Positions 1-64,000 of a stretch of 64,000 bases of DNA are shown here, one piece after another. Position 1 is the stretch's first letter. Every line of letters starts with the position of its first letter. The stretch covers positions 3,200,001 through 3,264,000 of the forward strand of contig OY970342.1 of assembly GCA_963717505.1 (NCBI GenBank), written 5' to 3'. Source of the stretch: Candidatus Eiseniibacteriota bacterium (GTDB taxonomy: Bacteria; Eisenbacteria; RBG-16-71-46). A program made the position numbers and the translations under genes. The notes beneath the pieces were generated by a model. The model made no database searches. It saw nothing but the letters and a program-made list of their open reading frames with translations, and was not told where the DNA came from.

Positions 1-480
1 AGAAGGAGCACGGGCCGCGCAAGCACGCGGTGATCCAGCGGCAAGTTCGTCGGCAAGAACGTCGACGTGCATCCTGCGCGAGGCCGGCATCCCGTGCGAC
101 CCCTCGCAGCGGCTCGCGGTGTGCGAGGTCGACAACGATCATCCGTTCCTGTGGACCGAGATGATGATGCCGATCCTGCCGATGACGCGGGTGCGCACCG
201 TCGACGAGGCGATCGACTTCGCGCTCGCAGGTCGAGCACGGCTTCCGCCACACCGCCTCGATGCACTCGCGCAACATCGACAAGCTCTCGCGCGATGGCG
301 CGTCGCTGCGACTGCTCGATCTTCGTCAAGAACGGCCCGAACTTCGCGGGCCTGGGCATGGGCGGGGAAGGGCCGACCAGCTTCACGATCGCGAGCCCGA
401 CCGGCGAGGGCATGACCACGGCGCGCAGCTTCACCCGCATCCGCCGCTGCACGCTGGTCGATCACTTCCGGATCGTATGA
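1..480 (+). CDS. CoA-acylating aldehyde dehydrogenase (EutE/PduP family), C-terminal part, truncated by window edge, frameshifted
   Basis: Pieces in different frames: [72 protein letters not shown], the typical EutE/PduP C-terminus; adjacent to BMC shell genes. Confidence 0.9.
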
Positions 481-1038
481 TGCCCCGTCGCGATCGCCGC
501 GATCGAGACCAGCAGCATCGCCCAGGGCACGGTGGTCGGCGACGCCATGGTCAAGACCGCCGAGGTCGACCTGGTGCAGGCGAGCCCGCTCTCGCCCGGC
601 AAGTACTGGGTCCTGATCGGCGGCGAGGTCGCCTCCGTGCGTTCCGCTTATCAGCGCGGGCCTCGAGGTGGCGGCCGACACGCTGCTCGATTCGCTGTTC
701 ATCCCGCAGCTCCACGCGATGGTGCTGCCGGCGCTGCGCGGCACCGCCGCCGCCGCGTCGACGACGACGCGCTCGGGCGTGCATCGAGACGCTGACCGCG
801 GCCTCGGCGATCGTGGCCGCGGACCGCGCCGCCAAGACCGCCGACGTCACGCTCCGCGACCTACGACTCGCGAACGGCCTCGGCGGCAAGGGCGTGCGTC
901 CTGCTGACCGGGACGGTAGCCGACGTCCAGGCCGCGGTCGACGCGGGGCGGGCCGAGGCCGTGCGCCGCGGACTGCTGATGCGCTCGGTGGTGATCCCGC
1001 GGCTCCACGCGCAGATGAAGGAACGCGTACTCGGATGA
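477..1038 (+). CDS. Tandem-domain BMC shell protein (BMC-T, PduT-like), frameshifted
   Basis: Reassembled from frames: [46 protein letters not shown]...[37 protein letters not shown]...[10 protein letters not shown]...SVVIPRLH; ATGA overlap with the ALDH stop. Confidence 0.88.
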
Positions 1039-1065
1039 GCCGCCGGCGCGGCGCTCGAAGAGGCG

Positions 1066-1355
1066 ATGCACTTCGCGCGCGTGATCGGCACGGTGGTCTG
1101 CACGGTGCAGGTGCCGGCGTTTCGCGGGCATCGCCTGCTGTTGCTCGAGCCCACCGATGTCGCCGGAGCGCGCGCCGGCCGCGCCCTGGTCGCCGTCGAT
1201 CTGGTGTCCGCCGCACCCGGGCAGCGCGTGTTCTACGTGCGCGGCCGCGAGGCCGCCAACGCCCTGCCCGACCCGGACAATCCGGCCGACGCGGCGATCG
1301 TCGGCATCGTCGATCGACGCTGCGCGGAGCCGCTGCCGGGAGGTCGCGCCGATGA
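1066..1355 (+). CDS. BMC vertex protein (BMC-P, EutN/CcmL family), copy 1; 3' end uncertain
   Basis: MHFARVIGTVVCT...LVAVDLVSAAPGQRV...DAAIVGIVD. Confidence 0.88.
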
Positions 1356-1635
1356 TCCTGGCGCGCGTGGTCGGCGACGTGGTGGCGACCATCAAGCACG
1401 CGGATCTCGCGGCGCGCAAGCTGCTCTTGGTCCAGCCGGTCGACCCGGGCGGCGCCGCCATCGGTCGAGCCGCGATCGCGGTGGACGCGGTGCGACGCCG
1501 GCACCGGCGATCTGGTGCTGGTTGCGGACGAGGGCAACTGCGGCGGCTCAGGTGCTGCGGCAGCCACGCGGCGCGGTGCGCACGGTGATCGTCGGAGTCG
1601 TCGACGCGTGGGGCCCGGAGCCAACGCGATCGTGA
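1352..1635 (+). CDS. BMC vertex protein (BMC-P, EutN/CcmL family), copy 2, frameshifted
   Basis: GGAGG RBS then MILARVVGDVVATIKH...IAVDAV...DLVLVADEG...VRTVIVGVVD across frames. Confidence 0.85.
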
Positions 1636-1704
1636 CCGCCACCGTATCGGGTGCACATCGAATGCGCGATCGTGCTAAAGTGCCGCATCCGGGAGGGTTG
1701 TCGA

Positions 1705-1926
1705 TTGCCGATCTTCGAGTACCGCTGTGCGTCGTGCGGGGAGCGTTTCGAGTCACTGGTCCCGCGTCACGACGTTTCCGCGCCGCCGTGCCCCGCGTGC
1801 GGGGCCGAACGCGCGCAGCGACTTCTCTCGTCGTTCGCGGTCGTCGGGTCCGCCTCGAGTGCCCAGGCGGGTCCGTGTGGCTCGCACGACTGCGCATGCC
1901 GGCGAGGAACAGCTCCGGCCGATTGA
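1705..1926 (+). CDS. FmdB-family zinc-ribbon regulatory protein
   Basis: TTG start after GGAGG; PIFEYRCASCGERFE...CPACG...RLLSSF and a Cys-rich tail. Confidence 0.88.
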   Translation: MPIFEYRCASCGERFESLVPRHDVSAPPCPACGAERAQRLLSSFAVVGSASSAQAGPCGSHDCACRRGTAPAD

Positions 1927-1989
1927 GGCCATCGGGTCGCGGCGCACGAATGGGTTGCTGCCGCGAGCGTCCACGTCAGGGAGGGGATC

Positions 1990-2307
1990 ATGACGAAGGC
2001 GGACCTGGTCGAGTCGATCTCCGTTCACACGGGGGTCTCGAAGCACCACACCGCGGTCATCGTGGATCACCTGCTCGATGCTGTGTGTCGCGCGCTGACC
2101 GACGGTCAGCACCTCGAGATCCGCGGTTTCGGCACGTTCAAGGTGCGGGAGCGGCGGGCGCGCCGCGCCCGCAATCCGCGCAGCGGGCTGGAAGTGCTGG
2201 TGCCGGCCAAGCTGGTGCCGGTGTTCAAGCCCAGCAAGGAACTCAAGGCCCTGGTCCTCGACGGCGAGCCAGTGCCCGAGACCGAGGCCGTCGCCAGTCA
2301 GGTATGA
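1990..2307 (+). CDS. HU/IHF-family DNA-binding protein
   Basis: MTKADLV...LEIRGFGTFKVRERRARRARNPRSG...VPVFKPSKELK. Confidence 0.95.
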   Translation: MTKADLVESISVHTGVSKHHTAVIVDHLLDAVCRALTDGQHLEIRGFGTFKVRERRARRARNPRSGLEVLVPAKLVPVFKPSKELKALVLDGEPVPETEAVASQV

Positions 2308-2343
2308 CCCGCCGGCGGGCTCGGCCCCGCCCCAGGAGCCCGC

Positions 2344-2439
2344 ATGGGATCAGGAAAGAAGCGTAAGCGTAAGAAGATCGCCACCCACAAGCGCAAGAAG
2401 CGACTGCGGAAGAACCGCCATAAGAAGCGCGTCCGCTAG
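2344..2439 (+). CDS. Small basic ribosomal protein bS22 (AURKAIP1/COX24, mS38-like), 31 aa
   Basis: AGGAG RBS, then MGSGKKRKRKKIATHKRKKRLRKNRHKKRVR*; matches the Bacteroidota-type bS22 pattern; too short for the ORF track. Confidence 0.88.
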   Translation: MGSGKKRKRKKIATHKRKKRLRKNRHKKRVR

Positions 2440-2484
2440 GCGCCCCCGCGACCCCGAGACGCCACGCCTGATCGGCCGCGCCCT

Positions 2485-4177
2485 GTGGCAGCGCGGGCGA
2501 TGGTGGTTCGATCCCGCGCGCCGCTGGCGCGGAGGTCGCCGGGAGCTCGCGGTTCGTCATCGTCCGGCGCTGGAGCACGGGGACTTCTGCATCGCGGAGG
2601 TCCCCGACGATGCGCCCGCGTTCCTGATCGAAGTGCTGGGCGCCGAGGACCGGCCCGAGTGGGACGATGCTTCGGTGATCTCCGCCGCACCGGCTGCGGG
2701 CGCGCTTCCGGGGACGACGTGGAGCGCGAGGCGGCCGCGCATCACGAGCCCGGGGCCGCAGAACGCCGGGGGCGCGAGGACCTGCGCGACCAGCTGGTCT
2801 TCACCATCGACCCCGAGGACGCGCGCGACCACGACGACGCCCTGTCGGTGGTGGCCCTCGGCCACCAACACTTCGAGGTCGGAATCCACATCGCCGACGT
2901 TTCACACTACGTGCGGCGACGGCTCGACGATCGACCGCGAGGCCCGTGCGCGCGGCACCAGCGTGTACCTGCCCGGCGGGGTGGTGCCGATGCTCCCCGA
3001 ACGGCTGTCCTCGGACCTTTGCTCGTTGCGTCCGGACCGCGATCGGCTGGCGCTTTCGCTGATCGCGGAACTCGACGCCGATGGCCGCCTGCGCAAGTAC
3101 CGCTTCGTCGAAAGCGTGATCCGGAGCCGGCACAAGCTGCACTACGCCGAGGTTCAGGAAGTGCTCGACGGATCGCGTCACGTCGACCGCTCCTTGCATC
3201 AGGCGCTCGAGGCGGTCCAGAAACTGGCGCGCGGCCTGCGCCGTCGGCGGCGCGCTGCGGGAGCGCTCGAGCTGGAGGTGCCCGAGGTCAAGGCCTGGGT
3301 GGACGCCAATGGCGTTCCGATCCGGATCGAGCGCCGCCGCCATCTCGAGAGCCACGAGCTGATCGAGGAGTTCATGCTGCTCGCCAACCGCTGCGTCGGG
3401 CACGAAGGCGCGAACGGCGCACCGGTGTCCTCTACCGGATCCACGAGCCACCGACCCCCGCCAAGCTCGAGGACCTGGATCGCGATGCTCCAGGTGCTCG
3501 GCCTGCCGCGGCTCGGACGCCTCGACGACCCGGCGCGTGCGCTGCAGTCCCTGCTGGCCGCACCGCTCGACCCACAACATCGACGCCTGCTCCACCGCAT
3601 GGTCTTGCGCACCTTACCTCGCGCCCGCTACGACGCCCGCGATCACGGACACTTCGGCCTGGCGAGCCGCGAGTACTGTCACTTCACCTCGCCGATCCGC
3701 CGTTACCCGGATCTGCACAATCACCGCCGGGTTCGGGAGTGGGTGCGCGGCAAGCGCGACGCGGCCTGGGACCCGGGCGATCTCGCCGAGGACGCCCAGC
3801 TGTGCAGCGCCGCCGAGGAGACGGCGGTCGATGCCGAGCGCGAGGCGGTCAAGGTCAAATCGCTGCGCCTGCTGGAAGGGAGACTCGGAGACCGGGCTTC
3901 GGGTATGATCACCGGCCTTGTCCCGCGCGGATGCTTCGTCGAGCTGGACGAGGAGCCGGTCGAGGGATTCGTCCGCGTCGGACACGAACTCGACGATCGT
4001 TTCGATCTCGATCCTGCCGGGGTTCGACTGATCGGACGGCACAGCCGGCGACGCTTTACGTTGGGAGACACGGTTCACGTCATCGTGGCGCGCGTGGACG
4101 TTCCGGCGCGCGAATGTGATTTCGCTTTGGACCAGGAAGAGCGCCGGCCCCGACGCCGGCACACCAGGAGGGGATGA
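2485..4177 (+). CDS. rnr: Ribonuclease R / RNase II family 3'-5' exoribonuclease; start uncertain, several frameshifts
   Basis: RNB motifs [55 protein letters not shown]; C-terminal S1 domain. Confidence 0.9.
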
Positions 4178-4747
4178 TGCCGTCGAAACCCGCCCGCCGC
4201 CGCAGCGAGCGCCGCCGACTGCCACGCGCCGAGGCGCGACTCAGCATGCGCGTCGAAGGCGTCCACGAAGGTAGCAGCGCCCAAGTCGTCACCGAGAGCC
4301 AGAACATCTCTGCCAGCGGCGTCTATTGCACCTCGTCGCACTTCCTGGCGCCGCTTGTCGAAGGTGCAGCTGACCATCGTGCTCCCCCGTCTGCCCGGGC
4401 GGGCGGGGCAGGAACTGGTGAAGTGCGAGGGCATCGTCGTGCGCTGCGACGTGGTCGAGCGCCGTGGCCAATCCAGTTTCGAGCTGGCGTGCATGTTCTC
4501 CGATCTCGACGCGCCCCGTCGCGCCCTGATCGAGGAGTTCGTGACCTGGCGCAACCTCCAGTCGCTCCGTGCAGCGGCGCGCGCCGGCGATGGGCGGCGT
4601 CGCACCTCGCCGACCTCGCGCGTGGCGCGGGCGGCCTCGGCCGCTGGGCGTCGGGCGGCCAAGCCGGCCGCGAGCAGCCGCAGCACGGCGGCACGGCGCG
4701 CGACGGTCACGCCGAGTCGGCGCCGCGCCGGTTCCGGCCGGGGCTGA
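4174..4747 (+). CDS. PilZ-domain (c-di-GMP binding) protein with basic low-complexity tail; frameshift near 4358
   Basis: ERRRLPR (RxxxR) and NISASG (D/NxSxxG), continuing in the 4355..4747 frame as SKVQLTIVLP...CEGIVVRC...ACMF. Confidence 0.8.
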
Positions 4748-4761
4748 TCCCGCCGATCCAG

Positions 4762-6084
4762 GTGTTGCGACTGACCAGCCGGGCGGCGCCGGGGTTCGGG
4801 GGCCGCTTCCAGCCTCCGGGTGACAAATCGATCACGCATCGGGCGTATCTGATCGGACTGCTGCACCAGGCGCCGATCACGATCGAGCACGCGAATCCCG
4901 GCGCCGACTGTCTGGCGTCGCTGGCGTGCGTCCGAGCGCTGGGAGCGCGAGCCGAACCCGGCGCGGTGCACGGCGTCGGTCCTCGACTCGAAGATCCGCG
5001 GCGCACGCTCGACTGCGGCAATTCCGGAACCACGTTGCGCTTGTTGGCCGGGATCGCCGCCGGGCAGCCGTTCGCCTCGACGCTCGCCGGCGACGCCTCA
5101 CTCAATCGTCGTCCGGTCGGCCGGATCGTCGAACCCCTGCGAGCCATGGGCGCCGACATTCATGCCGCGGCCGGCGACCGGCAGCCACCACTCACGGTGC
5201 GCGGTGGCGCGCTACGCGGTATCGAGCACCGCGCCCCGGTGGCCAGCGCCCAGGTGCTCTCGTGCGTGGTGCTCGCCGGGCTGTTCGCCCGAGGTACGAC
5301 AGCGGTCGAACTCCCCGGTCCGGCGCGCGATCACACCGAGCGGATGCTGGGATCACTCGGCGTCCCGCTCGATATCGAGCCCCGCGCGGGTGGCGGCCGC
5401 CGCGTCGCGGTGACCGGACCGCACGAGCTTGCCGCCCGTCCCAGGCACTGGCGCATTCCGGGGGACTTCTCCGCCGCGGCATTCTTCCTGGCGGCGGCCG
5501 CCGGTTGTCCGGGAGCCCGGGTGACGGCGGTCGAGGTCGGGCTCAACCCCACGCGCACGGGACTGCTCGACGTGCTCGAACGCATGGGCGCTCGAATCAC
5601 GAGGAGCCCGGTGCGAGAGGAGCACGGTGAACCGATCGGGGACGTCACGGTCGAGGGCACGGACGACCTGCGCGCGGTCGAAGTCGCCGCGGAAGACCTG
5701 CCGCGCTGGATCGACGAGGTGCCGGCGTGGATCGTGGCCGCGGCCGTGGCCCGCGGCACGTCACGGATCTCGGGTGCCAGCGAGTTGCGGGTCAAGGAGA
5801 GCGACCGGATCTCGGCGCTCGCCTCGGGACTCGCGTCGGTCGGCATTTCCGTGCGTGAGAGCCCCGACGGTCTCGAAATCGTTGGCGGGCGGCCGCAGGG
5901 CGGGAGGGTCGACGCACGCGGCGACCATCGGGTCGCGATGGCGTTCGCCGTGCTCGGGCTCCATGCGCGCTCTCCGATTCGGGTCGACGACGTGGCCGCG
6001 ATCGAGACCTCGTTCCCGGGATTCGCCGGCACGTTCGCCGAGCTGGGGGGAAACCTGACCCTGGCGGAGGATGACGCGGCGTGA
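4762..6084 (+). CDS. aroA: 3-phosphoshikimate 1-carboxyvinyltransferase (EPSP synthase); start approximate
   Basis: PGDKSITHRA, DCGNSGTT, ASAQV, RDHTERML, NPTRTG, KESDRI, DHRVAM. Confidence 0.96.
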   Translation: MLRLTSRAAPGFGGRFQPPGDKSITHRAYLIGLLHQAPITIEHANPGADCLASLACVRALGARAEPGAVHGVGPRLEDPRRTLDCGNSGTTLRLLAGIAAGQPFASTLAGDASLNRRPVGRIVEPLRAMGADIHAAAGDRQPPLTVRGGALRGIEHRAPVASAQVLSCVVLAGLFARGTTAVELPGPARDHTERMLGSLGVPLDIEPRAGGGRRVAVTGPHELAARPRHWRIPGDFSAAAFFLAAAAGCPGARVTAVEVGLNPTRTGLLDVLERMGARITRSPVREEHGEPIGDVTVEGTDDLRAVEVAAEDLPRWIDEVPAWIVAAAVARGTSRISGASELRVKESDRISALASGLASVGISVRESPDGLEIVGGRPQGGRVDARGDHRVAMAFAVLGLHARSPIRVDDVAAIETSFPGFAGTFAELGGNLTLAEDDAA

Positions 6085-6761
6085 GCTTCGTCCTGACCAT
6101 CGACGGCCCGGCGGCCGCCGGCAAGAGCACGACCGCGCGAGCGGTCGCCGCACGGTTGGGATTCCTCTACGTGGACACCGGCGCCCTCTACCGAGCGCTG
6201 GCGCTCAAGGTCCTGGAGCAGGGCGTTTCTCCAGCCGAGGGGCCGGAACTCGCGCGCATGCTCGCCGAGACCCGACTCGAGCTCCAGGGCTCGCCCGACC
6301 ATCCTTCGGTCTGGCTCGACGGCGTCGACGTCAGTACGCGGATTCGAACTCCCGAAGTCAGCGAGATGTCGTCGCGGGTCGCAGCGCTGCCGCTCGTGCG
6401 CCAATGGCTGATCTCGATTCAACGGCAACTGCGCGACCGCGGCCCGCTGGTCGCCGAAGGCCGCGACCTGGGCACCGTGGTGTTCCCGGATGCCGATGTC
6501 AAGATCTACCTCGATGCGGATTCGGGGTCTCGAGCCGAACGCCGATACCACGAACTCAGGGCGCGCGGTCTGGCCGTGACTCAGGAACAGGTGGGAGAGG
6601 ATCTCGATCGGCGGGACGCGCGGGACCGGACCCGCGCCCTGAGCCCGCTGGCCAAGGCCCCGGAGGCCGTGGTGCTCGACACGACCGGGCTGACGCTCGA
6701 GGCCCAGATCGAGGCGGTGGTTCGCGCCGCACTGGAACACCCCCGCTTTGTCGGCCGATAG
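6081..6761 (+). CDS. cmk: Cytidylate kinase
   Basis: IDGPAAAGKST, DTGALYRA, EGRDLGTVVFPDA; aroA-cmk-rpsA synteny. Confidence 0.97.
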   Translation: MSFVLTIDGPAAAGKSTTARAVAARLGFLYVDTGALYRALALKVLEQGVSPAEGPELARMLAETRLELQGSPDHPSVWLDGVDVSTRIRTPEVSEMSSRVAALPLVRQWLISIQRQLRDRGPLVAEGRDLGTVVFPDADVKIYLDADSGSRAERRYHELRARGLAVTQEQVGEDLDRRDARDRTRALSPLAKAPEAVVLDTTGLTLEAQIEAVVRAALEHPRFVGR

Positions 6762-6868
6762 TATGAGGCGTGCACGGGATCGGGTGGGGCCGATCCGCCG
6801 GGACTGGGCGAAGCCCCGAGGGGCCTCGGCCGGGCCCGCGGGACGGGCCGGCGCGGCTAGGAGAATCG

Positions 6869-7522
6869 GTGCGGACGTACTATAGTGCCGTCCGGAATTT
6901 TGCCAACGTCGCACTCGGAGCTCTCACGGGCTGGCGGGTGACGGGTGTCGAACACGTACCGCGCGATGGCGGCGTGATCGTCGCCTCGAACCACATCTCG
7001 TTCTGGGATCCGCCGCTGCTCGGCGCGCTGTTGCCGCGGGAAATGCACTTCCTCGCCAAGGAAGAGTTGTTCCGCGGTCCGCTCGGGTCGCTGGTGCGCA
7101 GCCTGAACTCGATCCCGATCCGTCGAGGCACCGCCGACCTGACTGGTCTTTCGCGGGCGATCGACGCGCTCAAGGCCGGCGGTGGCTTGATTCTGTTCCC
7201 GGAAGGGAGCCGAATGCGCGACGGTCGCTTGCACCCGGCGCGGCCGGGAGTCGGGCTGATCGCGGTCAGCGCCGACGCGGTGATCGTGCCCTGCTACATC
7301 TCGGGCAGCAATCGGCCGTCGAAATGGTGGACCCGCAAGGAACGGGTGAGGGTCACGCTCGGCCGAGCCCAGCACTGGCGGGAGTTCGTGGACGTCGTAG
7401 AAGAAACGCCGGGGCGGGCGCTCTACCAGAGCGTCGGCGACGGTGTGATGCGCGCGATCGCAGCGCTCAAACGCGATCAAGAGGAGGAAGCAGCACCCGG
7501 GGCGGCCGCCGGCCGATCCTGA
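6869..7522 (+). CDS. plsC: 1-acyl-sn-glycerol-3-phosphate acyltransferase
   Basis: NHISFWD (NHx4D), FLAKEELF, FPEGSR; GTG start after AGGAGA. Confidence 0.92.
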   Translation: MRTYYSAVRNFANVALGALTGWRVTGVEHVPRDGGVIVASNHISFWDPPLLGALLPREMHFLAKEELFRGPLGSLVRSLNSIPIRRGTADLTGLSRAIDALKAGGGLILFPEGSRMRDGRLHPARPGVGLIAVSADAVIVPCYISGSNRPSKWWTRKERVRVTLGRAQHWREFVDVVEETPGRALYQSVGDGVMRAIAALKRDQEEEAAPGAAAGRS

Positions 7523-7551
7523 GTCCCGTATCTCTGGAGGCAACACCGATC

Positions 7552-9358
7552 ATGCTGGACACGACCGAACGCACCCTCAACCCCGTCGTGGAGACTCCGC
7601 GCCGGGCACCCGCCCCCCCTGCCATCCTCAATCTCGAAGAGGACGATGACGAGGCCGCTCAAGCGGCCCGCGCCGAGATGTTCGGCCAGTACGAGGAATC
7701 CCTCCGATCCATCGGCGAAGGCGAGATCGTGCGCGGCACGGTGCTCGCGGTCGACGACAAGGAGGTCCTCGTCGACGTCGGCTTCAAGAGCGAAGGCGTC
7801 ATCTCGCTCTCGGAGTTCCCGGACCCGGCCAGCATCAAGGTCGGCGACTCCAGATCGACGTCTTCCTCGAGAAGATGGAGAACCAGGACGGCCTGGTCGT
7901 CCTCTCCAAGCAGCGCGCCGACTTCGTGCGCGTCTGGGATCGCGTCAAGGACGCGCACGACAGCGGGCAGGTGGTCGAGGGCAAGTTGGTCCGCAAGATC
8001 AAGGGCGGCGTGGTCGTGGATCTCTACGGAGTCGAGGCGTTCCTGCCCGGCTCCCAGATCGCGCTGCGCCAGGTCCAGAACGTGGACGCCCTGCTCGGCC
8101 AGAACGTTTCGGTCAAGATCATCAAGCTGAACAAGCGCCGCCGCAACATCGTGGTCTCGCGCCGCGCCGTCCTCGAAGAGGAGCGCGACCGGATGAAGTC
8201 CACGATCCTCAAGGATCTGGCGAAGGACCAGATCCGCGAAGGCCAGGTCAAGAACATCACCGACTTCGGCGCGTTCGTGGACCTCGGCGGCATCGACGGC
8301 CTGCTGCACATCACCGACATGTCGTGGGGCCGCGATCGCGCATCCCTCGGAGATGGTCAAGATCGGCGACCGCGTCCGGGTCAAGGTGCTCAACTTCGAT
8401 CCCGAGAAGGAGCGCATCTCGCTCGGCTTGAAGCAGCTCGAGCCCTACCCGTGGGACGGCGTCGAGGACAAGTACAAGGTCGGCGATCGCGTCACGCGGA
8501 CGCGTGGTGTCGATCACCGACTACGGCGCATTCGTCGAGCTGGAGAAGGGCGTCGAGGGCCTGGTGCACGTGTCCGAGATGTCGTGGACGCGTCACGTTC
8601 GCCATCCGTCCAAGGTGGTCAACATCGGCGACGTCATCGAGGCGGTGGTGCTCAAGGTCGACGCGGCCAACGAGAAGATCTCGCTCGGGTTGAAGCAGAT
8701 CGAGCCCGATCCGTGGCTGACGCTCGACGAGAAGTACCCGACCGGCATGCGCGTCCAGGGCAAGGTGCGCAATCTGACCAACTTCGGCGCGTTCGTCGAG
8801 CTCGAAGAGGGGATCGACGGGCTGGTGCACGTCTCCGACATGTCGTGGACCAAGCGGGTCGCGCATCCGAGCGAAGTGCTCAAGAAGAACGACTCGGTCG
8901 AGGTCGTGATCCTGTCGATCGACAAGGAGCACCGGCGCATCAGCCTGGGGCTCAAGCAGGTCAGCGAGGATCCGTGGCCGCGCCTGGCCGACCGCTTCCC
9001 GTCGGGCATGGTGCTTTCCGGCGCGGTGAATCGCCTGTTCGATCGCGGCGCGATCGTGGACGTCGGCGACGGCATCGAGGGTTTCATTCCGCTCTCGCAG
9101 CTCGGGATCGACGACCTCAAGCGCCCGACCGACGCCTTCGAGGTCGGCGAGGAGCAGACCATGAAGGTGACGCGCGTGGACATTCCGAACCACCGGCTGG
9201 TGTTGAGCGTCAAGGCCTGGCTTTCCGACCAGGACGACATCGCGCTCGCCGAGTGGACCTCCAAGCGCAATCAGGTTCGGGCCAAGATCGCGGCCAATCC
9301 GCCGGCGGACGATGCGGCGAAAGCCAAGACCAAGGAGAACGTGCCCGAAGACGAGTAA
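7552..9358 (+). CDS. rpsA: 30S ribosomal protein S1; frameshifts near 7850, 8335 and 8495
   Basis: Six S1 repeats across frames: VDVGFKSEG, AFLPGSQ, TDFGAFVDLGGIDGLLHITDMSW, YGAFVELEKGVEGLVHVSEMSW, FGAFVELEEGIDGLVHVSDMSW. Confidence 0.97.
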
Positions 9359-9386
9359 TCGGCACGGCTTCGAAATGCAGATCGTC

Positions 9387-9424
9387 GCGCGCCGGAGCTT
9401 TGTGGTCCGGCGCGCCGGCGTTTT
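9387..9424 (+). terminator. Probable intrinsic terminator after rpsA
   Basis: 10-bp stem GCGCGCCGGA/TCCGGCGCGC, followed after a few nt by TTTT. Confidence 0.55.
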
Positions 9425-9469
9425 GGGCGGGCTTGCGCCACCGCCCGTACTGGGCACTATCCTGACGCC

Positions 9470-10357
9470 ATGAATCCTCACGCCGTGAATCCTCAGGGAT
9501 CGATTCGCTTGCTGGTCGCGGTGGCGGCCGCGCTGGCGTTGTGGCCGGCGCACGGAGCCGCCGGGCCGTCCCTGGATTCGCTGCTCGCCCGGCACGTGGC
9601 CGACAGCCTGCTCGTGCCCCTCCGCCACTACGAGAACCAGGCACGCGTGCCCCGGGAGGGAGCCGAGGCCGCCTTGCTGCTCGGACATCTGCACTACGCG
9701 CGCGCCGAGTACCGGCCGGCGGCCGATGCCTTCGCGCGCGCCGGCGCACGACTCGATCCGGCGCGCAAGAACGAGGCGCGCTATTGGGCCGGCCTGTGCT
9801 GGCTGGCGCTCGGCGACGAACGCAGGGCGCGCGCTGCGCTCGAAGAGGTCGCGGAGTCGGCGTCGCCACGCCGGCTCGATGCTCGACTGGCGCTGGCGAT
9901 CACCTGGGAGGAAGGACGCCGGCCGGATCGCGCCCTGGATCTGCTCGAGCCGCTGGTCCACGAGGGCCGTGGCGAGGCGATGCCGGCAGTGCTCGAGCAC
10001 GTGAATGGCCTCGCGGTCCGGCTGCACCAGACCGGCCTCGCCGACCGCGCCCGCACCCGCCTGCTCGAGGAGTATCCGCGCAGCATCGAGGCCGCGCGCG
10101 TCGGCCTGGTCACGCCCGGAGCCTCGGGCGCCGCGGTCGAGCTGGGTCCGTTTCCAAGCGAGCCGCGGGCGCACGCCGTCGCCGACCTGGCTCGCGCGCT
10201 GGGCTTCACCGCCGCCCGACCCGAGACCCGCGGCTCGGGGCGCGGCCGCGCCTACGTGGTTCGGCTCGGCGAGTTCGACTCCGACCCCGCGGCTCGAGCG
10301 GCCGCCGACCGCGCACGCCGCGAGCTGGACGTGCCGGCCCGGGTGATCGAGCGATGA
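9470..10357 (+). CDS. Secreted TPR-repeat + SPOR-domain protein
   Basis: Signal peptide; TPR-like helices (EARYWAGLCW, LLEEYPRSIEA); C-terminal VELGPF...YVVRLGEF...A SPOR pattern. Confidence 0.75.
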   Translation: MNPHAVNPQGSIRLLVAVAAALALWPAHGAAGPSLDSLLARHVADSLLVPLRHYENQARVPREGAEAALLLGHLHYARAEYRPAADAFARAGARLDPARKNEARYWAGLCWLALGDERRARAALEEVAESASPRRLDARLALAITWEEGRRPDRALDLLEPLVHEGRGEAMPAVLEHVNGLAVRLHQTGLADRARTRLLEEYPRSIEAARVGLVTPGASGAAVELGPFPSEPRAHAVADLARALGFTAARPETRGSGRGRAYVVRLGEFDSDPAARAAADRARRELDVPARVIER

Positions 10358-13027
10358 CTGACGCGCTGGCCGCAGCCACCTCCGGAGTGCAGGCGGCACG
10401 CGGTGGCGGTGCGGCGGCCACGCCGCTCATGCGCCAATACCTGCGGCTGAAGAAGGAACACGCCGACGCGTTTTTGTTTTTTCGCCTCGGGGACTTCTAC
10501 GAGATGTTCTTCGAGGACGCGATCCAGGGCGCACAGATTCTCGGACTGACGCTGACCTCGCGCAACAAGAACGATCCCGATCCGATTCCGATGTGCGGTA
10601 TCCCGTGGCATCAGCGCGATGCCTACGTCGCGCGCCTACTGCGTCTGGGGCACAAGGTCGCGATCTGCGAGCAGCTCGAGCTGCCGACGGCCGCCAAACC
10701 GCTGGTCGATCGCGGGGTCACCGAGATCCTGACCCCGGGATCGGTGACCGCGGACGCGTTCCTGGACCCGGCGAGCAACAACTATCTGGTTGCGGTGTGG
10801 CCCGGGCGCGAACGCGTCGGCGTGTGCGTGGCGGACGCCTCGACCGGCGAGGTGCGGGTCGCGGAGCCGTCGTGGGACGACGCGGCGGCCATGCTTTCGC
10901 GCCTGCGCGTGGCCGAGTGGCTACTCCCGGCCGAGTCGGAAGACTCGGCCGCAGACGGCGAAAGGCTGAACGCGTCGATTTCGGGGCTGCCGGGTGCCCG
11001 CACCACGCTGCCGGCCCGCCGATTTCTCGAAGCCCCCGATCCGCGGTCGCGCTGGAGTGCCGCCGACGTGGCTCGGATCGCCGATCTCGACCTCGGGCTC
11101 CGCGCGGCGGGGGCGGCTTTGGACTACCTCGATCGCATGCACGGCGGGTTCGCACGCCAGCTCGATCGGGTCGAGCGTTGGAGCGAGGACGACACGCTGC
11201 GCTACGACGCCGCGACCGCCCGACACCTGGAATTGTTCCAGCCCCAGCCCGGCGGTGAACCGGCGCACACCCTGTGGCATCACCTCGACCGCTGCGTCAC
11301 CTCGCTCGGTTCGCGGCGCCTGCGCGGCTGGCTCGAGCGGCCGCTGGCGCACGCCGCGTCGGTGCGCGCGCGACACGACGCGGTCGAAGCCTGGATCACC
11401 GAGTTCGAAGCGCGGGCGTCCATGCGCCTGGCGCTGCGCAGCATCCCGGACCTCGAGCGCCTGGCAGCGCGCCTGGCCTGCGCCCGAGCCACGCCACGCG
11501 ACCTGGGCGCCATCCGCGATGCCCTGGCCCTGTTGCCTGCGGTCCATGCCCTGCTCGCCCCGCTCGGCGACCCGATCGCCGCCCAGGCGCGCTCGGCGCT
11601 GTCCGGCATCCCCGCGCTCGAAGCCGATCTGCGTCGTGCCCTGGTCGACGAGCCGCCACCCCTGGCGCGCGATGGCGGCATCTTCCGAGCAGGCTACGAC
11701 GCGACGCGCGACGGGCTCGACGACGTCGCGCACTCGGGCAAACGCTGGATCGCCGAGCTGGAGGCCACCGAGCGCGGGCGCACCGGAATCAGCAGCTTGA
11801 AGGTCGGGTTCAACCGCGTGTTCGGTTACTACCTGGAAGTCACCCGCCCGCACCTCGACAAGGTTCCCGGCAACTGGGAGCGCCGCCAGACGCTGACCGC
11901 GGCCGAGCGTTTCGTCACGCCCGACCTCAAGGTCAAGGAAGGCGAGGTGCTGGGCGCCGAGGAGAAGCTCAAGGCGCGTGAGCACGAGCTGTTCGTTGCG
12001 CTACGAGAGGCGGCAGCGGTGCACGTGCCGGCGCTGCAGGCGGCCGCGACCGCCCTCGGCACGCTCGACGCCGCTGTCGACGCTGGCCGAGACCGCAATC
12101 CAGTACGCGTGGGTGCGGCCCGAGATCGACGACGGCGACCGACTGCACCTCGAAAGCTTGCGTCACCCGGTGGTCGAGCGCCTGCTGCCGCGCGGCGAGT
12201 TCGTGCCCAATGACTGCGATCTCGATGCATCCCGCCGCCAGATCCTGCTGCTGACTGGACCCAACATGGGCGGCAAGAGCACGTACCTGCGCCAGGTGGC
12301 GCTGGCGGTGGTGTTGGCGCAGGCGGGCGCGTTCGTGCCTGCGACCCGCGCCGAGATCGGCTTGGTCGATCGCGTTTTCACGCGCGTGGGCGCCGGCGAT
12401 CGGCTCGGCTCGGGCCAGAGCACGTTCATGGTCGAGATGAGCGAGACCGCCGACATCATGCGCTCGGCGACGCCTCGCTCCCTGGTGGTGCTCGACGAGG
12501 TCGGGCGCGGAACCGCGACCTACGACGGACTCGCGATCGCCTGGGCGGTGACCGAGTTCCTGCACGATGCCGGAGGGCCCCGGCCGCGCACGTTGTTCGC
12601 CACGCACTATCACGAGTTGACGCAACTCGCCGAAAAGCTGCCGCGACTGGTCAACGTCCATATGCTGGTCGAGGAGTGGGAGGAGCGGGTGGTGTTCCTG
12701 CATCGGATCGCCGATGGCGCCGCCGACCGCTCCTACGGCATCCACGTCGCGCAGCTGGCCGGGCTGCCGCGCCCGGTGATCGAGCGGGCGCGCGAGGTGC
12801 TGGCCGAACTGGAGAGTGAACGCACTGTGGAGCATTTGGAGGCTAAGGCGTCGCGGGGTTCGCGGCGGGAGGCGGCTGGGCAACTGGGTTTGTTCGGTAC
12901 GCCTGCTCATCCATTGGCCGATGAGCTGGCAGCGCTCAACCCGGATACGATGACGCCGCTCGCTGCGCTCGAACGGCTCGCGGAGTGGAAGAAGAAGTGG
13001 GGGAGGGACATCGCGAAGAGTCCGTAG
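10354..13027 (+). CDS. mutS: DNA mismatch repair protein MutS; single frameshift near 12075
   Basis: [60 protein letters not shown]. Confidence 0.97.
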
Positions 13028-13137
13028 TTTTCCCGATGAGTAATTCGCAGAGCGGCCTTTCATTCGCCGGACAATGTCCCTATCGTCTGCGCCCCGATTG
13101 CACTCCACCTGGGCCGCCCAAAGGAACCCCCGATCTG

Positions 13138-15519
13138 ATGAGCCCACGGTGCGCCGTTCCAGCCCTGCTGCTGTCCGCCCTCGCGACAACCCAAGCGGCG
13201 TGGTCCGACCCGTTGTTCGAGCTGGTGACGACACCAGCTTACGAGACGGGAACCAGCCCGATTGCGGTGGTGGCCGAGGATCTGGACGGAGATGGCCACG
13301 CCGACCTGGTGGTCGCCAACCAGAGCTCCAACACGATCTCGATCTTCCGCGGCAACGGGGATGGTACGTTCCAGACGAGGGTCGACCTGCCGACCGGCAT
13401 CCAACCTTCTGCGATCGCGACCGGCGATCTCGACGGCGACGGGTATCCGGACATCGTCGTGTGCAACGGAAACTCGTCGGTATCGGTGTTCCTCCACGGC
13501 CCGTCAGGATACGTCTCATCCAGCCTTTCGGTCGGGTCTGGGTCAGTCGCCGTGACCCTCGTGGACCTCGATCAGGATTACCACCTCGACATCGTCACGG
13601 CCACGGGAGGATGGGTGGCAATCTGGTGGGGCGTCGGGGACGGGACGTTCTTCGAGCGGACCGACATTCCTTGTGGGCCGACTTTGAAAGCGATCGCTGT
13701 TGGCGACCTCGACCTGGATGGGAACCTCGACCTGGTGGTGAGCCGACAACCCACGTCCCCCGGGAGGATCGTGGTGCTCCGAGGCCTAGGCGATCATGCG
13801 TTCGTTCAGGTTCAGGATTTTGCCAGTTCGGCCCAGGCCGTACGATTGATGCGGCTCAATGGGGACGCGTACCTCGACTTGCTGACTCCGGGGAGCGCGT
13901 ATCGGGGCTACGGGAACGGCATGTTCTTGACGAGTAGCTACCCGACGAAGGGCTCTCAACCGCTATTCCTCGCGGATCTCGATGGAGACTTGGTCGACGA
14001 AGTCCTGGGGCTCTACCCGGGCTCCAATTTGGTAAGCGTGTGTCGAAGGGCTGACACCAGCTATGTGGAGATCGGCGATCAAGGGACCGGGACGTTCGTG
14101 GACGGTTTCGCGGCGGCGGAACTGACGGGTGATGGCTTCGCTGATCTGGCGTTCGTCGAACGTACGACGAATCGACTGCGCGTGTTGCCGGGAAACGGGG
14201 ACGGGACCTTCCTTGGGAATCATACGGGCAACGGCCCCACGGCCCTGGCCATCGAAGATCTCAATGGCGACGGTCTCCGAGATGTGGTCGTGACCGAGCG
14301 GACGTACGATTTCGCGAACGTGTTCCTCGGAACCGGTGGCGGAGGATTCGCCGAAGGTCAGCGTTGGTCAACCGCGGCACCCGGCCCCACCAAGGTGCTA
14401 GCCGGTGACCTGGATGGTGACGGAGATGTTGACATGCTGACTCTGAACTCGGCGTCTTCTCACCTGGACCCTCCGTCCAGCATGACGATCCTGACCAATG
14501 GCGGCAGTGCGAATTTCAGTAGGGCAGACATCGCGTTGGCTGCAAAGGACGCTGCCCTCGGAGACGTCACCGGAGACGGCATCCTCGATTTGGTTTGCAT
14601 CGTCAACGCCACCTACCAAGTCGCCGTCGGCAATGGCACCGGTGGTTTCACGCCTCTGCCGAACGTGTGGCTCGGCCCAACAACCATCCAGCGTGCGGTA
14701 CGCCTCGGAGACTTCGACCAGGATGGCGTGCTCGACGCGGCAATGCTCGCAGAGTATCTGCGCGTATTGCGCGGACAAGGCGATGGGACTTTTGAGATCA
14801 TCCAGGTCCAGTCGATCGGCCCTTCTTCGAATGCCGATCTCGAGATCGGAGACCTCGACGGCGACGGTCTCCTCGACGCCGTGGTTCCGACCGACGCTGG
14901 CGCCCGCTGGTTCAAGGGCCGCGCCGATGGTCAGCTCGATCCGGGCGTCGACATCCCCGGTGACGGACAGGTTTATTCGGTCGAGATCGCGGACGTGAAT
15001 CAGGCGGCTGGACTCGACTTGGTACTCGAGACGGGCAACAACGAGTTCGGGATCCGCCTCGGTCACAACGACGGCACGTTCGATCCTGCGTGGGTCCTGG
15101 CCACCGGGGCGTGGTCCACAGCGAGAGCCACACTGGGAGACCTGACCGGAGACGGGCGCAACGATGTTGTCGTGATTTTGAGTTCCAATGAATTCGTGGT
15201 CTACCGGAACCTCACGGTGCCGGTGGCCGACGTCGAGGGGCCGAGTGTTGCCTTGACGCCGAGCCTGCGGATGGCCATTCAGCCCAACCCGATTCACGGG
15301 CCTTTCCAGGTCACCTTCGACCTCCCCGAGCGCGCCAGCGAGGTTCATGTCCACGTGTTCGATCTTGCCGGCCGTCGGGTCGCATCGGAGACAATGGGGG
15401 ATCTCCCGGCCGGGAAGCATTGGGCGACGGTGAATACGCAATTGCGCCCGGGGATTCACATGGTCGAAGTGCGCACGCCGACAGCACGGGCCGTGGCGAG
15501 GGCGTGCGTGATTCGCTGA
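13138..15519 (+). CDS. Secreted FG-GAP/VCBS-repeat (integrin-alpha-like propeller) protein with C-terminal FlgD-Ig/T9SS-like domain
   Basis: Signal peptide; more than 10 GDLDGDGxxD...GNGDGTF repeats; C-terminal PNP...VFDLAGRRV...PGIHMV. Confidence 0.88.
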   Translation: MSPRCAVPALLLSALATTQAAWSDPLFELVTTPAYETGTSPIAVVAEDLDGDGHADLVVANQSSNTISIFRGNGDGTFQTRVDLPTGIQPSAIATGDLDGDGYPDIVVCNGNSSVSVFLHGPSGYVSSSLSVGSGSVAVTLVDLDQDYHLDIVTATGGWVAIWWGVGDGTFFERTDIPCGPTLKAIAVGDLDLDGNLDLVVSRQPTSPGRIVVLRGLGDHAFVQVQDFASSAQAVRLMRLNGDAYLDLLTPGSAYRGYGNGMFLTSSYPTKGSQPLFLADLDGDLVDEVLGLYPGSNLVSVCRRADTSYVEIGDQGTGTFVDGFAAAELTGDGFADLAFVERTTNRLRVLPGNGDGTFLGNHTGNGPTALAIEDLNGDGLRDVVVTERTYDFANVFLGTGGGGFAEGQRWSTAAPGPTKVLAGDLDGDGDVDMLTLNSASSHLDPPSSMTILTNGGSANFSRADIALAAKDAALGDVTGDGILDLVCIVNATYQVAVGNGTGGFTPLPNVWLGPTTIQRAVRLGDFDQDGVLDAAMLAEYLRVLRGQGDGTFEIIQVQSIGPSSNADLEIGDLDGDGLLDAVVPTDAGARWFKGRADGQLDPGVDIPGDGQVYSVEIADVNQAAGLDLVLETGNNEFGIRLGHNDGTFDPAWVLATGAWSTARATLGDLTGDGRNDVVVILSSNEFVVYRNLTVPVADVEGPSVALTPSLRMAIQPNPIHGPFQVTFDLPERASEVHVHVFDLAGRRVASETMGDLPAGKHWATVNTQLRPGIHMVEVRTPTARAVARACVIR

Positions 15520-15535
15520 TCGGGCTGAGCCGCCG

Positions 15536-15557
15536 CGACTGTCCGTGCGGACAGTTG
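15536..15557. repeat. 22-nt palindrome, copy 1 (intergenic, downstream of the HNH gene)
   Basis: CGACTGTCCGTGCGGACAGTTG; perfect arms ACTGTCCG/CGGACAGT. Confidence 0.85.
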
Positions 15558-15568
15558 CCGGTAGCAGC

Positions 15569-15593
15569 CGCCGTCGATTCGTGTCGAACGGCG
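15569..15593. terminator. Hairpin between the convergent FG-GAP and HNH genes
   Basis: CGCCGTCGA/TCGAACGGCG stem with one bulge; no U-tract. Confidence 0.4.
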
Positions 15594-15595
15594 AG

Positions 15596-16897
15596 TCACG
15601 GTGCCGAGCCCACGCTCGCCGGCGCCGGAGTGATGGAGTAGGCGCGGGGCCGCAGGCAGGACAACGCCAGGCGCACGCGTTGCTCGAGCGGGGCGTCGGC
15701 GAGAGATGCGCTGTGCTCGGCGGCGCGGCGTGCCTGGTCGGTGCGGACTCCTAAGGCCTGCAACCAGGGAATTACTTCTTCGGTCGCGGTTTTCGCTTGA
15801 GCTTCTTGTGCCTTCTTCGCCTCGTGCATCTTCTTGGCCTGTCTCTCCTCGCGTGCAATCCGAGCTTCCTCGCGCTTCTGGTGCATGAACCCATCGCCAA
15901 ACACGCGCTTGGCTTCGTACTGGTTATGGGCGTGGCAAAGCAGGCGCACGTTGTCGACCGTTGCCTCTCCTCCCCGGGCCACGGGTTCGATGTGATCGAA
16001 TGCGAGCTCCTTTCGTTCCGTGCAACGATGGCCGTTCTCGCCGACGAACGCGCACTGATCCTGGTCGCGCTTCCGGACGGCGCGTCTCACGTGTGCCGGG
16101 ATCGTGCGCTTCGCCGTCGGGGTGCCGCGTGAGCCGGTGCGCGGCCGGTCGGTCGCGGCGTACTTCCGCTTCTCGAGCTCCTTTCGGAGCGACTTGAGTG
16201 CACGGCCGAAGACATCCGCGAGGTCCCCAGACCGAACCCGGTGGCCGAGCAAGGCCTGGACCTGGCGCAAGTCGTCATGCGTCTCCTGGTCGATCGTGAA
16301 CTGGAGCCCATAGCGTTGCGGCGAGAGCGGCTTCACCCTGGCGTGCTGCGTCGCAGGTGTCCGTGCGGACACTTGTTCGGCAACTGTCTGCGCGGACAGT
16401 TGGCCCACCGGACCAGTGGACTCGAAAGTCAGTAGTTCTGCCTCGGGGGCCGGCTCCGATGGAATAGCCTCGATCCGAGCTGGCATATCAGCACTCGGGA
16501 ATCGCTCCGCCAGTAGCTTCTCGATTTCGCCCTGGGTCTTGTGGGTGGCGGCGGCCAGCAATTCGTCGGCGTTGCGCGGGGTGAGGTGAGGCTTCAGCTG
16601 GATCACCCCGGTCAGATGCACCCGGCCCTCGGCAATGGCGTCGAAGATCGCGGGGAATTCTCGCGCCACGCGGCCCGCCCGGATCCGCTTCAGGGCCGAC
16701 TGCTCGGTCAAACGCAGTTCCTGGCGGCAATACTCGTAGGTCGACGGAAACCCGGCGGGGAGATAAAGCTCGCGCGCGTCAATTTCGGCAATGTGAGCAA
16801 TCAGCATCGCCGCATTAGTGCGCTCATGACGATTGTAGGCCGCCGCACTGCGGAGCACTTCCGGACCGTTCAGATGAATCAACGAGTAGGCGTGCAC
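15596..16897 (-). CDS. DUF222-like N-terminal domain + HNH endonuclease + RuvA C-terminal-like domain
   Basis: GTG start VHAYSLIHL; LIAHIAEIDARELY...YC...KRIRAGR...FP...GRVHL; RDQDQC...C...FDHIEPVARGGEATVDNVRLLCHAHN; tail EVIPWLQALG...ARRAA...LEQRVRLAL. Confidence 0.85.
   Translation of the reverse strand: MHAYSLIHLNGPEVLRSAAAYNRHERTNAAMLIAHIAEIDARELYLPAGFPSTYEYCRQELRLTEQSALKRIRAGRVAREFPAIFDAIAEGRVHLTGVIQLKPHLTPRNADELLAAATHKTQGEIEKLLAERFPSADMPARIEAIPSEPAPEAELLTFESTGPVGQLSAQTVAEQVSARTPATQHARVKPLSPQRYGLQFTIDQETHDDLRQVQALLGHRVRSGDLADVFGRALKSLRKELEKRKYAATDRPRTGSRGTPTAKRTIPAHVRRAVRKRDQDQCAFVGENGHRCTERKELAFDHIEPVARGGEATVDNVRLLCHAHNQYEAKRVFGDGFMHQKREEARIAREERQAKKMHEAKKAQEAQAKTATEEVIPWLQALGVRTDQARRAAEHSASLADAPLEQRVRLALSCLRPRAYSITPAPASVGSAP
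16354..16402. repeat. 22-nt palindrome, copies 2 and 3 (inside the HNH CDS, 27-nt period)
   Basis: CAGGTGTCCGTGCGGACACTTG (16354-16375) and CAACTGTCTGCGCGGACAGTTG (16381-16402); they encode QVSARTP and QLSAQTV on the minus strand. Confidence 0.85.
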
Positions 16898-16899
16898 GA

Positions 16900-17113
16900 A
16901 AGCACTTCCTGACTCGGGGGCGAGCCTGATGCTTCGGCCGGGATCTACCACCCGACCGGTTGGGGCGCACTCATTGGAACACACGTGTTCTCGGCGCTCA
17001 GGGATCAACGGAGAACCCACAAAACGCGGCTTCCTGAAATCGAAAGCGCGGGGGGTGCGATTCGACTGATTGAGCGCACGCTTCGCGCTTTGACGCGACG
17101 CCAGAACACCGTC
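16900..17113 (-). ncRNA. Candidate structured RNA / long 5' leader of the HNH gene
   Basis: Nested inverted repeats 16985-16996/17099-17109, 17043-17050/17084-17091 and 17055-17059/17075-17079; an 8-bp hairpin at 16935-16958 that pairs fully only on the minus strand (G-U). Confidence 0.45.
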
Positions 17114-17119
17114 AGCGAG

Positions 17120-17150
17120 ATTGCAGCCACGACGCTCCGAAACGTGTCAA
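17120..17150 (-). promoter_or_regulatory. Putative sigma70 promoter for the HNH transcript
   Basis: Minus strand TTGACA (17150-17145), 19-nt spacer, TGCAAT (17125-17120); AT-richer upstream; spacer longer than canonical. Confidence 0.5.
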
Positions 17151-17323
17151 GAGGTATTTGCTTCGCAGAAAAGATTTCGCAGCGGAGATTCTGGGGTGAT
17201 GCCGCGACGATCTCGATCTCGGCGACATCGAAGTGAGGAACGACCACTCGGCGCGGCGCCTATCGCCACGAAGATCGGTCCGTGCCCCGCGTACGGGTCA
17301 GCGATCGGCCCCAAACGCAGCGA

Positions 17324-17875
17324 CTACCGCCGGATCTGCACCAACGCCCCAGCCAGCGTCGCACCGGCACCGCGGCCCCGCGCAACGGGCGGGGCGTCCG
17401 GCATCTGCCGGCGATGCTTCTCCAGCCGCTTCCAATGCACCGGCCGGTTTTCGCGCAGCCAGGTCTCGAGATCCTCTGCCTTCTTGAACCACGCGCGCGG
17501 CTGCTCCAGCGGATACCGACGCTCGCACTCGCGCGGGTCGTAGTCGCGGCACAGCACCGGATGCCGGCCGTGAATCGAGCAACGTCCCTCGGAGTTCAGC
17601 TGGTCGCAGCGCGTCGGCACGTAGACGAACCAAGCCTCGGGCTGCTCGACGTAGATCTCGATCCCGTGGTGGTGGAGCATCCAGATCGCCTGGTCGTACT
17701 CCCACGGCTGCCGAGGCGGATCGATCTCGATCGTGATGTAGCTGCAGCACGCGACGCAGCCGGCGCACAGGTCGGCGCTCTCGGTGCGCGGCATGAGGCG
17801 CGCCGCCACGGCGTTCTTGGCCTGGCGGCGCCCGGCCGCGTTCTCACTGCGATGCCGATGGGTGGAGTCGTTCAT
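17324..17875 (-). CDS. YkgJ-family (CxxCxxCC) cysteine-cluster protein
   Basis: CAGCVACCSY...RCDQL...CSIHGRHPVLCRDY...C. Confidence 0.88.
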   Translation of the reverse strand: MNDSTHRHRSENAAGRRQAKNAVAARLMPRTESADLCAGCVACCSYITIEIDPPRQPWEYDQAIWMLHHHGIEIYVEQPEAWFVYVPTRCDQLNSEGRCSIHGRHPVLCRDYDPRECERRYPLEQPRAWFKKAEDLETWLRENRPVHWKRLEKHRRQMPDAPPVARGRGAGATLAGALVQIRR

Positions 17876-18210
17876 CGCGTGGTGATCATCCTCCACGCCA
17901 CGCTGACGCAGGCGAGCAGGAACGCCGCGAGTATCGTGGTGCCGAATCCCTTGACGCTGAAGCCCGGTACCAGTTTGGCGGCGATCCACAGCGTGATCCC
18001 GTTGAGCACGAACAGGAATAGTCCGAGCGTCAAGACGGTCAGCGGCAGGGTGAGCACGAACAGGATGGGTTTGAGGATCGCGTTGACCAGGGCCAGCACC
18101 ACCGCACCGAACAAGGCCGGAATCCATCCCTTGACCTGGAACCCCGGCAGTATGCGCGACAGACCCAACATCGCCGCCGCCATGACGAGGAAATAGAGCA
18201 GCGTATTCAC
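17872..18210 (-). CDS. YvlD / 4-TMS phage-holin superfamily IV membrane protein
   Basis: LVNAILKPILFVLTLPLTVLTLGLFLFVLNG...PGF; GGAGG RBS. Confidence 0.9.
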   Translation of the reverse strand: MNTLLYFLVMAAAMLGLSRILPGFQVKGWIPALFGAVVLALVNAILKPILFVLTLPLTVLTLGLFLFVLNGITLWIAAKLVPGFSVKGFGTTILAAFLLACVSVAWRMITTR

Positions 18211-18220
18211 GGCCACCTCC

Positions 18221-20122
18221 TCAATGGCCCGGGCGCGCAGCGCCCGGCGCCTGGACCACATCGCGGGACTCGATCCCCGCGCCTTCGATCACTTCCAGGC
18301 AATTCTCGTAACGGCCGAACGACGGCATCAGGTAGACGCCGCTGGCCATCGTCCGGCATTGCGCCAGCAGCTCGCGGGCCAGATCGACGCCGACGCGTTG
18401 TCCCTCGTTGCCCGCGGCGTGGAGTCGGGCACGGATCCACTCCGGAACCGTGATCCCCGGCACTTCGTTGTGCAGGAACTCGGCGTGGCGGAAGGACTGG
18501 AGCGGGAGGATGCCGATCAGGATCGGCAGCGACGTCAGGCCGCCGAGGCGATCCACGAACCGCTTCCAGCAATCCAGCTCGTACACCGGCTGGGTCATGA
18601 TGAATTGGGGACCGGCCTCGAGCTTGCGGCGCACGCGGTCGAACTCGCCGTCGAGGTCGTCGGCGGTCGGGTTGACCCCGCAGCCGATCGCGAACCGGGT
18701 CATGGCGCCGATCGAGGTGCCGGCCAGGTCGGTGCCGCGGTTCATGCCGTGAACGATCTTGATCAGTCCGACCGCGTCGGTGTCGTAAACCGCCGTGGCG
18801 TTCGGGTAATCGCCCAGGCTCGGCGGATCGCCGGTCAGGCACAGAATCGAGCGCAGGCCGAGCGCGTGGGCGCCGAGCAGGTCGCTCTGCAGGCCCATCA
18901 GGTTCCGGTCGCGGGTGGTGAAGTGCAGGATGATCTCGAGACGCGGGAAATGGGTCCGGATCAGGTAGGCGAGCGCCATGTTGCTCATCCGGATGCGCGC
19001 CAGCGGCGAGTCCGCGATGTTGATCGCATCGACCCCGCGTTGGGCCATCATGCGCGCCGCTTCCATGACCTTGGTGGTGTTGACCCCGCGCGGGGGGTCG
19101 ATCTCGACGCTGACCACGAAGCGCTCGCGCAGCGCCCGGAGCAGCGGCGGCTCTTCCTCGGTCACCGGTGCCGCGGGCGCCGGCCCGGGCTCGAGCACGC
19201 GCACTTCGGCGCCTGGCGCCAGCTTCTCGACCGGCAGTCGTGAGGCGATTCGCGCGCGCATGGCGGCGATGTGCGCCGGCGTCGTGCCGCAGCAGCCGCC
19301 GACGATGCGTGCGCCCTTTTCGATCGCGCGCGCCGCGAACTCGCCGAAATACTCGGGGCTCGCCAGGTAGACGAATCGGCCGTCGACGAACTGGGGCAGT
19401 CCGGCGTTCGGCATCACCGAGACCGGCAGGTCGCCGGCCGCCTGGACCACCTGCTCGAGCACTTCGAGCGTCGGCTGCGGGCCGACGCCGCAGTTGATGC
19501 CGACGACGTCGGCGCCCGCCTGGCGCAGGGCGCGAACGATCAGCGCGGGGGTGTGGCCGTAGAGCGTCTTGCCGTCGAGGCCGAAGGTCATCTGCGCGAT
19601 CACCGGCAGGTCCGCCGAGATCCGGCGCACCGCGCGCATGGCCGCCAGTACCTCGTTCAAATCCTGGAAGGTCTCGAGCAGGAACAGATCGCAGCCGCCC
19701 TCGAGCAACCCCTCGGCGGCGGCGGTGAAGTGGCGCTCGGCCTCGGCCGCCGAGATGTGCCCGAACGGCTCCAGCGACTTGCCGAGCGGCCCGATCGAGC
19801 CGGCGACGAACGCCTGGACCCCCACGATCTCGCGCGCGGCGCGGGCCACCTTGACCCCCTGACGCGCGATCAGCCGGCAGCGATCTTCGAGCCCGTGGGT
19901 GGCGAGCCGGACCGGATTGGTGCCGAACGTGTTGGTCTCGATCAATTCGGCGCCAGCGGTCAGGTATTCGCGGTGAATGGCCTCGATACGGGCGGGATCC
20001 GACAGGTTGAGCTCGTCGAAACAGCGGTCGAAGGGGACGCCGCGCTGGAACAGCAGCGTGCCCATCGCGCCGTCGGCCAGCAACGGCGCACGCGCGAGGC
20101 GTTCGAGAAAGGGAGAGGCCAT
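18221..20122 (-). CDS. yitJ: Bifunctional homocysteine S-methyltransferase / 5,10-methylenetetrahydrofolate reductase
   Basis: DGAMGT, ETNTFG, GINC, PNAGLP, GGCCGT; then VEIDPP, INIADSP, RDRN, TGDPP, TQPVY. Confidence 0.93.
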   Translation of the reverse strand: MASPFLERLARAPLLADGAMGTLLFQRGVPFDRCFDELNLSDPARIEAIHREYLTAGAELIETNTFGTNPVRLATHGLEDRCRLIARQGVKVARAAREIVGVQAFVAGSIGPLGKSLEPFGHISAAEAERHFTAAAEGLLEGGCDLFLLETFQDLNEVLAAMRAVRRISADLPVIAQMTFGLDGKTLYGHTPALIVRALRQAGADVVGINCGVGPQPTLEVLEQVVQAAGDLPVSVMPNAGLPQFVDGRFVYLASPEYFGEFAARAIEKGARIVGGCCGTTPAHIAAMRARIASRLPVEKLAPGAEVRVLEPGPAPAAPVTEEEPPLLRALRERFVVSVEIDPPRGVNTTKVMEAARMMAQRGVDAINIADSPLARIRMSNMALAYLIRTHFPRLEIILHFTTRDRNLMGLQSDLLGAHALGLRSILCLTGDPPSLGDYPNATAVYDTDAVGLIKIVHGMNRGTDLAGTSIGAMTRFAIGCGVNPTADDLDGEFDRVRRKLEAGPQFIMTQPVYELDCWKRFVDRLGGLTSLPILIGILPLQSFRHAEFLHNEVPGITVPEWIRARLHAAGNEGQRVGVDLARELLAQCRTMASGVYLMPSFGRYENCLEVIEGAGIESRDVVQAPGAARPGH

Positions 20123-20255
20123 ACCGCAGCGACTCTAGGGACTTGCCCGGCTGGCGGCAAGGTCCTGCGGCCGTGAGCGCGCGCACAACGGCACTCGCGA
20201 GGCCGACGGGTGTGCATTGCGCGCGACGCGCACCCGCTCCTATAGTCGGCGCATC

Positions 20256-22100
20256 GTGTTGCGAACCTCCTTCCCAACGGTGGCTCTGGTCGCGTGCCTG
20301 GGCGCGATGGCGATCGGTGCGCCGCATGGATCGGTGGCCGACACACCCGGGGCTGACGCCTTCGCGGCGATCGAGACCCTCAAGCCCGGCCAGAAGGCGA
20401 TCGTGCGCACGGTGTTCCAGGGCTCGAACATCGAAGAGTTCGAAGCCGAGATCCTGGGCGTGCTCAAGAGCGGACGCGTGGCCGGTGACATGGTGCTGGC
20501 CCGCGCCACGTCGGAGCGCGTGATTCGCACCGGCATCGCCCAGGGCATGAGCGGCTCCCCGGTCTACGTCGATGGCCGACTGGTCGGCGCGTTGTCGAGC
20601 GGCTGGAGTTTCACCCGCGAACCGGTGTTCGGCATCACGCCGATCGGCGAGATGCTGCCGTTGCTCGAGCGCAAGCCTTTGCCGGCGGCGTCGACCGGAG
20701 GGCCCTCGGGAGTGGAAGCCACGTCGCGATCGAGTGGCGCGACCTACTCCGGATTCCGCTGGCCGGGCGACGAAGACGCCGAGTCGGCGCAGGCCCCCGA
20801 CCTGGCGGGGACGCCGCCGCCCAACGGGCTCGCGCCGTTGATCGTGCCGCTCGCCGGCATCGGCCTCGGTCCGGCGGCGCTCGAGTACGCCAATCAGTTG
20901 CTCGCGCGCTATCAGCTGGCGGCAGCACCCGGTGGTCGCGCACAGGCGACGAATCGGGCCCCGGCGCTCGAGCCGGGCTCGGCGCTGGCCGTGGACCTCC
21001 TGCGCGGCGATCTCGAGCTTTCGGCATTCGGCACGGTGACCTGGGTTTCGGGGGACCGCATCCTCGCGTTCGGCCATCCGTTCTTCCAGGCCGGGGACGT
21101 CCGCCTGCCGATGGCGACCGCCGAGATCGCGACCGTGATCGCCAGCGACGCCACGTCCTTCAAGATCGGCCTGCGCGGCGATCCGGTGGGAACCATCGAG
21201 CAGGATCGGCGCGCCGGGATCGCTGGCGTGCTCGGGCCGGGGCCGGCCATGCTCCCGATCGCCGTCCACGTCCGCGGCATCACCGAGCAGGCCCAGCACT
21301 ACCGCTTCGAGAGCATCGAAGATCGCAGTATGGCGCCCTTGCTGGTCGCCATCGCCACGCTCAACAGCGTGCTCGAATCCGGCGGGGCCTCCGGCACGCA
21401 CACCCTGGCGCGCACGCTGACGCTCCATCGCCGCGGGGCCACCCCCCTGGTGCTCGAGGACCGGGTTTCGGCGGAGGCGGCCCCGGCCGCGATGGCCAAC
21501 GGCATCCTCGAGCCCTTGCGCTTTCTCTACGCGAATCCGTTCGAACGTCTCGAGTTGGACAGTATCCGCGTCGACATCGACGCGTCGCCGGGCCGCCGCG
21601 AGTGGACCGTGCGCAACGCGCGCCTGCTGCAGTCCACCGCGCAGCCGGGCGGCGTCGCTCGGGTGCGCTGCGATTTGGATTCGTGGCGCGGTGGCCGCAC
21701 GACCCACGATCTCGAGCTGGCGGTTCCGAAGGAGTTGCCCAATGGCCGCTACATCCTGTGGGTCGGCGGGGCCGACGAGCTGGCGCGCTACGAGGCAACG
21801 CGACTGCCCGGGCGCTATCGACCGATTTCGCTCGATGACGCCTGGCGCCGGCTCGGGGCGATGCGCCCGCGCGACGTGCTGTATGCCGTCCTGTTCGCCT
21901 CGGCCTCCGAGGTGACCAGCGGCGGTCGCGACTATCCCGAGCTGCCGGCTTCGGCGCTGCCGCTGATCGCCGGTGCCACCTCGCGCGGAGATGCCGGCGT
22001 GCGCGGCGAGCTGGCCAGCGTCGACGAGCGGCGCCTGCAGCTCGACGGGCCGGTGCGCGGCCAGATCCTCCTGCCGTTCGACGTGGCGTCCGAGCCGTGA
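20256..22100 (+). CDS. Secreted SpoIVB-like peptidase S55 domain protein
   Basis: Signal peptide; TVFQG...F...ILGV, GIAQGMSGSPVY.DGRLVGA, AFGHPF, GTIEQDR. Confidence 0.88.
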   Translation: MLRTSFPTVALVACLGAMAIGAPHGSVADTPGADAFAAIETLKPGQKAIVRTVFQGSNIEEFEAEILGVLKSGRVAGDMVLARATSERVIRTGIAQGMSGSPVYVDGRLVGALSSGWSFTREPVFGITPIGEMLPLLERKPLPAASTGGPSGVEATSRSSGATYSGFRWPGDEDAESAQAPDLAGTPPPNGLAPLIVPLAGIGLGPAALEYANQLLARYQLAAAPGGRAQATNRAPALEPGSALAVDLLRGDLELSAFGTVTWVSGDRILAFGHPFFQAGDVRLPMATAEIATVIASDATSFKIGLRGDPVGTIEQDRRAGIAGVLGPGPAMLPIAVHVRGITEQAQHYRFESIEDRSMAPLLVAIATLNSVLESGGASGTHTLARTLTLHRRGATPLVLEDRVSAEAAPAAMANGILEPLRFLYANPFERLELDSIRVDIDASPGRREWTVRNARLLQSTAQPGGVARVRCDLDSWRGGRTTHDLELAVPKELPNGRYILWVGGADELARYEATRLPGRYRPISLDDAWRRLGAMRPRDVLYAVLFASASEVTSGGRDYPELPASALPLIAGATSRGDAGVRGELASVDERRLQLDGPVRGQILLPFDVASEP

Positions 22101-24340
22101 ACCCAACCGTCCGTGACTCGAGGAATCCTTCTGTGACCGAATCGCCTGACTTCCCGAACCCGCCGGCCGATCGAACCCGCTCGCTCGCGATGTGGGCCTT
22201 TGCCGCCCTTCTCTGCCTGGCGTCGCCCGCCGTCGCAGCCGAGACCCAGTGGTGGATCCTCGACGATGCCGCGGATCACACCGAGTCGCACACCGAGGGG
22301 ATCGTGGTGACCCCCGAGGGCACGTTGCGCCTGGGGCCGCGCACCTCGAGTCATACCGACGACAGCTTGAGCGTGCTCTGGAGTGCCGCGCGCATGGCGG
22401 ACGGCCGGATCGCGCTGGGCTCCGATCGCGGGCGGATTCGACGGTGGAGCACGCAGCGTGGGATCGAGCCGTGGCTGGAAGTCTCCGCGGGTCAAGTGCT
22501 GGCGCTGGCCGCCGACGGCAAGAGCCTCCTGGCCGGCACCGCACCCGACGGCCTCATCTACCGGATCGGCGAACGCGGCGACACCAGCGTGTTCGCGCGC
22601 ACCGGCGAGCGCTATGTCTGGGCGCTCGCCCCCGGTCGCAACGGCGTCTGGTACGCGGCGACCGGCACCCTCGGACGCGTCCTGCGAATCGAAGGCGGCA
22701 AGACCCGCGTCGTCCTCGACACCGAGGCGAGCAACATCATCGCGCTCATCCCCGACGGATCCGGCGGCGTGTATGCCGGCGGCGACTCGCATGGCCGCGT
22801 CTATCACGTGCGGGCGGATGGCACGACGCGCACGCTGTTCGAGGCCGAAGAGGACGAGATCCGGGCCCTGGCGATCGGCGCGGATGGGGCGCTCTACGCG
22901 GCCGCCCTCAGCTCTTCCGCGGTGACCGGCGCGCTGGCGCCGGCGCCGCCGCCGCCCGGTGGCTCGAGCGCCGAACGCGAGGAACGAGACGACGACGACG
23001 CCGATGCCTCGGACGAGATCAAGCCGACGCGCGCGACGCGCGGCCGGGCCATCGTCTACCGGATCGTTCCCGACAGCACCGCGAGTGCCTACTGGTCCGC
23101 GCCCGCGCCGGTGGTCTACGCCCTGGCGCGCGGCGCCTCCGGGATGATCGCCGCCACCGGCAATCGTGCCGGCGTGTTCACGCTCACCCGGGCGAACGCG
23201 GCGCTCCATTGGTTGTCGGCGCCCCAGGGCCAGATCACCGCGTTGCTGGTCGACGGCAGCAGTGCCGGCGAGCGCGTGTTCGCTGCGGCGTCCAATCCGG
23301 CCGCGGTGTGGACCATCGGACCGGGTCGCGCCGAGCGAGGCGAGCTGATCTCGCCGGTGCTCGATGCTCGGCGCATCGCGCGTCTCGGCAAGGTCGTGGC
23401 GCGCGGGGAGCCGCACGGTGGTCGCATCGAGCTGTCGACCCGCACCGGCAACACTAATCCGCCCGACACCACCTGGTCGACGTGGCGCGCGGTCGGCAAC
23501 GACGGCGCCGCCGGCTCACCGGCCGGCCGCTACGCGCAATGGCGGTTGATCCTGGCCGGCGGTGATCCGGTGGTCGAAGCCGTGGAAGCCTCGTGGCGTG
23601 AGCAGAACCTGGCGCCGCGAGTGAGTGGCATCGTGGTCGCACCCCAGGGCGCCGCGTTCCGCGAGGGCGATCTGACGCCGCGCAGCGAACCGGTCACCCA
23701 GACCCTGCCCGGAGGACAGAAGGTGTCGTACTCGGTTCCGCCCGCCTCGAGTCAACGCGAGTTGCGCGACCTGCCGGCGTGGGCCCGCGGACTCAGGACG
23801 GTGCAGTGGCGCGGTTCCGATCCCAACGGCGACCCCTTGCTCTATCGCGTCGATGTCGCGCCGTCGGCCGAGGGTCCGTGGACCCTGGTGGCCGAAGACC
23901 TCGATCAGTCGGCATTCACCTGGGACACGCAATCGCTGGTCGACGGCCGCTATCGCTTGCGGGTGACGGCGAGCGACCTGCCGGGCAACGCGGTCGGCGA
24001 GGAGCGGGAGGATTTCTCGGTCAGCGCGCCGTTCCACATCGATAACACGGCGCCGTCGGTCACCGAGCTGACCGCCACCGGGGTCGAGCGCGGCATTCGC
24101 GTCACCGGTACCGCACGCGACGGGTCGAGTCCGTTGACCCGCATCGAGGTTGCGGTCGATGACGAGGACTGGCGGGTGATCACGCCGGAGGGCGGCTTCG
24201 CCGACGACCTCGATCTGGTATTTCGCGCCACGGTTCAACCGGTCGAGCCCGGGGATCATTCGGTCGGCGTGCGGGCGGTCGACCGCGCCGGCAACGCCAC
24301 GACTCGCGCCGTGCGGGTCCGCGTCCCCGCGCCGCGCTGA
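22097..24340 (+). CDS. Secreted beta-propeller protein with C-terminal Ig/FN3-like domains
   Basis: Signal peptide; repeats YVWALA...YAATG..GRV; TRTGNT.PD.TWS.W; DPNGD...DGRYRLRVTASD; VRAVDRAGN. Confidence 0.75.
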   Translation: MNPTVRDSRNPSVTESPDFPNPPADRTRSLAMWAFAALLCLASPAVAAETQWWILDDAADHTESHTEGIVVTPEGTLRLGPRTSSHTDDSLSVLWSAARMADGRIALGSDRGRIRRWSTQRGIEPWLEVSAGQVLALAADGKSLLAGTAPDGLIYRIGERGDTSVFARTGERYVWALAPGRNGVWYAATGTLGRVLRIEGGKTRVVLDTEASNIIALIPDGSGGVYAGGDSHGRVYHVRADGTTRTLFEAEEDEIRALAIGADGALYAAALSSSAVTGALAPAPPPPGGSSAEREERDDDDADASDEIKPTRATRGRAIVYRIVPDSTASAYWSAPAPVVYALARGASGMIAATGNRAGVFTLTRANAALHWLSAPQGQITALLVDGSSAGERVFAAASNPAAVWTIGPGRAERGELISPVLDARRIARLGKVVARGEPHGGRIELSTRTGNTNPPDTTWSTWRAVGNDGAAGSPAGRYAQWRLILAGGDPVVEAVEASWREQNLAPRVSGIVVAPQGAAFREGDLTPRSEPVTQTLPGGQKVSYSVPPASSQRELRDLPAWARGLRTVQWRGSDPNGDPLLYRVDVAPSAEGPWTLVAEDLDQSAFTWDTQSLVDGRYRLRVTASDLPGNAVGEEREDFSVSAPFHIDNTAPSVTELTATGVERGIRVTGTARDGSSPLTRIEVAVDDEDWRVITPEGGFADDLDLVFRATVQPVEPGDHSVGVRAVDRAGNATTRAVRVRVPAPR

Positions 24341-24348
24341 CCCCACGC

Positions 24349-25668
24349 GTGGGCGAGACTGCCCCCGCGGGCCACACGGCAGAGCCTCCGGCCGCGTTTC
24401 GCCGCGGCGTGGAGTTCGCGCTGCTCGGTGCCGGCATCACTCTGGTCGCCACTTGGCTCGCGGCGATTCCCGACTGGCGCGCGGAGTTGGGTGTGTTCCA
24501 GGCCGCCTACGCGCTCGCCTTCCTCCTCTTCGGAGTGGCGGTCCTGCGCCTGTCACGCTACGAGACCCTGCCGCACGTCGTCCCGGTACTGATCGCGGTC
24601 GCGATCGCGTGTCGCCTGATCCTCTTGACGGCGCCGCCGACCCTGTCCGACGACGTCTATCGCTACCTGTGGGAGGGACGCGTCCTGCTCCATGGCGGCA
24701 ACCCGTGGCGATGGCCACCCGCCGACCCGTCCTTCGCCCCTTTGCGCGACAGCGTGATCCATCCGCGCATCAACCACCCCGAGCTGTCCGCGATCTATCC
24801 GCCCCTCGGGGTGGCGGGCTATGCGCTGGTCGCCGCGATCCAGCCGACGGTGCTGGCCGCCAAGCTGTGGGTGTTGTTGCACGAAGTGGTCTTGATCGCC
24901 GCGTCGATGGCGGCCCTGCGTGCGGCCGGCCTGCCCGCAGCGCGCGTGTTGATCTACGCGTGGTGTCCGCTCGGATTGGTCGAATACGCGGGCACCGGCC
25001 ACAACGACCCGGTGGCCATGGCCTGGCTGGCGTTGGCGCTCGCGACCGCGGGGCGCCGTCCGTCGCTGTCGGCCACGTGCCTGGTCGCCGGCACCATGGT
25101 CAAGCTCGTACCGTTGATCGCGCTGCCGTTCCTCTGGCGCACCTGGCCGGTGCGCGCGCGGGCGCTGGCCACCGTGGGTCTGGCCGCCGGACTCGGCGCC
25201 TACGCGATCGTGACCCGGAGCGCGACCTCGGGGCTCGCGGCCTACTGGCAGCGATGGCGCAACAATGAGTCGGTGTTCGGGCTGCTGGAATCCGCGACCG
25301 GCCGTTTCGACGTGGCGCGCACACTGGCGTTGGTGGCCGTCGCGGCCGTCATGTTCTGGACCTGGCGACGCCACGATACGGCGTCACGATCGGTGCAGTG
25401 GGGTCTGCGTGCGTTGCTGATCACGAGCCCGGTGCTGCATCCGTGGTACTTGGGGTGGAACCTGATGTTCGAACCGTGGTCGCGCTCGGCGCCCTGGCTC
25501 TTGCTTTCATTGCTCGCCGTCCTAAACTACGGCGTGCTCCAGACCCCGTTCGAAGGAAACCGTTTCCACCTGTCGTGGGCGTGGCGCGCGCTCGAGTATG
25601 GCCTGCCGCTGGCGTTGGCCGTGGGTCTGGGCGCGATGCGCCGAACGCGGCCGGCCGGGCGACCATGA
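24349..25668 (+). CDS. GT-C (DUF2029/GT87-like) polytopic membrane glycosyltransferase
   Basis: LSDDVYRYLWEG...NP, IYPP, YAWCPL...E...GHND, LHPWY; many TM segments. Confidence 0.85.
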   Translation: MGETAPAGHTAEPPAAFRRGVEFALLGAGITLVATWLAAIPDWRAELGVFQAAYALAFLLFGVAVLRLSRYETLPHVVPVLIAVAIACRLILLTAPPTLSDDVYRYLWEGRVLLHGGNPWRWPPADPSFAPLRDSVIHPRINHPELSAIYPPLGVAGYALVAAIQPTVLAAKLWVLLHEVVLIAASMAALRAAGLPAARVLIYAWCPLGLVEYAGTGHNDPVAMAWLALALATAGRRPSLSATCLVAGTMVKLVPLIALPFLWRTWPVRARALATVGLAAGLGAYAIVTRSATSGLAAYWQRWRNNESVFGLLESATGRFDVARTLALVAVAAVMFWTWRRHDTASRSVQWGLRALLITSPVLHPWYLGWNLMFEPWSRSAPWLLLSLLAVLNYGVLQTPFEGNRFHLSWAWRALEYGLPLALAVGLGAMRRTRPAGRP

Positions 25669-27599
25669 ACTGGCGCACCCTGCTCGCCGCCGTCCGCGCC
25701 GAAGCCTCGGGCGAGCGAGCCCTGGCTTCGGTGCACGAGATCGCCGGATTCCATCGGGTTCAGGCGAGCCCCGGCTACGACCAGGCCGCGCGTTGGCTCG
25801 AGGGCCAGCTGGCCGCCGCTGGACTCGAACCCGAGATCGAGTCGGTGGCCTCCGATGGTCGCCGCCGTCACCTCGGCCAGCTGATGCCCGAAGGCTGGGA
25901 GTGCACGCACGCCGAGGCCACTTTGATCGGACGTGACGGACGGCGGCGCCTGTGCGACTACGCGGACGTCAAACTGTCGTTGGTGCTGCGCAGCGAACCG
26001 GCGCGCGGAACCTTCCCGATCGTCGGGGTCGGCGACGGTGTCGAGCCCGAGCACTACGCAGGTGTCGACGTGCGCGGCGCGGTGGTGTTCGCGCGCGGCG
26101 CCGTCCACCGGGTCCACCAGTTGGCGGTGATCGAACGCGGTGCCGCCGGAATCCTGACCGACGGACGGCGCTTGTTTCCACCGGTCCGTGCCGCGGACAC
26201 CGATCCCGACCAGGTCGCCTACACGTCGTTCTGGTGGGGTGGGGATCAGCCCCGCGGCTGGGGTTTCGTGATCAGTCCGCGCGAGGGCGCGGCATTGCGC
26301 GCGCGCCTGGCGAGCGGCGAACTCCTGCAACTCGAGGTGGCGATCGACAGCCGCCGCTTTCCGACCTCGATTCCGATCGTGTCGGCCGTACTCCCGGGTT
26401 CGGAGGCGGGCGAGGTCTTGGTGGTTTCGCATCTGTGCCACCCGCAACCGAGCGCCAACGACAACGCTTCGGGGGCAGCGGCGACGCTGGAGACCGCCCG
26501 CGTCCTCACTCGGTTGATCGAGTCGGGCGCGTGGCGGCCACGGCGCTCGGTGCGCTTCTTGTGGATTCCGGAGTTCACCGGCACCTACGCGTGGCTCGAC
26601 GGGGACCCCGCCCGGGCCGGCCGGATCGTGGCGGCGCTCAATCTCGACATGGTGGGGGAGGACCAGGAGCAATGCGGCAGCTCACTGCTCATCGAATCCC
26701 CGCCGGCATTCGTCGCGAGTTTCGCCGAGCACGTGCTCGCCGACATTCGGCAAGCGGCCGACGACACCGTCGGCTCCTACACCGGACCCGGGCGCTACGG
26801 CCTGACGCGAATGTCGACCGTCCCGTACGCCGGCGGCAGCGACCACGCCGTGTTCAGCGACCCCGGGATCGGCGTGCCGTGCCCGATGCTCATTCAGTGG
26901 CCCGATCGCTACTATCACTCCTCGCACGACACTCCGGATCGGACGGATCCACGTTCGCTGGCGCTCGCCGTGCGTTGCGCCGCGACCTTCGCAGGAACGC
27001 TGGCCGCCGCCGATGCGGACGATGTCGAGGCGATCGCGGCCGCGGTCGCGCGCCGCGTGCGCGCCGCGGTGCTGTCGGCCCTCGGCGCCGCGGAGCCCGA
27101 TCGCGAAGTCGCGCGGGCGGTACTGGCCGGCGACTCGGCGATCGCGAGTCTGGCGCGCCTCGGCCGAGCACCCCAGTCGGTGGCCGGCGACCGGGATCGC
27201 TTCCTGGAGTTCGTGGCCCGCGAGACGTCGTGGCGACCCGAGCCCGAGCCGGACTCCGCGGGACGCGTGCCGGTGCGCCGCTGGCGAGCGCCGCTCCACT
27301 TCCATCGTCACTTGATCGAAGGCTACGACGCGCTGCCGGCGAACGATCGTGAACGCCTGCGGCTCCTCGATCGCGACACGCCGGACGCTCACGTCGTGTT
27401 CGAGCTCACGTGGTTCCTGTCCGACGGACGGCGCGACCTCGATGCCGTCGCGCGGGCGGTAGCGATCGAAACCGGAAGCGATGCACGAGCCGCGATCGAG
27501 TCCTTCTTGGGGATTCTCGAGCGCCTGGGCGTGGTCGCCTGGCCAGAATCCCCGCAGGACCGCTGGAATCCCACCCCGCCGGCGGCAGCGGCGCGCTGA
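25665..27599 (+). CDS. M28-family (DUF4910-like) aminopeptidase with PA domain and C-terminal winged helix
   Basis: FHRVQASPG, SHLCHP.PSANDNASG, WIPEFTG, NLDMVG, GGSDH, YYHSSHD. Confidence 0.88.
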   Translation: MNWRTLLAAVRAEASGERALASVHEIAGFHRVQASPGYDQAARWLEGQLAAAGLEPEIESVASDGRRRHLGQLMPEGWECTHAEATLIGRDGRRRLCDYADVKLSLVLRSEPARGTFPIVGVGDGVEPEHYAGVDVRGAVVFARGAVHRVHQLAVIERGAAGILTDGRRLFPPVRAADTDPDQVAYTSFWWGGDQPRGWGFVISPREGAALRARLASGELLQLEVAIDSRRFPTSIPIVSAVLPGSEAGEVLVVSHLCHPQPSANDNASGAAATLETARVLTRLIESGAWRPRRSVRFLWIPEFTGTYAWLDGDPARAGRIVAALNLDMVGEDQEQCGSSLLIESPPAFVASFAEHVLADIRQAADDTVGSYTGPGRYGLTRMSTVPYAGGSDHAVFSDPGIGVPCPMLIQWPDRYYHSSHDTPDRTDPRSLALAVRCAATFAGTLAAADADDVEAIAAAVARRVRAAVLSALGAAEPDREVARAVLAGDSAIASLARLGRAPQSVAGDRDRFLEFVARETSWRPEPEPDSAGRVPVRRWRAPLHFHRHLIEGYDALPANDRERLRLLDRDTPDAHVVFELTWFLSDGRRDLDAVARAVAIETGSDARAAIESFLGILERLGVVAWPESPQDRWNPTPPAAAAR

Positions 27600-27703
27600 A
27601 CTCTGGGCCGCCGGTTCACCATTTGAAAAATCCTGGGCTCGATCCACGGGCCGCATCCACCGGAGCCACAAACGGCTGCTATACTGCCCGGCCGCTCAGC
27701 GGA

Positions 27704-28453
27704 TCACGAACCGAGCATGGCCACCGCCCACTGGCGGCCCGTGCGCGGGCCGTCCCCGCGGTGCGAGAAATAGCGGCCGGACACGCAGCGGGTGCATTCG
27801 CCGACATCGGCGATGTCGCCGGGCTGGATGCCGGCCGCGATCAGTTGATCGCGGGCGACCGCAGCCAGGTCGAGGTGCGTGCGTCCCGAGGCGGTCCTGA
27901 GTGCGGCGCCGGGAAACCGGCTCGCGACCTCGGGGCCGACCTCGTAGCAGCACACGCGAATGCAGGGACCGATCCAGGCCTCGATCCGAGGGGAAGGCGG
28001 CGAAACAGCGGCATGCAGTGCGCGCACCGTTTCGTTCAGGACTCCGGTGGCCAGCCCGCGCCAGCCGGCGTGGGCGGCGCCGACCGCGCCATCGGTAGCC
28101 AACAGGACGGGCACGCAGTCGGCGATGGTGATCGCAATCGGGAGATCGGGCACGGTCGTGACCAGCGCGTCGCATTCGGGGTGCAATCCGTCCGCGGTTG
28201 CGCGGGACACCGAGGCGCCATGGACCTGCCCGGCGGTGGCCACCCGCCCCGCGCTTCCCAGTCGAGCCAGAATGCGACGCCGATTCTCGGTCACGGATTC
28301 GGGCGCATCCGCGGTCGAGCGTCCGACGTTGAGTGTGTCGAAGGGCGGCGCACTGACGCCGCCGAGGCGCGTACTGAACAGCAGGAACGAACGGTTCGAC
28401 CGGGCGGCCCAGCAAGGCGGGCCCGGATCGGACTCATAGGCGAGAAGGGTCAC
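27704..28453 (-). CDS. pgeF: Polyphenol oxidase / purine nucleoside phosphorylase (YfiH/PgeF family)
   Basis: STRLGGVS, QVHG, DALVT, ADCVP, AHAGWRG, GPCI...CYEV, FSHR. Confidence 0.95.
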   Translation of the reverse strand: MTLLAYESDPGPPCWAARSNRSFLLFSTRLGGVSAPPFDTLNVGRSTADAPESVTENRRRILARLGSAGRVATAGQVHGASVSRATADGLHPECDALVTTVPDLPIAITIADCVPVLLATDGAVGAAHAGWRGLATGVLNETVRALHAAVSPPSPRIEAWIGPCIRVCCYEVGPEVASRFPGAALRTASGRTHLDLAAVARDQLIAAGIQPGDIADVGECTRCVSGRYFSHRGDGPRTGRQWAVAMLGS

Positions 28454-28455
28454 CG

Positions 28456-31416
28456 ATGAACCGTAGGCAAACCCGCGAACACCGGTCAAACCCAGGCCGG
28501 AATCGGGCGCTGATCGCGTGCTCAGCCATCGCGATGCTCGCCCTGTTCTCCTGGGCTCGGGCGCAAACGCAGATCCCGAACCCGCGCGACAAGGAAATCG
28601 TGGCCACGGTGGCAGGCCGGCCGATCGACCGCGGGACGTACGAACGCGCCGCCCAGGGGATCCTCCGGCAGGCGCGTGGTACAGGAACCGACCCCCAGAG
28701 TCCGGCGGTGGAAAAACTCCTGCGCCGCCAGTCACTCGAGCAGCTCATTCGCCATCAGCTCCTGATACTCGAAGCCAAGCGCCAGAAGATCGCGGTGAGC
28801 GCGGCCGAGGTCGACGCCGAGTTCCGCACGCATCCGTACTTCAATGCCAACGGTCGATTCGACTCGGTGCGATACGCCAACGTCAAAGCCGCCAACTCGC
28901 CGGAGTATCGCACGAGCGTCGAGCGCATCCGCGAGGATCTCGCGGCCCGCAAGCTGGATGCGAAGATGCGCCGGCAGTTCACTCCGGAACTGGAACCGAT
29001 TCGGAAGCGCGTCGAACGCCGCCGGACCCGCGCGGACCTCGAATACTTCGCGCTGCGGATCGCCGAATTCGACGGGGACTACCCCGAGCCGCGCGAGACG
29101 GAGGTCCTGGCCTACTACCAGGCACACCGGCGCGATTTCGCGCGCCGCGACCGCGCTGAGGTCCAGGTGTTCGCCGTCCCGGCCGAGGACGAGAAGGCGC
29201 GCGCCGCCGCGCGCGCCGTGGCCGACAGCGTGCTGCGTGAGCTCGAACGGGGAACCACCTACGACGCCGCGGCGTCCGCGTTCGGTGGCTCGCGGCGGGG
29301 CCTGGTCGTGTCGCGCGGCGGCTTCCCGGCCGACTGGGTGATGAGCCCGGCGCTCGAGAACGCCGTGTTCCAGGCGTCGCCGGGCACGGTGCTCTCCGAG
29401 GCGGTCGCGTCTCAGGACGGCTGGCTGATCGTCCGCGTCCAGACCGTGAGCCCCGCCGGGCCCGCGCCGTTGGCCGACGTTGCACGTGAGATCCGCCGCA
29501 TCCTGCGAGATCGAGCTAGAGCGGCCGCCGACGAGGTCCCGATGCGCGAGCTCTACGCGCAGCGCGCATCGATGCTCCGGCAGCCCGCCTTTCGCGTCCG
29601 TTACGCTCGATTCGACGCCGAACGAATGCCCGACGCCAAACCCTCGTCGTCGGACCTCGAACAGTATTACCGCGCGCATCTGGCGGACTTCAGCGTCTAC
29701 GACGAACGCAGCGGCACCATCCGCACCCGCGAACTCGACGAGGTGCGCCCGCAGGTGACGACGGGTTGGCGTGACGCGCGACGGGTTCGCGATGCCCGTG
29801 CGGCCGCGGAGAAGCTGGTATCGGTCTGGCAACGCGGGCGTCGGGACTCGAAACTCGAACGCACCGCAACCCTGATCCGCGATCCGGAGCCGGCGCCGCT
29901 CGGATCCCCGGTCGACACCGGCGGGGTCGGCCGGATCCTCGGAGATTCGCTGTCCGCTCGGAACGGAGCGCTGGGGACCGGCATGATGCCGACCCAGGGT
30001 GGCGCCGTCGTCTTCCACGTGCTCGAACGCATTGCCGACTGGGTTCCATCCTTCGAGGCCTATCGTCCGACGCTCGAAACCGAGCTGGCTCGCGAGCGGG
30101 CCGAACGAGACGAGGCGGCGGCGCGCGCGATGTTCGATCGCGACCCGTTGCGGTTCGCCGAGGGGGACGTCATCCACTTCACGGAAATGGTGGTCCTGAT
30201 TCCCGACATGCTCCAGGTGCCACTCACACGGCAGGAAGTCGAACGCCATCACCTGGAACACATCGAAGACTACGCCGCTCCCGAAGAAGTGCGCGTCCGA
30301 CACATCCTGATCAGCCCCAAGGATTCGAGCCCCGAGGCGGATGCGGCAGCCCGCCGGCAGGCCGAGGAACTGCTGACCCGCATACGCGGTGGCGAGGACA
30401 TCCAGACGCTCGCCCGCCAGTATTCGGAGGATCCGGCGACGCGGGAGAAAGGCGGCGACGTCGGTTTCTTCTCGCGCGGCCGCATGCTGCCCGAGTTCGA
30501 GCGTGTCTCCTTCTCGCTCAAGCCCGGCGAGATCAGCGAGGTCGTCCGCACCCAGGTGGGCTACCACATCATCCAGCTCGCGGATCGAATCCCGCTTTCT
30601 GCGGAACCGCTCGAGCATGTCTACCCCAACGTCGGGGCAGACGCGGCAACTCTCAAGGGCGAACGGATCGCGCAGGAGCGGGCGGACAGTCTGCGCCGGG
30701 TGTTGCGCACCGCGAGCCAGGCCCAGGCCGCGGCCAAACGCCAGGGCCACGAAATCTGGAACCGCCGCCTGCACACCGGTGAGATCGCGAGCATGCCGAC
30801 GCGACTTCAGCCGTACTTCCGCGCCATCCAGGCGCTCAAACCGGGGCAGATCCTGGGCGAGACTCGCTACCTCAAAGGCCACGGTATCGCGTTCGCGTGG
30901 CTCGACAGCATCGCCCCCGAGGATCGTCCGGAATGGTCGCAGGCGCGCGAGCGGGTGATGCAGGTGTGGGAAGCGGAACGAATCGGACACCGTCTCGCCG
31001 CGAAGCGAGCCGAGCTCGACTCGATGGAGGCCGCGGGCTGGCCGGTCGACAGCCTGGGCGCCCTCTGGGGCGGTTTCGAGCACGTCACCGACATCGCGCC
31101 CGGCCGAGGGTTGCCGACACTCGGCGCCCCGGTCGTCGTGGACTCGCTGGTGTTCGGACGATCGACGCCGCCGATGCCGCTGGGGGTGCTCAGTGGCTGG
31201 ATGGATCTGGGACGCGCGATCGGTCGCATGCGGGTCACCGACCGGCGCGCACCTTCGAAGGAGTTCGTGGACGAACAGGTGGAGCGCGAGCGCCGGCTCG
31301 AGATCGAACGCGGACTCTTCGGATGGTACGACCGCCTGAAGGGCGTTTTTGCGGTCGAGATCCTGGATCGCGAGCTGTCCGAGGTCACCCTGCCGCACCC
31401 GCCACCGCCGGACTGA
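28456..31416 (+). CDS. Large PpiD/SurA-like periplasmic chaperone / parvulin peptidyl-prolyl isomerase; start may be slightly downstream
   Basis: SurA_N-like VATVAG...LEQLI...LILEAKR...VS; parvulin RVRHILI...LARQYSEDP...GGDVGFF...PEFE...GYHIIQ. Confidence 0.85.
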   Translation: MNRRQTREHRSNPGRNRALIACSAIAMLALFSWARAQTQIPNPRDKEIVATVAGRPIDRGTYERAAQGILRQARGTGTDPQSPAVEKLLRRQSLEQLIRHQLLILEAKRQKIAVSAAEVDAEFRTHPYFNANGRFDSVRYANVKAANSPEYRTSVERIREDLAARKLDAKMRRQFTPELEPIRKRVERRRTRADLEYFALRIAEFDGDYPEPRETEVLAYYQAHRRDFARRDRAEVQVFAVPAEDEKARAAARAVADSVLRELERGTTYDAAASAFGGSRRGLVVSRGGFPADWVMSPALENAVFQASPGTVLSEAVASQDGWLIVRVQTVSPAGPAPLADVAREIRRILRDRARAAADEVPMRELYAQRASMLRQPAFRVRYARFDAERMPDAKPSSSDLEQYYRAHLADFSVYDERSGTIRTRELDEVRPQVTTGWRDARRVRDARAAAEKLVSVWQRGRRDSKLERTATLIRDPEPAPLGSPVDTGGVGRILGDSLSARNGALGTGMMPTQGGAVVFHVLERIADWVPSFEAYRPTLETELARERAERDEAAARAMFDRDPLRFAEGDVIHFTEMVVLIPDMLQVPLTRQEVERHHLEHIEDYAAPEEVRVRHILISPKDSSPEADAAARRQAEELLTRIRGGEDIQTLARQYSEDPATREKGGDVGFFSRGRMLPEFERVSFSLKPGEISEVVRTQVGYHIIQLADRIPLSAEPLEHVYPNVGADAATLKGERIAQERADSLRRVLRTASQAQAAAKRQGHEIWNRRLHTGEIASMPTRLQPYFRAIQALKPGQILGETRYLKGHGIAFAWLDSIAPEDRPEWSQARERVMQVWEAERIGHRLAAKRAELDSMEAAGWPVDSLGALWGGFEHVTDIAPGRGLPTLGAPVVVDSLVFGRSTPPMPLGVLSGWMDLGRAIGRMRVTDRRAPSKEFVDEQVERERRLEIERGLFGWYDRLKGVFAVEILDRELSEVTLPHPPPPD
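28460..28489 (-). promoter_or_regulatory. Putative promoter for a leaderless pgeF transcript
   Basis: Minus strand TTGACC-N18-TACGGT-N6-GTG start. Confidence 0.55.
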
Positions 31417-31459
31417 ACCCTGCACCCGACCGGTCCCGAGTGATAGGGTCGGGTTCCCG

Positions 31460-32332
31460 ATGACGATTCCGACTTCCGTTTCACCGAGCCGCGTCGTGCT
31501 CGTCGATCTCGATTGGGCCGATGCCGATCTCCTGCCGGAGTTGTTGCGGCAGGCTCGGGTCCAGGTCCGTAAGGTCGCTGGCCGGTCCACGCGCGATCCG
31601 GGGATGCGCCTCGCTGAACTGTGCGGCGTGCCGCGCACACTCGAGCTCGAAGATCTGGCCCGCGACTCGTTCGACGTCGCCGTCGTCGGCTCGGCGAGTT
31701 CGCGGCGACAACGCATCGACGAGCTGGTTGGCCGGGCGGGCGCCACGCTCCTCGAGCCTCGCCAGTGGGTCGGCGATCCCCATGGGCAATCGCGAGACGA
31801 TATCGTGCCGCCTCGATCCGGGCCGGACCTCACCGAGCTCACGCCCGAAGCGCTGGCCGAGCGGGTCGATTCCGCGATCCCGGATCTGACCCCTTCGCCG
31901 GGAGCGGATCGCGACCCCGGAACCCATCCGACCTCGACCGGCCGAATGTGGCTCTCGGCTCGCGCGTTGGAGGCGCGCCTCGAGGATGCGCTCGAGCGTC
32001 ACTCGCGTGCGGGAATGCCGTTCGTCGCCCATCGTTTGCGAGCCGAAGCGAATCCCGGTTGGGCCGAGTCCTCATGGAACGACCTGGTCGCCGATCTGCG
32101 CTCGGACGATGCGTTTGGGCGGACCGGACCGGAAACGATGCTGGTGTTGAGTCTGGGTTCCGCCACCGCGTTCGCCCCGATTCTCGAACGGTTTGGCGAG
32201 CGCTGGCAGATCGCATCAAGCCAGCATCCGTCGGAGCGCGCCGCCTGGTTCTGTGAGCGGATCGAATTGACCAGCCGCGCCGACGCGCCGTTGTTTCGTG
32301 CCGTCGTCCAGGGCTGGCTCCGCTCCGGCTGA
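31460..32332 (+). CDS. Hypothetical protein: Rossmann-like N-terminus and degenerate GGDEF-like C-terminus
   Basis: RVVLVD...PGMRLAELCGVP; C-terminal LRSDDAFGRTGPETMLVL resembles the GGDEF A-site region without the motif. Confidence 0.55.
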   Translation: MTIPTSVSPSRVVLVDLDWADADLLPELLRQARVQVRKVAGRSTRDPGMRLAELCGVPRTLELEDLARDSFDVAVVGSASSRRQRIDELVGRAGATLLEPRQWVGDPHGQSRDDIVPPRSGPDLTELTPEALAERVDSAIPDLTPSPGADRDPGTHPTSTGRMWLSARALEARLEDALERHSRAGMPFVAHRLRAEANPGWAESSWNDLVADLRSDDAFGRTGPETMLVLSLGSATAFAPILERFGERWQIASSQHPSERAAWFCERIELTSRADAPLFRAVVQGWLRSG

Positions 32333-32421
32333 GTCGAGAGCGACTCCCGAGCCACGCTACGTATCGTGGCCGGTCGCGCCGGCCGCATGATAGGTTCCGT
32401 GGCCAACCCACTGGAGGCCCG

Positions 32422-34218
32422 GTGTCCCGGACGATCCGCAGGCTTGCGCCCGCCACCGCTTCGCGCATCGCCGCGGGCGAAGTCATCGAGCGACCGTTGT
32501 CGGCGCTCAAGGAGCTGCTCGAGAACGCCCTCGACGCGGGAGCGAGCAGCATCGAAGTGCGCATCGAGCGCTCGCTCGACCACGCCCTGTCGGTGGCGGA
32601 CGATGGCTCCGGCATCGCCGCGGCCGATCTCGAGCTGGCACTCGAGCGACACGCGACCAGCAAGCTCACGGCGCTCGAAGACCTGGACCGATTGAGCACG
32701 CTCGGATTTCGCGGTGAGGCGCTGCCGAGCATCGCCGCGGTCAGCCGCATGCGGATCACCAGCCGAACCGGCGACCGTGACTCGGCGAGCTACGTCGGCG
32801 TCGACGGGGGCGAGGTCACCGAGCGGGGCGCGGCACCGCGCGCGCCCGGCACGACGGTCGAAGTTCGCGATCTGTTCTTCAATACCCCCGCGCGGCGGAA
32901 GTTCCTCAATCGCCCGGCGGGCGAGCTGCGCTCGGGCCTGCGCCTGGTCGAGTCCTACGCCCTGGCGTTCCCCGAGGTCGGGTTTCGCGTCGTGGTCGAC
33001 GATCGCGAGCGCCTGGCTCTGCCCGCGGCTCGCGATCGCCGCGATCGTGCGCGTGCGATCTGGGGACCACGACACGCAGATCAGCTGATCGCGGCCGGGG
33101 GGGAACGCGAAGGTCTGCGCCTGGACGCCTTGCTCGGCCTCCCCGAGCACGCTCGCGCCAATCGCGAAGGACTGGTGGTGATCGTCAATCGGCGTTGGAT
33201 CCAGAGCCCCATGGTCGGCCAGGCCCTGCGCCAGGCCTACGGCAATCTGTTACCCGCTGGCCGATTCCCGGCGGCGGCACTCTGGTTGACCGTGCCGCCC
33301 GATCGCCTCGACGTCAACGTGCACCCGACGAAACGCGAGGTCCGCTTCGCGGACGATCGCGAGGTATTCGCGCTGGTGGCTGGCACGTGCGCGCGCAGCC
33401 TCGCGGGATTGCACCCGCCGTTCAGCGTGGTCCCGGGCGGACCGGGATCCGGTCGCTGGAGCGATCACGTGCGGGAACGCTCCCATGATGCGGCTTCGCA
33501 CGCTCGGCCCGCCCTGTCCGAGGGCGCAAGCCCGGTGGCGCTGGCGCCCGAGCTGCCGGGCCTCGCGGAGTCGGCGCGGCGGCCGGCGGGCGATCCGGAA
33601 GCGCGGCCGGCCGCAGCGGCCGTGGCCGCCACCCCCGCGATCGGCGTCGAGCCCGAGCTCTGGCAGTTGCATCGGACGTACATCCTGGCCCCGGTGCGCG
33701 GCGCACTGGTCATCATCGACCAGCACGCGGCGCACGAACGGGTGCTCTACGAAGCGGCGCGGGCGCGACTTCAAGGCGCGCGCGGGTCTTCGCAGCAGCT
33801 GTTGTTCCCGGCGCTCGTCGACCTGAGCCGAAGTCAGTACGACCAGTTGCTCGAATTGGGCCCATGGCTCCAGCAGCTGGGATGGGATCTCTCGCTGCTG
33901 GGACCGCCGACCGCCGTGATCCAGGGGACGCCGGCCGAGGTCAAAGACGAGGATCCCGGCGCGTTTCTGGTCGATCTCCTCGAGGGCGTCGCCGAGGACA
34001 CCGCCCGATCGCCGGCCGACGACGTGGCCGAGCACCTGGCGCGCGTCCACGCCTGCCATGCCGCGGTCAAAGCCGGCGACCCGCTGACTCCCGCGGAAAT
34101 GCGGGCCCTGGTGGATCGATTGTTCGCGACCGACCTGCCGCACGGAGATCCCCACGGGCGCGCGACGTTCGTTCGGCTCGAACTCGCGGAACTGCATCGC
34201 CGATTCGGCCGGAGCTGA
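32422..34218 (+). CDS. mutL: DNA mismatch repair endonuclease MutL
   Basis: IAAGEVIERP, ENALDAG, HATSK, GFRGEAL, DVNVHPTK, DQHAAHER, ACHAAVK, PHGR. Confidence 0.97.
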   Translation: MSRTIRRLAPATASRIAAGEVIERPLSALKELLENALDAGASSIEVRIERSLDHALSVADDGSGIAAADLELALERHATSKLTALEDLDRLSTLGFRGEALPSIAAVSRMRITSRTGDRDSASYVGVDGGEVTERGAAPRAPGTTVEVRDLFFNTPARRKFLNRPAGELRSGLRLVESYALAFPEVGFRVVVDDRERLALPAARDRRDRARAIWGPRHADQLIAAGGEREGLRLDALLGLPEHARANREGLVVIVNRRWIQSPMVGQALRQAYGNLLPAGRFPAAALWLTVPPDRLDVNVHPTKREVRFADDREVFALVAGTCARSLAGLHPPFSVVPGGPGSGRWSDHVRERSHDAASHARPALSEGASPVALAPELPGLAESARRPAGDPEARPAAAAVAATPAIGVEPELWQLHRTYILAPVRGALVIIDQHAAHERVLYEAARARLQGARGSSQQLLFPALVDLSRSQYDQLLELGPWLQQLGWDLSLLGPPTAVIQGTPAEVKDEDPGAFLVDLLEGVAEDTARSPADDVAEHLARVHACHAAVKAGDPLTPAEMRALVDRLFATDLPHGDPHGRATFVRLELAELHRRFGRS

Positions 34219-34219
34219 C

Positions 34220-35152
34220 GTGGGGCGTGATTCCCGGCGCGTGTTCGCGCTGCTCGGGGCGACCGCGACCGGCAAGACGGCGGTCTCGGAGTCCGCGGCG
34301 CGGCAGCACGGACTCGAGATCGTGTGCGCCGATGCCCGGCAGGTGTTCGTCGAGCTCGAGCTGGGGACTGGCAAGCCTTCTCCGATCGAGCGTGCCGGGG
34401 TCCCGCATCATCTGTTCGACCTGTGGACACTCGGTGCTCGGGCCAGCGCCGGCGGGTACGCGCGGGCAGCGTCCGCGGCGCTCGCCGGGATTCTCGAACG
34501 CGGTGGACGCCCGTTGCTGGTCGGTGGCTCCGGGCTCTACCTCAGGGCACTGATGCACGGGATCGCCGAAGAGCCCCCGCACGATCCGGCCGTGCGCGCG
34601 CGCCTGAAGGCCGAGGCGGAACGGGAGGGTGTGGCCACGTTGCACGCGCGCCTGCGCAACGTCGACCCCGAAGCCGCCGCGCGTCTGGCGCCGGCCGACG
34701 CGCAGCGCGTGTCGCGGGCGCTCGAAGTGTTCGAGGCCAGCGGCCGCACACAGACCTGGTGGCATCGGCGGCGTCCGGGACGCGGGCTCGAGGTCGAGTG
34801 GCGATCGGTCGAGCTGGTCGCCGATCCGGCGGATTTGGACTCGCGCATCGCGGAGCGCACGGCAGCGATGTTCGCCGGCGGGTTGATCGAGGAGACCGCA
34901 GGTCTGGTCGAGCGAGGCGCCGAGCCCGCCTTGCGCGCGCTCGCCGCCGTCGGCTACGACGAAGCCCTCGATCTGCTCGGCGGCCGACTGTCGCGGTCCG
35001 AAGCCGAGGCGCGGACGACGCGGCGCACGCGACAGCTCGGCAAGCGACAGCGCACGTGGTTCCGGCATCAGGTCACGGCCGAGCGCCTGGCGGTCGGCGG
35101 CCGCGACGCTGCCGACCTCGGAGAACTGGCGGCCGCCCACTGGTTCGGTTAG
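34220..35152 (+). CDS. miaA: tRNA dimethylallyltransferase
   Basis: GATATGKT, DARQVF, GTGKP, VPHHL, VGGSGLY, RALEV, KRQRTWF; mutL-miaA synteny. Confidence 0.95.
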   Translation: MGRDSRRVFALLGATATGKTAVSESAARQHGLEIVCADARQVFVELELGTGKPSPIERAGVPHHLFDLWTLGARASAGGYARAASAALAGILERGGRPLLVGGSGLYLRALMHGIAEEPPHDPAVRARLKAEAEREGVATLHARLRNVDPEAAARLAPADAQRVSRALEVFEASGRTQTWWHRRRPGRGLEVEWRSVELVADPADLDSRIAERTAAMFAGGLIEETAGLVERGAEPALRALAAVGYDEALDLLGGRLSRSEAEARTTRRTRQLGKRQRTWFRHQVTAERLAVGGRDAADLGELAAAHWFG

Positions 35153-35180
35153 CCTCCGGGCTCAACCACGTCATTCGTAT

Positions 35181-35256
35181 GCGGGCATAGCTCAGTTGGT
35201 AGAGCGCGAGCTTCCCAAGCTTGAGGTCGCGGGTTCGACCCCCGTTGCCCGCTCCA
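35181..35256 (+). tRNA. tRNA-Gly(CCC)
   Basis: GCGGGCA acceptor, D-arm AGCTCAGTTGGTAGAGC, anticodon loop TTCCCAA, GGTTCGA T-loop, encoded CCA. Confidence 0.97.
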
Positions 35257-35315
35257 TTTCTTTCCGCGCGCCGGCACCGCCCTTGGTGGCGACCGGCGCG
35301 CCTGCCGCCCGGTCC

Positions 35316-36626
35316 ATGCCCGCACCCGTCATTGCCATCATCGGCCGACCCAACGTCGGCAAATCTACGCTGTTCAACCGCATCCTGGGCGAGCGACGCG
35401 CCGTCGTCCACGACCGGCCGGGGATCACGCGCGACCGAAACGCGGTGCGCACCGAGTGGACCGGCCGGCCGTTCGTGCTGATCGACACCGGAGGGTTCCT
35501 GCCGGGGGCGGCGGAGGGGCGTGAGGCGCGCGTGCGACGACAAGCCGAGGCGGCGATCGGCCACGCCGACCTGGTGCTGTTCCTGGTCGATGCCAAGACC
35601 GGTGCGACCGACCTCGATCAGGCGATCGCTCAGGCGCTGCGAAAGCACGGGAGCTCCTGCCTGCTGGTGGTCAACAAGGTGGATCGCCCCGGCGATACGA
35701 TCGTGCACGACTTCCATCGGCTGGGCCTGGGCGAGCCGTTCCCGATCTCCGCCGAGAATGGCTTCGGCATCGGCGACCTGCTCGACCAGTTGCTCGGCAT
35801 GCTGCCCGAGCGTGTGACCGAGGAGGAGGCCGACACGCCGCGGATCGCGATCGTCGGCCGGCCCAACGTCGGCAAGTCTTCGTTGGTCAACGCGCTGCTC
35901 GGGGAAGAACGCATGGTGGTCGAGCCCGAACCGGGCACGACCATGGACGCGGTCGACAGTGCGTGGAAGACTCCCGCCGGCGAATTCGTGCTGGTCGACA
36001 CCGCCGGGATCCGCCGCCAGGCGCACTTCCGCGACGAGGCGGAGTTCTATGCGACGGTGCGTGCGCTGCACGCCCTGGAACGCGCCGACGTCGCATGCAT
36101 CGTGGTCGACACCGTCGAGGGCTTCGAGCGCCAGGAGGCGCGACTCGTCCATCAGGCCCTCGAGGCCGGCTGTTCGGTCCTCCTGCTCTTCAACAAGTGG
36201 GATCGGGTCGAGGATCGCGAAGCGCGCTGGAAGCAGATCGGCCGCGATCTCGAGGAGCGCTACCCGACCCTCGGCGCCCTGCCGGCGATGCCGGTTTCCG
36301 CCACCGAGCGCATCCACCTGGGCCGGCTGCCGGCGGCGATCGCGAAACGCGTCGCCGAGCATCGACGGCGGCTGACCACGCCCGAGCTCAACCGCTGGCT
36401 CAAGGAGGTGCAGCTTCGGCGCGCGGTTCCCTCGACGCGCCTCGGCCGGGTTCCGCGTCTCTACTACGTGACTCAGACCGGATCCGGGCCGCCCGAGTTC
36501 ACGTTGTTCGCCAACGAGCCGCGGCGCTTGGGCGACAACTACCGGCGATACCTCTGGTCGGATCTCGTCAGCGCCTTCGATTTCCAAGGCACCCCGGTTC
36601 GTCTTAAGGTGCGCAAGAGCGACTAG
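35316..36626 (+). CDS. der: Ribosome biogenesis GTPase Der
   Basis: Two G domains (GRPNVGKS twice, DTGG/DTAG, NKVD/NKWD) and KH-like tail ending GTPVRL. Confidence 0.97.
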   Translation: MPAPVIAIIGRPNVGKSTLFNRILGERRAVVHDRPGITRDRNAVRTEWTGRPFVLIDTGGFLPGAAEGREARVRRQAEAAIGHADLVLFLVDAKTGATDLDQAIAQALRKHGSSCLLVVNKVDRPGDTIVHDFHRLGLGEPFPISAENGFGIGDLLDQLLGMLPERVTEEEADTPRIAIVGRPNVGKSSLVNALLGEERMVVEPEPGTTMDAVDSAWKTPAGEFVLVDTAGIRRQAHFRDEAEFYATVRALHALERADVACIVVDTVEGFERQEARLVHQALEAGCSVLLLFNKWDRVEDREARWKQIGRDLEERYPTLGALPAMPVSATERIHLGRLPAAIAKRVAEHRRRLTTPELNRWLKEVQLRRAVPSTRLGRVPRLYYVTQTGSGPPEFTLFANEPRRLGDNYRRYLWSDLVSAFDFQGTPVRLKVRKSD

Positions 36627-36668
36627 CCCGGAGTCGCAGGGCAGCGCTCGAGCGCCTAGCATGGGGGA

Positions 36669-37301
36669 GTGGTGATCACGTCGCTGATTGCGTGCCTCGG
36701 CATCGGCTACCTGTGCGGTTCGCTGCCGTGGGGCCTGTGGCTCGGGCTTTGGTTCCGTGGCGTCGACGTGCGCACCCTCGGGTCGGGGAACCTCGGCGCG
36801 ACCAACGTGTTTCGCTCTCTCGGCCGCGGCCTGGGTTTGCTGACCATGGCACTCGACATCCTCAAGGGCACCCTGCCCGTGCTCCTGGTGCCCATGTTGC
36901 CGATCGCGGCTCAGTTCCCGGGCGGTCGCGACTGGTGCGCGATCACGGTCGGGGCCGGCGCGGTGATGGGCCACATGTGGACTTTTCTCGCCGGGTTTCG
37001 CGGCGGCAAAGGCGTGGCGGTCACCGGCGGGGCGCTGCTCGGCCTGTCGTTGTTCGCCTCGGCGGTCGCGATCTCGGTGTTCGTCATGACCGTGGCCATC
37101 ACGCGTTACATCTCGCTCGGCTCGATCATCGGCTCGCTGGCGTTCGCGATCGTTCTGGTCGTTCGTTCGGGCGGCCGCTTCACGCCACTCGCGGTGTTCG
37201 GGTGCCTGGCCGCCCTGCTCATCGTCGTCCGGCATCGCGAGAACATCGGCCGGCTGATGCGCGGCGAGGAACGCCGCTTCTCGTGGTCGGCGCGTTCGTG
37301 A
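36669..37301 (+). CDS. plsY: Glycerol-3-phosphate acyltransferase PlsY
   Basis: GSGNLGATN, DILKG, GH...FRGGKGVA, RHRENIGRL..GEE. Confidence 0.96.
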   Translation: MVITSLIACLGIGYLCGSLPWGLWLGLWFRGVDVRTLGSGNLGATNVFRSLGRGLGLLTMALDILKGTLPVLLVPMLPIAAQFPGGRDWCAITVGAGAVMGHMWTFLAGFRGGKGVAVTGGALLGLSLFASAVAISVFVMTVAITRYISLGSIIGSLAFAIVLVVRSGGRFTPLAVFGCLAALLIVVRHRENIGRLMRGEERRFSWSARS

Positions 37302-37338
37302 CCGGGTTGGTCTCGGTCACGGGTCGGATCCGGGTCCG

Positions 37339-38328
37339 ATGAGCCGCATCGCTGTGCTAGGTGCGGGGTCGTGGGGGACCACGTTGGCGGTCCATCTCGC
37401 GAACAACGGCCATGGGGTTTCCCTGTGGGGACGTAGCGCCGATCAGATGTCCCGAATCGAGCAATCCCGAGAGAACGCGAAGTTTTTGCCTGGCATCCGC
37501 CTGCCGGAGCAGGTTAAGGTTCGCGCGGAACTTGAGCATGCGGTCGGCGGCGCCGAGATCGTGGTCTACGCGGTTCCGAGCCAGGCGATTCGCGAGACTT
37601 CGAAACAGGCGGCGGCCGCAGGCGCCGGCGGAATTCCGGTGTGTGTCACCAAGGGACTGGAACATGGAACCCTGGCACGGATGAGCGAGGTCCTGTCGGC
37701 GACGTTGTCCGATCCCGAGCCGGTCGTGCTCACCGGACCGAGTCATGCGGAGGAAGTCAGCCTGGGGATTCCGACCTCGGTGGTCTCGGCGTCCGACCAC
37801 GCCGGTCGGGCCGAGACGATCCAGGCGGCGTTCAACTCGAACCGGTTCCGCGTCTACACCAACGACGACGTCATCGGTTGCGAGGTGGGAGGGGCGCTCA
37901 AGAACGTGATCGCGATCGCCGCAGGGGTTTGCGATGGCATTGGCTTCGGCGACAACACCAAGGGGGCGCTCCTGACGCGCGGGCTGGCCGAGATCGCGCG
38001 CCTGGGTGTCAGTCTGGGGGCGCGCCGCGAGACGTTCTATGGGCTCGCCGGTATGGGCGACCTGATTGCCACGGCGATGAGCCGCCACAGTCGCAACCGG
38101 GCGGTCGGCGAACGCCTCGGGCGCGACGAGTCGCTCGGCCATGTGCTCGCCTCGATGACCATGGTGGCCGAAGGCGTCCACACCGCCCGCGCCGCGCGCG
38201 ACATGGGTCGCAGGCAAGGCGTGGAGCTGCCGATCACCGACCAGATTTGCGCCGTGCTCTTCGAACGACGTGCGCCGCGTGAGGCGCTGCAATCGTTGAT
38301 GGCCCGCGATCCCAAGCGCGAGGACTAG
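37339..38328 (+). CDS. gpsA: NAD(P)H-dependent glycerol-3-phosphate dehydrogenase
   Basis: GAGSWGT, TKGLE, GPSHA, GALKNVIA, GLAGMGDL, SRN, AEG. Confidence 0.97.
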   Translation: MSRIAVLGAGSWGTTLAVHLANNGHGVSLWGRSADQMSRIEQSRENAKFLPGIRLPEQVKVRAELEHAVGGAEIVVYAVPSQAIRETSKQAAAAGAGGIPVCVTKGLEHGTLARMSEVLSATLSDPEPVVLTGPSHAEEVSLGIPTSVVSASDHAGRAETIQAAFNSNRFRVYTNDDVIGCEVGGALKNVIAIAAGVCDGIGFGDNTKGALLTRGLAEIARLGVSLGARRETFYGLAGMGDLIATAMSRHSRNRAVGERLGRDESLGHVLASMTMVAEGVHTARAARDMGRRQGVELPITDQICAVLFERRAPREALQSLMARDPKRED

Positions 38329-38350
38329 CGCGCCGACGGAAGGAGGAGAC

Positions 38351-38737
38351 ATGCCCCCGTTCAAGACCGACACCGATGTCCGCCTCTATCGTTCGATCAG
38401 CGATGTCAGCGAGCTGGTCGGCGTGAAGGCGCACGTGCTGCGTTACTGGGAGACCCAGTTCAGCATGCTGCGGCCGCGAAAGAACCGGGCTGGGAACCGC
38501 ATGTATCGGCCCGAGGACGTCAAGCTCCTCCTGCGCATCAAGGAACTGCTCTACGCGCGGCGCTTCACCATCGAGGGCGCTCGCAAGCGGCTGATCGAGG
38601 ACCGGCGCGAGAACCCGCAGGTCGAGCTGGGCCTCGAGGAGCGCACGCCGCCCGCCGAAGCGCCCGCGCCGATGACCAAGATCCTGCTCCACGAGCTGCG
38701 CAACGACTTGCGCCAGCTGCTCGCTCGGCTGAAGTAG
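38351..38737 (+). CDS. MerR-family HTH regulator
   Basis: SISDVSELVGVKAHVLRYWETQF...NRMY...FTIEGA; family typically precedes tRNA-Pro(GGG). Confidence 0.92.
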   Translation: MPPFKTDTDVRLYRSISDVSELVGVKAHVLRYWETQFSMLRPRKNRAGNRMYRPEDVKLLLRIKELLYARRFTIEGARKRLIEDRRENPQVELGLEERTPPAEAPAPMTKILLHELRNDLRQLLARLK

Positions 38738-38808
38738 TTACAGACTCGGCCGGGTTGCGGTCGGATCGCCGCGAGCATAGATTCCAGCGTCCCTCAGTAT
38801 CGTTAGGT

Positions 38809-38885
38809 CGGGGCGTAGCGCAGCCTGGTAGCGCACCTGCATGGGGGGCAGGTGGTCGCTGGTTCAAATCCAGTCGCCCCGACCA
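38809..38885 (+). tRNA. tRNA-Pro(GGG)
   Basis: CGGGGCG acceptor, anticodon arm CCTGC-ATGGGGG-GCAGG, GGTTCAAATCC, CCA end. Confidence 0.95.
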
Positions 38886-38961
38886 TTTTCCTCTTCCCGT
38901 CCCGGACGTCGCTCCTGCGCACCGGCCGGCCGGTCCTCCCCTCGAGCGTCGTAAGACACGG

Positions 38962-39813
38962 ATGGCACAGCAGCTCGGGTCACCGCTTCGCCTTCTGACT
39001 CAGGGCCTGGCCTACGTTCCCTACGGCCTCGCCTCGGGCGCCAGTCGCGTCCTGACCGAGCGCCAGGCGCGGTCGGCGGCACGGACCATCGCTCGCGGTC
39101 TGTTCGCGCTCCGGCCGCCGGCTCGGCGCCGGCTCGAGCAGAATCTCCGCCGCGTCCTGCCGGCCGCGAGTCCGGTCGAAGTTCGCCGGCACGCGCGCCA
39201 GGCATTCGAGAATTTCGCCGGCGCGTTCGTCGATGTCCTGCGCCTCGATCGTATGAGCCGTGACGCCCTGGCTGGCGCCCTCGAGGTCGAGGGCGCCGAG
39301 CACGTCCGCTCGGCACGAGTCTCCGAGCGTGGCGTCATAGTCCTCTCGGCGCACGCCGGCAATTGGGAGCTGGGGGCGGCGTTCCTGGCCAGCGCCGTGC
39401 CGCGCGTTCATCTGGTCGCCCGCGCGCACCGCAATCCCTGGATCGAGCGCTTCTTCGCTCGGCGGCGCGAGGCCTTCGGCGTCCATGCGCTACGCAGCCG
39501 GCCGCTGTGGCCCGCGGCCGCCACGGCCCTGCGGCGCGGAGAGTGGCTGGCGCTGATGGGCGATCGCGCGGTACCCGGGCGCAGCGCCTCGCTTTGCACC
39601 TTCGCGGCGGCGATGGCGCGCCGGACAGGCGCCTTGTTGCTGCCCGCGACCATGATCTGTCTGGCGGGTGGGCGCTACCGCGTCGCATTCCACGCCCCGA
39701 TCGCTCCCTCGGAGTGGTCGGGCGGCGGCTATCGCAACTGGCTGCGCCGGCTCCTGGTCTCGTCCCCGGGACAGTGGCTGGCGTTCGAGCCGCTGCCGGA
39801 CGCCTGGACGTGA
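38962..39813 (+). CDS. Lysophospholipid acyltransferase, LpxL/HtrB-like
   Basis: RLEQNLRR, GVIVLSAHAGNWE (Hx4E), LMGDR, PGQW. Confidence 0.85.
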   Translation: MAQQLGSPLRLLTQGLAYVPYGLASGASRVLTERQARSAARTIARGLFALRPPARRRLEQNLRRVLPAASPVEVRRHARQAFENFAGAFVDVLRLDRMSRDALAGALEVEGAEHVRSARVSERGVIVLSAHAGNWELGAAFLASAVPRVHLVARAHRNPWIERFFARRREAFGVHALRSRPLWPAAATALRRGEWLALMGDRAVPGRSASLCTFAAAMARRTGALLLPATMICLAGGRYRVAFHAPIAPSEWSGGGYRNWLRRLLVSSPGQWLAFEPLPDAWT

Positions 39814-39844
39814 CGGCCGGTCGCGTGCCGCCCGGGAGCGGTCG

Positions 39845-40585
39845 ATGAAGGTCGCGGTCCTGATTCCTGCCTATCAGGCGGCGGCGCACCTGGGCGAGGT
39901 CCTGCTGCGCCTCGCGGCCCTGCGCGGGCCGGATGTCCCCGCGCACATCCTGGTCGTCGACGACGGCTCGCGCGATGCCACGGGCCAGGTCGCGCGCCAG
40001 TTTGGCGCCCGTGTGCACACCTTTGCCGGGAACCGGGGCAAGGGCCACGCCTTGATGGCCGGCTTCGAGTTACTCGGCGAGTACGACGGCGTGATCACGC
40101 TCGACGCCGATGGCCAGCATCCGCCCGAGTGTGTGCCGGATTTCATTCGCGCGGCGACCGCAGGCGCCGACCTGGTGCTGGGCACGCGCATGCGTGCCGG
40201 GGACATGCCGATCGCCCGGCGCTTCGCGAACGGTTTCTCGTCGGGCTGGGCGACGTGGCTCGCCGGCCAGCCGGTCAGCGACAGCCAGTGCGGGTTTCGG
40301 CTCTACCGGCGTTCCCTGCTGCAGGCGACGCCGTTGACGCCGGGTCGCTACGAGGTCGAGAGTGAAGTGGTGGTGCGCGCGGCTCGACTCGGCTTCCGGG
40401 TCGCCGAGGTCTCGATTCCAACGGTCTATGGAGAAGAGCAGAGCCAGATCCGGATCTTCCGCGACGTGCCGCGCATCTTCGGAACGCTCGCGCGCCTGAC
40501 CGCCGAAGGATGGATGCCGCCGGCGGCGATGCGCGAGGCCGCGGTCGCGCGCCGGGCCGGCGGCGTCACGGACTCCGCTCGATGA
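39845..40585 (+). CDS. GT2 glycosyltransferase (DPM1-like)
   Basis: LIPAY, VVDDGS.D, NRGKG, TLDADGQH, DSQCGFR. Confidence 0.93.
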   Translation: MKVAVLIPAYQAAAHLGEVLLRLAALRGPDVPAHILVVDDGSRDATGQVARQFGARVHTFAGNRGKGHALMAGFELLGEYDGVITLDADGQHPPECVPDFIRAATAGADLVLGTRMRAGDMPIARRFANGFSSGWATWLAGQPVSDSQCGFRLYRRSLLQATPLTPGRYEVESEVVVRAARLGFRVAEVSIPTVYGEEQSQIRIFRDVPRIFGTLARLTAEGWMPPAAMREAAVARRAGGVTDSAR

Positions 40586-41328
40586 GAATCCTGCTGACCA
40601 ACGACGATGGCATCTTCGCCCCGGCGCTGCGCGCCCTGCGCGACGCGCTCGGCGCGTACGGCCGCGTGATCACCGTGGCGCCCGACCGCGACCAGAGTGC
40701 CACCTCGCATTCGCTCACCCTGCACCGGCCGTTTCGCATCCACCGGCACGATGACGACATCTACAGCGTCGACGGCACGCCGACCGACTGCGTGGTCACT
40801 GCGTTCTACGGCCTGCTCGACGGTCGGCCGGACCTGGTGATCTCGGGGATCAACCACGGCCCGAACATGGGGGAGGATGTCTTCTATTCGGGCACGGTGG
40901 CGGCGGCGATCGAAGGCACGCTGCAGGGGGTGCCGTCCCTCGCGGTCTCGCTGGTCACGCGCGAGCGCGCCGACTTCCTCGAGCCCGCGGCCTTCGTCGC
41001 GCGCCTGCTCGGTCGCGTGCTCGAGCACGGGCTTCCGCGCCGGCAGCTGCTGAACGTCAACCTGCCGTATCGCCCCTGGTCCGAGATCCGCGGCGTCCAG
41101 GTCACACGACTCGGAAGTCGGCGCTACCAAGACACCCTGGTGCGCAAACACGATCCGCGCGGCCGCGAGTACTTCTGGATCGGCGGCGAGGACCCGGTGT
41201 GGGAACCGATGCCGGGCAGTGACTTCCACGCGGTCCACGACGGCTGGATTTCGGTCACGCCGTTGAGCCTCGACCTGACCGACAACGCCGCGGTGGAGAG
41301 CATGAAGGCATGGCCGCTGGTCAAGTGA
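40582..41328 (+). CDS. surE: 5'/3'-nucleotidase SurE
   Basis: ILLTNDDG, VAP...S..SHS, GTPTDCV, SGINHGPN, YSGTVAAA. Confidence 0.97.
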   Translation: MRILLTNDDGIFAPALRALRDALGAYGRVITVAPDRDQSATSHSLTLHRPFRIHRHDDDIYSVDGTPTDCVVTAFYGLLDGRPDLVISGINHGPNMGEDVFYSGTVAAAIEGTLQGVPSLAVSLVTRERADFLEPAAFVARLLGRVLEHGLPRRQLLNVNLPYRPWSEIRGVQVTRLGSRRYQDTLVRKHDPRGREYFWIGGEDPVWEPMPGSDFHAVHDGWISVTPLSLDLTDNAAVESMKAWPLVK

Positions 41329-42005
41329 ACGGCCGCGAGCCGGACCCCGACCCCTTTGCTGCGGCCCGCCGACGCATGGTCGAGGAGCAGCTCGTCGATC
41401 GCGGCATCGAGGACGAACGTGTGCTCGAGGCCATGGCCTGGGCGCCCCGACATCACTTCGTCGAGCCCGCGCTCGAGTCGCGCGCCTACGGAGATCACGC
41501 GTTGCCGACCGCCGAAGGTCAGACCATCTCCCAACCGTGGATCGTCGCGCGCATGCTCGAGCTGGCGCGGCTCGCGCCGGAACATCGCGTGCTCGAAATC
41601 GGCACCGGCTCCGGCTACCAGACGCTGCTGCTGTCGAGGCTGGTCGAGCGCGTGTTCAGCGTCGAGCGGGTGGCATCGCTGCTGCGGGTCGCGCGCGCCC
41701 GACTCGATGCCCTCGGCATCACCAACGTCGCCCTGCGCCACGGCGACGGCAGCCTCGGCTGGCTGGAGTTCGCCCCCTATGATAGGGTCCTGGTCGCTGC
41801 GGCGGCACCCCGCGTTCCCGATGCACTGCGCGAGCAGCTGGGGGAGCGGGGTGTTCTCGTGATACCGGTAGGGAGTTCTCAGCTGCAGCACCTCGAAGTG
41901 TGGTCCCGCGCACCCAACGGCGCGTGGGAACACCGGCGGCACGGGGAGTGCCGCTTCGTCCCGCTGGTCGGTCGCGACGCATGGCGGGATGATCCTCATA
42001 GCTGA
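41310..42005 (+). CDS. pcm: Protein-L-isoaspartate O-methyltransferase
   Basis: GQTISQP, VLEIGTGSGYQ, GDGSLGW...APYD, FVPL. Confidence 0.97.
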   Translation: MAAGQVNGREPDPDPFAAARRRMVEEQLVDRGIEDERVLEAMAWAPRHHFVEPALESRAYGDHALPTAEGQTISQPWIVARMLELARLAPEHRVLEIGTGSGYQTLLLSRLVERVFSVERVASLLRVARARLDALGITNVALRHGDGSLGWLEFAPYDRVLVAAAAPRVPDALREQLGERGVLVIPVGSSQLQHLEVWSRAPNGAWEHRRHGECRFVPLVGRDAWRDDPHS

Positions 42006-42008
42006 CGT

Positions 42009-42085
<77 letters not shown>

Positions 42086-42107
42086 TTTCTCTCCGCATCC
42101 TCCACCC

Positions 42108-42392
42108 ATGACGATTCCCCGGCGCCGACTCGAGGCGGTGATCCGCGGTCGTGTGCAGGGCGTCGGGTTTCGCCACTTCGTCTGGCGTCGCGCGACGCAG
42201 CGGGGTCTGCGAGGCCTGGTTCGCAATCGCGCCGACGGGTCGGTCGAAGTGGTCGCGGAAGGCCCCGAACCGGCGCTGGCCGAGTTCCTCGAGCAGCTGC
42301 GCACCGGTCCGCCGGCGGCGCGGGTCGAGGAAGTCGCCGTCCGATGGAGCGAGCCGGTTCTCGACTTTTCTTCCTTCGAAATCGTGGGATAG
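42108..42392 (+). CDS. acyP: Acylphosphatase
   Basis: GRVQGVGFR, G.VRN..DGSVEVVAEG, GPPAARV. Confidence 0.95.
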   Translation: MTIPRRRLEAVIRGRVQGVGFRHFVWRRATQRGLRGLVRNRADGSVEVVAEGPEPALAEFLEQLRTGPPAARVEEVAVRWSEPVLDFSSFEIVG

Positions 42393-42399
42393 TGGCGGC

Positions 42400-43469
42400 A
42401 TGAACTCCGAGCCTCGCCCCGCCACGTTTCGCGATCGCCTCGGCGCAGCTCCTGGTCGCGCGGTCGCCGGACCGGTCATCTCGATCCGCGGGACTACTCG
42501 TCGCTGCTGCTCGACGCCGAATTCGATGCCGCCGACTTCGAGCGCTTCTGTGCCGCGGTCCAGGAGCACGGCCTCGCACTTCCCGAAGAAGTCGTCGATC
42601 CGCCGCCGGCAACGCCGCCGCCCGCGGCGGGAGAGCGGGACCTGCTCGACCTCTACCTCGACGAAATCGGGCGCATCCCCCTGCTCGTCCACGAGGATTT
42701 CCTGGTTCTGGCGCGGCGCGCGGCCGCCGGCAACCCCGACGCTCGACGGCGGATCATTCTCGCCAACCTGCGCCTGGTGGTGCACCTGGCGCGCGGCTAT
42801 CGGAACCGCGGCCTGCCGATGCTCGACCTGATCGAAGAGGGAAACCTCGGACTGATTCACGCGGTCGACCGCTTCGATCCCGAGCGCGCCGTGCGCTTCA
42901 GCACCTACGCGGCGCCCTGGATCCGGCAGTTCATCCTGCGCGGGGTCGCCGAGCAGGCGCGCGCCGTGCGCATCCCGGTCCAGATGTTCCAGCAGGCGCA
43001 GCGCTACCTGCGCATCGAGCACCGGCTGCGCGCGCACCTCGGACGCGAACCCAGGTCGGTCGAAGTCGCCGCCGCACTCGGCATCTCGACGCCGCGCGCC
43101 GAGCGATTGGCAGCACTGGTGCGCGGCATGCACTCGCTCGACCAGAGCCCGGGAATCGAGGCCTTCGAACAGCTCTCGGCCGAGCATCTCGGGCAGAGCC
43201 CGCTCTCGGTCGAGGGACTGGTCGAGCTCCAGCTCGAGCACGAACGCGTCGACCGCCTCCTGCGATCGCTGAGCCAGCGCGAAGAGCAGGTGCTGCGCAT
43301 CCGCTACGGATTCCAGGACGGGATCGCGCGTTCTCTGGCCGAGACCGGCGTCCACTTCGGCATCACGCGCGAACGCGTCCGACAGATCGAAGCCCGGGCG
43401 CTCGACAAGCTGCGGAAGGCTCTGGAATTCGCGGCCGACGACGTCGCTCCCGAGGAAACCGGCGCGTGA
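42400..43469 (+). CDS. Sigma-70 family factor, RpoS/RpoD-like group 2; frameshift near 42440-42460
   Basis: Frame open upstream of 42777: DLLDLYLDEIGRIPLL (region 1.2), ANLRLVV, DLIEEGNLGL, RFSTYA..WIRQ, GITRERVRQIE; rpoS-like position after surE-pcm. Confidence 0.9.
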
Positions 43470-44008
43470 GCGACCCTGGAAAACGCGCGAGCGAGCTGGA
43501 TCTGCGCGCGTTCATCCGGGACGTTCCCGACTTTCCCAAACCCGGAATCCTGTTTCGCGACATCACGCCGCTGTTGCTCGATCCGGCAGCCCGTGAGACG
43601 TGTGTTCGCCAACTCGCCGCACGCACCGATCGCCCCGACGTCGTGGTTGCGATCGAATCGCGCGGCCTGATTTTCGGCACCGAGCTGGCCGACCACTGGC
43701 GCGTGCCCTTGGTGCCGGCGCGCAAGTTCGGCAAACTGCCGGCGCGGACGGTGCGCACCACCTATTCGCTCGAGTACGGACAGGATTCGCTCGAGCTGCA
43801 TGCCGATGCGCTCAGGCCCGGGCAACGGGTGGCAATCGTCGACGACCTGTTGGCGACCGGCGGCACCGCGGCGGCCACCATCCAGCTGGTCGCACAGCTC
43901 GGCGCTCAGATCTCGGCGTTGCTGTTCGTGATCGAATTGATCGGACTCGACGGCCGCCGGCGCCTCGCGCCGCATCCGGTGCACGCACTGCTCGAGCTGC
44001 CGGCCTAG
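43466..44008 (+). CDS. apt: Adenine phosphoribosyltransferase
   Basis: IRDVPDFPKPGILFRDITPL, ESRG, RKFGKLP, YSLEYG, VDDLLATGGT. Confidence 0.97.
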   Translation: MSDPGKRASELDLRAFIRDVPDFPKPGILFRDITPLLLDPAARETCVRQLAARTDRPDVVVAIESRGLIFGTELADHWRVPLVPARKFGKLPARTVRTTYSLEYGQDSLELHADALRPGQRVAIVDDLLATGGTAAATIQLVAQLGAQISALLFVIELIGLDGRRRLAPHPVHALLELPA

Positions 44009-44038
44009 CTCGGCGCGGGCGCAACCCGCCCTCGACGA

Positions 44039-44650
44039 CTAGCGGCGGACGCGCACGAGATTTCGAATTACCGTGCCGCCCGAGCCCTCCAGTCGAAGCC
44101 AATAGAGCCCGGGCCCAACCCGACGCCCGTGGGTGTCGGCGCCATCCCACGAACCGGCGTGCACCCCCGGTCCGTACGTGCCCTCGGCGAGCGATCGCAC
44201 CGTGGCACCCCGCAGATCGAAGACGCGGAGTCGAATCCGGTCCTCGGCGGGCAGCGTGAAGGACCACGCGACTTGAGCGGTGGACGGGTTGGGTTGGGGA
44301 AGGGCGAGCGCGAACGGCGGAGTCACGATATCGACCACGATCACGAAGGGAACGCTGGTCGCGCTGCCGTCGCCGTCACGAAAGACGCGGATCGGGCCGC
44401 TGGTCGCAGCGGCCGGAACGATCGCCTTGAGCTGAGTGCCGCCCACCACGCGAAAGTCGGCGGGCGAGCCGCCGAAGTCGACGTGTGTAGCGCCGTCGAG
44501 GTGCTCGCCGATGATCTTGACCAGCGTGCCAGGTGGACCCGAGCGCGGCGTGAACCCGCGCACGATCGGCGATTGGGCCTGCGCGAAACCCGCCACCAGG
44601 GTCAGGGTGGCGAACCCGACGAACGCGCGGATGGCGTTGGGCAAACTCAT
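44039..44650 (-). CDS. Secreted IPT/TIG-domain protein with C-terminal FlgD-Ig/T9SS-like domain
   Basis: Signal peptide; FTPRSGPPGTLVKIIG...VDFGG...VP...SGPIRV; PNP...VFDLRG...WDG...GLYWLRL. Confidence 0.8.
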   Translation of the reverse strand: MSLPNAIRAFVGFATLTLVAGFAQAQSPIVRGFTPRSGPPGTLVKIIGEHLDGATHVDFGGSPADFRVVGGTQLKAIVPAAATSGPIRVFRDGDGSATSVPFVIVVDIVTPPFALALPQPNPSTAQVAWSFTLPAEDRIRLRVFDLRGATVRSLAEGTYGPGVHAGSWDGADTHGRRVGPGLYWLRLEGSGGTVIRNLVRVRR

Positions 44651-44778
44651 GATTCCTCCAACTCGCGGATTCTACGCCCAAGCGGCCTTGCGGGATATCG
44701 CATTCGACGCGACCGCGGCCCATCCCGCACCGGCCCGGCTTGCACGCGCCGGGCCGCGCCGCCGATAGTCCGCCCTCC

Positions 44779-45981
44779 ATGGCCCTGCACGAATGGCTGG
44801 ATCTGTTCCTGCGCTGGTTTCATCTGATCGCGGGCATCGCGTGGATCGGCAGCTCTTTCTACTTCATCTGGCTCGATCGCAGCCTCGAGCGCGCGGCCAG
44901 CGCCGATCCGGACGTCGAGGGCACGCTGTGGATGGTGCACAGCGGCGGCTTCTACCGGGTGGAGCGGCGCAGGATCGGCCCCGGCCGCATGCCCGCCGTG
45001 CTCCACTGGTTCAAGTGGGAGGCGGCACTCACCTGGATGTCGGGCGTCGGGTTGCTCGGCCTGGTCTATCACTCGACCGGGGGGATCTACCTCACGGATC
45101 CTGCGGTGTCGGGGATCTCGCCGGGACTGGCCGCCGGCGCGTCGGTGGTGGCCATCGCGGTCGCCTGGTTCGTCTACGACGGACTGTGGCGGTGGGCGGG
45201 CGGCAGGGAACGGATCGCGGCGGCGCTGTCGTGGATCCTGCTCGCCGCCGTGGCCTTTGGTTTCTGCCAGTTCCTGAGCGGGCGTGCGGCCTTCGTTCAC
45301 GTCGGGGCACTGCTCGGCACCCTCATGGTCGCCAACGTGTGGCTGCGCATCCTGCCCGCGCAGCAACAGATGATCGACGCGACCAAGGCCGGACGGACGC
45401 CGGACTTCTCACGGGGCGAAGCCGCGAAACATCGCTCCGTGCACAACAGCTACATGACGTTTCCGGTGTTGTTCCTGATGCTCAGCCCGCATTTCCCCGG
45501 GCTCCACGCAGGGGCGGACAATATCGTGGCCCTGGCGCTGGTCACCGTGATCGGCGTCGGGGTGCGCCATCTCATGATCGGCAGCGGATCCGGTCGATGG
45601 TGGGCCGCGGGCCCGGTGGCCGCTGCGCTCGTCACTGTGATCGCGATCTCTCCGCCGGGTCGCATGCCGGTGGTTTCAGAGTCGGGTCCGGCGGCCCCCG
45701 ATAGCGCCGACGCACGGCCCGCGACCTTCGTCAACGTTCAGGCCATTGTGCTCTCGCGCTGCACGGCCTGCCACTCGGCAACGCCGCGGATCGACACCTT
45801 TGGTTCGGCTCCGGGCGGCGTGTCGTTCGACGATCCGCGCGAGATTCGCCGCTGGGCGGACCGACTGGGCATGCGGGTGGTCCATACGCGCACCATGCCC
45901 CTCGGCAACATGACCGCGATGACAACCGAGGAGCGGGATCTGATCGCGCGTTGGCTCGCGCGCGGCGCACCGGGCGATTAG
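44779..45981 (+). CDS. puuD: Urate hydroxylase PuuD (membrane domain + cytochrome c)
   Basis: RWFHLIAGIAWIGSSFYF, WMVHSGGFY, LHWFKWEA, GTLMVANV, RSVHNSY; C-terminal CTACH heme motif and MPLGN. Confidence 0.93.
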   Translation: MALHEWLDLFLRWFHLIAGIAWIGSSFYFIWLDRSLERAASADPDVEGTLWMVHSGGFYRVERRRIGPGRMPAVLHWFKWEAALTWMSGVGLLGLVYHSTGGIYLTDPAVSGISPGLAAGASVVAIAVAWFVYDGLWRWAGGRERIAAALSWILLAAVAFGFCQFLSGRAAFVHVGALLGTLMVANVWLRILPAQQQMIDATKAGRTPDFSRGEAAKHRSVHNSYMTFPVLFLMLSPHFPGLHAGADNIVALALVTVIGVGVRHLMIGSGSGRWWAAGPVAAALVTVIAISPPGRMPVVSESGPAAPDSADARPATFVNVQAIVLSRCTACHSATPRIDTFGSAPGGVSFDDPREIRRWADRLGMRVVHTRTMPLGNMTAMTTEERDLIARWLARGAPGD

Positions 45982-46078
45982 CGTGTTCCCCGGCCTGTGG
46001 TGGCGCGGGGAACCGAAATGGCCATGAGGAGTGTGGATACGACGACGGCGGTCAGCAGGCGGGGCATTGGCGACTGAA

Positions 46079-47092
46079 TCATGACCGTCGGTATACGACG
46101 ACCCACCGGCGAACCGCCATGCCGGTCAGCCCGCCGATCACGATCCCGACGGGTGCGACATAAAGGGCACCGACCAACCCGCCCTCGGCTACGCTGGCTT
46201 CCGAGGTCCCGGAGACGCCAACGGCCGCCATCCCCACCAGTGCACCGAGGACGCCGAAGCTCACACCGCCAGCGATTGCGCCCTGCCACATACTCCCACC
46301 CCGCGTCTCGATTCGATCGACCTGGTCCCACGTGATCATTCCGGGACTGGCCGCACCGGCATCGTGCTTCCCGTGACGATCCGCGCGGAGTTCTTCGAGC
46401 CCCTCGGGCCCCGCGATGCCCGCATATCCCTGGAACGACCCGAACGACCCCTGCGCGCGGAACAACTTGTTAGGGTCGAGTCGGCTGCAGGCGCTGAGGA
46501 TGGCAGGGTCTGCGACCGGTGCTGACACCGGCGGCGCCAGCACCACGGCATCATCCACCGGCTCCGGGCGCCCAACGGTGTCCGCAACATACCAGTTCCG
46601 TTCGGATCGGAATCGCGCACCGTATTTGCCGCCAAGATATCCACCGATTCCTCCGAATACGAGCAGACCCCCCAGCGCCAGCCGGCCACCCCGGTCGTAG
46701 GGAGCGCCGAGCGCGTTGCCTAGTCCGGCACCCAGGAGGCCCAACGTCACGGCGCCGACAGTTCCCCAACCCCGTGATCGTGTGACGACCTCGTCGATGC
46801 GTTGGATCCGATCCCATGTCATCGAGCCGGGGAGTTGCACGCCATCGGGGGTCGACATGCCGTGGAGGCCGAGCGCATCGAGCCGAAGCACCTTCCGTTC
46901 GACCATTCCAGAATCGGCCGTGATGTGCAGCCACGGGTGGTTCCGGTTGTTCTTCTGAAACTGGAACAGAGCATTCGGCGAGGGGCCCACCGTCGGCTCC
47001 GAACCGGCGGCGAAACGGAATGGGATCGTGGTCGCTAGGAGCAGTACGACAAGTCCGCCCATCATCGGGCGCACCACGGCGATTGCCTTCAC
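46079..47092 (-). CDS. Hypothetical membrane protein with an internally duplicated domain + glycine-zipper unit
   Basis: Signal peptide; repeats MTWDRIQRID / ITWDQVDRIE, each followed by two Gly-rich hydrophobic helices. Confidence 0.65.
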   Translation of the reverse strand: MKAIAVVRPMMGGLVVLLLATTIPFRFAAGSEPTVGPSPNALFQFQKNNRNHPWLHITADSGMVERKVLRLDALGLHGMSTPDGVQLPGSMTWDRIQRIDEVVTRSRGWGTVGAVTLGLLGAGLGNALGAPYDRGGRLALGGLLVFGGIGGYLGGKYGARFRSERNWYVADTVGRPEPVDDAVVLAPPVSAPVADPAILSACSRLDPNKLFRAQGSFGSFQGYAGIAGPEGLEELRADRHGKHDAGAASPGMITWDQVDRIETRGGSMWQGAIAGGVSFGVLGALVGMAAVGVSGTSEASVAEGGLVGALYVAPVGIVIGGLTGMAVRRWVVVYRRS

Positions 47093-47103
47093 CCGAAGGT
47101 CGC

Positions 47104-48372
47104 TTACCAGCCGGCACCCACCCCAACTTGCGAGGCGACCGCTCGTGAATCCGAGTCGTCATCGTCGTCGTCGTGATGCCGGTGGCCCTTCCCTGCACGC
47201 CGCGCCAGCTCTTCGAACGCTTGCGCGACCTCATCGGCCGAAATCATGTCGGTGTGCCCGTATCGCCCGGCAAAGGTCCTTTGATCGAGCAGGCTGAGGT
47301 CGCCCCGCCTGGCCACGAGCTCGCGGTAGCGGGTTTCGTTGAAACCGGGCACCACCGGGTCGAATTGGTTGGAGAGCGCGATCATCGGGATCCTCAACCG
47401 GCCCGTCGTCTCGTAGTTGCGCTCCAGGTACTCCTGGGCCTGGCGGCTCGAACAATAGCGAGCGACCCGCGCATTGATGTCGGCGAGCACCGGCGCGGGA
47501 AGCGGACCGGAATACGTCACGTGCGAATTGTCGAAGAAATCGCCCCCGGTCCGGTCGAGCAGGTCCTCGAGCTCGACGAAATGGAGGGCCAGCGTCTGGA
47601 CGATGGAGCCCACCAGCTGCTGACCGTTGGAGAAGGGAACGGGCGTCTGCACCAGCTGGCTGATGATCGCCGCGCCCTGGGGATCGGCGCTCATCGCCTG
47701 GACCGCAGGACCGATCACGTGCTGGTTGAGATTCAGTCCCGGCGGAATGTAGTACAGGTCGCCTTGCAGGACGCCCGGGTAGAACACGTCGAAGAGGACC
47801 CGGACGTGAGCGATGTAGTCGACGATCCCCTGGCTGCCTCCAATCAGGCCGCACTCCGTGAGCACGCCGTCATAGTCCTCGGGATGGCGCTCCGCCAACG
47901 CGAGCGCGATGTCCCCGCCCATCGAAGAGCCGATCAGAAAGACGCGCCGGGGCTGTCCCAGTCTGCGGCTGAAGAGTTCCTCGAGATTCTCGGTCTCCCG
48001 GATGCCTTCCTTCACCGCCAGACCGTTCTCCGAGAAGCTCGAATAGGCGACCGCAACGCGCTGCGCCAGGAGCTGATCGCGGAGATCCTCGATCGGGGGT
48101 AGTTGGATCGGATCCGTGGGCGCGGTGAAGCCGTGCGCGTAGAGCACCAGATCGCCATTCCACCGTTCGGGACGATACAGCGCATACAGCGCGCCGGATT
48201 GCGTCTTCCCGATGATCTCGGCGGCATCCCTGTAATGGGATGCGTGCAATTCCTGCGTGGGATCGAGGACTACGCTCTCGGTCGCGGGTTGGGTGGTAAG
48301 AGCCTTCTTCCCACAACTCGAGGAGACAACGAGGGCCAAAGCGAGCAGCCACGGACTCCAGCGACGAAACAT
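47104..48372 (-). CDS. Alpha/beta-hydrolase lipoprotein
   Basis: Lipobox-like SSSC; WNGDLVLYAHGF, GSSMGG nucleophile elbow, DPVVP, YGH. Confidence 0.85.
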   Translation of the reverse strand: MFRRWSPWLLALALVVSSSCGKKALTTQPATESVVLDPTQELHASHYRDAAEIIGKTQSGALYALYRPERWNGDLVLYAHGFTAPTDPIQLPPIEDLRDQLLAQRVAVAYSSFSENGLAVKEGIRETENLEELFSRRLGQPRRVFLIGSSMGGDIALALAERHPEDYDGVLTECGLIGGSQGIVDYIAHVRVLFDVFYPGVLQGDLYYIPPGLNLNQHVIGPAVQAMSADPQGAAIISQLVQTPVPFSNGQQLVGSIVQTLALHFVELEDLLDRTGGDFFDNSHVTYSGPLPAPVLADINARVARYCSSRQAQEYLERNYETTGRLRIPMIALSNQFDPVVPGFNETRYRELVARRGDLSLLDQRTFAGRYGHTDMISADEVAQAFEELARRAGKGHRHHDDDDDDSDSRAVASQVGVGAGW

Positions 48373-48547
48373 GGCGGACCTCCTGATCGGGGAAGCATCG
48401 AGGAGCATGTCGAAACGACGGGTCGACGGAGGACCTGCAGCCTTACCCGGAGAGCCGGGTTCTGCCAGGAACCGGTGGGAGCGGCCTGAACTCTAGCGAC
48501 CTGGAATCCCTTCTACCCCCATAAAGGCCCAATAGCTACACAATTCT

Positions 48548-51500
48548 CTACAAAGCCAGCAGGATTCCCCGCGCTGGGCGGCCCGTGGCGGCGGCAATCG
48601 CACGCGCGTACAGCGCGACCTGGCGGCGGTGGCGCGCCGGATCGACCTCGATCTCGCGCCCGGTCTTGAAGTCGACGACGATCCAGCCGTCCGCTTCCTC
48701 GAAGGCCAGATCCGCCTGACCCTCGATCACGGTCCCGTCAGGAGCGCACGACGTCACCGGGATCTCGCGCCGGCAGCGGCCCGCGCGCCAGGCGACGCGG
48801 GCCCGCTCGAACAGCGGATTCTCGAGCGCGGCAACGGCAGTCGCGGTGGCGGTCTCGACTTCGGCTTCGGACGCGCCCAGCACGCGGCCCTGGAACGCGC
48901 TCGTCTGGGCGATCCGATCGCGATCGGCGTCGAGCGGGACGGTGGCCAGCACCGCGTGCACCAGCGATCCCAGTCGGGCGCCGGACGGCGCTCCTGCACC
49001 CGCCTTCAGGATCTCGATATCGTCCGCAGCGTCGACACCGGCCGCAGCCACCGAAGTCGCGGTGGCGACCCGCACCCAAGGTTCGGCGGCCGCGGCAAGC
49101 GTTGCCGCGCGTTCGCGTTCCCAGCTTCGATAGCGCTCGAGGTCCGAATCGATCGGCGCGGCTTCGGGATCGAGCAGTTCGACGTGGCGGAGTTCGGGGC
49201 GCGGGCGGGGCTCGAGGTCGAGTGCCAGCGGGTCCCACCAAGTGACGTCGTATCCCGGCTGCGCGTGACGCCCGGGGCGAACGCCTTGCGCGATGGGATC
49301 GCCGGGTCTTCTCAGTGTCGCGTCCTCGCCGAACTCCGGGCAGCCGGCCGATGGCGTGGATTCACGCCACCGCGCCGCTTCGGGATAGATCGCGGGCAGG
49401 AGCGGCGACACCCAGGTCGGCCGATTGCGGCCTTCGAGTCGGCCGTCTCCGCGTCCCCAGACCTCGTCGCTCACCACCGGCACCACGAGCACATCGCGCG
49501 CCCGCGTGGCGGCGACATACGCGATGCGAACCCCTTCGGCGCGGTCTTTCAGCATTTCTGCTTCGCGGGCTTCGATCAATTCCCAGGGCATGCAACCGGC
49601 GAGTCGCAGCGCGCATAGATTGCGCTCGGGATCCATCCGGCGCTCCGCCGACCAGCCGTGCAGGTGTGCGGCGGGATCGGCGAGGATCACCACCGGGAAT
49701 TCCAGGCCCTTGGCCTTGTGCAGGGTCATGACCCGAACGCCGTCGCTGCCTTCCTCGAGGATCGGCGCCTCGCCGGTGTCGGCGTTCGCGGCGTCCTGGT
49801 CGAGCTGGGCGACGAACCCGCGGAAGGAAAGTCCTCCGGAGCGCTCGAACCTCCGCGCTTGTTCGGCCAGGTGGAGCACATTGGCCAACACTTGTTCGCC
49901 CGATTGCTGGAGCGCAAACCCAGCGTGCGCCCGGGTGGCTTCGAGCAAGCGCACGATGGTCTCGGCCACCGGCCGGCGATTCCGCTCGCGATGAAGCGCG
50001 GCCAAGAGCTCGAGTGAGGCCACGATCGGTTGGAGGTGCTCGTCGACGGCGCCGGGCGGCGGGCGGAACGGATGGAGCCGGCCATGGCGGTGGCGGTACT
50101 CGAGCAATTCCTCGTCGCCGATCGCGATCAAGGGTCCGTGCAAGGTCGCGAACACCGACAGCTCGTCGTCCGGCCACTCGACGGCGGTCAATGCCGTGCG
50201 CAGCGCTTCGACTTCGGCCCGCTCGTGAAACGACCGCCCGCCGACCAGCAGATGCCGAATGCCGCGGCGCTCGAGCGCTTCGAGATAGGGCCGGGTCAGG
50301 TCTTCACCGAAGCTCACGAATCGCCGGAACAGGAGGCAGACGTGCCTCGGGGCCACCGGCACTCGCGCGCCATCGTGCCCTTCGGTGACGGTCCAGCCAC
50401 TGCGCGTGACCAGCCACTCGACCCAGGCGCCGACCGCCGCCGGGAGTGAAGCCGCGATCGCCCGGCCGGTGACCCCGAATGCGCCCTGGGGCGACGGAAT
50501 CGGCAATGCGACCAGCGCCGGCTGATCGCCCTCGGCGCCACGCACCGGATCGAGCGGCAAGTAGGCGGCCTGGAGCGATGCGCGATCACCGTCCATCGCC
50601 GCCGCGAACGCCCGATTTACCGCGCTCTGGATCGCCGGCACCGAGCGGAAGCTCGCGCTCAGCTTCACGTCCAGAGCCCCGCGCCGAACCAGCAGGTCCC
50701 GCACTTCCTGGTACACGGCGAGGTCGGCCCGCCGAAAGCGATAGATCGCCTGTTTGGGATCGCCGACCACGAACAGCCGGCCGGCCCCGGGGACGACACG
50801 CCGCCAGTCGCGCTCGGCGGGGTCCTGCGAGATCAGCAACAGGAGCAGTTCGGCTTGCAGCAGATCGGTGTCCTGGAACTCGTCGACGAAGAAATGTGTG
50901 AAGCGGCGCGCGAAGTCGACCCGCACCGCCGGATGGTCGCGCACCAGGTCGCGCGCGCTGAGCAGCAAGTCGAGATAGTCGACGCGACCCCGCGACAGCT
51001 TGGCTTCCTGGTAACGGCCGAGCACGCCGTTCAGCTCACGGTGCAGGCAGGCGGCGAGGTCGGCGTCGGCCGCGACCGCGAAGGTTTTGAGTGCCACCAC
51101 CAACGATGCGTGCGCCGCCTGGACCGCGGCTCGCGAGACGTCGGGCCCGTACGCGGCGCCGCGACCGGTGCGCGGCTCCCCGAATCGCTCCTTGCCGGCG
51201 CGACGCCCCGGGAGTCCGACCAGCTCGGCTTCGATACCATCGTGATCGCGCGGCCGCACGCGCTCGGCACGCCTGAGCTCCTGGCTCATGGCGCGCGCCG
51301 GTTCGGTGTCGAGGTAGAGCACGTCGTCCTTGGGCCGGGCGCAGCGGGCACTCAGGTCGGCAAAGGCGTGGATCTGTTCGACCAGGGCGTCGACCTCGGC
51401 CTCGCGACGAAACGGCGGACGACGCCACGGGGCCGACAGGTCGCGCCATTCCGCGAGCTGCCAGGCGGCGCGTTCCAGTCGGCGCACGGGATCGTCGTCG

Positions 51501-52063
51501 TCGTCGCGCCCGCGCCGGCGCAGGGAGCGGCGCACCCCCTCGGTCGGCGCGTACAGGGTCTCCTCGAACCACTGGCGGAACGAGCGCGCGAACAGCCGGC
51601 GCGCGTCGCGTTCGTCGAGCACCTCGAACCCCGGGTCGACTCCGGCTTCGACCGACCTCTCGCGCAGGATTTCCGCGCAGAACCCATGAATGGTCCCGAC
51701 CCAGGCTTCTTCGAGATGCGCGATCGCAGACTCGAGACGTTCCCGCTCCGCGCTGCCGGCGCTCGACTCCTGGCGGGCGCCCTCGAGTTGCGAGCGGATC
51801 TTGAGCTTCATCTCGCCCGCGGCCTTCTCGGTGAACGTCATGGCGACGATCCGGTCCACGGTCGCGCGGCCCGCGGCGATCAACGCCACCATGCGGCGGA
51901 CCATCTCGGTGGTCTTCCCGGTTCCAGCGGCGGCTTCGACCACTACGTTGCGCTCGAGCTCGGACGCGATCATGCGTCGAGCCTCGGCATCGGCGAGCGC
52001 GGGAATGCTCGGCGCCGCCGGCGCAGGAGCCGCGTCGACCGCCCGGGATTTGCGCGCGGTCAT
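48548..52063 (-). CDS. addA: AddA-type UvrD helicase with RecB-family nuclease
   Basis: AAAGTGKT, TFTEKAA, TIHGFC, VDEFQD, VGDPKQAIYRFR, MTLHKAKGLEF, YVAATRA; GQADL...VDFKT; start MTARK overlaps the addB stop. Confidence 0.93.
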   Translation of the reverse strand: MTARKSRAVDAAPAPAAPSIPALADAEARRMIASELERNVVVEAAAGTGKTTEMVRRMVALIAAGRATVDRIVAMTFTEKAAGEMKLKIRSQLEGARQESSAGSAERERLESAIAHLEEAWVGTIHGFCAEILRERSVEAGVDPGFEVLDERDARRLFARSFRQWFEETLYAPTEGVRRSLRRRGRDDDDDPVRRLERAAWQLAEWRDLSAPWRRPPFRREAEVDALVEQIHAFADLSARCARPKDDVLYLDTEPARAMSQELRRAERVRPRDHDGIEAELVGLPGRRAGKERFGEPRTGRGAAYGPDVSRAAVQAAHASLVVALKTFAVAADADLAACLHRELNGVLGRYQEAKLSRGRVDYLDLLLSARDLVRDHPAVRVDFARRFTHFFVDEFQDTDLLQAELLLLLISQDPAERDWRRVVPGAGRLFVVGDPKQAIYRFRRADLAVYQEVRDLLVRRGALDVKLSASFRSVPAIQSAVNRAFAAAMDGDRASLQAAYLPLDPVRGAEGDQPALVALPIPSPQGAFGVTGRAIAASLPAAVGAWVEWLVTRSGWTVTEGHDGARVPVAPRHVCLLFRRFVSFGEDLTRPYLEALERRGIRHLLVGGRSFHERAEVEALRTALTAVEWPDDELSVFATLHGPLIAIGDEELLEYRHRHGRLHPFRPPPGAVDEHLQPIVASLELLAALHRERNRRPVAETIVRLLEATRAHAGFALQQSGEQVLANVLHLAEQARRFERSGGLSFRGFVAQLDQDAANADTGEAPILEEGSDGVRVMTLHKAKGLEFPVVILADPAAHLHGWSAERRMDPERNLCALRLAGCMPWELIEAREAEMLKDRAEGVRIAYVAATRARDVLVVPVVSDEVWGRGDGRLEGRNRPTWVSPLLPAIYPEAARWRESTPSAGCPEFGEDATLRRPGDPIAQGVRPGRHAQPGYDVTWWDPLALDLEPRPRPELRHVELLDPEAAPIDSDLERYRSWERERAATLAAAAEPWVRVATATSVAAAGVDAADDIEILKAGAGAPSGARLGSLVHAVLATVPLDADRDRIAQTSAFQGRVLGASEAEVETATATAVAALENPLFERARVAWRAGRCRREIPVTSCAPDGTVIEGQADLAFEEADGWIVVDFKTGREIEVDPARHRRQVALYARAIAAATGRPARGILLAL

Positions 52064-55000
52064 GGCAGCCCCCGGATCTCGAACAGCGGCTCGAGCAGAC
52101 TCGGATCCTTGCGCCGCCATCGCGTCTGTTCGAGTGGTCCGCACACCGGGCGGAAATCGCACAGGGCGCATGCGCCGTCCTCGGGAGCGGGCGGCAAGCA
52201 GCCGGTGCGCACCGCCTGCGCCACCAGGTCGAGCGCCTGACCGGCCTGCATGCGCTGGAAGGGCCCGAGCGGAATGTCGTGGCGGGTGAAACCGCCGCGG
52301 CGCGTGCAGAAGTCGAGCTGCGCGCGCTCGACCTCGCGCCCGAACATCTGCTCCGCCGCCAGCGCGTAGAGCGTCGGCTGCAGCAGAGTGCCCCCGGCCA
52401 CCGTGCTGCCTGGCTTGTGCCGGTTGCCGCCGGTTTTGTAGTCGGTGATCCGCAGGGCCGGTCCATCGGTCCGTGCTTCGACCAGGTCGATCGCGCCGTG
52501 GAGCCGCCAGCCGCCGTGGATGGTCGCGGTCTCCCGGCGACCGGCCGCTTCGTCCGCCGGCGCCCCCAGCCCGAACGTGTATTCGACGTGCAGGGGAATC
52601 CACTCCGCATGCCGCTCGGCAAGGCCATGCAACCACTGCCGGAGGTCGGCACGAATCGCACGGATCTCGTCTTCCCAGACTCGCGGGATGGCCGGGGCCA
52701 GCTCGTCACGCCAGACCGACTCGACGCGTTCGACCACGCGCTCGACCACCGCGTCCGCGGCGGCCAGCGTCGCCGAAGTCAATGGAATCAGAGAGTCGCG
52801 CTGCAGTTCGCGGACGATGTTCGCGAGCATCTCGTGGATCATGCTGCCCCGGGTCAGGGCGTCCATCTCGATCAGCGCCACCTTGTCCTCTCGTGGCTCG
52901 AGACGATGGAGGGTTGCCAGCAGGAACTGATACGGACAACGCGCGTAGCGCTCGAGGCTGGTGACCGAATAGGCGCGTTGACCCGGTTGCTGGGCCGCAA
53001 GGGCCGCCGAAGTTCGATCGGCCGCGCGCACGATGCCGTCCGCCGGATGCCAGCGCGGCCGACTGCGCGCCCAGCGCGATCGGAGCGAGCGGGCGAGGTG
53101 CGCGCTGACCTCGAACAGGTAGCGCCCGCGACCGCGCACTTCGGATCGTCCGGCGCCCTCGAGCAGCGGGCCGAGTACCGCGAGATCGTGCTCGATCGGG
53201 TCGAGCGCGCGCGCGGGATCCGCGGGCGCCGGCCAGGCGAGACGGGCCGCACCGGCCGCCGCCGCGTCGCGGCCCAACCGGCCCGGGTCGGGCAGCTCGC
53301 CGTGAAGCGCGCGCAGCACGTCGAGACCGTAGAAGGAGGGAACCCGCGGGCGACCTTCCCCGCCCTCGATCCTCGGATACGAGAGCACGAGCCTCTGCTC
53401 CACGGCTCCGAGCACCAGGCGCAACAGGAGGCGCTCGCGGTGCGCGCGGACGTTGCGCGTGGCGAGTGTGATGCCGGTGGCTTCCAGGATCGCGGCGCGC
53501 GGTGCGTCGAGCAACATCGGGTCTTCCGTGGGACGCTCGGGGAACATTCGTTCCGCGAGCCCTGGCACGAAGACGATCTCGAAGCTGCGTCCGCGGGCCG
53601 AGGCCGGCGTGCCGACGAAGACGCTGCCGCCCCGGTGCGGTGGCGGCTCGCTTTCGAGCGAAGCCAGGCGCGGGGCGAGCACGATGCGGACTTCGTCGAT
53701 TCCGACCGGCCCGACCGCCGACATCGGCCGCATCTCGGCGAGCGTGCGCAGCACATGATCGGGAACGCGCAGCGCCATCGACGCGAGCGCCTCGAGTGCG
53801 GCGAGCCACTCGCCCCAGGGCGCGCGAGACGGCAGCGCGTCGAGTGCCGCGATCAGCGGGCCGGCGAAGCGCATGAGGTGGCCGAGATTGAGGAGATCGC
53901 GCTCGAGCGAGAGCAGCCGCGATGAGCCGGGCTCATCGGCCTCGACTCGCGCGCGTCGGACACGCAGCTCCGCTTCGAGTCCGCGCAGACGGCGCTCCCA
54001 CCGGTCGCGACCGCCGATCACCGCGGCATCGACCAGCAGCTCCTCCCACTTCCACGGCGTCCGGAGCGCTCCGCCGAGCACGGGACGCTGATCCGAATCC
54101 GGAGGCTCGGGTGCGGCGGGCGGCGCGTCGAAGTCGAACGCCAGCTGCGCCGGGCCGTCCGGAAGGGCGGACGCGGCAGTCAGGGTTTCTTCAGTCGGTG
54201 CCCGCCACGAAGGGGCGGCATGCGGCCCGCCGTCCGCCGCCAACTCCGGCACCTGAGAGAAGGACAAGTACTCGGCGAAACGCTGGGCGGACAAACCTTC
54301 GGCGCGGCAGGCGAGCAGTGCCAGAAATGCACGGCCGGCCGGATCCGGACGACGGGTGCCGCGCGCGAAGTGGGCGGAAATCCCGGCGCGACGAAATGCG
54401 TTCTCCAGGTGATCCACGTACTCGGCGGGTGAGCGAACGAATACCGCCATGCGATCGAAACGGGTGCCGCCGTTCGCCGCATCCAGGATGCGGCGGGCGA
54501 TCTCGACGCATTCGCGCGACTCGCCGGGCGCCGAGAACAGTTCCACCGTGTCGCCCGCGTCTCCGGCCGGTGGCGCCGAAGAGAACAGGAACCGGCGCAA
54601 ACGCGGCAACGGATCCTCTCCGGGCTCGTCTCCTTCGATCCACTCGTCGACACCCAGGCGGCGTAATGCCTCGAGCGCCTCGTCATCGCCGGCCGGGACC
54701 ACCGCCAGCGCCGCCGGCGAGCGACCGAGCAGTGCCTGCAACAGGTCGGCTTCGCGCCGGCTCGGAATCGGCAGGTCGAGCAGGACGACCGGCAGCGATC
54801 CGAGGGGCGCACCATCCCGTAGTGCCGCGATCGCCAGTTCGGTGCGCGCCGACCGGTCGGCGAGACGAACACGCGCCAGCTCATCGTCGAACGCGGTCAA
54901 CGCCTCCGCGACTTCGGGCGCCTGGGCGTGGACCAGAGCGCTCGCCGGCAGGTTCTGCATACGAATCTCGTCGAGGGTGGCCGCGAGCGCACGAGGAAAA

Positions 55001-55344
55001 CCGGGGAAGCTCGAAACTCGCGAGAAGCGCCCGAGTACACCCCGCCGCCCGACTTCGAACGCGGCACGCGCCGCCACCGCTTCGGCCGCCAGACCGGTCA
55101 AAGGGGCGAGTCCGCGACTGGCCAGCGCGCCCGCCGCCAGCGTCATGGTCAGCTGTCCCGGGCTCAGCCTGCGGATCCCGAACGACGCGGTTCCGTCTCG
55201 GGTCAGCTCGTGGACCAGCTCGTCGGCCGCATCGCGCGCCGCGGACAGCAGCAGAAGCTCCGAGCCCTGGGTCTGCGCGCCAACGAAAGAGCGCACCTCA
55301 TCGAGACGCCGACGGGCCGAAGCAGAAACGAACACGCGCAGCAT
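52060..55344 (-). CDS. addB: AddB-type inactive helicase + PD-(D/E)XK nuclease with 4Fe-4S staple
   Basis: SVTSLERYARCPYQF, RGSMIH, GAIDLVE...DYKTG, Q..LY, CALCDFRPVC. Confidence 0.9.
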   Translation of the reverse strand: MLRVFVSASARRRLDEVRSFVGAQTQGSELLLLSAARDAADELVHELTRDGTASFGIRRLSPGQLTMTLAAGALASRGLAPLTGLAAEAVAARAAFEVGRRGVLGRFSRVSSFPGFPRALAATLDEIRMQNLPASALVHAQAPEVAEALTAFDDELARVRLADRSARTELAIAALRDGAPLGSLPVVLLDLPIPSRREADLLQALLGRSPAALAVVPAGDDEALEALRRLGVDEWIEGDEPGEDPLPRLRRFLFSSAPPAGDAGDTVELFSAPGESRECVEIARRILDAANGGTRFDRMAVFVRSPAEYVDHLENAFRRAGISAHFARGTRRPDPAGRAFLALLACRAEGLSAQRFAEYLSFSQVPELAADGGPHAAPSWRAPTEETLTAASALPDGPAQLAFDFDAPPAAPEPPDSDQRPVLGGALRTPWKWEELLVDAAVIGGRDRWERRLRGLEAELRVRRARVEADEPGSSRLLSLERDLLNLGHLMRFAGPLIAALDALPSRAPWGEWLAALEALASMALRVPDHVLRTLAEMRPMSAVGPVGIDEVRIVLAPRLASLESEPPPHRGGSVFVGTPASARGRSFEIVFVPGLAERMFPERPTEDPMLLDAPRAAILEATGITLATRNVRAHRERLLLRLVLGAVEQRLVLSYPRIEGGEGRPRVPSFYGLDVLRALHGELPDPGRLGRDAAAAGAARLAWPAPADPARALDPIEHDLAVLGPLLEGAGRSEVRGRGRYLFEVSAHLARSLRSRWARSRPRWHPADGIVRAADRTSAALAAQQPGQRAYSVTSLERYARCPYQFLLATLHRLEPREDKVALIEMDALTRGSMIHEMLANIVRELQRDSLIPLTSATLAAADAVVERVVERVESVWRDELAPAIPRVWEDEIRAIRADLRQWLHGLAERHAEWIPLHVEYTFGLGAPADEAAGRRETATIHGGWRLHGAIDLVEARTDGPALRITDYKTGGNRHKPGSTVAGGTLLQPTLYALAAEQMFGREVERAQLDFCTRRGGFTRHDIPLGPFQRMQAGQALDLVAQAVRTGCLPPAPEDGACALCDFRPVCGPLEQTRWRRKDPSLLEPLFEIRGLP

Positions 55345-55381
55345 GCACGCATGCTATCGCGGTCGGGGGAGATGGGCGAGG

Positions 55382-56476
55382 CTACTCGTCCGCGGGGACT
55401 TCCCGATCGAGCTCGAGGGGTCGCTGGATGCGAGCTTCGAGCCACCGACCGAGAGCCAAGAGTTCCGCGGGATCGTGCAGGGCGCTGGCCACCATCTTCC
55501 TGCGGCCGTCCCCGTGGATCAACAGCGTGTAGCGCGAGTCGCCGTCGCTGTCCCGGTCGTGCGTGATCCGTATCACTCCGACCGTGATCTCCCTCGACCA
55601 CTCGTGGCGCAGGACCCGCCGAACGAACGCCACCGATCCGGGTCGCACCCGGATCTCGGAGGTGCCGAGACCGAAGAACGCGATCAGCGAGGCGCCGACC
55701 AGAATCGGGATCACGCCCAGGAGCCGGAGCAGGGTTTCACCCGCGGTGGCGTCCAAGCCGATCCCAGCGGCCATGATCGAGCCTCCAGCGACCATCAGGG
55801 CGCCGCCTACGTTCCACGCGACCATCGCGCGCAGGCGCAGGCGATCGGGCGTCGTGGTCAGGACGTGCGTGCCACCGGAGCCAATCATCGTGTGCCAGCC
55901 ATCGGGCAGCTCGGTCGCGGACGTGGCCGGCCTGCGACCCGGAATATCGGTACGCAGCGCGGTCTTGAGCGCGCGACGCTCGACGGGAGTTCCGAGTCTC
56001 GTGATCTCGATGCTGCCGCGCTCCAGCGCGACCGTCAGAGACTGATGGGGAGGGGGCTCGCGGAAGCCCAGGATCCGGTCCGCCGGAATCTCGCGCCTGG
56101 ACAGAAATGGCCCGATGCGGCGGATCAAGACCAGTCCACCGCCGTCCCATTGGATTTCGTCCGACGACCAGAGCAGGCGCAGGGTCTCGCGCGCGGCCAT
56201 GATGCCGCCAAGCGTCCAGAAGGTGACCCACACGACCAGAAAGAGCACGGCCGCGATCGAGAACCCTGCATCGACCTTGAGCGGAATCGCGGGGAGAGAA
56301 ACCCATCCCGCAGGCAGATGACTCAGGCCGATCGCGATCAGCGAACCCAGTGCAAAGGTCTCGCCCACTGCCCAGCCACAGAGCCAAACGACCAAGAACC
56401 CCGCCTGGAAGAAGCGTCCGGCGCCCGCGGCTCGAAACCGCGCCACCCGGCGCCCGTTCTCCAACTCGTATGCCAT
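55382..56476 (-). CDS. Hypothetical membrane protein (two TM-hairpin + bPH-like units)
   Basis: FLVVWLCGWAVGE...FLVVWVTFWTLGG, then beta-rich segment; second TM pair and beta-rich tail. Confidence 0.7.
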   Translation of the reverse strand: MAYELENGRRVARFRAAGAGRFFQAGFLVVWLCGWAVGETFALGSLIAIGLSHLPAGWVSLPAIPLKVDAGFSIAAVLFLVVWVTFWTLGGIMAARETLRLLWSSDEIQWDGGGLVLIRRIGPFLSRREIPADRILGFREPPPHQSLTVALERGSIEITRLGTPVERRALKTALRTDIPGRRPATSATELPDGWHTMIGSGGTHVLTTTPDRLRLRAMVAWNVGGALMVAGGSIMAAGIGLDATAGETLLRLLGVIPILVGASLIAFFGLGTSEIRVRPGSVAFVRRVLRHEWSREITVGVIRITHDRDSDGDSRYTLLIHGDGRRKMVASALHDPAELLALGRWLEARIQRPLELDREVPADE

Positions 56477-56650
56477 GGCGGCGTTATCGGCCCTGCAATG
56501 CGCTCCCACCACCGGGCGAAGGCACTTTCGGGATTGTTTCCGGCCCCGGTCCGGCGCACCATGGGGAACGAGTCTTCGGCCGACCCCGGGGGCCCCGCAA
56601 CGAGCCCCGGGCCGGAAGGCGCGTTCGCCCCTCAACCTGAGGAGGAGGCC

Positions 56651-57088
56651 ATGAGCCGAGTCGCGGACATCCTCGCGAGCAAAGGCTCGCAGGTTCATTC
56701 CACGAGCCCCGAGACCAGCGTCTACCAGGCCATCGCAACCATGGTCCAGCACAACCTGGGATCTCTGCTCGTCCTGCGCGGCGACACCATTGTCGGCATC
56801 TTCACCGAGCGAGACCATCTGCGCCGGGTGACCCTGCAGGACCTGGATCCTCATCGGACCCGTGTACGCGAGGTCATGACCGAGAAGGTGATCGTGGTCG
56901 ATCGCCAGTCCAGCATCGACGAGTGCATGCGGATCATGACGCGGGACCGGATTCGACACCTGCCGGTGGTCGAGCGGGACATGGTAGTCGGAATGATCTC
57001 GATCGGGGACGTGGTCCGACTGATGTCCGAGGTCCAGGCGGTCGAAATCCGGTCCCTGACCGAGTACATCACCGGGGCTCAGGGGTAG
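56651..57088 (+). CDS. CBS-pair protein
   Basis: GGAGGAGG RBS; VADILASKG, GIFTERD, VREVMT, IRHLPVV, GMISIGDVV. Confidence 0.95.
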   Translation: MSRVADILASKGSQVHSTSPETSVYQAIATMVQHNLGSLLVLRGDTIVGIFTERDHLRRVTLQDLDPHRTRVREVMTEKVIVVDRQSSIDECMRIMTRDRIRHLPVVERDMVVGMISIGDVVRLMSEVQAVEIRSLTEYITGAQG

Positions 57089-57342
57089 GCTCGCTATCCC
57101 GAGTCGGCCGAAAGGGTTCGGGCCCGGGCCCGAGGACCGGATTTCGCCCGGTCCAACGCCGACTTTGGGCCGCTTGCACGCCCGATTCCGGCGTTGGTCG
57201 CCTCCGAGAGGGCCGGGCGCGGCTTTCACTGGACAGGGGGGCCGGCGACACGCTATCGTGCTCATCACCCGCAAGTAGTTGATCCGCGCGGCTTGGGCCG
57301 CCCCGCAAGGTTCCCAGCACAGCGCACGCTTAGGTAATCCCG

Positions 57343-57367
57343 CTCTTCCCGCATAGGGAAGAGGAGG
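57343..57367 (+). promoter_or_regulatory. Hairpin overlapping the Shine-Dalgarno of the sugar transferase
   Basis: CTCTTCCC-GCATA-GGGAAGAG; the 3' arm overlaps GAGGAGG ahead of TTG at 57373. Confidence 0.45.
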
Positions 57368-57372
57368 CGTGC

Positions 57373-58158
57373 TTGTCGTCAGGACTTTGGTGGGAGTTGC
57401 GCCTTCCCGCTCGTGAAGAAGTAGCAGATCATTCCCGACCGATCGCCAAGCTGGCGCCGCGGGCTACGGTCGCCTCCCGTGAGCGTCGCCGTCCCGAACG
57501 GCTCGACGCGGCCCGTTTTCGTCACACCCGCCGCGAACGCTGGGTGACCCCTTGGTGCATGTCGCGCACCAAGCGAGTGCTCGACATTCTCGGCGCGCTG
57601 GTTCTCCTGATCCCGCTTTCGCCGTTGATGCTGGTGATCGCGGTTGCGATCAAGCTCGACAGTCCGGGACCGATCATCTTTCGCCAGTATCGCACCGGAC
57701 TCGCGGGTCGGCGCTTCCGCATGTACAAGTTCCGCAGCATGGGGCGTGACGCCGAGGCGTTGAAAGCCTCGCTGCGAAAGCTCAGCCATCACGGCCCCGA
57801 TTCGCCGGACTTCAAGATCCGGCAGGACCCGCGGGTCACCCGCGTGGGTCGTTTCCTGCGCCGTTCGAGCCTCGACGAGCTGCCGAATCTGTTCAGCGTA
57901 TTGGTCGGCGACATGAGTCTGGTCGGTCCGCGACCGACGTCCTTCGACGTCGACAAGTACTCGGATCATCACCTCGACCGGTTGGCCGTGCCTCCGGGAA
58001 TCACCGGTCTCTGGCAGATCTCGGGACGAAGCGACATCAACTTCGACGATCGGGTCCGGCTCGACTGCCGGTACATTCACCACCAATCGTTCTTGCTCGA
58101 CCTCAAGATCCTCGTGCTGACTCCGTTCCGCGCATTTGCGGGGCGGGGTGCTTGCTAG
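57373..58158 (+). CDS. Priming phosphoglycosyl transferase (bacterial sugar transferase family)
   Basis: [54 protein letters not shown]. Confidence 0.95.
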
Positions 58159-59717
58159 ACCGAAACCCGGCGATTTCGTTGCGGACGACATTCGCCTGCG
58201 CATGGCTGCTCCTGGCTCTGGGGCCGGGGGCAGCTCTGGCGTCCGACCTCCTGGACGCCGGCTATCGCGACTTCCACCTCGGCCCGCTCGCCAACAGCGC
58301 GCCGACCCGTGAAAAGGCCGAGAGCAAGCTCTGGTATCACGACGGCATCTGGTGGGGCGTGCTGTGGAGCCCGGTCGGCGACCGCTTCGAGATCCACCGC
58401 TTCTACACGGCGACCCAGGACTGGACGAGCACCGGAACCGCGGTCGACGAACGCCGGCCGAGCAAGGCCGACGTGCTGTGGACCGGTCAGCACCTGTACA
58501 TCGCCTCCCACCCGTTCAGCACGCTGGCCGCTCCGGCAACCCCCGCGAACTCCGGTCGCTTGTACCGCTTTGCCTATGACGGCCCGAGCCAGAGCTATGC
58601 GCTCGATCCGGGTTTCCCGGTCAACGTCAATGCGTCGATCTCGGAGACGCTGGTGTTCGACCAGGATTCTTCCGGCCGGCTGTGGGTCTGCTGGACCGAG
58701 GCTGGAAGGGTCTGGGTCAACTGTTCGGTCGACGGTGATTCGATCTGGGGAACTCCGTTCGAGCTTCCTGGCCAGGTGGCCACCGCTTCGTCGGACGACA
58801 TCTCATCGCTCATCGCCTTTGGCGGCGACCGGATCGGCGTCTTCTGGTCCAACGAGCTGGAACACCGCAACCGGTTCGCCGTGCACCTCGATTCCGATCC
58901 ACCCGAGGTCTGGCAGCCGAGCGAGAGTGTGTCCCCGGACACCACCGTTCAACTCCTGAGCGACGACCACATCAATCTCAAGACGCACGCGGGCTACGTG
59001 TATGCAGTGGTCAAGACGCAGGTCCAGGTCGGGCCCGAACCGCTGATCCTGCTCAATCGCCGCGATCCCGACGGGAATTGGACCTACCACACGGTCGGGG
59101 CCAAGAGCGAGGACCACACGCGGCCGATCGTGCTCCTGGATCCCGAGCAGCAACTGGTCCACGTGCTCGCCACCACGATCGTCTCCGGGCGGAGCGTGAT
59201 CGTCCGCAAGAGCACGAGCCTCGAAACGCTGGTGTTTCCGCAGGGACGGGGCCAGCCGTTCATCGACAGCCCCGCCGACTCCTTCGTCAACAACATCACC
59301 TCGACCAAACAGAATCTCACCCATTCGTCCGGACTGCTCGCGATCGCATGCGACCCGATCACGCGCTACTACTTCCACAACTTCCTGGCCACGCCACCGA
59401 CCGCCGGTGTTGCCACCGGTTCGTCCCCGCGCGGGCCTCGGATCGCGAGCCTCGATGCGGCGCGGCCGAGTCCGTTTCGCGAATCGACAAACCTGATGTT
59501 CAACCTCGAGCAGGCGGCCCACGTCGAGCTCGGCATCTACGATCTGGCCGGGCGTCGCATCCGGACGCTGCTGGACGGAGATCTGCCGTTGGGCGCCCAT
59601 CACCGGCGTTGGGACGGCGACACCGATGCGGGAAGCCCGGTGCCCGCCGGGGTCTACTTCGCGCGCATCGACGCCGGCGGCGTGCGCGACTGGTGCCGGA
59701 TGGTTCGGATCCGCTAG
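58152..59717 (+). CDS. Secreted beta-rich (propeller-like) protein with C-terminal FlgD-Ig/T9SS-like domain
   Basis: Signal peptide; EKAESKLWYHDGIWW, DDHINLK, TRPIV; PSPF...IYDLAGRRIRTL...WDG...GVYFAR. Confidence 0.78.
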   Translation: MLDRNPAISLRTTFACAWLLLALGPGAALASDLLDAGYRDFHLGPLANSAPTREKAESKLWYHDGIWWGVLWSPVGDRFEIHRFYTATQDWTSTGTAVDERRPSKADVLWTGQHLYIASHPFSTLAAPATPANSGRLYRFAYDGPSQSYALDPGFPVNVNASISETLVFDQDSSGRLWVCWTEAGRVWVNCSVDGDSIWGTPFELPGQVATASSDDISSLIAFGGDRIGVFWSNELEHRNRFAVHLDSDPPEVWQPSESVSPDTTVQLLSDDHINLKTHAGYVYAVVKTQVQVGPEPLILLNRRDPDGNWTYHTVGAKSEDHTRPIVLLDPEQQLVHVLATTIVSGRSVIVRKSTSLETLVFPQGRGQPFIDSPADSFVNNITSTKQNLTHSSGLLAIACDPITRYYFHNFLATPPTAGVATGSSPRGPRIASLDAARPSPFRESTNLMFNLEQAAHVELGIYDLAGRRIRTLLDGDLPLGAHHRRWDGDTDAGSPVPAGVYFARIDAGGVRDWCRMVRIR

Positions 59718-60934
59718 CTGCGGCCGAACTTTCGCGTCAAGCGGCGCGCAATGACCGGCAGTTCCGCGAGCCAGGGGCCGGGATCGTCGGGCGAGAAGGT
59801 GTCGACCGGAACCCGGGGATCCAGTAGTCCGAGAGCACCCGCGACCCCTTCCCACCGGCTCGGATACGACAGGTAGGGAACCGCCCGCTGCCGGCGCAGG
59901 ACGGAGGCGATCCAGATCAGGTCGAGCGGCAGATTGCGGGCACGAACCCCGACCCGATAGTCGAGTTGCGGCGGCACGTTCGGCGCTGGCGGGCCGTTGC
60001 GGTAGAGCTCGGCGAGCAGGCGGGGGAAATCCACGCCACTCAGCACCGCGAGCGGCAGCGATCCCCATACCCGGCCGTTGACCTCCATGAGCTGCGGACC
60101 GGAAGCTCCTACTTTGAACTCGACCATCGCGAGACCGGTCCAACGAATCGCCCCCAGGAGTCGAACCGTGGCGTCGTACATCTTGGGATCAAGTGGCACG
60201 CTCTCGCGCAACGCGCTCGGGCCCCCGGTCACCGGAACCTCGTGGAGACGCCGGTGCTGGAACGCGGCCAGAGGCCGGCCTTCGTGCATCAGGATGCCGA
60301 CCCCATGCCCGACACCCGGGCAATACTCCTGAACCAGGATGTCGACATCGCCGACCTGGGCGCGCAGGCGAGTTGCCAGTTCCTCGGAGTCGCGCGCGTA
60401 AGAGACTTCGAAGGACTCGATCGATCCCTGGCTGCGAAACACCCGCGAGTACCTCGGCTTGAGCACGACCGGCCATCCGAGTCCCTGGATGTTGGGCGCA
60501 CCGTCGCGAATCCCGACCACCTGGGTGCGCGGTGCCGGAATCCCGAGTCGGCCAGCCAGCTCGATCGTCTTGTGCTTGTCGAGGACCACCTCGAGCTGAT
60601 CGGCGTCGGGAACCGCGAGGCGGCATTTCGCGGGCAGCCGGTCGCGGTGGCGGGACAAAGGCAGGATCACGGCATCGGTCACCGGGATCACCAGGTCCAC
60701 GGCCGACCGCGTCACGAAATCCCGGACCGCCTCGTAGAACGCCTCCGGGTTCGTGGCCGGCGCCGGGTACACGAAAGTTTCGGCCACGTGGCGGGAGTGG
60801 AAGCCGGGGCTTTCGGTCTCCGAGTCGGCTGCGATGACGCGCCACCCGGCCTGCCCGAGTGAGCGAATGATCGCCACGGCGCTGCCGCGGCCGGCGTCGG
60901 TCACCAGCACGACGGGCGGAGCGGACTGAGTCAC
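59714..60934 (-). CDS. ATP-grasp ligase of the polysaccharide-cluster type
   Basis: VLVTDA...IRSLG, DK...A..LGIPAP.T, PVVLKP, VQEYCPG, MVEFK, MEVNGRVWGS. Confidence 0.9.
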   Translation of the reverse strand: MTQSAPPVVLVTDAGRGSAVAIIRSLGQAGWRVIAADSETESPGFHSRHVAETFVYPAPATNPEAFYEAVRDFVTRSAVDLVIPVTDAVILPLSRHRDRLPAKCRLAVPDADQLEVVLDKHKTIELAGRLGIPAPRTQVVGIRDGAPNIQGLGWPVVLKPRYSRVFRSQGSIESFEVSYARDSEELATRLRAQVGDVDILVQEYCPGVGHGVGILMHEGRPLAAFQHRRLHEVPVTGGPSALRESVPLDPKMYDATVRLLGAIRWTGLAMVEFKVGASGPQLMEVNGRVWGSLPLAVLSGVDFPRLLAELYRNGPPAPNVPPQLDYRVGVRARNLPLDLIWIASVLRRQRAVPYLSYPSRWEGVAGALGLLDPRVPVDTFSPDDPGPWLAELPVIARRLTRKFGRS

Positions 60935-61636
60935 CTAGCTGCCGCCCTTCGTGTGCGGCGAACGCGTCATGATCAGTTCCACGACTCGAGACAATACCGC
61001 CTCGCGCGGTTGCGTGGCGTCTACCATCGCGAAATTCGGACACACGTCGCGCAGCTGCAGGTACTCCTCTCGGCGGCGAGCGACCGCCTCGAACGTGCCC
61101 TCGGGCTTTCGCTGCCACAGCACTTCGGGCGGCGCGTCGAGGAGAATTACCAAATCGGGGCGCGGGTAACACTTCTCGAGCAGGACGCCGTGGATCCGTC
61201 GCGCCAACGATCGTTCCCGGCGCGAGGTCCCGACGATGTCGTGAGCGTAGTAGTCGGTCCAGAAGTGGCGATCGAAGAGGACCACGCGACCACGAATCAT
61301 GTGATACCAGGCGAGCGATTGGCGGTACCACTCTTCGGCGAGTCGGCTCGCGAGGCCCGCCATCGACTTGAGGGAGCGCAACGCCTGGCGCACTGCACCG
61401 CGCGGCGGCGGCGCCTCGCGCGACGGATCGGGCGGGCCGCCCGGGGGAGGCCCGCTGCGGTTCCGCTTGAAGGCGTTCACCAGGCGTGTCGTCGGCAGCA
61501 TGACGTTGCTGGCATCGGGATTCACGCCCATGTAGAGATACGTGACCGGCACCGGCAGGCGCTTCACGACCTCCCGGCAAATAGTGGTCTTCCCGGCGCC
61601 ATCCGCGCCGATCAACGCCACCGTGAATCCGCTCAT
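60935..61636 (-). CDS. Thymidylate-kinase-like P-loop kinase
   Basis: GADGAGKT, YLYMG, VLFDRH, PRPDLVILLDAP. Confidence 0.82.
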   Translation of the reverse strand: MSGFTVALIGADGAGKTTICREVVKRLPVPVTYLYMGVNPDASNVMLPTTRLVNAFKRNRSGPPPGGPPDPSREAPPPRGAVRQALRSLKSMAGLASRLAEEWYRQSLAWYHMIRGRVVLFDRHFWTDYYAHDIVGTSRRERSLARRIHGVLLEKCYPRPDLVILLDAPPEVLWQRKPEGTFEAVARRREEYLQLRDVCPNFAMVDATQPREAVLSRVVELIMTRSPHTKGGS

Positions 61637-62832
61637 GCGGCGCTCCGCGTGACCACGGCCGACAGAACCTGGTCCAACTTCTCGGCGCTGCGATCCCAGA
61701 CGAAATGGCGCTCGACGTAGGCGCGTCCCGACCGATCCGGCGTCGGATCGCGTCTAGCCGCCAACAGGCGGTCCACCAAATGGCCGGCAAACGCGTCGGC
61801 GGTGTCGGCGACCGCGAGCGGCGGCTGTTCGCCCTCCTCGGTGCGCAAACCGTCGGCGGCCAAGGACGAAGCGACCACCGGCAGTCCCATGGCCATCGCC
61901 TCGAGCAGTTTGTTCTGGATGCCGGCGGCGAAGCGGAGCGGAGCGGCGAACACCGCCGCTTCCTCGAGGTACGGACGAACGTCGGGGACGAAACCGGTCA
62001 CGGTCACCCCAGGGTGATTCCCGAGTCGGACCAGGTCGGGCGGCGCATCGCGACCGACGATCAGCAATCGAGCTTCGGGGACTCGCTGCCGGACCCGAGG
62101 AAAGATCTCCGCAATCAATTGGTGCGCCGCGTCGCGATTGGGCGCGTAGTCCATGGCTCCGGTCATGACGATGGCGTCGGTGCCCAGGCGGGGAGAACGC
62201 CGCGTCCAGTACTCCAGGTCGACCCCGTTCGGGACGATGGTCGCGCGCGGATCGCGGGGGCGCATCAAGGCGTCGCGATCACGCGAGGTCGCAAACAGCA
62301 GGTGCTCGGCATCGTGAATCAGGCGACGCTCGGCGTCGCGCACGGTCATGTATTCCGCCCATAGCGCCATTCGGCGCAACCAACCGGAGTGGGGCATTCG
62401 GCCGCGAATCCGGACCGAGGTCGCGTCGCACAGGTCGACTACGATCGGCACCCCCCGCAGGCCGGCGATCGCCGGATAGGTGCGCCTCCCGCTGAACACC
62501 ACCGCATCGACCGATCCTTCCCCCAAGCAGCGGCGCACTTCGGCCTGCATGTCGCGCACCGGCGCGTCGGCGAGCGCGGTCGGGAGCAGCGCCTTCAGGG
62601 AGGTCAGCGCTCGGCGGGATGCGGTCCGGGCATCCGCCGCATTGCCGAAGGTCTTGATCCGCCGGGTGAAGGGCTCGAGAGCCTCGGCATGGCCGGCTTC
62701 GAAGGTTCGGCCGACCACGGACAACAAGGTGATTTCGTGCCGGCGCGAGAGGCCGCGAATCAGGAAGTAGTGCCTCAGGTAGCCGCTGGTCAGCGGGAAC
62801 GGAAATCCATTGGTCAGGTAGAGGATTCTCAT
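61633..62832 (-). CDS. GT4 glycosyltransferase (PEP-CTERM/EPS-associated type)
   Basis: VPNGVD, TGAMDYAPN, TGFVPDVRPY, GIQNKLLEAMAMGLPVV. Confidence 0.93.
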   Translation of the reverse strand: MRILYLTNGFPFPLTSGYLRHYFLIRGLSRRHEITLLSVVGRTFEAGHAEALEPFTRRIKTFGNAADARTASRRALTSLKALLPTALADAPVRDMQAEVRRCLGEGSVDAVVFSGRRTYPAIAGLRGVPIVVDLCDATSVRIRGRMPHSGWLRRMALWAEYMTVRDAERRLIHDAEHLLFATSRDRDALMRPRDPRATIVPNGVDLEYWTRRSPRLGTDAIVMTGAMDYAPNRDAAHQLIAEIFPRVRQRVPEARLLIVGRDAPPDLVRLGNHPGVTVTGFVPDVRPYLEEAAVFAAPLRFAAGIQNKLLEAMAMGLPVVASSLAADGLRTEEGEQPPLAVADTADAFAGHLVDRLLAARRDPTPDRSGRAYVERHFVWDRSAEKLDQVLSAVVTRSAA

Positions 62833-62863
62833 CGAACCTCGCGCGTCGTCCCCCCCTCGGGGA

Positions 62864-63976
62864 TCAGACGAGGGGCCTCATGGCGTCGAACAGTGCCGCG
62901 ATTCGAGCGGGGTAAGGATGGTGCACGGCGTGCGCGGCACGGCCATCGAGGGCCCGCGCGACCAGGGGGCCCAGACGTTCCTCGAGGTTCTCGAGGAACG
63001 GATTCCTGGCGCCCGGGAACGCGAAGCGAAACATGTCGTAATAGTCACGCATCGGCGCGAACTCGTAATGCACAGAAGATACCATTCTCCGTCCGAGGAC
63101 CTCGACATCGATCGGTTCGACCACCACCTCGGGGGATTCGTGGCTGGCCAGCAGGAACACGCGATCCAGCGAAGCGTCCAGGGAACCCAGGCTTCCGAAC
63201 ACCGCCTCGGGAGCGGCCTCGACATGGGCCTGCCGGACCATCACTTCCCGCAGGCGCTCGTACGATCGCCGTAGGTTGGATCCCGCGGGGCTGACCCCGC
63301 CGAACGCATCCGCGACCTTGAGGGCCGCGCCGACCGTCGCGAGTCGGGCGAGCTGAACACGTGCGATACGCGCGCGGACCGCGGGGGACTGCGCGAGGTG
63401 CCAGGCCCAGAGACGGATCGGCTGCGGCAAGCCGAACATGCGCCGTGCTTGGGGATCGACGTAGATCCATTCGTCGCCGACGTAGCGCGCCCCCCGAGCG
63501 GCGAACGCGAGCAGGGCCTCGGTCTTGCCGCCCTTCGACCACCCGGTGACCAGAACCCCGCGACCCTCGAACGTGAATGCCGAGGCATGGAGCGGAACCA
63601 CGCCGTGGGCGAGCGCGGTCAGGTTGATGACCGCGATCAGCAGCGGCACGGCGGGCAATCCCGTCTCGCACACGATTTCGCAGCGCCCGCCCACGTCGAG
63701 GAAGGGAATCCGCGTGCGACCCCGCGCGTAGCGGCTACGCAGGATCAGGAAGGCATCGTTCGTGAACGCGGCTTCGTCCAACCCGAGCAGTTGCAGGTTC
63801 GCCGCCGGCAGCAAACGATCGACGAACCGGATCACGATGTCGGGTTCGCGGGACAAATCCTTGCGGATCGGTCCGAGCTGACGATCCACCGCTCGGACGT
63901 CGGATGCGGAAGCATCGAGCAGTCGGATCCCAACCACTCCGTGCAGGTCGTAGTCGATCTTTTCCGCGCGGGTCAC
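62864..63976 (-). CDS. HPr-kinase-like P-loop protein
   Basis: PLHAS...GVLVTGWSKGGKT...YVGDEW (HprK-type H, Walker A, acidic pair). Confidence 0.72.
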   Translation of the reverse strand: MTRAEKIDYDLHGVVGIRLLDASASDVRAVDRQLGPIRKDLSREPDIVIRFVDRLLPAANLQLLGLDEAAFTNDAFLILRSRYARGRTRIPFLDVGGRCEIVCETGLPAVPLLIAVINLTALAHGVVPLHASAFTFEGRGVLVTGWSKGGKTEALLAFAARGARYVGDEWIYVDPQARRMFGLPQPIRLWAWHLAQSPAVRARIARVQLARLATVGAALKVADAFGGVSPAGSNLRRSYERLREVMVRQAHVEAAPEAVFGSLGSLDASLDRVFLLASHESPEVVVEPIDVEVLGRRMVSSVHYEFAPMRDYYDMFRFAFPGARNPFLENLEERLGPLVARALDGRAAHAVHHPYPARIAALFDAMRPLV

Positions 63977-64000
63977 GAACCCGCCCCGCGGCGCGAGCTC

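Follow-up and report, generated by a model that had tools for sequence, protein, structure and literature searches.

To our knowledge, no mechanism is known for the DUF222-HNH family of bacterial genes, the mycobacterial branch of which marks genome inversions. The family is one of the most common groups of uncharacterised repeat genes in bacteria: its profile matches 31,773 of the 50%-identity representatives at E ≤ 1e-3, and 8,431 of them even at E ≤ 1e-30. In excerpts of the published accounts, the 13E12 repeat genes of Mycobacterium tuberculosis appear as breakpoints of large inversions, DNA-damage induced (PMC13157036), 13E12 is named as a repeat class (PMC10589994), and DUF222 continues to be catalogued as a domain of unknown function in HNH enzymes (PMC3592412).

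We analyzed a candidate gene of this kind in a window of 64,000 nucleotides, i.e., the whole stretch of DNA under study, from a Candidatus Eiseniibacteriota genome. The locus is one copy of a self-contained cassette, composed of a conserved upstream region of ~250 bp and a modular nuclease, which is multicopy in Candidatus Eisenbacteria-type genomes. The nuclease begins with a helical, DUF222-like N-domain; a disordered linker leads on to a Zn-finger HNH core, which is followed by a long helix that varies in length and by a tail resembling RuvA domain III:

15596..16897, minus strand: nuclease ORF, 433 aa, with a GTG start at 16897 and a TGA stop at 15596-15598
16493..16897, minus strand: N-terminal seven-helix domain, DUF222-like, aa 1-135 (pLDDT 96.4)
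16337..16492, minus strand: disordered linker, aa 136-187 (pLDDT <50 at 138-143 and 145-186)
15899..16096, minus strand: Zn-finger HNH nuclease core, aa 268-333 (Pfam, conserved residues, model)
15755..15895, minus strand: long Lys/Glu/Ala-rich helix, aa 335-381, the length of which differs among paralogs (predicted structure)
15650..15784, minus strand: RuvA-domain-III-like tail, aa 372-416 (profile and fold matches; predicted contact with RuvB residues 96-161)

A first-pass annotation of the window had described a stand-alone minus-strand gene without an adjacent transposase, integrase or Cas gene, and both statements hold for the 433-aa ORF. Its neighbours encode an FG-GAP protein, a CxxCxxCC protein, a holin-family membrane protein and a homocysteine methyltransferase/MTHFR. 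If read from the first GTG, the frame would span 15596..17020 and encode 474 aa. However, the start codon in use is almost certainly the GTG at 16897, since an ATG occupies the aligned position in six of the seven paralogs, in-frame stops lie close upstream in five copies, the aligned codon among 70 relatives is ATG in 61 and GTG in 7, and 433 aa is also the database's own call. Two RNA library runs, which may represent one data set, each contain one identical 155-nt contig over positions 16795-16949; these contigs give neither transcript ends nor strand and could stem from DNA carry-over.

The genome carries seven diverged loci of the nuclease gene, six intact and one broken (c7). The paralogs are 44-57% identical to the window copy and thus give no sign of recent copying. 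Of 151 genomes sampled from the phylum, 93 contain relatives, and a single genome often gave many matches. The window copy sits between two convergent genes, and its presence at the syntenic site is patchy. Accordingly, the paralog count proposed in the first-pass annotation shows a multicopy gene rather than a single-copy, syntenic one. Regarding the flanks, for which conservation among homologues had been proposed as a further check, the 5' flank is conserved, while the 3' flank is not. No homology among the copies extends beyond the TTGAC box or past the stop codon, there are no common ends, and the other copies have unrelated flanks. The anatomy of a classical mobile element is missing as well, with no transposase, terminal inverted repeats, target duplications or recent identical copies detected, so that the earlier suggestion of a selfish element is not supported in this classical form. 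A homing endonuclease gene is not indicated by the position of the window copy between two convergent genes and by the unrelated flanks of the other copies. Likewise, a phage or plasmid origin was rejected, as the four IMG/VR matches are confined to the HNH core and tblastn against the PLSDB plasmids gave no match.

The intact Zn-finger HNH core of the earlier annotation is borne out. PF01844 matches the window protein with 25.4 bits against a cut-off of 21.4, which places it among the HNH endonucleases, and the core residues C282, C292, D301, H302, C321 and H324 are invariant across 112-120 relatives. The HNH region also shows a weak PHROG match to 'endonuclease VII' (E 0.0017). The coiled segment noted downstream of the core corresponds to the predicted long helix of residues 335-381. 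For the N-terminus, described earlier as DUF222-like, the picture is mixed: Pfam found no match of DUF222 (PF02720) to the window copy at E ≤ 1, while the same profile matches three paralogs at model positions 2-104, all below the cut-off (best 21 bits versus 24.4), and 22 of the 30 Atlas feature matches are DUF222-bearing clusters. The best TM-scores of the N-domain (0.41-0.51) were obtained with the DNA-binding domains of ParB, KorB, SopB and Spo0J bound to palindromic sites, a likeness that is not significant (E 2.5-5.1, probability 0.14-0.35).

The C-terminal tail forms three helices after the long helix in the predicted structure, and the RuvA-C-like character ascribed to it in the first-pass annotation, where the fold check had been proposed beforehand, is confirmed by several profile and fold comparisons. 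PF07499 (RuvA_C) matches 37 of 112 relatives at E ≤ 0.01 (best 7.7e-6), with the window copy below the Pfam threshold, and the five best PDB profile matches of the tail are all RuvA domain III (E 0.07-0.31). With Foldseek, the tail aligns to M. tuberculosis RuvA (2ztc_B) over 46 columns with an rmsd of 1.5 Å, 33% identity and a probability of 0.97 (whole-model E 1.7). The RuvA model TIGR00084 matches the tail at positions 144-201 of 202 (E 0.36, 10.4 bits versus 85); it does not match RuvA domains I and II, the junction-binding tetramer core, in the window protein. The tail is present in all six intact paralogs and, judged by a crude motif, is kept in just 41 of 74 loci. Many of the best 150 representatives match the family profile only up to position ~345-355, indicating that a large part of the family can do without the tail.

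The genome encodes its own ruvC-ruvA-ruvB operon with a separate canonical ruvA. A predicted complex of the tail with the RuvB of this genome scored 0.66, compared with 0.00 for the best of three controls, and passed a mark that 58 of 80 solved complexes and 2 of 110 mismatched pairs also reach; contacts agreed between runs to at least 89%, and the partner pLDDT was at least 82. On the side of the tail, the predicted contacts involve residues 377-384 and 404-417. Since complexes of RuvA domain III with RuvB have already been solved, this pass may reflect only likeness to such complexes, which the prediction model may have learned. Hence, of the earlier proposal that the nuclease engages RuvB, the docking check stands as a structure prediction with this caveat, and the tail may dock on host RuvB. 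An alternative already raised in the first-pass annotation is that the tail titrates or blocks RuvB instead of recruiting it, in which case the family would act as an anti-recombination or anti-repair factor. The predicted interface is the same as that of RuvA domain III and seven copies could supply a high dose, yet nothing separates inhibition from recruitment, and the fusion of the tail to an intact nuclease in every intact paralog fits delivery better than sequestration. We therefore regard titration as quite improbable and consider recruitment of RuvB below.

The upstream region of ~250 nt accompanies every one of the seven copies. The leader model retrieves all of them from the genome at E ≤ 3.8e-5, with no other match below E 0.018. 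The region comprises the following elements:

16898..17150, minus strand: conserved non-coding 5' region, 253 nt (leader model, alignment of paralogs and relatives)
17145..17166, minus strand: TTGACA box (17145-17150), -35-like, with an A/T-rich tract just upstream
16972..17002, minus strand: conserved block CCTGAGCGCCGAGAACACGTGTGTTCCAATG, consisting of GAGCGCCGAAAAC and a -10-like TGnTAnnA box (leader alignment)
16936..16958, minus strand: leader hairpin GGTCGGG...CCCGGCC (paralog comparison)
16905..16926, minus strand: C-box hairpin GGCTCG-CCCC-CGAGTC, followed by a Shine-Dalgarno-like AGGAAG (locus comparison)

Of 77 loci, 71 contain the TTGAC motif and 69 a C-box no more than 70 nt from the start. 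In 54 of 57 loci, 165-168 bp separate the TTGACA box from the -10-like box, and boxes like the latter precede tRNA genes of the same genome. The arms of the leader hairpin vary among paralogs (CCGGAT/ATCCGG versus CCTGATC/GATCAGG). The first-pass annotation had assigned the gene its own promoter. While the TTGACA box is indeed present, the position profile shows no -10 box 16-18 nt downstream of it, and a promoter scan returned 0 sites; a canonical promoter, with a -10 box 17 nt after TTGACA, was therefore rejected.

The same annotation had suggested a structured leader that could be an RNA part of the system. The leader proved to be conserved and family-specific, but its folding energy is ordinary and conserved helices were not detected. 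RNAalifold predicted 0 pairs for 57 leaders, and an ungapped covariation scan of 54 leaders revealed no position-fixed helix of at least 4 columns with at least 80% canonical pairing. An apparent inverted repeat of the leader (GTTTTCGG..CTC after TTGACA versus GAG..CCGAAAAC) showed no cognate advantage in 52 loci (mean -18.1 kcal/mol for cognate versus -18.8 kcal/mol for non-cognate pairs, p = 0.83). The window leader folds with a z of -1.40, and 19 of 200 shuffles fold equally well. Rfam gave only chance-level matches, both for the window leader (mir-1909, E 0.058) and for nine relatives' loci (c-di-GMP-II-like, E 0.064, far from the gene in the locus concerned, L014). A structured leader RNA was thus rejected, and the proposed RNA part is not supported. 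A small ORF in the fixed-length spacer was also rejected: the antisense strand has no consistently open phase, and substitutions lack 3-periodicity (319/295/276 over 19 pairs).

These results also bear on the possibility that the protein is an RNA-guided nuclease of the IscB/HEARO kind, with the upstream region as guide or scaffold RNA. The NCBIfam IscB model (NF040563) matches residues 310-432 of the 474-aa frame with E 2.7e-8, and a conserved non-coding region lies directly 5' of every copy. However, this match reaches 33.3 bits against a cut-off of 175 and covers only model positions 182-298, Pfam detects no RuvC-like domain in the window protein, and neither an Rfam match (window leader and nine relatives' loci) nor a consensus fold, fixed helices or a repeat advantage was found. 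This explanation is close to refuted. We infer instead that the upstream region serves as a control region at the level of the DNA, in which two boxes keep a spacing of 165-168 bp, and not as a structured or guide RNA.

The first-pass annotation had also listed palindromes as flanking cis parts of the system. The palindromes are real, but the important ones are situated inside the coding sequence:

16349..16402: two tandem 27-nt units in the linker-coding DNA (16349-16375 and 16376-16402), each with a palindrome, CAACTGTC..GACAGTTG and GTGTCCG..CGGACAC
15531..15557: third copy of the palindrome unit, ACTGTCCGCACGGACAGT, 38 nt past the stop codon, between two convergent genes

Linker palindromes inside the coding sequence are a family-wide hallmark, which is new in this analysis. 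Perfect palindromes occur at codons 135-215 in 64 of 74 intact loci, where their density is 5.18/kb, compared with 0.25/kb in the rest of the coding sequence and 0.32/kb in the flanks (20-fold enrichment). They are perfect, dyad-symmetric and 18-24 bp long, and the centre falls into one codon phase in 86 of 92 cases. Many arm variants exist, all of them self-complementary and encoding differing peptides; across the compared loci the arms thus covary, so that the symmetry is preserved while the encoded peptide changes. The consensus linker peptide 'LAPGxV' appears to be a by-product of DNA symmetry. In two relatives' loci (L012 and L016), one gene contains palindromes with different arms, which speaks against recognition of a single sequence by a single protein, so that only the structure or the outer bases would remain to be recognised.

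The palindromes might act in the mRNA, where GC-rich hairpins in mid-message would serve as an attenuator, a processing site or a stabiliser. The toxic nuclease half would then be made in smaller amounts than the N-domain, the C-box hairpin of the leader would add translational control, and the protein would simply be a tightly dosed DNA nuclease. In line with this, the same palindrome follows the stop codon, a terminator-like position, both in the window copy and in L011 (2 nt after the stop), the extragenic copies of this genome are intergenic and alternate with a second hairpin type (GTTAGG..CCTAAC), and 69 of 77 loci have the C-box with its hairpin next to the Shine-Dalgarno sequence. However, 57 of 84 linker dyads are palindromic through the central 4 nt, compared with 7 of 87 dyads elsewhere in the same loci, and an unpaired 4-nt centre is found in 1 of 84 linker dyads versus 38 of 87 elsewhere. 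An RNA hairpin cannot use these positions, and the symmetry through the centre argues for a role at the DNA rather than the RNA level. In addition, the sense strand shows no G:U wobble bias, with 14 G:T, 21 A:C and 45 other mismatches in imperfect copies. In four relatives (G001-G004), no such palindromes were found outside family genes, and hence these are not the general terminators of those genomes. A role in the mRNA is therefore rather unlikely.

A different view is that the genes represent an ordinary, expanded HNH family of McrA-like restriction or repair enzymes, in which the palindromes are passengers, i.e., small dyad repeats propagated by slippage or template switching that any disordered linker would tolerate, and in which the tail is a generic three-helix protein-binding module. 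Many members are labelled 'McrA' by JGI, and EcoKMcrA (6ghc) is the first Foldseek match of the whole model (E 0.29; TM 0.11-0.17). The centre of the linker dyads is CCGG in 46 of 84, and the broken copy c7 contains a run-away array of about 8 palindrome units. Palindromes of this kind also occur outside the family: about 20 are present in intergenic DNA of the window's genome, and in G005 this applies to 7 of 10, two of which lie within the linker of a ComM-type ATPase gene. Decayed gene copies do not account for the extragenic palindromes, as the family HMM run on six-frame translations of 11 sites gave a best E of 1.7. Against a passenger role, the palindromes occupy a fixed place and codon phase in 64 of 74 members whose proteins are only about 45-50% identical, and in G001-G004 all 26 of 26 perfect palindromes matching ACNNNSCCCGGGSNNNGT reside inside family genes. 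Furthermore, McrA's 5mC reader was not among the 50 listed fold matches of the N-domain, and no PADLOC 2.0 defence model matched (best REase_II, E 0.0075, 13.8 bits). On balance, we find this explanation unlikely, too.

The reading we prefer, if only tentatively, is that the DUF222-HNH family, kin of the mycobacterial REP13E12, is a recombination element that acts on dyad or cruciform DNA together with RuvB. The protein would work as a dimer that cuts or nicks DNA at a specific site or structure. Recognition of the dyad-symmetric sites, either in duplex form or extruded as a cruciform or hairpin, would probably fall to the N-domain, and the tail on the host RuvB motor would couple cutting to branch migration. 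The outcome would be break-induced recombination among the copies, seen as gene conversion, module swapping and array expansion, with occasional seeding of palindromes at other places. The family could thereby persist as a self-promoting, semi-selfish recombination element, parallel to the mycobacterial REP13E12 at inversion breakpoints.

The copies show signs of mosaicism. The two closest pairs of paralogs are 90.6% and 81.5% identical, and their similarity drops abruptly downstream of the HNH core. Paralogs c5 and c6 have exchanged their tail subtype, and the identities of the N-terminal and C-terminal halves correlate at only r = 0.57, with 99% versus 83% in one pair. The breakpoints in the two closest pairs are located after the HNH core and not at the palindromes, which counts against a palindrome-driven mechanism.

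A nuclease-palindrome partnership, in which the enzyme has its own sites in the linker DNA and a captured RuvA domain III engages RuvB, would amount to an HNH-based symbiosis of the RAYT/REP kind; we consider this doubtful. Here, the cruciform-capable palindromes of 18-24 bp would drive recombination among the copies and seed palindromes elsewhere, and the -35-like and -10-like boxes, 165-168 bp (about 16 helical turns) apart, would form a DNA-geometry switch.

The window locus is a copy of a widespread, unstudied nuclease gene of soil bacteria, which may promote recombination among its own copies. The Eisenbacteria branch offers three handles on the family: a candidate DNA substrate encoded within the gene, RuvB as a candidate host partner via the captured RuvA domain, and an upstream control region whose boxes are strictly spaced. 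Should the palindromes prove to be the substrate, these enzymes would constitute a novel class of nucleases, specific for a structure or a site, that act in concert with branch migration, which would explain why the genes behave as recombination hot spots. The linker palindromes are also a clear example of selection at the nucleic acid level shaping a protein linker.

Among the known systems, HNH nickases and McrA-type enzymes such as Gme HNH (4h9d) and EcoKMcrA (6ghc) and the resolvases of the T4 endonuclease VII type share the beta-beta-alpha-metal core with a Zn finger. In contrast to McrA-type enzymes, no modified-cytosine reader was detected in the window protein, and, unlike for the T4 endonuclease VII-type resolvases, junction cutting is only hypothesised for it. 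IscB likewise combines an HNH core with a conserved upstream non-coding region, whereas the window system has no RuvC domain, gave no match to HEARO/omega RNA and shows no conserved RNA fold. ParB, KorB and SopB use helical DNA-binding domains on palindromic sites and provide the best TM-scores of the N-domain (0.41-0.51); however, this likeness is not significant (E ≥ 2.5), and neither a CTPase nor a ParB N-terminal domain was detected in the window protein. Sites of the ParB/KorB/SopB type often lie in or beside the protein's own gene.

With RuvA domain III (PF07499), the tail shares the three-helix fold, the sequence pattern and the predicted contact with RuvB residues 96-161, but the window protein has no domains I and II, and a long helix joins the module to a nuclease. 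REP13E12 (PF02720 and PF01844) was compared by description, and the excerpts of PMC13157036, PMC10589994 and PMC3592412 contain no mention of a tail, linker palindromes or a fixed-spacing upstream region. The window protein differs in that it stays under the DUF222 cut-off, and it agrees with REP13E12 in the helical N-domain followed by an HNH core and in being multicopy, diverged and dispersed in the chromosome. As in the RAYT-REP (REPIN) system, a nuclease gene family is tied to short palindromes that vary by lineage and, in some genomes, also fill intergenic DNA as tandem hairpin clusters. None of these palindromes lies within 700 nt of the single Y1_Tnp gene of the window's genome (G000 1412470-1412808). 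In contrast to RAYT-REP, the enzyme of the window is an HNH nuclease and not an HUH/Y1 transposase, and its palindromes, which number in the tens, lie within its own coding sequence instead of flanking it.

The gene described in the first-pass annotation as a stand-alone minus-strand HNH nuclease gene was confirmed, with a start giving 433 instead of 474 aa. From the alignments, the GTG at 16897 is almost certainly the start in use, because the 433-aa product is exactly entry P0002 in the sequence database, ATG stands at the aligned position in 6 of the genome's 7 copies, stops close the frame within a few codons upstream of it in 5 of 7, and 70 relatives from other genomes mostly have ATG (61/70) or GTG (7/70) there. 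The features of the window are as follows.

15531-15557: palindromic unit after the stop codon
15596-16897, minus strand: family gene, 433 aa
15596-17020, minus strand: open frame, 474 aa from the first GTG
16349-16375 and 16376-16402: two palindromic units inside the gene
17288-17363, minus strand: sub-threshold Rfam match to mir-1909 (24.7 bits, cut-off 80), taken as chance
17324-18127, minus strand: frame of a CxxCxxCC-domain protein, 267 aa

Relatives of the CxxCxxCC frame conserve only residues ~103-250, and its real start probably lies well 3' of the first ATG. The annotated neighbours of the nuclease gene (a convergent FG-GAP repeat protein, the CxxCxxCC-domain protein, a holin-family membrane protein and a homocysteine S-methyltransferase/MTHFR fusion) agree with the earlier statement that it has no transposase, integrase or Cas gene next to it in the window.

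An AlphaFold2 model of the protein, built on an alignment of 112 relatives (mean pLDDT 82.7), has these parts.

Residues 11-132: N-domain of seven helices
Residues 138-186: disordered linker (pLDDT <50)
Residues 188-246: small beta element and two helices
Residues 268-333: HNH core
Residues 335-381: long single helix
Residues 386-399 and 404-414: two more helices

The Zn-finger HNH core is intact, as had been claimed; it scores 25.4 bits against a Pfam cut-off of 21.4, and none of its Zn ligands or catalytic residues varies among the 112-120 relatives compared. A DUF222-like N-terminus was upheld only in part: PF02720 (DUF222) matches the N-termini of three paralogs just under its cut-off (best 21 vs 24.4 bits) and 22 of 30 feature matches in the ESM Atlas fall in DUF222-bearing clusters, whereas the N-domain of the window copy has no Pfam match. 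Modelled by itself, the N-domain reached a pLDDT of 96.4, and a PDB fold search with this model gave no significant neighbour; the top TM-scores (0.41-0.51, E 2.5-5.1) belong to the DNA-binding domains of SopB, KorB, ParB and Spo0J on palindromic sites, a likeness of the model that we take as a lead only. A PADLOC search returned no defence-system model for the family protein, and matches in PHROGs were confined to the HNH core.

These proteins form a large, multicopy and hitherto uncharacterised family of DUF222-like HNH proteins. The window's genome (G000), a single 4.16-Mb contig, holds seven family loci, six of them intact; in the seventh, c7 at about 2,174,170-2,175,344, the broken reading frame is spread across three frames. 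By tblastn the copies share 44-52% protein identity with the window copy (58% for the largest piece of c7), and two pairs are closer at the DNA level (90.6% over 1,127 nt; 81.5% over 1,315 nt). A one-genome-per-species scan gave 541 related stretches from 597 pattern matches; the best 80 of the 541, nearly all from Candidatus Eisenbacteria MAGs and often several per MAG, are the phylogenetically non-independent loci on which counts on relatives rest. In a phylum sample of 151 genomes, including the unpublished G025, 93 had a match at E<=1e-20, usually many each; the genome's own family had matches in 54 of 59 genomes, and seven families had none. Searched against 1.84 billion representatives, the family profile matched 31,773 proteins at E<=1e-3 and 8,431 at E<=1e-30, while IMG/VR gave only four matches, at the level of the HNH core, and the plasmid collection none. 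RNA data consist of one 155-nt contig, present in two metatranscriptome runs that may be one data set.

The string of methyltransferase, holin and CxxCxxCC genes is conserved in relatives from other genera. Among 12 such loci examined, the family gene follows the CxxCxxCC gene only in the window's genome and in the relative G017, whose gene is 46% identical and no nearer than the paralogs; G012 has one in the opposite arrangement, and in 9 of the 12 (one from G025) the gene is absent within 1.5 kb. In G020 a convergent FG-GAP-type gene ends directly after the CxxCxxCC gene. As the family gene is present at few of these loci, it comes and goes at the site, and in place of the single-copy, syntenic gene set beforehand as speaking against an element we found seven loci and a patchy distribution. 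The flanks of the paralogs proved conserved on the 5' side, from a TTGAC box onwards, but comparisons of copies and flanks revealed no terminal repeats, target duplications or shared 3' ends, and no near-identical copies indicating recent movement exist among the seven loci.

The main new result concerns the palindromes, which had been proposed as cis parts of the element. They are real, with three units in the window, but two of these lie inside coding DNA, and linker palindromes are family-wide and not peculiar to the window. Across the family, linker-coding DNA carries perfect palindromes (arms of at least 8 nt, centre of at most 4 nt) of the type CAAC-N5-CCGG-N5-GTTG, with at least one in 64 of 74 intact loci and a density of 5.18 per kb at codons 135-215, compared with 0.25 elsewhere in the CDS and 0.32 across 358 kb of flanking DNA. 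Of 92 centres, 86 share one codon phase. The arms are diverse and always compensated (ATGCC, TGGCC, TCGCT, TTGCC, TGTCC, CTGCC and others), and the encoded peptide shifts with them (QHAPGHV, QLAPGPV, QLAPERV, QLAPGQV, QLSVRTV) while the DNA symmetry is retained; the protein consensus LAPGxV is therefore a shadow of the DNA, in which dyad symmetry is under selection. Arrays with a 36-nt period occur in several genes (loci L012, L016 and L088), and the linker of the broken copy c7 (L007-L009) has an array of about eight 36-nt units, some containing TAG.

Palindrome hairpins might also exert control at the RNA level. The central bases of a palindrome are unusable by an RNA hairpin but usable by a dimeric DNA-binding protein or a cruciform. 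The linker dyads are self-complementary through the central four bases in 57 of 84 cases and have an unpaired 4-nt centre in one, vs 7 and 38 of 87 other dyads in the same loci; 46 of the 84 linker centres are CCGG and 20 CCAG/CTGG. Imperfect copies show, on the sense strand, 14 G:T vs 21 A:C mismatches and 45 others. The paired centres and the lack of a G:T excess speak against RNA-level control and point to palindromes that work at the DNA level.

The palindromes are mostly, not wholly, specific to family genes. Each of the 26 perfect palindromes matching ACNNNSCCCGGGSNNNGT in the four relatives G001-G004 lies inside a family-protein match (reversed-pattern control, 0-2 matches per strand), while G005 has three inside and seven outside, with no leader match in the six G005 regions examined (all E>=0.09). 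Two of these seven form part of a ~210-residue inter-domain insertion in a ComM/YifB-type ATPase gene, in frame between ChlI-N and Mg_chelatase (L123:1504-1629; G005:C1 ~170,300-170,430); the linker of another gene can thus harbour such palindromes. The window's genome has about 20 similar intergenic palindromes, often alternating with a second hairpin, GTTAGG..CCTAAC, and some are letter-identical to those in paralog linkers (the 22-mer of c3/c4 recurs at 2,027,595).

Intergenic CAAC..GTTG clusters in the window's genome (G000)
177635; 325374-325410; 826622-826660; 901977-902035; 1571276; 1638402
2006928; 2027595-2027695; 2042131-2042191; 2779517-2779554; 3553514-3553558; 4101766

One of them closely precedes a tRNA-Arg gene, and together they resemble a small REP/BIME family. 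No family-gene remnants were found beside the intergenic palindromes (best E 1.7), and the genome's single Y1_Tnp (IS200/RAYT-type) gene (1,412,470-1,412,808, minus strand) has no flanking family-type palindromes. The palindromes thus live mainly in family genes but can appear elsewhere. An ordinary nuclease family with passenger repeats is a rival reading.

The family gene also has a private upstream region. DNA similarity among the copies starts ~250 nt before the start codon and continues into the gene, with the following elements.

TTGAC(A/G) box: 71/77 loci, mostly at -212 to -253
GA(T/A)TTC / A-rich tract: just 5' of the box
Conserved leader block, 3' of the box: GAGCGCCGAAAAC-N-CGTGnTAnnA
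One or two GCCCCCG boxes: in the 70 nt preceding the start codon, 69/77 loci
Hairpin: adjoins the Shine-Dalgarno sequence, arms differing between subfamilies

A model based on sequence alone, covering the last ~110 nt and built from relatives and the window copy, recovered all seven copies at E<=3.8e-5 and no other site in the genome better than E 0.018; the leader thus belongs to the cassette. Its proposed role as a structured RNA was not sustained: the folding energy of the window leader is ordinary (z -1.40), RNAalifold predicted no pairs, no position-fixed helices occur across 54 leader sequences, a long-range inverted repeat showed no cognate advantage, and Rfam has no match to the leader. 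An IscB-like RNA-guided enzyme is nearly excluded. Reading-frame and substitution tests ruled out a coding sequence. At locus L014 (1371-1457), a match to Rfam c-di-GMP-II-GAG (30.5 bits, cut-off 40) was taken as chance.

The suggestion that the gene has its own promoter stands in part. The TTGACA box is present and the TGnTAnnA block resembles extended -10 boxes before some tRNA genes of the genome, but TTGACA was rejected as a normal -35 box because no -10-like sequence follows at the usual distance, unlike in the genome's canonical tRNA promoters (TTGACA-N17-TAnnnT). Of 57 loci (the region at 16972-17150 in the window), 54 have a distance of 165-168 nt from the TTGACN hexamer to the -10-like TAnnAA hexamer, and 47 have 166 or 167, even though the intervening sequence shows little conservation, does not code and lacks conserved helices; the -10-like box, by contrast, stands anywhere from 39 to 103 nt before the start codon. 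Since ~166 bp amounts to about 16 helical turns, the fixed spacing may reflect a constraint on DNA geometry, by looping or wrapping.

An IS481-family transposase gene with rve, HTH and LZ_Tnp_IS481 domains lies at L034:1448-2674 (minus strand), and in several unrelated MAGs such a gene, or just its end repeats (..TGTCCCCGGTCTGATCTGTTACCAGTGTGCCCGGTCTGGACC), comes to within ~10-15 nt of the TTGAC box. Genes or ends of this kind are seen in the 100 nt preceding the box at L020, L034, L047, L076, L088, L090, c5 (G000 ~775,330-775,390) and c7. Either the IS prefers this spot, or the A/T tract with TTGACA is a hot target.

The family carries a RuvA-domain-III-like tail, as first proposed, and four comparisons agree on it: the final 58 positions of the ruvA equivalog model align to it (E 0.36), 37 of 112 relatives match PF07499 at E<=0.01 (best 7.7e-6), the five best matches of the family profile among all PDB sequences are RuvA domain III chains (E 0.073-0.31), and Foldseek fits 46 tail residues to M. 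tuberculosis RuvA 2ztc_B (1.5 A, 33% identity, probability 0.97; E 1.7, computed for the whole 433-residue query). All six intact paralogs keep the tail, in two sequence subtypes; c5 and c6, otherwise a close pair, have these subtypes swapped. Judged by motif and profile, it is not universal in the family; a crude motif made for this analysis finds it in 41 of 74 intact loci, and many of the best database representatives match the profile only to position ~345-355.

The window's genome carries its own canonical ruvC-ruvA-ruvB operon. The predicted complex of tail residues 362-420, with the family alignment, and this RuvB scored 0.66, compared with 0.00 for the best of three controls, with at least 89% contact agreement between runs, a partner pLDDT of at least 82 and an interface of tail residues 377-417 on RuvB residues 96-161; the score mark was attained by 58 of 80 solved complexes vs 2 of 110 mismatched pairs. 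Because solved RuvA domain III-RuvB complexes are present among the PDB profile matches, the score speaks for resemblance to a RuvB binder, not for binding.

In the two closest paralog pairs similarity ends abruptly directly after the HNH core, and among 6,216 pairs of relatives N-domain identity correlates with that of the C-terminal half at only r=0.57 (e.g. 99% vs 83%). Together with the tail swaps, this indicates that modules have been exchanged by recombination; no breakpoints could be placed at the palindromes themselves in comparisons of paralogs and relatives.

A four-way junction is the natural substrate of RuvAB, and a cruciform is such a junction. The nuclease might recognise the dyads in duplex or cruciform form and recruit RuvB, which would provoke recombination among copies and occasional spread of palindromes; titration of RuvB would be a rival reading. 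We hold the recombination mechanism as a whole to be tentative, giving it a sizeable minority of our credence.

In the titles and abstracts listed by a full-text search of open-access main texts, no HNH-RuvA_C fusion, no palindromes within the coding sequence of DUF222-HNH genes and no upstream region of this family are described. DUF222 appears as a domain of unknown function on HNH enzymes (PMC3592412), REP13E12/HNH/DUF222 is named as a repeat class (PMC10589994), and mycobacterial 13E12 repeat genes are placed at inversion breakpoints and respond to DNA damage (PMC13157036). These genes are cousins of the family, and the recombination mechanism, if true, would explain both their position and their response. 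The relation of the palindromes to the family genes resembles that of REP sequences to their RAYT genes.
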